A stretch of DNA of 44,929 nucleotides from NCBI RefSeq assembly GCF_001194135.2, contig NC_068983.1, forward strand, positions 37,512,156 to 37,557,084. The letters are read 5' to 3'. This stretch comes from Octopus bimaculoides (Eukaryota). Under the pieces are notes generated by a model. It had not been told where the DNA came from. It ran no database searches and saw only the letters and a program-made list of their open reading frames with translations. The translations under genes and the position numbers were made by a program. Shown one piece after another: positions 1-44,929 of the stretch (positions are counted from its first letter, which is position 1; each line of letters starts with the position of its first letter).

Positions 1-51
1 TATATATATGTTTATATATATATATATGTGTTTATATATCTATATATGCAC

Positions 52-840
52 AGTGTCGTCGTCAACATCATTTAACGTCCGCTTTCCATGTTTGTGTGTA
101 TCTTCATTAATTGATGTTTGTTTTCCATGCCGCTACAGGTTGGTTGATTTGACAGTTTGACAGGAGCTGCACCAGGTTCCGTTGTTTGTTTTGGCAGAGT
201 TTCTACAGCTGGATGCCCTTCCTAACGCCAACCACTCAGAGAGTGTAGTAGGTGCTTTTACGTGTCACCTGCACGAAGGCCAATCAGGCGATACTGGCAA
301 AGGCCAGTATATATATATTTGTATATATATATGTATGTATATATATATATATATATTTTTATATATATATATATGTATTTATATATCTATATATGCACAG
401 TGTCGTCGTCAACATCATTTAACGTCGGCTTTCCATGCTAGCATGGGTTAGACGATTTGACGGGGGACTGGCGAACCAGATGTCTAAACCAGACTCCAAT
501 CTGATCTGGCAGAGTTTCTACAGCTGGATGCCCTTCCTACCGCCAACCACTCTGAGATTGTAGTGGGTGCTTTTTATGTACCACCAGCATGAGGGCCAGT
601 CTGGCGGCACTGGCAACGGCCACGCTCAAATGGTGTTTTTTACGTGCCACCTGAACAGGAGTCAGTCCAATGTTTTGTTCACATGCCACCGGCACATGTG
701 CCAGTAAGGTAAAGCTGGAAACGATCTTGCTCAAACGGTGCTTTTTTAAGTGCCACCGGCATGGGAGCGAGACCGCTGCTCTGGTTGTGAACCCAATTAG
801 ATGGCGCTGTTAGCGCTCCACTGGCACGGGTGCCAGCGTA
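52..840 (-). mobile_element. Two adjacent RTE-tail copies (52-310 and 398-840) embedded in (TA)n
   Basis: CATTTAACGTCCGCTTTCCATG ends and two GGCAGAGTTTCTACAGCTGGATGCCCTTCCTA motifs. Confidence 0.85.
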
Positions 841-1475
841 TATATATATAAATATATATACATATATATGTATATACATACATATATATATATATGCAGA
901 TTGTGTTGTAAGTATTTACTCAACTCATTGATAAACTATGCGTCTTACTCTTCAAGTTTAGTATTTATACCGTTAAACTTTTATGTGCATCACGTCTAGC
1001 CTATCAGCTGCACTACTGATTAGCATAGACCAACATTTCCTCTCACCTAAAAGTTTATATCTGTAGGCCTAACACTCCGCCCAGTTTAATTTCACCACCT
1101 GTTCATTAATACCTTTAGATTAGTACATTGTATCGCAAGCATTTAGAGCCACATCTTTTGGTTCATCCTTGCCCTAGTTTCTCTTGTAGATGTTTCAATT
1201 GTATCAATCTCTCTAGTCCAGATGTTTTCTGCAAATATCATAGATACTTCTTTTTTTCATGATTAACTTTTTTTCCCTGCATAGCAGATCAGATGAAGAG
1301 TCACTGTGACTGAGCAGATATGGGTTTGACAGCCTCTTGGCTGTTGCACAGTCAGAATTCAAATGAATGTAACTAAACATTACATGCTATTTTGTCTGGC
1401 ATCCATTTCAATTCTGCTATCCATCACAATAATAACAACTTATATTCTCCGTCTCAAAACTCTTCTCTAATCAAG

Positions 1476-1611
1476 CAGTTTTCCCATGGACCCCTCTTAA
1501 TATGCTTATCCTTATATATACATATATGAAATTTTGAATTTAGTTCATGGACCCCCAGTACTACCTTTGCAGACCACAAGGGGTCTGCGTGCCCTATGTT
1601 GGGAACCACTG
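1476..1611. mobile_element. Small hAT (Charlie-like) MITE relic
   Basis: Right end TTGGGAACCACTG followed by TTCTAGAT; degenerate left end CAGTTTTCCCA; the TSD is not matched on the left. Confidence 0.55.
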
Positions 1612-3839
1612 TTCTAGATCATTCTGTGAAAGTAGTACTAACAGAATATAAACTTCCAGCCCAGAGTATTACAAAAGTTTTCCTTAAAGAATTACTGTTA
1701 TTTACCATTATACATCCATCCAGTGACCTCTCCTGCTACCTTAATATTCTTAGTATTGCCAAAATAAGATTGTAAATTATTATAGTTAACATGCTAGATG
1801 ACCTACCTTGTGGTATTTACTGCAGTACTTTGCGTTCTGAGTTCAAATCCTACCAAAGTTAACTTTGCCTTTCACCCAGTGTAAGGCAGTGGACTGGCAA
1901 ATATGATGACTCCCAGTATTTCTTCTAGCTCTTTGTGTTCTGAGTTCAAATCCTAATATAACCTATTTGGGCAGCGGATTTAATTTGTCAGCTGGTTTAA
2001 CACGACTACCTGGTCCTTGGTGCCTTTATGAGAGTCCACTTTATTGCAAGTATTTGAGTCAGGTCTCCAGTTGAAGAATGCCTTTCTGTCTCCTCATTCC
2101 CACTAATTTCAATGTCCAGTAAAGTATTATAGGCTCTGCATTTTCTCCTGACTAAAAGTTAAAAAAATTTTTATCTGAGAGCCTGAGCTAAAGTTTGTAT
2201 TAGTCCTTAGATATCACTGACATTCTGCACGGTCCAAATATGATCCAAAATGAAATATATCTTCCATTCTGCTGGTTTACCTAAAATGCATTTAAGCGAA
2301 AGTTATTTACTTAATCCCTATTTGTGTTATACTTTTATCAATCGAACCATCCATAAATATACAGAAATTAAATATGTTTTTTAAAGCTCTTATTGAGACC
2401 CTGGTCAGCCATATAAAGCAGACCTATTATCAAACATTCTCAAATATTTTTTATTTTCAAAGTCTATCTTGACCTACATTATACAATGCATTCCCATTTT
2501 AGGTTTGATGATTACCGATTAAATTAACAAAGTTGATCCAACTGATAAAACCTACGGTTAAATATGATATGTGGACTTGTAATTATGTTATAGATTATAT
2601 TATACTGGGACAATGGAGTTGTTGCATGTGAGAGAAAAACTATGTAGAGATACTTTATATGTATTATCTAATTCAGGGTTTTGTGTTCAAATCTTACAAT
2701 GATCAAATTTTAAGGTGAAATGAGGTGAAAATAAATTAGTCATCAGTACCATTTTTTTCTTAAAACTAATCACCATAGGGAAAATCTTGATCCAATATTG
2801 TGCCTCTTACAGGAAAAATATTTCCTTCACCAAATTAACTAGTCCTCTTCAGACCAAACAAGTTGCTAAATGCATCTGACTCAATACTTTTGTCTCTCTT
2901 CCTCTTTATATTTTATCTCTTTTCTTGTGGGTTTTCATCAAAGATGAGCTAAGATTCCTAATTTTGAAGGACCATTTCTGTTCAGTTTCACATACTGAAT
3001 ACTTTTAGAGATTATGAATCATCAAAAGCTGCTTAACTATTTTCCTCCTGGGCTGTGGTGATGGGTAAAAGATGAGCTGATATATTTTAATTGGCAGTAC
3101 CCTCGAGAAAGGAAAACCTATCACAAATTCTCATTTTCTCTGCTCTACAGATTTCGGGCTTTGTGTTCATATAAATACAAACATAATATAAAACAAAAAA
3201 TATATATTTATTATGTAATGAAAATGGTAAAGCATCGAACTAATTACTTTACAATGTGTGATTTCCTCATTTGACGTCCCGGTGTTGACATCACTTTTCA
3301 CCCTTCCGGGTTCGATAAGTACCAGTGAAATAACGAGGTTGATATAACTGACTACACCCTCCCAACTGAAATGTGGATTCGTTATCTGTGTTAGAAATTA
3401 TTCGTTAGGGTAGTAATGATGTCGCTTGTAATAGAAGCAGTATTTAGAGATACTTTAGATATAGTATCTAATTCTGGATCTTGTGTTTTTGCGTTCAAAC
3501 CTTGCGAGAGTCGACTTATGTGCTAATACATGGGCTCGATAAAATAAATTATCAGCATCAGTACCATTTTTTTTTAACCAAAAAGGTGCTTGGTCTTAAA
3601 GCAAAAGAAATTAGTATCATTATAGTTTTTAGCAGTCGAAGCATCAAGTTTTTAGCAACAGTAATAGAGCAGAACAGCACATCATCATACGGTATTTGCA
3701 ACAGCAGCTGTAGTAATAGCAACAGCAACTGTAATATTAGCAACAGTAGCAGATATCGTTGTGCAATGCAAACTATAAACCGCTTCTGTTCCCAGAAGCC
3801 GTTAGTAATCGACTGTCTGCACATTATTTATGTTAATGA

Positions 3840-4095
3840 GAGCAGCGAACGTCAGCAAGCTAACGCGCATGCTCAATCTCATGCCAATATCTACGGGGCT
3901 GCGTCTTTGAAAAGCAAGGGCACCGCACCCTGGTAAAGCGGATAGCGACCGGGAAAAAAAATAATAATAATAATTTCTTATAATTTACATTGAAATTCAT
4001 GCTACATGAACAGGAAATAGGAACGTACAGTTAACGTGCTTTATAGTGTTCAAAAAAATCGGTGGATTTCTTTATATTCTATTGTTTAATTAAGG
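3840..4095 (+). promoter_or_regulatory. Probable G-beta promoter and non-coding first exon
   Basis: Local CpG enrichment; GCGCATGC (NRF1-like) at 3865-3872; CCAAT at 3884-3888; strong donor AGG|GTAAGT at 4096. The ATG exon starts at an acceptor (6899), so an upstream exon is required. The TSS position is inferred. Confidence 0.6.
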
Positions 4096-6920
4096 GTAAG
4101 TATGAAGACAGTATGTCTTTCCATAACGTCGTGTGGATTTCCTATTGAATGATCTCTTTTGGCCTTTTTGTTATTATAATTTGGAGTCGATCACCTTTCT
4201 TGTATTATTTGCTGTTTCATTACTAAATTAGTACGTTCTTACGCCATTAAATGCATGACTGAAACGTGCATTCGGTGTCCACTTAGCTTTAAATTCCTCT
4301 TTATATCTGTATGTATTTATATATATGTATCTGATAGAATATGGTTGCCGATAATGCATCAGATGACACACTACGGCTGTCCTAATCTTGATAATGAATA
4401 ATTTCCTCTTCACACAGCCATACCATTATACATCTGATTGCTTTATCGGCAACCATATTCTTTAAAGACAAAACAAGAATTCACATTCCAATTCGACATC
4501 TAATCAAAATGGTTGTATAATAAAATGTGTGCCACAGCAAGTTGTTAGCCGCTTAGTCTTCATTACATGGCTGCACAGTGACATGCACAATTTTGTTGAA
4601 TATCACACCGCACAAATGGACACACGGCTTAGATTAAACTCGAATTAAACACTAATGTTGTGAAATAGAATTTAAATGATATATTTTTACTGTTAAAACA
4701 TCCTTCGACATTTTCCGATTATTTTAATGTTCCTCGTCTCTTCGCCTCGCCTTCAAAAATTCCTCAAATCTCCTGATATTTGTTGCAGACTTTCATTCGA
4801 TCTTGCATGGCCTGATAGATTATTACTTTAATCAATCACCTGGACCACCTCTTTTCCTTTCTTAGACATTAGTTTCCATCCTATCGCATCTATTTCCCCC
4901 TTTATACATAATATTTAAAATAATTGCTTTCATTTCTCAATATCTCACATATCCCTGTTTTGTTTGTGGTTGTCTTTTTTTAAAATTTTTTAAATGAATT
5001 CTTTTCATTTCGGTTCAGAATTAATTTAACAGTAAATTAAACAATAATAATTATTTAATTGCTATAGGCGATCACTACTTAACTTAAATTTATCAGATGT
5101 CATCTTGACTTAGAAACTGATTTTATTATATACTACGACAATTATTTTTCTATAACAATAATATATAAAAAGCTCCTCATTCTGACAGATTTACTGTGTT
5201 TTCTGTTACATTGTCATTGTTTTTACATTGACTATATATTTTTACTGTATGTGGAGTTTTCTTTTTTAAATGTCTCTCTTAGAAATGTCACTTGACAGAA
5301 ACCAGAATAGCTATACATTTGGTTGTATATGTAACATTATATATATATAGTACTCTGCAAATAAGCATCGAGTTGTCTTGCTTTTTTGACTGTTTTAAAT
5401 TGGTGTGTGTGTGTGGATGAATATATGTGGATAATTAGGAAAGAGATTATAAGGAGCTCTGTAAATTTATTAAGCTCTCTCCTTTCAAGAATTGTTTGTT
5501 TAGAATGTTTTGTGTAAGTATTGTTGTCGTTGTTGAGGCAACAATACTGAGGAGGTGTGAGCGATGGTTAAAAAAAAAAAAAAAACAGTGTAGAGCAGTA
5601 GCAGGCCAGCCAGCAAGTCAGCCACCATTGCTATATTCAACATGGCGAGAGTGGAGAATAATTAATGTCTTCATTGAGCACCACCTTCGCTCTGACGTAA
5701 AATGCCAATATACACCACTCATTCTCGCTTTTAATTCTCTCCCTTTTAAAGCAATCTTGATGCAATTGTATGCTAAATATCTTTTTTTGTGGCTATATCG
5801 GCAAAACTTTTATATATATATATATATATATATAATGTGTGTGTGTAGCTTTGGCGATGTAACCGCAAAAAATATTTTGCATTATATATATATATATTAT
5901 ATATACGCGCGCGCGCACTCATTTATGAGGATATATATTAGTGTCATCAGTTTCGAGCGAATAAACTACTGTATACATTAAAAATTTCATTTTCCATTTC
6001 TACATATTTACTTATGTTTATATATAAGCAAAATATTTTTGCGGTTATATCTCAATCGTTTTGCACACACGCATATATGTCTATATATAAAGATATATAT
6101 ATATAATGGGATCTTTTATACAATATATATGAGAGAGAAATTCATAGGCATTTTTTTTCTCCCATTCCATTCTCCATTATTCCAAATTACTGTACTTAAT
6201 ATAGTTGTTTCTCAATAAAGATGTTGCTAAAATATTCAGATGTTCCCTACGTGAACTAGTTTTTTTGTTTTTCTTTCTCCATCTTATGTCGTCTACTAAA
6301 TCCTCACTCCGCCTAGATTCCATCCCCTGTCATTATTAAAATTTTGCAATATGTAATATATATGTATGTATGTATGTATGAGAGATAGTGTAAACTTTTC
6401 AACAAAATTAGCTTGTCTAACTTTCATCAAAACGACTCTTCCCATCAAAATCGTCAATCGTCATTAATGAATCGTAAGTGTTGAAGCCTTACATCACGGT
6501 TTAAACTTCCGTTTATTTTAGCTCAACACAATTTTCTTATGGCTTGTCTCTAAAACTGTCCAGTCTTTCTCCATCGCCAAGCTAATTAAAATGTTAGCAT
6601 TTTTTATTTATTTATTCTTTCTCCTCTTGCAATTTTAATGTGTTCTTTTAATCATTTGTTGACAGTGTTACCGAAAACAGTTAGCTTATAATGAGGTTAA
6701 TAACGGCTTAGGTTGAGGGAGTGGTCGTAGTAGTAGGATTTTAATTTGTTTCCACCTTATCTATTAGAACATATCGACTACACCTTGAATCCAGTCAATT
6801 AGCTCGGCTTTTCTCACTTCACTTTCGACGTTTTCCAGGTTTTCACTTCGTTCATACAACTTCTGTTGGAGACTCATATTTTAAACTTTATTTTTTCAGT
6901 GAAATAAAAAAAAATCAACC

Positions 6921-13531
<6,611 letters not shown>

Positions 13532-14324
13532 TGTTTGATGTTTGAAGTCTCATCGTAATCTGCTTCTGCACTGTCTGTTTCTAAGAGAGTCCACGACCTG
13601 CAACCAAATTCCTCCAGTAAACATATGTAACATGTTCTCCGCTACTTGTAGCGTTCTCATGTACATTGTAGGTCAGTTGGCACCTAACTTTTCTAACAAA
13701 TGCTTAATGGACCTCATTCAAACTTTTCAAGAAGGGGAGTTTTCTCCACAAATCATCTCAATTTATATTTGCATCAGACGTCTTGCTACGTTATTCTGCA
13801 TGATCCATAGACATTGCTTCTTCCCATTTGCAAAACTGTCTAGTATGCCTTCTTAAAGCAAGTATGGACTTATGGTATTGACAATTCATACATTTGTTTA
13901 AATGTTGGGGGGTGGGGCGTATTATGAAGAAAATAGTATATTTACTAACACTTCAGGTAAGATTTGGTTGTATTACCATAAATTGCTGGTTGGTGCTGCC
14001 ACATACCCCTCTTCCTATACCTGATGTTCTGGAGGCCCCCAAATAAGTGTTACTATCCGATCAGAAAAATTTGTATGCAAGAAATTACCCTCCCTTTGTT
14101 AGCTTGCTAGAAAACATTTTTGGTTCACTGTATCTGTAATTTCCCCTCTCAGTGTAAACTTTTTGTCTTGGGACCATGGTTTGGAGAGAAAAAAAAATCT
14201 TATTGCCATACCATAAAAGGCCATTTAGTGGGGCTATTTGTTTATTCTACATGTCCACTTCAAAACAAAACAAAAAAAAAGAAAGAAAATTGAAAAACAA
14301 AAAAGGAAAAAAATTAAATGTTTG

Positions 14325-14330
14325 AATAAA
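14325..14330 (+). terminator. Candidate proximal poly(A) signal AATAAA of G-beta
   Basis: AATAAA about 0.8 kb after the stop codon; usage not demonstrated. Confidence 0.4.
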
Positions 14331-15855
14331 TGCTGGCTTCTAGCACTTTGTTAAAGGGAATGTCAAACAATTCCAGCAGAATGTTAAAAATTAGAACTTA
14401 TTTCCCTAAGATATTGACCTTTTATCTCCAATTCTTAGTTGTCAAATGTGGCATTTTTTATGTACATATACTTATTTATGAGTGTCTGGTTCTCTCTGTG
14501 TGTTATGTATGTGGTACATACATGCATTCACACACACACACACACACACGCACACACACATTTGTTTAATATACATGCATATTCTTTCTCCATGAATTTA
14601 AAAGGAAAACAGAAAAGCACCAGATATAGTTTTGATTTAGGAAATGTCTGAAATTTGCCACTTGTCAACTTCATATCTACTCTTTCTCAATACACTATGT
14701 TCCTCCTTCTCCAAATGTACTCAAGATCTTTCTTAACTTTTCTTAATTTAAATTTTTTTTTTTAAATATAGACCCCTGGAGGCTGTCATACCTGGCCTAT
14801 GAATGGTTTATTTATTTCCAATGGCTATATGTGATTTGATATATTACACATTTGATAACCCTGTATGATTTTAGTTGTCAGTATATAGAAAATAGTACCT
14901 TGCTGTAAGGAGACAACGATATGACTTGTGCAGCCAATTGTCTAGTGGTCATATCCTGACAGAAATCACTGTCCAGCTGCCGATTACTATTGATGTCTCC
15001 TTTCAAGCATTTATATTTATTTTTTCTTAGTCTTATTTATGTCTTTAGTGTATTAAGTTTGGCCCATCTCCTTTACTTGTTTCTGCACAGCTGCTTTCTC
15101 CTAAATGAGCAAGACACTTTTCAAAAATGGATGTAAACTATTGCTGAATACAGCAACTGGCTAATTATTGAGGTTAACACTTTATTTTTTAAAGTGAAAC
15201 TCTTGGTGTGTTTTGTCAGGCAGAATGTTTGAGTGTGTGTGAGAGAGAGAAAGAGGAAAATATATGTCAGTTTAGTTATTCTGAGGGTATATATTAATAT
15301 CCCTTTAATTTTGATGAATATCACAGATTTTGTGTGGTCATTTGTGTGTTTGTGACTGTACGCAAGTAGTAATTGATGACACAAGCCTGTCAGTTTTGAA
15401 ATTTCAACTAATATCTAAAAACTTTCAAAAAGAAATCCCATAAACATGCACTAAGCATATCAACCCTACCCCCTCCCCAAGAAAAATCCCCCCTAAACCC
15501 TCATTAACGATCTTGAGTTGTTGAAGTTCAGCTGGGTATAATGACCTGAGCTCACCACTGCTAGCTGCATTGTCATCTGTGACTAACTTTGGGAAAAACT
15601 TTAATCATTAGACCTTTTTAGTAAGTTTATAAGAGCAAAACTGGTCAAATTTTAGATGTTTAAAATTGAAGTACCCTGAATATTTAAAATATTTCACAGG
15701 ACAGCAGCCAGCTACGTGGTGGGTCCCGGCGCAGTTGTCGTCGGTTCGGTTGTGTATTTAGCCTTCAAGCTTTCAAACAGCAAAATATGTCAGGAAACAC
15801 TAGTCAGTCTAAACTTTTTGTGCAACTCAACAAATGTTGTATAATTGTTTTGTCC

Positions 15856-15861
15856 AATAAA
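15856..15861 (+). terminator. Candidate distal poly(A) signal AATAAA of G-beta
   Basis: AATAAA followed by a GU/U-rich tract (gtctatggatttgtgctggtttttc). Confidence 0.55.
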
Positions 15862-17784
15862 GTTGTATATGTCTATGGATTTGTGCTGGTTTTTCTTCAG
15901 TTACCATTTCAATTTTTATCCTATTTTTCCTAAATTTCACAAGTGTATTTCAGTGAAAAGTTTCTGTTGCTTGTACTTATTGGGCCCTCCAAATAGAGGC
16001 TATGACACGAATCCTTCTTAATTAGATTGTATCATGCTTTGTTCTGGCAGAAATATACTGGGAATTTTTCTTTTTTTACTCTACATACTCTACAGCCGTC
16101 AAGTGACATCTCAGTCATGTTTTCCTTCTGTTGGTCAATACAATAATTGTCCAATATATAAACTCTTAAATTATTTTTCTTTTACCTCCGCCATCATGGA
16201 TTCCATCTGCTTCTAATTTGCTCTTCTAAAAATATCTTTAATTAAAATCAGTTATCTTCAGCAATAACTTATTTATATTGCAGTTTAGGTGGCCTTATTG
16301 TTTTAGGTTATCTAAAATGCTCTTTAGTTATTCTCTGCACTTGGCATTTTTTTTTTTTCTTTTTGCTTGCAAATTGACAAAAGTGATATTTAGATAATAA
16401 TGAATTTCTAATATGATAGCTATGACTTTATTTTTAAATTTTTAAATAATAAACTAATTGCAGTATAGTGTTCAACTCTGTTAACTTTCTATTGAGAATC
16501 TTTTTGGAAGAAACCTTCAATGAAGAACTTGGAAGATTGTAAAATAAAAAGAAATCTTCAGCACATCCCGAGTTCTTATTCCCCAAATCAAAATTGGAGC
16601 CAAAAGGTTTGGTGAAGTATATTTTAGTGTGATATTTCTCTCCTTCACTTCTCACTTCGTCCACTTCATGTGCAGACAAATTGGGTGTTATTTGCCAGCA
16701 ACTCGAAACAGCAGTGCTGAGCAAAACCTACTTTTCAGACTTCATTGTATATCCAAGTTTTGGGCTGACATCAATTTTTTTCCCCCTTTACCTGTTGTAT
16801 AAATATTGTATTCCCCTAACTATTGACAAACTTTTGTAGCTTATATAGTTAGAATTTAGAACCTGTTCATTTTGACTCTTGTATTTTGTGTTCAGTATTC
16901 TAATTTTGTTTATGTACATTATATACATTCTATATTTTCCCCCCATATATATATGTATATATATATTTATATATATATGTATATATATATAATCATTTTT
17001 TGTGAAATTCCAAATGCTGTGTTAAGTTCAAAACTTTGTTTTTTTCCAATTTTAGTAATTTAAGTTTTTTAAATTCTAGTTATCAATACGGGTCATTTTG
17101 ACTCAATAAAGACTGAAAGATGAAACACTCAAGTTGTCTGTTTTTATATTTTCACTATGGCAACTGCTTTTATTACTTGTGTTTACTTGTAGTTTTTATT
17201 TTCAAATTGAATTGCAGATTAATTTTATTACTTCTTACATACTTTTAGCTTTTAAAAACTGAACCTTTTGTAAAAATATTAATACTGATTTTATAAGCAT
17301 GCAAGCAAGAGCAGTGAATTTGGAGGATTTTTCTCCTTTGTTTATTGTATAAAACTTGTGATTTTTTCATATTTTAGTGTAACTTATCAAGCTGAGATTT
17401 TGTAGCATTTAGGCTTTAAATGCAGAAACTGGAAAAAAAAAAGTTTCTCATTCAATTTCATAATTGCTATAAACTATTTTATTAATTTGAGTTTAAAAAT
17501 CCATCTTGTTGGTTGCAATACTAAAATTTCATTTATGATCACAACTGTTTGAAACCAGTCAATTTAAATATATTACTGTTGTGAGATATCTTCACATCAG
17601 TATTGTTTTACTTGGGCAATCAATATGCAATGTTTCCATCGTTTGATGTTTACTTCATCTTAGTATAGAATCAATAATATACATTCAAGACGGGAAGGTC
17701 TCTATTATACACCTCCTACAAAACATTGCAAACAAGTCTATCTGTCGCCTTTCAATCATATGTAGAGATGTGCTACATAAAATC

Positions 17785-17925
17785 ACCCACTACATTCTGT
17801 AAAGTGGTTGGTGTTAGGAAGGACATCCAGCCATAGAAACCAAGCCAAATCACAACTGGAGCCTGAATAGCTACTTCCAAAATGTCCAACCCATACCAGC
17901 ATGAGAAACGGGCGTTAAATGATGT
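17785..17925 (+). mobile_element. Diverged short RTE-tail copy
   Basis: GTGGTTGGTGTTAGGAAGGACATCCAGCC...GGCGTTAAATGATG. Confidence 0.7.
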
Positions 17926-18151
17926 TGGTGTTCATTAAATTCAGATGTACTGGATTATGTTTCAATTGTGTGTCTACTGAAATGTAATTTTTGTGTGTCT
18001 GTCTTGTTGCTGCACCTGAAGATTCTAATGATAGCCATTGCAGTGTTAAGATCTAATCAGAATGTAACAGTTGTTGTTACTTCACACTTGGAGGTGTTGC
18101 TTGATTTATCGTAATTTGCACTCAAATCTTTTGCAAATTTTATCCTACTGT

Positions 18152-18191
<40 letters not shown>

Positions 18192-19173
18192 GATGTATCA
18201 GCTATGAAAAATACACCAGTAAAGTGGTTGGTTTAATACTATTCCTAATACCAAAGAATCCAACCAAGAAAAATTTGAAATAGTCTTTTAACCCATTTAA
18301 GAGTGCAACAACAAGCCTGCAAGTGTGAAAAGTAGATGTAAAATTTAATTTAACAAAAACCGAGTCAGTTAAAATATATCAAACAAATCTTGAAAAAAAA
18401 ATGCTCCATAATTGATTTACAACTGTTTTCAGAAGACTAAAAAATTCATATTTATTCTTCTACACTGTTAACTAAAAGCAATACAAACTTTCAACTTTAA
18501 TTATGAAGTCTGTCTCCCTAAAGTGCTCTTTTCCCCACACCCAAGTCCCCACCATAGTTTATCTAAGCTGCAATATTTTTCATTATCACTTTTCCTCTCT
18601 GGATAACCAGTGGGGACAAGCATAGCCACATGGTTGAGAAGTTTGCTTTGCTGTCATATAGTTTCTTGTTCATTCTCTCTGGACAGTTATCTTAGGCAAG
18701 CATTTTCTACCAGCATCCCTTCTCAAACCTTTTACATGAAGTTGAGTAGATGGAAATTGAAAGCCCATCAAATTGTTGTTTTATATGGAATTTTCTCTCT
18801 CACCCACATTTTCAGAGACCCTGACAAAAGTTTGGGTGTTGCCTCTCTGATTCTTGATTGAGCCCTAAAGATTTTAATGTACTTTTAAATAGTATCATGA
18901 AAGGATTGTGAAATGTAGTTTTAGACCTGCAGAATAAGGGTAATTTGTTCACAATGTATGATCTAGAACAAGGTGCCCACACTCCTTGATATGCAAAGTT
19001 TGATGGATATGAGACGACTTGTAATAAATGACAATCTATATTTTCCTCCCTGTCCTATTCCTGGTTATCCATGTATAAAAGAAACCCAAGCTATCAACAT
19101 TTTAAGGTAACACTGGCACCTAATAACTTGACGATTTAGACAGCCCCTTGCTTTCCTGTATTAGTGATAAAGT

Positions 19174-19390
19174 TTAACCCTTTTGATACCAACCAGCCTG
19201 AGACCACTGTTGGTTCTATGACCGTGATTTCTAGTTTTAAAGTGACCTAAAATACAACCTTCCATCAAAATTCCATGTTAATTTATATTCCAAATACCAT
19301 CTTGAGAAGGACAGTTATTTTGATAAATTCGTCACTAGTTTAAAAATTAACTGAAGCAAAGGTTGTGTATTTGAACAAAAAGATTAAGAA
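19174..19390. mobile_element. piggyBac-like MITE end; related diverged copy at about 36400-36640
   Basis: TTAA|CCCTTTTGATACC terminus; shares TTTAAAGTGA..TAAA..CTTCCATCAAAAT..CATGTTA with 36450-36510. Confidence 0.45.
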
Positions 19391-20880
19391 TCCTTGATGT
19401 AGAACTACACATACAAGTATTGCACTACTCCATTTCATCACTTTCCTTGCTCAAGTCAGTCAGTGATATATGGAAGAGAACATTGTGTTTAACTTTATTG
19501 TTGCTCAAAACATTTAAATTGCTCTCCTCTTCTTTTGACTTAATAAACAAGTACAGGTATTATTTGAAACCCCCCATTCCTGTCACTATTTTAGGATTAG
19601 GGAAGGCATATTATTTATGTTAGTATTACACCTGCATCATGAATAGACAGCTTCATATGACTCTAAACTTGATCTTTTCAGCTCTTGGAGAAATTCCGAG
19701 GAATAATTTCATCAAAGAATATATGATCTTTTTTTTTAATTGGCACAAGGCCACACGTTTGCTAGGTTCTGAGGGTGGATTTGTTTGAATTGACACAAGT
19801 ATAAATGATTCTGTGTGGACAAAAGGTGAAACTAACTTGGCAGGGTTTGAATTTGGGCCAAGACTAAGTACTGTAAAGCATTTAGTCTGGTGCTCTGCCA
19901 CTTCTGTAAACTTGCCACCCACTTCTTCAGGTTAATATTATGAGATAAGCTACCTGACATTTGTTTTATTCATACATTAGTTATACAAGTCATTTTCTGA
20001 CGTAAATAACTGTTACAGTATCATATGAAGTAAACTAGGTTCTCCTCATTTTTGTTGTTTCTAAATTTACTTGAAAAATATTGAGTATTCCATCTGCAGT
20101 TTCAGCTATCAATTTAGCAGTAAACACTAATAATAGACCATTTAATAACAGTTCTTGTTGAGTTACATTATCAGCAAATCTGACATAATGCAATCAATCT
20201 GCATTTTTAGCTGAGGTTATCCTAAGATTTACTACTTAAAACATATGCTTCTCATTTTAAATTTGCTGCATTCAATAGACACAGGAATTATACATTTGAT
20301 CTTCTAGCTCCACCATTTCAGTAAAACATAAGTTCCTATTTTGATAGTGACTTTTATCTATTAATTTAAATTTAAGTGAAGACTCGAATACATGTATCTG
20401 ATTTAAAACAGATTGGTGAAGATGTTGGACACTTCACTGTGTGCAAAACATAGAATTATTATCTGTACTCTAAGATAATGCACAATGTTGGTTTCATTTA
20501 AATTTACTAGCGGAAAAACCTGCCCACTGTGTGGTTTTCTGCTAATTGCTACATAATATTTGTACATTTGATTTCCAATTTGTGCAATTTTCCTGATATT
20601 ACATCTGATTTACCCTTATATCCTTCTAATAGCACTCAATAAATAAGCAAGATGGTGTTGGAATTTATGAAGAAATTGAGTATTATGTTAGCCATGTAAA
20701 AGTCCTGTTTATCATATATATATATACAGGGTAGATTTCATAAATTTGCATGATGGCAATCTGGAATGTGCACCTAGTATATACTGTAAAAGATCATATT
20801 GAAAAATTTAGGGTAGGTTCGAAAACATTATTATATAACTTATTTCTTCAGCATTATTTTTCCATCTATATATATATATA

Positions 20881-21405
20881 TATGATGACTTCCGACCGAG
20901 ACCTTTGGAAATATGCTGTGCGTGAGAAGACCCGGCAAGCCAAGTGAGACCTAAATCCAAGGCCTCTGCCAGGACTGTAGCCAGCCCATTTATGCGTGCC
21001 TTTCCTTCATTGGACACTAAACTCCACTTGCGAAGACCTGTTGAGGCAAGTGAAATGGAAATCGAACTAAACTCGACGACTGGCACTCATGCCAATGTCG
21101 TCTCCTTCATTGGACACGAAATTTGGCTTGCGAAGACCTGTTGGGGGCAAGTGAAATCGTGATGGCACGTGTAAAGACATTCGAGCGAGATCGTTGCCAG
21201 TACCGCCTGACTGGCCTTCATGCCGATAGCACATAAAAGCACCCACTACACTTTTGGAGTGGTTGGCGTTAGGAAGGGCATCCAGCTGTAGAAACTCTGC
21301 CAAATCAGATTAGAGTCTGGTGTAGCCATCTGGTTCACTAGTCCTCAGTCAAATCGTCCAACCCATGCTAGCATGGAAAGTGGACGTTAAACGATGATGA
21401 TGATA
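20881..21405 (+). mobile_element. 5'-truncated RTE copy (ORF C-terminus plus 3' UTR plus (GAT)n tail)
   Basis: MMTSDRDLWKYAVREKTRQAK* end (stop 20945-20947), two ~100-bp subrepeats, AGGAAGGGCATCCAGCTGTAGAAA motif, GAT tail; starts at a (TA)n tract. Confidence 0.8.
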
Positions 21406-21840
21406 TTTATTCATTTTAGTGTTAATAACCTATTTAAACCCATCATATAACTACAATAACATAAACAGTAAAGGAATTAACTATTGGGAATATATGATGG
21501 ATTTCAAGTTACATTCTTAGGTATAGGAGAAAGAGAGAAAAGTGAAGTGCTCAGGCGATTCTGTTGATTGGATCAATTGAAACCCTCATCGTAACCGACG
21601 GAGTGTCAGTACCAGACATGACACTACTGTAGTGCTAGTGCTGTGAAATATTGCACACAATATACACACACACACATATATATATATATACATATGTATA
21701 TAAATAAGTAACAAAGATAATACAGGTGTCAAGACATGGAGTCTTGATATTCAATATTCAAATAACATTGTTGGGGTGTGCAGATTATACTGAATTAGCA
21801 AGGTACCTCAATTTAAGTACCCAATTCAACTGAATCTTAT

Positions 21841-22192
21841 ATAGTTGGCACTCTGTCGCTTACGACGTCGAGGGTTCCAGTTGATCCAATCAACGGAACA
21901 GCCTCCTTGTGAAATGAACGTGTAAGTGGCTGAGCACTCCACAGACACGTGTACCCTTAACATAGTTCTCGGGGATATTCAGCGTGACACAGTGTGACAA
22001 GGCTGACCCTTTGAATTACAGGCACAACAGAAACAGGAAGTAAGAGTGAGAGAAAGTTGTGGTGAACGAGTACAGCAGGGTTCGCCTCCTCATGCAGCTT
22101 TAGGTGTTTTCGCTCAATAAACACTCACAACGCCCGGTCTGGGAATCGAAGCCGCAAGTCTGCTGCACTAACTACTGGGCCATTGCACCTCC
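21841..22192 (-). mobile_element. tRNA-derived SINE (family A); other copies 30536-30860 (+), 21530-21610 and 32815-33075
   Basis: Reverse complement starts GGAGGTGCAATGGCCCAGTAGTTAG (A box) ... GCTTCGATTCCC (B box); shared body GTCACACTGTGTCACGCTGAAT. Confidence 0.75.
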
Positions 22193-22270
22193 ACTGAATC
22201 TTATATAATATATATGTGTGTGTGTGTGTGTAGATATATTTACATGTTGAAATTAAATATATAGGCACAT

Positions 22271-22630
22271 GCATGGCTGTGTGGTAAGAAGGTTGCTTCC
22301 CAACCACATGGTTCCAGATTCAGTCCTGCTACATGGCACCTTGGGCAAGTGTCTTCTACTATGGCCTCTGGCCAACCAAAACGTTGTGAGAGGGAATTGG
22401 TAGACGGAAACTGAAAGTAGCCCATTGTATATATTTATGTTTGTAACTGTCCCCCACTCCCATTGCTTGACAACTGAATCTCGTGTGTTTATGTCCCCGA
22501 AACTTGGAGGTTTGGCAGAAATAACTGATAGAATAAACAGCAGGCTTACAAAGAATAAGTCCAAGGGTCAATATCTTCAGCTAAAAGGCAGTACTCCAGC
22601 ATGGCCACAGTCAAATAACTGAAAGAAGTA
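22271..22630 (+). mobile_element. tRNA-derived SINE (family B); diverged copies 18620-18870 (+), 26660-26820 (-), 32440-32590 (-)
   Basis: TGGCTGTGTGGTAAG head, GGCACCTTGGGCAAGTGTCTTCTACTAT core, GGTAGACGGAAACTGAAAG. Confidence 0.7.
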
Positions 22631-23280
22631 AAAGAGTATGTGTATGTACATGCTAGATGCTGTTCATCAAGACAAAACAGGACCACATCTTACATGAGTG
22701 TCATTTTGGGTTTGTTTCTTGGCATGTTTAATTTCTCTTTTCTTTGATTTAATTTCTCATCTGCTATGAACATTCTGAATGTATTATTATTACTACTACT
22801 TTCGTTCCTCGTACCATCTCCCCAAATTAAACTTGCATCTAGTTGCAGCTCATCTATTTAAAAATTCTTGTCCCATGTGCTCCCTTCCATTCCATTCTTT
22901 CATGTATTCTTGACCAGTCACCAAATGATGATGCATTGCTAAGTTAAGGTTCTCTCATTTTTTTCGATCTTTCATACATTCATTCGCCATTAACACTTTA
23001 AATGTATTGTTTACTAACAGCTAGTTTTCAGAAGCTAACTAATTAAATTAAGACACTTACTCGTTTCTTGGCTTGTTTAATTTCTCGTTTCTATGGTTTA
23101 ATTTCTCATCCGCCATGAACACTCTGAATGGATATTACTACTACTACCATTCCTCATGCCATCTCCCAAATTAAACTCTGCGGTGCGCCTGCCTTGTCCC
23201 GCTCCCACCACCAATATCGGATATCTCAATCTTTATCTCTATTTCCTCACCATCAACACTGGATATCTCTCTCTCTCCTC

Positions 23281-23812
23281 CCACCACCATTACCTGATGT
23301 CTCTTCTCTCAAACCCTCCTCCTCCTCACTGGGCTTTTCTCTATATATTACCTGCACTCTCTCTCTCTCTCCTGGGACAAATGCAACTAGCTCAGTTGCC
23401 CACCTACTTACCAGCTATCTTTCATTTCATTTCGTTCTGTCTAGAAATTTGTCACCGCCATTACCAGATGTCTCTTCTCTCAATCCCCCCTCCTCACTGG
23501 TGCCATTCTCTATATTACCCACACCCCTTCTCTCTCTTCTTGGAAAAATGCAACAAGGTTAGCTGCCCACCTACTTAACCGACTATCATTTCGTTTTGTT
23601 CCATCTAGAAATATGCCACCAATTACCCAGTAATTTTCCATGCACATCCAGGGAAGGAGACAGCTAATCGGCTGTACATGTGTGTATGTATGGATGAGCT
23701 TGCTTCCTCTCTGTTTGAAACACACCTCCTCGCTAGTGGTACTCTCCATCATACCTGCAATCCCCTCTCCCTGGACAAATGCAACCAGTTTAGCTGACTC
23801 CCTACTTAACCT
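23281..23812. repeat. Diverged ~160-170-bp tandem repeat (2 full units plus partial units)
   Basis: CCA(C/G)CATTACC.GATGTCTCTTCTCTCAA and AATGCAAC.AG.T.AG.TG.CC.CCTACTTA recur. Confidence 0.8.
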
Positions 23813-23989
23813 AACATTGGAATATCCATATTTGCAACATCGCTAAAATTTGCATTTTTTTTTTCTTATGATGACCATAATGCCCCACTAGCACCTACTT
23901 CTACCTCCAGTAGGGGCAACAATCTTAATCTTAACACTCTTGAATGTTTGAATGATGTCGAGTCAGAAGCATGGTGAAGCATGCCTTAA

Positions 23990-25297
23990 AAACAAACACG
24001 GCAAACTCCCTCTTCTTTTCAGGTGCTGAATAACATCTCTCCTCTCCAAGCCCCACCCCACATTCCTTTCCCAATGTAGGTCTTGTGAGATTGTAGAGAT
24101 GCTTGAAAGAAGATGTCAATGTATGCTGCATACAAAAGGTAAGATGGAGAGGTGCTTCAGCTAGGGTCCTCACAGGCAAGGTACATAGGTATAAAATCTT
24201 CTGGCAAGGTAACATGGATGGAGTAGGGGGTGTAGGCATACTCCTTGTGGAGAAATGGGTAAAGTCATAGAGGTTGTCAGGGTATGCGATAGAGTGCTTA
24301 AGCTCAGGTTAGTCCTGCAGAACAGCACAGCTACAATTATCTCTGCCTACGCCCCGTGACAATGACCTCATCTTTGCAACTGGAGATTTTAATGGGCATG
24401 TTGGGCGGCAATCTGATATCTTCACTGGTGTACACGGGGGCCATGGTATTGGTTCCTGAAACAATGAGGGAACTAGGCTACTGGAGTTCTGTGATGCATG
24501 TAACCTTTTAATCTGCAACACTAATTTCAGGAAGCCAGACAGCCACCTGATAACCTGCTAGCTAGATTGATTTCATCCTCACCAGACAGCAAAATGCGGG
24601 GTTGCTCTTAAATACAAAGACCCTCCTGGGTAAAGAATGTACCCCTCCAGCTTAGTCATTAGTGACTTTAGGCTCGAGACCAGAAGGATACCAAGAAGCA
24701 GACCAATCCAGAAAAGGATTTGGAAGCTAAAGAACCCTTCACATGGTCAGAGATTTAGGGACATCCTCATCGAGAAATTTGATGAGAGGGAGGAGGCGCT
24801 ACAGACCTCGGACATAGAAGGTAGCTGGAAATTCCTATAGAACAGCTTACTGAGTGCCACAGACCAAGTCTGTGGATGGTGCACAGTCCCTTCCAGACCT
24901 AGAGTAACGTGGTGGTGGAATAGTATGGTAGACAAAGCCATTAGAGCGAAGAAACAGGCCTGGAAGGGTGGGGGTAGCCGGGAACTGTACCAGATAGCCA
25001 GAAGGGCGGCTGGGTGACAGGTATACATAGCCAAGGGCAAAGCATAAAAGAAGTTTGCCAATATCCAGCAATGTGAGGATGAAAGAACTGAAGTATTTCA
25101 GATTGCAAGATGGTGTGTGAGAGAAAATTGTGATGTTACAGGAGAGAAATATGTCCACATGGATGATGGTGCACTTTCTTTTAGTGATTCGGAAAACAAA
25201 GAGGCTTGGAGAAACCATTATGAAAGACTGCTGAACATGGAGAATGAATAGGAGGAGGAGAGCCTGCCAAATGTTGACCCAGTAGAGGGACCAGCAC
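23990..25297 (+). mobile_element. Decayed RTE-clade LINE, APE endonuclease and linker region (no RT)
   Basis: Broken frames give EIVEMLER..CCIQKVRWRGASARVLTGK, YKIFWQGNMDGVGGVGILL, TIISAYAP, IFATGDFNGHVG, LLEFCDACNLLICNTNFRKP and LPNVDPVEGPA, with multiple stops and frameshifts. Confidence 0.9.
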
Positions 25298-25560
25298 CAC
25301 TTTGACTGGCTTCCATGCCGGTAGCATGTAAAAAGCACCAACTGATCGTGGTTGTTGCCAGCCTTCTCTGGCCCCTGTACCGGTGGCATGTAAAAAGCAC
25401 CCACTACATTCTTGGAGTGGTTGGCATTATGAAGGGCATCCAGCTGTAGAAATACTGCCAGATCGGACTGGAGCCTGGGGAAGCCTCTTGGCTTCCCAGA
25501 CCCTAGTCAAACTGTCCAACCCATGCCAGTATGGAAAACGGATGTTAAATGATGATGATT
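25298..25560 (+). mobile_element. RTE 3'-tail repeat directly following the endonuclease fragment
   Basis: GTGGTTGGCATTATGAAGGGCATCCAGCTGTAGAAA motif and a GATGATGAT tail. Confidence 0.8.
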
Positions 25561-25959
25561 TTCTATAACTGGATGCCTTTCTAACACCAGCCACTTTATA
25601 AGCTGTACTAGGTACATTTTATGTGACACCATTACTAGGGAAGTGCCAAATTCTCAAAAAGGCTAAAGGGTCCTTTCAACCATACACATTAAAAATGTGC
25701 TACATACACTTTTTCATGGCACCAGTACTACTGAAGAATCCTTGTCCATGACTCAACTGGAGAGACCTCTTGACTGTTCATTCACCAACCTCTTTACAGC
25801 ATAAGAAACAAAGGATAAGACAGGGGCATGAATGATTGTTATATGAAGGATGAGGATACTCAACATTCTGAGACAAGAATGTACAGTCAAGGTAATGTGA
25901 TATTTAGAATAGGACAATATATACACACACAAACCATCATCCTGTAATATAAATATTAC

Positions 25960-26600
25960 CAACAAGCTCTTTGACATCTGATGAGTAAGAAGGAACATTT
26001 GAATTAGTGCTTCGCTCTATCATCATCGTTTGATATCCATTTTTCCATGCTTGCAATAGGTCAGACAGAATTTGTTGAGGCAGACTTTCTACAATTAGAT
26101 ACCCTTCCACCCTTACTTTTTCCAGGTGAGGTAAAAATTTCCACATAGCTAGGCTTGCTTTTCATGAAAGACTGTAAACAAACAACCTTCCTTTTATAAC
26201 AATGACACTCAGTTACAACCATCATGTGATGTCTAGACAAGTGTATACACACACACACCCATGAATGTAAGCATATATATATATATATATTTAACATCCA
26301 CCTTCCATGCTGGCATGGGTGGGACGGTTTTGTTGGCCAGTCAGAAGCCTGCACCAGACTTCTGTGACTGTTTTGCAAGATTTTTAGCTGGATGCCCTTT
26401 CTAACACCAACCACTCAACAGAGTAGACTTAATGCTTTTTACGTGGCACAAGCATAGGCAAGGTCAGTTTTGGCAAGGTTTTTACAGTTAGATGCCCTTC
26501 CAAACACCAACCACTTTACAGTGTGGACTGGGTACTTTTAAGTGGCACCCATACTGACAGGGTCACCAAGTATTTGCAAGACAAAAGAAAAAACCTTCCA
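25960..26600 (-). mobile_element. Cluster of diverged RTE-tail fragments
   Basis: Repeated GGATGCCCTT..AACACCAACCACT motifs and TTTAACATCCACCTTCCATGC. Confidence 0.7.
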
Positions 26601-27574
26601 AGAGAAGAGGAGGCATTGCTGGAGGTGATCTTGTGTTGGATGATGAAAGGTTATAGTGAGACATATATAAAGGCTTTTTTCAGTTTCTGTCTACCAAATT
26701 CACAAGGCTTTGGTTGATGTAAGGCTGTAAGAGAAGACACTTGATCAAGGTGCTGCCAAGTAGGACTGAACACAAGACCACTGTTTGGGAAGCAAGCTTC
26801 TTAACGTCACAACCATATCTGAACCTAATTCTAAGTGTATATTAAGACATGTTTATGTGTGTATATAGAATCTTGTGATCAGTGTGGCATCATGGATGAG
26901 GACAGAAAGATTTTGCAAAGTGGTTTTAAAATCAATAATGTATACCTGATACTGATAAAATAGAGATGCAAGTATGTACGTCTGGATTAACAAAAGTTTT
27001 GGTTACAAAATCAGGCTCTCTTTGATGAGTACCGAATAAAGGCTGTAGTCACTGAAATAACGAGTGACTACAACTGAAATGTTGAAGTACATAAAATATT
27101 ACAAGTTAGTTCTGAATAGGTCACTTTGTTCTACATTGCCTTAGTTGTTGGGATAGGAGCATCTACTTAACCTCATGAAACTAGACCATATAACCTACTT
27201 AAAAGGTAGTTTTTTTTGCCAAGTACAAACATATTGTTTTCAAATTTCCCAATAGCAATGCATCTTTGTGTGTGTATGTATATATATATATATATAATAT
27301 AACATGAGGATATCAGGCTTTAATAGTAAATCACAACATTCGTTTCTCTGCTGCACACCAGCTTTTAGTTGTTGAGTTCATATTCATATAACATTATACA
27401 AAATTATTTTTTATAGTTACTCTATAGTTTAATATTTTTCTGCAACTGCCATGTGTGGGCACTTTATCAGATAAAATACAATTAATTCCTGCTGGAATAC
27501 TCAAGGCATAAACAAATAATGACATAAGAGGTCTCTCTGCATGTTATGTGGTTTCTTTATCTGAATTATACTAA

Positions 27575-27643
27575 ATGTGTGTGTGTATATATATATGTAT
27601 GTGTATATATATGTATGTGTATACATATATATATGTATGTATA

Positions 27644-27740
<97 letters not shown>
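27575..27740. repeat. (TA)n microsatellite abutting gap 27741-28139
   Basis: Direct inspection. Confidence 0.98.
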
Positions 27741-28139
27741 NNNNNNNNNNNNNNNNNNNNNNNNNNNNNNNNNNNNNNNNNNNNNNNNNNNNNNNNNNNN
27801 NNNNNNNNNNNNNNNNNNNNNNNNNNNNNNNNNNNNNNNNNNNNNNNNNNNNNNNNNNNNNNNNNNNNNNNNNNNNNNNNNNNNNNNNNNNNNNNNNNNN
27901 NNNNNNNNNNNNNNNNNNNNNNNNNNNNNNNNNNNNNNNNNNNNNNNNNNNNNNNNNNNNNNNNNNNNNNNNNNNNNNNNNNNNNNNNNNNNNNNNNNNN
28001 NNNNNNNNNNNNNNNNNNNNNNNNNNNNNNNNNNNNNNNNNNNNNNNNNNNNNNNNNNNNNNNNNNNNNNNNNNNNNNNNNNNNNNNNNNNNNNNNNNNN
28101 NNNNNNNNNNNNNNNNNNNNNNNNNNNNNNNNNNNNNNN
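27741..28139. other. Assembly gap (others: 33102-33180, 39522-39564, 43223-44120)
   Basis: N runs. Confidence 1.
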
Positions 28140-28466
28140 GTACCGCCTGACTGGCCTTCGTAGGGTTTTCGAGCGAGATCGTTGCCAGTGCCCCTGGACT
28201 GGCTCTTGTGCGGGTGGCACATAAAAGACACCATTTCGAGCGTGGCCGTTGCCAGTACCGCCTGACTGGCCTTCGTGCGGGTGACACGTAAAAGCACCCA
28301 CTACACTCTCTGAGTGGTTGGCGTTAGGAAGGGCATCCAGCTGTAGAAACTCTGCCAAATTAGATTGGAGCCTGGTGTTGCCATCCGGTTTCACCAGTCC
28401 TCAGTCAAATCGTCCAACCCATGCTAGCATGGAAAGCGGATGTTAAACGATGATGATGATGATGAT
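28140..28466 (+). mobile_element. RTE-tail copy starting at the gap edge
   Basis: GTGGTTGGCGTTAGGAAGGGCATCCAGCTGTAGAAACTCTGCC and (GAT)n tail followed by (TA)n. Confidence 0.85.
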
Positions 28467-28828
28467 ATATATATATATATACATACGCCCAGAACCATGT
28501 TAATAGCTTAGGAGTGAAATTTATTAGGATTTCTCGGTTTTCTGTGAATCAATTTTGATAAGACTTTTCCCAGCTGGCTTACGCATAATGGCAACACCAT
28601 TGTTATGTTTTTGTTATTTTGTGTAACGTCCTTTCTTTTTATTTCGAATTCTTCAGTTTTGGGGTGAACCACGCTAATAGCTTTTGAATGAAAATAGCCC
28701 ATCTAGACATTTTTTTTTCCAGAAAATGAAGTGTAATATATATTAAGCATGCATTGAGTATATATTTAACAGAAAACCATAATAATATTATAACATTTAT
28801 TGACATAATGAATTATTTAGCCACATGA

Positions 28829-29690
28829 GTGCCAAGGAAGAAAAGATCCAATTGTTGGACCTCCAAGACTGTGACAGCTACTGATTTAAGGAATATTGGA
28901 TGCAAGTTATGTGGGAAACCTGGACAAACAAACAAAACCATTTTCACTGCTTCCAGACTTCCTCATGTACCAAAAACCACCAGAAATCTTGTCTTCGGGA
29001 CCATGGCTTCTGTGAGAACCCCTGAAACTGCCTCTTCGCAGAAATTTGAGGCTTCAATGGGCCCAAAAGTACATGATGTTAGACATGAGTTTTGTTCTGT
29101 TCACTGATGAAACCAGGGCAACCCTTGATGAACTTGACAGCTGGGCAAATGGTTGGGTCTGTTTTGGAGATGAGCATCACCAACGTTTACGACGTCAACA
29201 ATAGGGTGGAGGAATCATGTTGTGGGCTGGTATCATTAGGGACAGGCTTGTTGGCCCAGTCAGGGTGCCTGAAGAGGTTAAAGTAACCACAGCCATCTAC
29301 TGCAATCTCATGAAGAAGGTCTTGGATCCCTGGCTAGATGACATACTGCTGTCACTTTTAAGGAATCTCGTATTCATGCATGACAAATGCTCCCTTCCAT
29401 TCTACCAGGACCACCCAAACATTCCTAGGGTCTTACAGCACACAAGGTGAAAGGTTGATGGTGTGGCTGCCAGCATCTCTGGATCTCAACCCTATCAAAA
29501 AATCTTTGATGCATCATTAAACAAGATGTTTATGCCGATGGACACCAATTTACGTTGAAAGATGTCTTATAGTTGACCATCAAAGCTGCGGCAGAGGCAG
29601 TCCAAACTGCTACTATTAAGGAATTGATAGATTCCTTGACTAATATGGTTTTTGAAGTTATCCGTCAAAACAGCACTCATGTAGCTAAAT
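28829..29690 (+). mobile_element. Decayed Tc1-family (DD34E-like) transposase
   Basis: VLFTDETRATLDELDSWANGW, RRQQ*GGGIMLWAGII, LVFMHD and WLPASLDLNPIKN motifs across frameshifts. Confidence 0.85.
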
Positions 29691-29742
29691 AATTCATTAT
29701 GTCAATAAACGTTATAATATTATTATGATTTTCTGCTAAATA

Positions 29743-30330
29743 CAGGGTGTCCCAAAAGTCACTGATGGGTTTCAATTTTTAATAACTTCCGTAACTTTAC
29801 AAATAAATGCATGAAATTTTGATACAATATAAAGGACATAATGGAAATTAATATGCACAAGTCAAATTTTGCAACACCACTACATCACATATGAAAAACG
29901 ACATTGCTTAAATGGCAGCCATTTTCGACTTCATACATTTGTGCTCTTTCCAAAACTTTCACTATAACACCCTCAAGAGTTTCAGACCCCACTTCTCTGA
30001 TTTCTCTATTGATGTTCTCCTTCAGTTGCACCAGGGTTTCTGGTTTGTTGACGTAAAACCCCTCTTTCGGGTATCTCCACAAGAAAACTCCAGGCTAGTC
30101 AAGTCTGGGGAAAGTGAAGGCCAGTTGATATTGCCATAGCAGGAGATTATTCTCTCTCCAAAGCACTGCCGTAGCAACTGCATTGTTTCTCTTGTGGGAT
30201 GAGCAGTCGCTCCATCTTGCTGGAACCATGTGTGAGGTCTACTTTGAATGGCCTTCATGTTAAGCCATTTGATTTCAACTGGACTATTTATTATTGCTGC
30301 CGGGAACTGGCACACCAATCATCGTAAAGT
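29743..30330 (-). mobile_element. 3' part of a mariner-like element (DD41D/rosa-type spacing) with one terminal inverted repeat
   Basis: WFQQDGATAH...WPSLSPDLTSLEF, with 41 residues counted between the 2nd D and the third acidic position; NKPETLVQLKENI; end TA|CAGGGTGTCCCAAAAG at 29741. Confidence 0.85.
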
Positions 30331-30535
30331 CAATCAGTTGTAAGTCGGATAGGTCGTAAGTTGATGACCTGTATCAGAATTGACAGTTTGGTCTTTTGCT
30401 CTCCTATTGTACAAAGTGATTAACCATCACAAGCCATTTTGTGTTCTTTCATATGTGTTAAGAGACTCCTATGTCCTTCTAGTCAACCCACAAGATGAGA
30501 TCTTCATGTTATTATTTGTTTCGACACCAATGAAG

Positions 30536-30860
30536 ACATATAGCTTAGTGGTTAGAGTACTTAGAGTACTTGACTCATGATCCTAAAGTCCTGACTTTGA
30601 TTCCCGGCAGTGCATTGTGTCCTTGAGTAAAACACTTTACTTCACGTTGCTCCAGTCCACTCACCTGGCAAAAATGAGTTGTACCTATAATTCAAAGGGC
30701 CAGGGGCTAGCCTTATCACATTCTGTATCATTCTGAATCTCCCTGAGAACTTTGTTCAGGGTACTCGTGTCCATGGAGTGCTTAGCCCTTTGTACATTAA
30801 TTTCAAGAGCAGGTTGTTTCATTGATTGAGTTAACTGGAAGACTTGTCATAATTGACGGA
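30536..30860 (+). mobile_element. tRNA-derived SINE (family A)
   Basis: TAGCTTAGTGGTTAGAG (A box), TTTGATTCCC (B-box-like), TGTGTCCTTGAGTAAAACACTTT core. Confidence 0.75.
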
Positions 30861-31549
30861 GTTCCAGGAAGATGCCAATGGATCTGAAATGGTCACATTT
30901 TATTGTTAATCTGGACCCTAAGTGACCACTCTATTTCCATTTTGATCTGTTGTACCTCTTTTTCTGCTTATATTCATAAACATTATCTAGACTATAATTT
31001 AATCCAGCAACTCCACATCAATTGATCAGACCTGAGTAAACAAATTGATTAAAACCTATTTGTATTTGTTACAAACATTGTCATAAAAAGTCCTTTTGAT
31101 ATTTAATCTTCAATGTGAAAGGCTAATAAGTACATAACATTATGTGCTATCTGCATTAGAAAATGAACTCTTAAATTCAACCAATGAAATTGTAGACATT
31201 ATATGCCATGGGTATATAGATGTGTGAGGGTAGTGTGCATGAATAATGGAGCATAAATGAGCTGAGAGAAAAGCTGTGTTTCTATTCAATTCACTTGGAA
31301 GCAAACACATGGTTGTCATCACTCCTACTCTCTCTCTCTCCTGTTACTCCTTTTATCAAACTCCTACTCTCCTATTACGCTATCTTTTCTATAATCTCTC
31401 TCTAGTGTTCCTGTCATCTTTCTCTTCATTTTCTCAGGCACATTGTTTTGAATAAATGGGGACAACATAGAATGGTGAGGGGTACTTTTTTGTCATGCAG
31501 GTTACAAAGCAACTTCCCTGGTACTAATGCTTTGTAGTGGTGCAAAATT

Positions 31550-31800
31550 ATAGCCGCCATTGAGGAAGTACTATTCTGCGCATGCGCAAAGGACTTCACC
31601 ACCGGAAGCCCCTCGAGTACGCATGCATAGTAAAACTAGTACTTAAAGAGTTGTTTCACTTTCTAAGCCAGTTGAGCGAGAGACCTTCGATGTGGCAACT
31701 CCTCGCTCCTCAACGAAGCACTCTTCACCACGATGCCATCGATATGATAGCCATTTGCTCCTCTGGCAGGCATCAAGCAAGCCCTTAACCTTCCAATACC
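31550..31800. promoter_or_regulatory. Orphan CpG-rich promoter-like island
   Basis: GCCGCCATT (YY1-like, 31553), GAGGAAGT (ETS-like, 31562), perfect TGCGCATGCGCA (NRF1, 31577-31588) and ACCGGAAGC (ETS, 31601) within 60 bp. Confidence 0.6.
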
Positions 31801-33180
31801 AAATTAGAACTTAATCAGCAGCTGCTAAGCTGAATGACAGGGATTGTAGAACCAAGCATCATCAAAAAATAAACTTATTTTTATTACGTTGTTAAATTGT
31901 TCTACTGTTCCTTAATATATAATGCTGTTGAAAGGTGATAGAGAGAGACTAATGTCTCTATTACAACTATCAAACATTTACAGCTTCATCAAGATACACC
32001 CAGTACACTCTGTAAAGTGGTTGACACCCACAAGAGCATCCATCCGTAGAAAGCACACCAAATTAGTAATATACAAATGAGATGTGATCCTCGAACTGTC
32101 CCAAAAAGCAGAAACTCTGAATCATATCATGACAATAAATGAATATTAAAAGAACTAATGTTCATATAAATATCATCATCATCGCCATTTTGACATCTTT
32201 TCCTTGCTTGCATGGATTAGAGTATATTGAAACGGTAGGACACTTTCCCTGTCACTAACCCTAACTCTTACCTGTTTCCAAGCAAGCTAATAATTTCCTA
32301 TGGCCACACATGTTCTCACAGAATATTGGAAATAAATGTCACTGCTTCTATGACATTGACAACCATTTTGTAACTATCACACAATGTCGAGTTTACACAA
32401 TTGCCCCCCCCCCTACACACACCCATATGACAGGCTCCTTTCAGTTTTTGTTTACCAAATGCACTTGAGGTTTTGGTCAGCTCAGGAATATAGTAAAAGA
32501 CACATGTGCAAGATGCTATACAATGGGACTGAACCCAGAATCATGCTAACAGGAAGCATATGTCTTTATCCACAGCCACAGCCACCTCATTCTTCATCCT
32601 TTCTTTATTCTGGAACAGGTGGACAGGTCAGTATGGTCTGAGTTATGTCTCATTGCATTGGAGGCCACTGTTCTCATAGATTGGTATTCATTCATGTCAT
32701 TTGGCTTGATTTCTATGGCTGGATGCTCTTCCTGTCACCAACCACTTTACAGATTGTACTGGGTGTATTGACATCAACACTTAAAGGGTTGTATTGTCTT
32801 CAGCAAGACAGGACTAGGTACATAGTTAGTGTTGCATTCATGATTGCAAGATTGTGGTTTCAAATCCTGAACTGAATGGTGCATTATTTTCTCAAGCAAA
32901 ACATGTCATTTTGCATTGCTCTGTGACCATTTTGACATCTGATATGTGGCACACTGTGCCCCTTTACAGGCAATGTTGATTTCATAGATGGAATGAGCTA
33001 ATGTATAGTACAAACATTTGATCACTAGAAACAAATCATCTGTGCAGGTTGTTCAACAAAAAAACTTACGGAACCTTCATCTGTCATTTACAGCATGATA
33101 GNNNNNNNNNNNNNNNNNNNNNNNNNNNNNNNNNNNNNNNNNNNNNNNNNNNNNNNNNNNNNNNNNNNNNNNNNNNNNNN

Positions 33181-33900
33181 ATCATCATCGTTTAAACGTC
33201 CACTTCCCATGCTAGCATGGGTTGGACGATTTAACCAAGGACTGGCAAACCAGATGGCTGCACCAGGCTCCAATCTGATCTGGTAGAGTTTCTACAGCTG
33301 GATGCCCTTCTTAATATCAACCACTCTAAGAGTGTAGTGGGTGCTTTTACGTGCCACCGGCACGAGGGCCAGTCAGGCAGTACTGGCAACGGCCACACTC
33401 AAAATGGTGTTTTTTATGGGCCACCTGCACAGGAGCCAGTCCAGCAGCATTGGCAACAACCTCGCTTGAATGTTTTTTCATGTGCCACTGGCTGGTAACA
33501 ATCACGTTCAAACGGTGCTATTTATGTGCCATTGGCACGGAAGCCAGACAGCTACTCTGGCAATGAGCATGCTCAGATGGTGCTGTTAGTGCTCCACTGG
33601 CACAGGAGTCAGTTACCAAATTTGGTTCAATTACGATTTCACTTGCCCCAACAGGTCTTTGCAAGCAGAGTTTAGTGTCCAATGACAGAGAGGTTGGCAT
33701 GGGTTCCAATCGTCGAATTTGGTTTGATTTCGATTTCACTTGCCTCAACAGGTCTTTGCAAGCAGAGTTTAGTGTCCAATGAAGGAAAGGTACACATAAG
33801 TGGGCTGGCTACAACCTGGCAGAGGCCATGGATTATGATCTCACTTGGCTAACCGGGTCCTCTCATGCACTGCATATTTCCAAAGGTCTCAGTCACTAGT
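33181..33900 (-). mobile_element. Longest RTE-tail copy (same family as 20881-21405)
   Basis: Reverse complement starts TSD*DLWKYAVHERTRLAK*, has ~66-bp and ~94-bp internal subrepeats, and a CAT-repeat end at 33181. Confidence 0.85.
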
Positions 33901-34439
33901 ATATATATATATATAGAATCTAGGGCTCCTGTTGGACAAAGTTGACCATGCATCTGCATATGTGAGTGCAAGACATTACACATCCAGCCTCTGCTGCATC
34001 TGCTTAAAAAAGGCAGTGGAATGTATCTGCATTCCTTCTTTGAGCTTATCAGAGTAACTGAAGCCACTACTACAAGCTAATAAAACCTAGTCCAGTGAAC
34101 ACTGGTGGTCTGAGAAAGTAACTAGGTATGAGAGGCACTTGTATTGGCATGGTTACATTATATATACACAGATGACACCTGTTTCATGAAAGTGAGCTAT
34201 GAGCTGATAGTGGGAGGTAGGGATGATGTTGTTTAGCTTTAGGTCAATACTAAATGAGTAGACTTAGGCTCAAAAGTATTCCAGCCATACCCACCCCATT
34301 ATGTCCTCTGTGATATACTTTGATCTTTAAAAATGTACTACTACAGTGCATCTCATTCAACTGTCCTCTTGCACCCTCTTCCAATATCTCTAAGTAAAGG
34401 AGACAACCATTAATGACATTCTTTAACACCATGAGTATC

Positions 34440-35530
34440 TTTCTCCTTATTAACCACCAGCATGGCTTTCATAGTACCAGATCCATTGGAAACTTATTCT
34501 TCTAATGCCTCTTAAAATTTGGTGAAAGCAGTGTTGTTACCCTAAACATCAGAAATTCTTTCAAACATGTCTGGCTTGCAAATCTTTTACCAAAACTGTC
34601 TATGGGTTCCATCTATCTCCCATCTGGTAGCCTCCTATCAGATTTCACTACTACCGTGTGTGTCGATGAGGCTTTTTCTGTCCTCCACTTAATTAAGTCT
34701 GGTGTGATTCAGGGTTTGGTTTTTCCCTTCAGTATTCTTCCTTCTATACAACAACTTTGCTTTCACATTCAACAATAAGCACTCTTATGCAGATGATGCT
34801 ACCCTTCTTTTTCCATAATCATTCCTAGCTGTACAGCATCTATATGCAACATATAGCAAACCAGCCTTCGTTCTTTGAACAAAGATGTTGAAAGCAGCAC
34901 ATGCTAAACCTGTTCTGATTCCATAAACACAGACTTCAAAAGCATCCTTTAATGGATCCATGTTAATCTTGTCTTTTTCATCGTCAGAAAAGCAGATGCA
35001 TCACTCATATAAAAAAAAGACATCCTTGTACCTTAATCCTCTTAAATATGAGCTGTATGCAACTGAAGCACTTACAGATGTTAGGCCTCACTATCACTGA
35101 GAGATTCCCCTGGCAAAAAAATGACATTAACATACATAGGAAAACACCCCAAAGGCTGTTCTTTTTTGTAGGACCAGAAAATACTTTAGTCCCCAACAAT
35201 TACTAATACTCTATGAAATTCAAGACCTGCAATGGAGTCTTGCTTTCCCCAACATCTGAAACAGTGGTGCTGCTGAGCACAGAGATCTTAGACCAAATCC
35301 AGAGGAAGGCGTAAAATCACTTGCACACACAAACACATTTCAGTCTCTTGGCCCACATGTGTGCTGTCTCCTCTTTCTCTCTGCCTTCTCGACTGCTATG
35401 ACCCTTGCTTCTCAGAGCTGACTGCTTTCTTGCTGCATTCACTAAAGCACGTCCAACTGACTTGTCTTTCTTCCAATCATCACCCATATTGTGGCCAACT
35501 CCACAAGCCATGCACTAACAAATTCTTTCT
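34440..35530 (+). mobile_element. Highly decayed non-LTR RT (CR1/L2/Jockey group)
   Basis: NIRNSFKHVWLANLLPKL (cf. DISKAFDKVWH), SGVIQG, HSYADDATL, RKYFSPQQLLILY and DQIQRKA motifs. Confidence 0.75.
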
Positions 35531-36781
35531 CTCCAGAATGCTGGCCCTCTAGAGCTGTGATCCTCAACCTTTTTAATATCCAAACCAAATCAAAAATCTG
35601 AATTTTTTTAGGGGACTACACCACAAAAAGTAAAACAGGTCAATTAAAGAAAAATTTATTATATTTATAGAGGGAAAACCATTGGGAGTTGCTGGAAGGA
35701 TGCTTGAGGGTTACATGTGGCTGTAGGAATCACAGTTGAGAAACTATCACTCTAAGAATCTCCTCCTTGCTTATGACTTTTCTGCAGATGTTGGCTTTCA
35801 ACAGTTCCAGCAAGACATTAACAGTATCATCTCACCAGTGTCAACAGATAAAAAAAAAGGAATAGTGTATTGGCATTGTCCAGTTTCCAAGCCAATAAGA
35901 TTTGACTGTTATTTCTGACAGGTTGAGTGACTTCCTTGTTGGTTCATGGCTGGATGTTATAGGAAGAGGCAGTGATGTCAGATTAGAAGATGTAGGAATT
36001 CACATAACTGGTGGCACATGATCCTCAGGAGCAATGGTGGTAAGGAGCTCTCAAGAGAGTTGAACAGCAGAAGGTCTTCAGAGAAGAAACCCTCCTCAGG
36101 CAAGTGTTTTGGTCCTTAACTTCTTACAGTCGAAGGAGGCTAGGCCACATCCAAGTTATGACTCCTGAGTGCCTTTCTGCTGACACTTTTTAGCCATTTA
36201 GATATCAGAGACTTTTGCATTTAAACTACCTAGAGATTTCCTCCTGTTGTAACTCCTCTCCATTGACTCAGCTTTCAAACTTATAGAACATTAGTTGTCA
36301 TGGTAACAGTGAAACGTCAATGCTATCACAATGAATCCTCAAGTGCAATGTTTTACTTCACTGCTGATCCATCAAACATAAACAGCATAAAAAACAGACT
36401 TTAATCCTTTACACTTGAGACTGCCCTTGGTCCTGAGAAACAAACTTATTGTTTAAAAGTGATCTAAATTAAAATCTTCCATCAAAATGTCATGTTATGT
36501 TCCAAACACCAGCTTACGAATGACAAAGTTATTTTACTAAATTCTTCTTTCTTTTCAAAATTATTTGAAACAATGGCAGTGCATTTCAATAGAAACTTGG
36601 AAACAAAAAGATTACAGTGATGATACTCTGAGGATAATAAATCAACAGAATTATTTTTCTGGGTGCATATCCAAATTGGATCAACTGTACCCAGAGCTCA
36701 TCATAACAGTAATATGCTGTGTTATTCTTCGCAACAAAAATTCATTATCATCATCATCATCATTATGATCGTCGTTTAATG

Positions 36782-37091
36782 CAGTGGTTCCCAAACTTTT
36801 GCAGGCTGCCACCCCCTTGACACCTAGGCCACATTCCTAGCACCACCACCTCAACTAACCACCACAAATATAGACCTCTTTCTGAAGCAAATCCAAAACA
36901 ACTGTATTTCACAAATAAAACTTAACCTAATGAACCCATTATTTTGTTTCTTTTACATGAATTGCCACTCTGTTATCACTCCAATTTTTACATGAATCAC
37001 TACCCAATTATCGTCCTACTTTTCTTAAATGCCCCCTTGGAACTTTCCACTGCCCCCAAGGGGGCAATATCACCCACTTTGGGAACCACTG
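36782..37091. mobile_element. hAT-type MITE (310 bp) nested in an RTE-tail copy
   Basis: Perfect 14-bp TIRs CAGTGGTTCCCAAA / TTTGGGAACCACTG; 8-bp flanks GTTTAATG / ATTTAACG. Confidence 0.85.
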
Positions 37092-39646
37092 ATTTAACGT
37101 CTGTCTTCTATGCTGGTATGGGTTGGACGGTTTGACGGGAACTGCGCAGCTGCACTAGGTTCCAGTGTGTTTTGGCACTCAGAGTGTACTGAGTGCTTTT
37201 TACATGGAACCTGCACAGATGCAGATACCTAACTTCTGTTCTCTCTTTTACTTTCTACCAATGAGTTGTAGTGCACCTGAGTACTGTATACCATAAACTC
37301 ATAAAATAAATGACTTATGCAGTATTGCAGTTTATTACAGTAGAAAGCAACTGCATCTATATTGTGGAACCTATTTACAGCCAAGTGGACTGAAGAAACA
37401 AACGTGTCATTACTATAGATCACAACACTTTAGAAAGCAGGATATAACGATGACTCTACTTGTTCACCACAAAAAATTTTTTTAATCAACCATTTTTTTT
37501 TACTTCATAAATTTATGCATAACCAATTATAAAAATTTCCTTTAGCATATCTGAAGAAACCAGATGCATTTCCTCGTTATTTTATAAATGTATCATCATT
37601 GCAATGCAACTATTTCTTAGTAGTATGCATGCATAATGAAATGTGTGTGTGAGTGCAATATGAATCTTTTTGGTATCTAAAAAGATGCAATTACAAACCA
37701 GTTCTCATGACTCCAGGGGAAAAGCTAAAATTGCTTTGAAATGGACTTTCCTTCCCCCTAACTACACGTTATTACCATCACTAACATCGTTTTCATCTTT
37801 ATGCATTAAAGATATTTGTTTTCCATTGACGTCACACACGTCGAATTAACTGAAGGCCATACTAGGAACCTTCCACTTCACCCATCCTTCTAACATACTC
37901 AAACTCAATCTGTCTGTTTGTCTCCCTCCCTCTCCTTCTCTCCTTCACACACACACATGTATACACACAAACATACATACATAAACACATACATAGGTGT
38001 GTGGTGTATGACTTGACCAGCAGGAAGGGGAATTAACTGTTTCACGAATAAATGTGTGTGTTAGTGTGTAACGAGAGTGCGATAAATGTATCACCCCTGC
38101 TATCTAGATGTATTAGTATTTATCTATCCTTTTCACACAAATACACACACACACACAACATACACATCTGCAAACACTGACATTACCTTCCCCTAGTGAT
38201 ACCTTCAACGTCTTTCTCTTTCCTTTTTATGCTCTCCTACTCATGTCTATAAATTCACGTCATTGCTTGCTTTGCCAAATTATTCTATCATATATGCCTA
38301 TATTTTACTTCCTGTTTCGTATTTCAGCCTGACCGCTTCCTTTTGTTTATTCAGCCTATTAACTATTTCAGATTCGAGTAAAAATATATATATATTTCTG
38401 CAGCCTTTAGTTTTGCTTTGCATTTGTTAAAGTAATCAACTTCTGAGTGCAATACCAATTGATGAATTCCTGATGGATTGGGAGAAAAAAATCACACATA
38501 ACACACACACACTTACTGGGAGGAGTGTTGTTTGTGGAAGTAAACAGTATCATCAGTAGAAATAGTAGTAACTGTTATTACTATTCTGTCTCTCGTTACT
38601 ACTAAAACTGAATGACAGTCGCTGTGCTGAGGATCTCTGCTACGAAATGACGGCTACTTTGCAAACTGCTGGCTGTTCCTCTTCTTCGTGCACATGCTAT
38701 CGAACTCAATAATCGTTGTTGTGGTTGTTAGCTCCAAGCCAGACCTAATCAAGTAGATCTTTGATCAAACGTGTTCCAGCCATGACCACTTCGCATTGTT
38801 TTCAGGAACTGCGTGTCTTGGACTACATTATTCAACGAGTCTGCTCCCCTTTTTAAGACGATATTATGTGATATGAAGATTCGGTTGCTATTTGAAGCTT
38901 GTCGAAATCACATATACAGTTATTATTCACTTCAGGCCATCTGATTGAGCAGATCTATGATCAAAACATTTCAGTCATGACCATCCAGTGTTATGAGGGC
39001 TGCATTATGTAAAGTGTCCTTCCGTTGTTAAGATGGCAGGATTTCATTTGAGAAAGATTTGGAAGCTGTTTTGTATCGGGTTCAGCGCCCTCGATTATTA
39101 TTTTAAGTGGTGGTAGAAACGGTAGAGACTTGAAATGCTTTGCGATATTTAGTTCCGTCTTTTATCCATGTGCTGAGTTCAAGTTCTTTTGATCAATTTT
39201 GCCTTTAATCTCCCTGGAGGTCAATAAAATTAATAAGTGCCAATTGCTCATACCTCTATCCCCTGTGCATCCGCCACCCACTTCTCCAAAAAATTCCTGG
39301 TATTCGCTTATGCGTTAATTTGTTTAAACCGTCCATACTACTTACAAACCATTTTCAGATTTTTAAGATTTAAAAAAACTTTCTTAAACACTATTAAAAC
39401 TTTGGTTAATGTTTACTTTAACACCCGGCCATCAAAACAAACAAACAAAAAAAGTGTAATAGGTGTATTAAAGGAATATGAAAACAAAAATTTGCGCTAA
39501 GGAACGTGTGTGTGTGTGTGTNNNNNNNNNNNNNNNNNNNNNNNNNNNNNNNNNNNNNNNNNNNTTCCCACAATCCGATTTTTTACCTCGTAACTTTTAG
39601 GAAAATGTATATTTTTTAATAAAATTTTATATAAATAATAATTATA

Positions 39647-40385
39647 ATGCTCAACTGCTTAAGGTCAAATAACTGACAAGCAAATGTGGTATTGAGCAGA
39701 ATATCTACTGTAGCCCATCTGTTATACCAAGACAAAACAATGTAAAAGGTAAGACTACCAATCAGTTAAGATCAGAAGCCATGAGAGCCACTGCCTGGTA
39801 CTGCATCCGGGCATTTATTATTATTATTATTATTATTATTATCATTATTATTATTATTGAGTGTGAGAGCAGTGCATGCCATCAAAGTGACACTGGGATA
39901 AAATATACGAAGCCCAAAATACTCATCATCACTACCTGTCTGATAAGGGTACACCAGGCACATGCATCACAACCATATGTGCGTGACATGGAGATCTCAT
40001 AGCAAGATAAACAGCGCATGACCTTGCAGGCGGGACCCAGTTAGAATTTTGTTCAGGTCGAGTAGCCCATCCCGCTCAAAAGGTCCCTCAATAAGGGTTA
40101 TTTAAGGATGATGAACAGAACACCCATGTTTCCGGAGGTGAATTATTCAAACACGAAAGAATTCCTCTCGACACATGGTTATGATGCTCCCCCACTACTT
40201 CTGCTCGTGATCAGAGATGCACATATTGTCAGCCACCATGGGATATGCTCAACTGGTTAAGGTCAAACAACTGACAAGCAGATCTGTGGTATTGACCAAG
40301 ACAAAACAAATGTACATGATAACACTTCCAATCAGTTAAGATCAAAAGCCATGAGAGCCACTGCCTGGTACTGCATCAGGGCATT
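39647..40385 (+). repeat. Interspersed repeat with duplicated 3' end (39647-39815 and 40235-40385), (ATT)n tails
   Basis: ATGCTCAACTG.TTAAGGTCAAA...GCCATGAGAGCCACTGCCTGGTACTGCATC.GGGCATTT occurs twice. Confidence 0.75.
39816..39858. repeat. (ATT)n microsatellite
   Basis: Direct inspection. Confidence 0.95.
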
Positions 40386-40399
40386 TATAATTATTATCA

Positions 40400-42500
40400 T
40401 TATTAGCATGCTATCCAAAATATTTAGCAGCATTTCTTCAATCTGCATGTTCTGAGTTCAAATTCTGCCGAGATCAACTTTCCTTTCATACTTTCAGGGC
40501 TGATAAATTAAGTACCAGGGTCGATGTAATCAACGAGTCCTCTCCCTGCAAATTTCAGGCCTTGTGTCTTTAGTAGAAAGGATTTGGTGATATACTGTGC
40601 TTGAAAAGACCTGTCAAGCCAAGTGAGATTGTAATTGTGGCTGGTGTTGTGTAACTCATAAAAAGCACCCACTACACTCTTAGAGTGGTTGATGTTAGGA
40701 AGAAACCATGTCATATCAGATTGGAACCTTGTGCAGCTTCCCAGTTTTCAGTCAAACCATCCAACCCATGCCAGCATGGAAAGCGGACGTTAAATGATGA
40801 TGAGGATGATAATAATGAATGTGGTGAGCTGGCAGAATTGTTACCATGTTGGGCAAAATGCTTAGTGGTATCTCTCCTGTCTCTATGCTCTGAGTTCAAA
40901 TCTTACTAAAGCCAATTTTGCCTTTCAAGATTGATGCTGATCTTGGGTGAAAATAAGGAAGAGTTCAACTTTGTCATTCATTATTTTGTGCTTGATAAAA
41001 TAAGTACTAATTGACCACTAGGTCAATGACACTGACTAGCCACTTCTTCAATAATTTCAGAGGAATGAGCTTTTCTTCTTCCTTCAAATTTTGTATCCAT
41101 TTCTTACCAAGTGTCTTCTTGAAGCCTAGGGCAAAGAAACTCACTGTATACATTGATTAGTCATTAGATTATACACACTAAATTGTTTATTTACAAAATA
41201 AAGTTATGTAGAAAAAAAAAAAATTTACATGGATGCTAATTTTTTTTCACAGTGACAATGCTCTTCTCAAAATGTGTGACATCAAGGTGGCAAGCTGGTA
41301 GATTCGTTAGCCAAAATGCTTAGTGGTATTCATCTCTCTTTACATTCTGAGTTCAAATTCCGCTGAGGTCAACTTTGCCTTTCATCCATTTGGGGTCAAT
41401 AAATTAAGTACCTGTTGCATACTGGGGTTGATCTAATTAACTGCCACCCCCTCCCCCAAAAATTTTGGGCCTTGTGCCTAGAGTAGAAAAGAATATGTTT
41501 GACATATCAGTTAAAGCAATTTTTTGCACTTCTTGCAGGGATAAGTAAGCCAGGGATCATTCTCAAATAATTTTCAGTTCCTTTTTTTTTTTTTTTTTTT
41601 TTTAAATCATTCCTAGTGCTCCTACAATCACTGGTATTGTAACCACCTTGAGATGCCACATTTTTCTGATTTCAATGAACAAGTCTTTCTATTTTACAAG
41701 TTTGTTAAATTCTTTTGTTGAAATATTACCAGCACAAGAGATACTCTTGTGATTTATTCGCTTTGATGGTTCTGTGTGTCTGTACTGGAAAATCCCAAAG
41801 AATTGTTACATTTCCTCCCTTGATTACAGTCTCAGTTTTATTTAATAATACTGACATATTAACCAATGTAGATATTGGCCAATACAGCTGTGTCTTGATT
41901 TCCACCCTTCTGGTGCTAAAACTTTTCATCCAGAGATTAACTTCCTCTTCTTCTTCTTCTTCTTCTTCTGTTGTTGTTGTTGTTGCGAGCTGGCAGAATT
42001 GTTAGCACACCAGAAGAAATGCTTAGCGGTATTTCGTCTACTGTAACGTTCTGAGTTCGAATTCTGCCAAGGTTGGCTTTGCCTTTCGTCCTTTCAGGTT
42101 GATAAATTAAGTACCAATGAAACACTGGAGTTGATGCAATTGACTAGCCCCCTCCCCACCAAAATTTCAGGCTTTCTATTATTATTATTATCATAAATTA
42201 AGAAGGTAGCGAGCTAGCAGAATCATTAGCATTCCAGGGCGAAATGCTTAGCAGTATTTCGTCTGCCACTGCATTCTGAGATCAAATTCCACTGAGGTCG
42301 ACTTTGCCTTTCATCCTTTCAGGGTCAACAAGTTAAGTACCAGTCAAGTATTGGGGTCAATGTGATCGACTTTCCCCATCCCCCAAAATTTCCGGTCATG
42401 TACCTATAGTAGAAAGGATTATTATTATTAAGGCATCAGAATTGTTAGTATACTGGACAAAATGCTTGGTGGTATTTCATCCATTTTCACATTCTATTCC
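40400..42500 (+). mobile_element. Cluster of at least 6 co-oriented tRNA-derived SINEs (family C): about 40400-40590, 40820-40915, 41285-41495, 41985-42191, 42203-42430, 42431-42500
   Basis: GAGCTGGCAGAATTGTTAG (A box), GAGTTCGAATTC (B box), CTTTGCCTTTCATCCTTT..GATAAATTAAGTACC body, (ATT)n tails; older copies at about 1790-1960, 2640-2760, 3280-3580 and 39110-39240. Confidence 0.85.
40600..40815 (+). mobile_element. RTE-tail copy
   Basis: AAAAGCACCCACTACACTCTTAGAGTGGTTG...CATGGAAAGCGGACGTTAAATGATGATGAG. Confidence 0.8.
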
Positions 42501-42677
42501 ACTAGTGTAGCTAGTGGGGTGCAGTAGGAGTGGTTCACCCCGGGTGGCAATTTTAAAGGGGCAGCAATTTTCATCCCATTGTAGGCTGTTGCTGTAGGCA
42601 ATATGTGTTTTTCGTGGGGTCTGGGGGCAGCAAACGGAAGGGCCACCCTAGGCGGCACACACTCTACCTACACTAGT
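42501..42677. mobile_element. GC-rich MITE with 14-bp inverted termini
   Basis: ACTAGTGTAGCTAG ... CTACCTACACTAGT (1 mismatch), interrupting a truncated SINE. Confidence 0.65.
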
Positions 42678-43144
42678 ACATTATTCCCTTGTTTGTATTT
42701 TTAAATTGTACACATTTGGGAAAAGCATTTGTGTGTGTGTGTGTATGTGACTATAAAACACATATAGCCAGATAAGTTTGGGCATGAGATGTAGGGTGAG
42801 GGAGGAAGAAGTACAGCAGTTATTAATGTACGTAACTTAATGCACAGAAAGCGCACAATTAATACAGAGAAAACTGAGAATTAAGGTGTCAATAAGTGTA
42901 CTAAATATAAAATACAAGTAGATAGTCATGAAATATCTTTTATTCTTGTCATTTCCCATCATCCCCAAAACAAAAGACAGTTTTGTCCATTTTGCTTGGG
43001 CCATTAGTAGGCAATCCTATTGTTTACTTAATTTTCAATTTATGTTTGCAGACATAACAACTACTGTGAGGCTTGTATATTAATGTATGTGTGTGTGTGT
43101 GTGTGTGATGTAGAGACACTTTTGACTCCCCACATTCTCTATTT

Positions 43145-43159
43145 GTCTGTGTGTGTGTG

Positions 43160-43222
<63 letters not shown>
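43145..43222. repeat. (GT)n(CT)n microsatellite abutting gap 43223-44120
   Basis: Direct inspection. Confidence 0.98.
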
Positions 43223-44119
43223 NNNNNNNNNNNNNNNNNNNNNNNNNNNNNNNNNNNNNNNNNNNNNNNNNNNNNNNNNNNNNNNNNNNNNNNNNNNNNN
43301 NNNNNNNNNNNNNNNNNNNNNNNNNNNNNNNNNNNNNNNNNNNNNNNNNNNNNNNNNNNNNNNNNNNNNNNNNNNNNNNNNNNNNNNNNNNNNNNNNNNN
43401 NNNNNNNNNNNNNNNNNNNNNNNNNNNNNNNNNNNNNNNNNNNNNNNNNNNNNNNNNNNNNNNNNNNNNNNNNNNNNNNNNNNNNNNNNNNNNNNNNNNN
43501 NNNNNNNNNNNNNNNNNNNNNNNNNNNNNNNNNNNNNNNNNNNNNNNNNNNNNNNNNNNNNNNNNNNNNNNNNNNNNNNNNNNNNNNNNNNNNNNNNNNN
43601 NNNNNNNNNNNNNNNNNNNNNNNNNNNNNNNNNNNNNNNNNNNNNNNNNNNNNNNNNNNNNNNNNNNNNNNNNNNNNNNNNNNNNNNNNNNNNNNNNNNN
43701 NNNNNNNNNNNNNNNNNNNNNNNNNNNNNNNNNNNNNNNNNNNNNNNNNNNNNNNNNNNNNNNNNNNNNNNNNNNNNNNNNNNNNNNNNNNNNNNNNNNN
43801 NNNNNNNNNNNNNNNNNNNNNNNNNNNNNNNNNNNNNNNNNNNNNNNNNNNNNNNNNNNNNNNNNNNNNNNNNNNNNNNNNNNNNNNNNNNNNNNNNNNN
43901 NNNNNNNNNNNNNNNNNNNNNNNNNNNNNNNNNNNNNNNNNNNNNNNNNNNNNNNNNNNNNNNNNNNNNNNNNNNNNNNNNNNNNNNNNNNNNNNNNNNN
44001 NNNNNNNNNNNNNNNNNNNNNNNNNNNNNNNNNNNNNNNNNNNNNNNNNNNNNNNNNNNNNNNNNNNNNNNNNNNNNNNNNNNNNNNNNNNNNNNNNNNN
44101 NNNNNNNNNNNNNNNNNNN

Positions 44120-44149
<30 letters not shown>

Positions 44150-44152
<3 letters not shown>

Positions 44153-44595
44153 ATAAAATATGGTAATTAATCATATATTAATTAATATCGATTAATTACC
44201 AGGAGGCTAGCACGTTTAAAGAATCAAAGAGATTCAGAAATAGTATCTGCAATCTCAGGGGATTAAGGTACATTTTTATATATAACGTTGACCACTAACG
44301 TGGACAATTAATGTGCTAGAAATAGATCACATCTTGTGTCTATTAAGACCTAAATTGTTCTCAACATGAAATATAGCAGAATACCAAAACATAAGCGGGC
44401 AAGATATTTAAAATCACCTTAAAAAACACATTATTAAACAGGGACCGGTTTCGGATTTAACAAATCTTACCGATTGTCTATTCCTCTTCAGCCTGATTTG
44501 TAATGTAACCGCAATCATTAGAATCGTATACAAAGTTGCCCACCGCCATGGGTGCACGTGTATATGGTTCTGCTAATTACAGCTTAATGGTAAAA
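44150..44595 (-). mobile_element. Penelope-like element LTR / retrozyme-like segment ending in (TA)n
   Basis: Contains the hammerhead and terminates in a (TA)n tract, like the 10.8-kb unit. No ORF is visible, so family assignment is inference. Confidence 0.55.
44436..44499 (-). ncRNA. Minimal type I hammerhead ribozyme motif (Penelope-type)
   Basis: Minus strand reads aaauCAGG-CUGAAGA-GGA..hairpin..UCC-GAAA-CCG-GUC|CCUGuuu. It has the conserved core, the G10.1-C11.1 pair, palindromic ACCGGU stem III, a GUC cleavage site and a 4+2 bp stem I. Confidence 0.85.
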
Positions 44596-44929
44596 TTCAA
44601 AAGTAATTTCCAACTTTCCCTCGCGGTACTTGTCGGCTATCGGACTCGTCCCTGTATTTAGCCTTGGATGGAGCTTACCACCCGCTTTGGGCTGCGTTCC
44701 CAAGCAACCCGACTCTCGGGCCGAAAAGAAACACCGCCGATCGCCGCCGGCTCCGAATGGGCCTGGCACCCGCTCTGGGCAGCCCCGATCAATGGGACTC
44801 TGAACCTAGCCGAACGGTGGCGTCGGGCGCGGACAGACCGGGTGTGTGTCCGTTCCGTTCGTTCGTCATCGTCCGTGCCGTTCGTTCGTTTCCTGCTGCT
44901 GCTGCCGCCGCTGTCAGGCTCCGTTACGT
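44596..44929 (-). rRNA. 28S (LSU) rRNA 5' fragment (D1 region to about the post-D1 core), truncated at 44596 and running off the window
   Basis: Reverse complement contains GAGTCGGGTTGCTTGGGAACGCAGCCCAAAGCGGGTGGTAAGCTCCATCCAAGGCTAAATAC...CAAGTACCGCGAGGGAAAGTTG, the conserved eukaryotic LSU core. It is GC-rich, unlike the rest of the window. It may be a dispersed pseudogene. Confidence 0.95.

Follow-up and report, generated by a model that had tools for sequence, protein, structure and literature searches.

A 28S rRNA fragment joined in sense to a hammerhead-bearing AT-rich segment in Octopus bimaculoides, a possible rRNA-retroelement chimera

How does a piece of 28S rRNA come to run, in the same sense and with no visible spacer, into an AT-rich segment that carries a hammerhead motif? 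This question is raised by the end of the 44,929-nt stretch of Octopus bimaculoides DNA analysed here, to which we refer as the window. A previous sequence-only reading had proposed three explanations, namely (a) a Penelope-like element (PLE) or retrozyme inserted in rDNA and released from the Pol I transcript by its hammerhead in the manner of R2, (b) a template-switch chimera of 28S RNA and a PLE, or (c) a chance adjacency or scaffolding artefact. All the coordinates given in that reading are correct on the minus strand, and the sequence confirmed the sense orientation of the 28S piece, its abrupt end, the palindromic helix III of the minimal hammerhead and the terminal (TA)n. An isolated contig of 810 bases in four parts (44929-44120, minus strand) closes the window; together with the gap that borders it, it comprises the following features:

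44864-44929, minus strand: GC-rich simple-repeat stretch of 66 nt upstream of the 28S match, ending at the window edge
44597-44863, minus strand: orphan 28S (LSU) rRNA fragment (Rfam RF02543), GC 61%
44597-44610, minus strand: junction zone over the A-rich tract GAAAAGAACUUUGAA, where 28S identity falls (3 mismatches and 1 indel)
44150-44596, minus strand: AT-rich non-rDNA segment with the hammerhead, 447 nt, 33% GC
44507-44585, minus strand: imperfect 79-nt hairpin immediately past the junction, present in the minimum-free-energy and centroid structures
44436-44499, minus strand: type-I hammerhead motif, from sequence, descriptor match and fold
44161-44201, minus strand: perfect 12-nt inverted repeat TGGTAATTAATC / GATTAATTACCA, from repeat search and fold
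44120-44148: (TA)14.5 microsatellite (TRF) at the 3' end of the segment, adjoining the gap
43223-44119: scaffold gap of 897 N, which cuts the 810-bp piece off from the rest of the scaffold

The 28S part is readily recognised. On the minus strand, 44863-44619 corresponds to positions 106-358 of the Rfam LSU_rRNA_eukarya model (102.8 bits, E = 1.6e-23), and the fragment contains the D1 expansion segment and the conserved core to GGGAAAGUUG, approximately nt 106-370 of the model, with a predicted D1-like multibranch fold. Comparison sequences were recovered using the spurious ORFs that 28S encodes, and consisted of two genuine rDNAs from public assemblies (L001 and L007), which served as references and are not the species' own rDNA, together with a set of orphan fragments. 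In blastn, 44805-44597 showed 85% identity to the genuine 28S of L001, with the match ending there; over the same interval, the rDNA of L007 and an orphan fragment from a cuttlefish (contig L006) likewise gave 85% identity. The closest 28S relatives found were those of decapodiform cephalopod rDNA, at this same 85%.

Universally conserved 28S positions are essentially perfect up to GGGAAAGTTG (44610). The 15 nt that follow, GAAATTACTTTTGAA, differ from the near-invariant AAAAGAACTTTGAA by the mismatches and indel listed above, and their similarity to 28S is marginal (147 of 2000 shuffles score equally well). Because GAAATTACTTTTGAA matches AAAAGAACTTTGAA imperfectly, the true break is located somewhere in 44610-44597, and the degenerate homology over 44597-44610 may represent microhomology at the join. 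Past 44596, local alignment to real downstream 28S revealed no 28S likeness (1271 of 2000 shuffles as good). A match in cmscan truncated mode, which assigned the hammerhead to positions 380-420 after a '111-nt insert' and would make it decayed 28S, was rejected because blastn gave no second HSP, and it was also ruled out by the alignment to downstream 28S.

Upstream, the universal 28S 5' core AGTAACGGCGAGTGAA...AGCCCA, carried by L001, L007 and the orphan-fragment sequence L004, would be expected at about 44876-44900 by its distance from the 28S match. It was unrecognisable in 44929-44864 when this stretch was aligned to two real cores (513 and 748 of 2000 shuffles as good). The sole core-like string in 44864-44929, GTAACGG at 44927-44921, lies at roughly the right distance; it was rejected as the universal core because the alignment of the stretch is non-significant. 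The repeats in this stretch are (GCA)4, (AACG)n and a 19-nt unit recurring 23 nt apart. Since the 5' core is unrecognisable upstream, the 28S piece is a fragment of approximately 215-290 nt and not an intact gene start. On the other side, the previous reading had asked whether the remainder of the 28S lies beyond the gap at 43223-44119; sequence and Rfam searches found no rDNA there, and the DNA across the gap consists of (TC)n, (TG)n and unique sequence, part of a locus that includes a gene for a G-protein beta. The best match of this G-protein beta was an unnamed protein at 94%, and its best named match was to an annelid at 91%.

The hammerhead motif can be followed base by base. Stem I is formed by CAGG (44495-44492) and CCUG (44442-44439), 4 bp followed by a U.U mismatch, which RNAfold lengthens to approximately 13 bp with internal loops. 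The core CUGAAGA occupies 44491-44485, and stem II pairs GGA (44484-44482) with UCC (44455-44453), includes G10.1-C11.1, and carries a 26-nt insert with an inner ACAAUC/GAUU(U)GU hairpin. GAAA (44452-44449) runs into the palindrome ACCGGU (44449-44444), and the GUC triplet places C17 at 44443, with predicted cleavage between 44443 and 44442. The conserved type-I core is complete (C3U4G5A6N7G8A9, G12A13A14, A15.1-U16.1, H17). Helices I and II form in RNAfold; helix III, consisting of 2 bp closed by 2 nt, is impossible in the monomer. In the predicted homodimer, an intermolecular ACCGGU/ACCGGU helix III of 6 bp is formed while helices I and II are kept, with predicted energies of -38.5 kcal/mol for the dimer versus 2 x -17.6 kcal/mol. 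Because helix III is a 2-bp palindrome that acts by pairing with a second copy, a lone hammerhead of this kind should be nearly inactive. A short palindromic helix III and action as a dimer are the signature of metazoan and PLE hammerheads (PMC4209133), single copies of which show little or no cleavage in vitro (PMC4209133, PMC7229834).

The comparison with the hammerheads of metazoan PLEs and non-LTR retrozymes (Cervera & de la Pena 2014, 2020) extends beyond this helix. Shared traits are the type-I topology with a full core and G10.1-C11.1, the very short palindromic helix III, and a strongly self-paired AT-rich host sequence a few hundred nt long. In contrast to those hammerheads, the one described here is a single copy with no tandem partner, pLTR pair or RT/GIY-YIG ORF in view, and it has a 26-nt hairpin insert in stem II, a stem I of 4 bp plus U.U, and no Rfam score. 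The ribozyme is most likely a genuine hammerhead of the PLE/retrozyme kind.

The segment that carries it (44150-44596) is a candidate PLE pseudo-LTR, young and truncated at its 5' end, or a candidate solo retrozyme monomer, and we infer that it represents the 3' end of a retroelement. Its RNA is unusually self-paired (z = -3.26, none of 100 shuffles being equally stable), and the inverted repeat at 44161-44201 is predicted to fold into a strong hairpin near the 3' end. Retrozyme RNAs are low in GC and highly self-paired (PMC7229834), and the segment agrees with this trait of metazoan non-LTR retrozymes in both respects. Hammerhead-bearing PLEs of the Hydra clade insert into (TA)n, a preference also found in Naiads, which have no canonical hammerheads (Craig et al., PMC8557442); the (TA)14.5 end is accordingly consistent with the PLE bias for AT-rich or (TA)n targets and is not specific to it. 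Both halves of the junction have escaped CpG depletion: the observed/expected ratio is 0.98 in the segment and 1.23 in the 28S piece, compared with a median of 0.26 in the other 447-nt windows of the stretch, 4% of which reach 0.98.

The previous description of the segment as Penelope-like is one that we infer from just two features, the class of its ribozyme and its (TA)n terminus; neither an ORF of PLE length nor a second copy was found in the window. The 447-nt segment itself contains no ORF above 47 aa, no ORF among those of at least 150 aa in the window has the length of a PLE gene (as judged by length), and the translated pieces, read by eye, correspond just to Tc1/mariner and LINE-like remnants. 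Within the window the segment has neither a second copy nor a tandem or inverted partner, the gap side being hidden by the 897 N. Retrozymes form tandem repeats of 150-450 bp; here a single 447-nt unit is present, its visible side lacks a tandem neighbour, the window contains no pair of pseudo-LTRs, each with a hammerhead, and the segment has no tRNA-like SINE head.

Wider searches gave no relatives. Exact look-ups of three window ORFs yielded no match, a search of 1.84 billion protein representatives with the 47-aa ORF that overlaps the hammerhead retrieved no homologue, and no GTDB genome contained the junction 28-mer. The hammerhead pattern was found in no viral contig, and in the JGI metagenomes it retrieved just two unrelated chance matches, both lacking stem I. 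This absence of relatives says little, because the searched collections barely cover animal genomes.

We tentatively favour the view that the locus is a one-off chimera at a (TA)n site, formed in a single step from 28S and a PLE-type element with a hammerhead and now a dead single-copy relic, not a working system. According to this proposal, a retroelement of the PLE/retrozyme kind would have been copied into (TA)n by target-primed reverse transcription. After copying the last 447 nt or so of the element RNA, the reverse transcriptase would have switched template onto 28S rRNA, landing at the A-rich tract GAAAAGAACUUUGAA (about nt 370) through imperfect homology between both sequences, and would then have copied the 28S towards its 5' end. 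The product would read 5'-[28S piece]-[element 3' part with hammerhead]-(TA)n-3' with both parts in sense, as is seen. The hammerhead would be a passenger, able to act only with a second copy through ACCGGU/ACCGGU pairing, and none is visible in the window.

A precedent for the shape of such a product is provided by primate 28S/L1 chimeras (n = 18), in which the 28S part lies at the 5' side, has a median length of 269 nt (range 50-482) and is in sense in 83% (bioRxiv 10.1101/2025.02.02.635956). In the octopus locus, too, a sense 28S piece of a few hundred nt abuts, on the 5' side, what would be the 3' portion of a retroelement; its 215-290 nt fall inside the published range, and the degenerate homology is situated precisely at the join. 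Moreover, both halves lack CpG depletion and therefore fit one young insertion. Unlike in the primate chimeras, the partner here would be of the PLE type, without poly(A) or a demonstrable target-site duplication (the 5' end is at the window edge or past it, and on the 3' side the (TA)n runs into the gap), and the 28S portion derives from the 5' domain, whereas the primate chimeras favour the nt 3636 region. Several observations count against the chimera: the 66 nt upstream are GC-rich simple repeats, where this proposal would predict (TA)n or a target-site duplication; neither the segment nor the junction was found again in the window or the searched collections; and there is no Rfam hammerhead match, PLE-length ORF or second hammerhead. 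We know of no report of a PLE reverse transcriptase switching template onto rRNA.

The nesting of two independent insertions is somewhat unlikely taken by itself and yet nearly as probable as a one-step chimera. It would combine an orphan 28S fragment with a hammerhead repeat, juxtaposed by nested insertion or rearrangement, their common orientation being a coin toss. Orphan 28S 5' fragments in a non-rDNA context were found in three other genomes (L004, L005 and the cuttlefish contig L006), so stray 28S 5' pieces are commonplace. The fragment in L004 spans approximately nt 60-370, follows (TTCTGA)n, has LTR-retrotransposon genes on its flanks, and ends at GGGAAAGTCGAAACGAA, with TACAC beyond, within about 10 nt of the break described here; there is no hammerhead within 5 kb on either side of it and no element at its break. 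The fragment in L006 is 5'-truncated inside D1 and ends in early D2, after which come AT-rich DNA and a (TA)n tract. Like these dispersed LSU-rRNA pseudogenes (L004 and L006), the octopus fragment is a stretch of 200-330 nt from the 28S 5' domain set in AT-rich, microsatellite-bearing non-rDNA; unlike it, they adjoin no hammerhead. As L004 ends at the same tract, the break is possibly a property of 28S fragments and not of this join, and the sequences suggest that such fragments in general end preferentially at the A-rich tract. (The rDNA unit L007 had appeared to be interrupted at the same site, with an Rfam match to 'model 24-358'; this was rejected, since its 28S runs on into a divergent D2 and the apparent interruption is a local-alignment artefact.) Chance abutment is plausible in repeat-rich surroundings, and PLEs make up a considerable share of the repeats in genomes such as that of Octopus (PMC13282606). 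Two separate events are opposed by the exact abutment, the homology at the join, the shared sense and the equal CpG retention, each of these clues being weak alone.

An artefact of assembly or scaffolding, in which an rDNA read path and a repeat were misjoined or the contig was wrongly scaffolded here, is improbable. The piece is small, lies at the window edge beside the 897-N gap, and microsatellites occupy the contig ends of two gaps; in addition, short-read assemblies are known to break at PLE-type insertions and at rDNA (PMC8557442). The junction, however, is located inside the contig and not at a gap, the similarity at the join (about 10 of 14 nt plus an indel) has neither the length nor the precision that a k-mer or overlap misjoin would need, and the 28S part has its own differences from related rDNA.

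Still less probable is that the hammerhead is a chance motif in ordinary intergenic AT-rich DNA beside a scrap of rDNA. A strict descriptor found one site in the window and none in 300 Markov-simulated windows, and relaxing it revealed no second hammerhead in the window. Over 200 Mb of random sequence of matching composition, the strict descriptor matched once, a chance rate of 0.005 per Mb per strand. This corresponds to about ten motifs per gigabase genome, which leaves room for coincidence, and to approximately 4e-4 expected per window, which argues against it. The motif is a single copy for which the searches retrieved no homologue that could show covariation, and its stem II is interrupted by a 26-nt insert. 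The core pattern, when stem I is left out, was matched twice by chance in metagenomes. None of the Rfam hammerhead families (Hammerhead_1, _3, _II, HH9, HH10) matched at E <= 10, either over 809 nt or over a 96-nt stretch. Our guess is that this textbook-perfect core escapes all the Rfam models owing to the long stem II insert and the minimal, dimer-type helix III. On the other hand, several features that the descriptor does not require are present (G10.1-C11.1, GUC, a fully palindromic helix III and a long stem I), and the segment is unusually structured and not CpG-depleted.

The R2-like explanation fares poorly. It would place an rDNA-specific PLE or retrozyme near nt 370 of 28S, where Pol I would transcribe the element along with the rRNA and its hammerhead would cut it free, and we regard this explanation as very unlikely. 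The HDV-like ribozyme of R2 cuts at or next to the 28S/element junction. As in R2 and other R-elements of animal rDNA, the candidate retroelement lies in sense directly downstream of 28S and bears a self-cleaving ribozyme motif; unlike R2, the ribozyme belongs to another class, its cleavage site is 154 nt inside the element and not at the junction (44596), the 28S does not resume after the junction or beyond the gap, and the upstream 28S is not intact, its 5' core being unrecognisable. To our knowledge, nt 370 or thereabouts is not a known R-element site. Rfam searches of the piece found no HDV-like or other ribozyme, and a hammerhead of the dimer type is expected to cleave poorly on its own. 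In Selaginella, EN-minus PLE-X families, which bear canonical hammerheads, occupy a fixed 28S site and are the only known rDNA-specific PLEs (PMC8557442). They supply a precedent for a PLE-type element with a hammerhead beside 28S (Craig et al. 2021), but they are multi-copy, site-specific and reside in real plant rDNA, whereas here a single copy in an animal adjoins a broken 28S scrap. The L004 fragment, which breaks at the same tract, would fit a targeted site, were it not that no element is present at that break. Ribozyme-mediated release from rDNA transcripts is hence not supported at this locus, and the evidence points instead toward a template-switch chimera or a chance adjacency or artefact. 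That the locus is a decayed or partly assembled copy from an animal PLE/retrozyme lineage targeting the A-rich tract at about nt 370 and riding Pol I has only the slimmest of chances; if true, such a lineage would be the animal counterpart of Selaginella PLE-X and a hammerhead analogue of the HDV-like strategy of R2.

What the locus means depends on how the join arose. If it reflects mere adjacency or an artefact, it is ordinary genomic debris. If, as we tentatively propose, 28S and element were joined in one step, it would be the first hint that the reverse transcriptase of PLEs can jump onto rRNA and make chimeras as LINE-1 does, and would bear on template handling by these elements, whose integration mechanism is poorly known.

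The 28S rRNA piece in the window and the adjoining AT-rich segment (window 44120-44929) have CpG observed/expected ratios of 1.23 and 0.98, respectively; elsewhere (window 1-43222) the median over 447-nt windows is 0.26. The sole further CpG-rich stretch, at 3.7-5.9 kb, may represent a CpG island that precedes a set of exons encoding a G-protein beta subunit; for this gene the top database identity was 94%, to an unnamed protein, and the top named match, from an annelid, 91%:

7429-7620, 11367-11597, 12354-12629, ~12705-12917 and 12942-13169 (+ strand, within 7429-13169): G-protein beta subunit exons

Upstream of the 28S piece, the sequence GCGGCGGCAGCAGCAGCAGG (window 44893-44915, - strand) is the antisense of a (GCT)n/(GCC)n repeat located in the D2 expansion segment of a related, real 28S gene (L007 378-395). 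Since this sequence is of low complexity, the match may be without meaning; alternatively, it could hint that the flank consists of scrambled rDNA.

Translated motifs identified further repeats in the window:

161-448, 21070-21309, 24850-25506, 27501-28394, 33235-33495 and 40655-40906: dispersed repeat with translated motif LQLDALPNANHSKSVVGAF
28829-29447 (+ strand), 30022-30318 (- strand) and 25048-25248 (+ strand): Tc1/mariner transposase remnants and a LINE-like fragment

The first of these, present in at least six copies, probably represents a family of SINEs or MITEs and bears no relation to the segment at 44150-44596. The transposase remnants carry the motifs FTDE... and QDGATAHP..., and the LINE-like fragment carries YVHMDDG...WRNHYERLLN; inspection by eye of translations of the window revealed no remnant of a Penelope-type RT or of GIY-YIG. 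Microsatellites were found at the contig ends of two of the four assembly gaps (27741-28139 and 43223-44119, the two gaps looked at), a pattern typical of short-read assembly breaks:

27.6 kb: (TA)n
43160-43222: (TC)n
44120-44148: (TA)n

Orphan 28S fragments were also located in a cuttlefish contig (L006, Acanthosepion pharaonis CAHIKZ030000190.1) and in an unrelated genome (L004, ENA ctg235685):

L006 14430-14760: orphan 28S fragment
L006 23528-23645 (+ strand) and 29301-29418 (- strand): two 5S rRNA copies, 9-15 kb from the 28S fragment
L004 4794-5125: orphan 28S fragment

The cuttlefish fragment, 96% identical to the real rDNA of L007, is truncated at its 5' side within the D1 expansion segment; its other end lies in early D2, beyond which come AT-rich DNA and a long (TA)n tract. 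The contig's annotation includes the fragment, in antisense, in an 'unnamed protein product'. In the same contig, a relaxed hammerhead descriptor matched CCCCUGAAGAUGAU...AUUGAAAGUACUUGGG (L006 7729-7690, - strand), within a 310-bp self-inverted stretch (7555-7864). With its palindromic AGUACU helix III and one additional nucleotide after A9, this match resembles the minimal hammerhead ribozymes of Penelope-like elements (PLE). The match may be a cuttlefish PLE hammerhead or a chance match to a loose pattern.

The L004 fragment, whose start is preceded by a (TTCTGA)n microsatellite, ends at GGGAAAGTCGAAACGAA, approximately 10 nt or less from the break in 28S homology at window 44610-44597. This A-rich end point is shared by two of the four orphan fragments seen, a small sample. 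The A-rich tract GAAAAGAACUUUGAA may be a recurrent end point of dispersed 28S 5' fragments, arising via priming or template switching.
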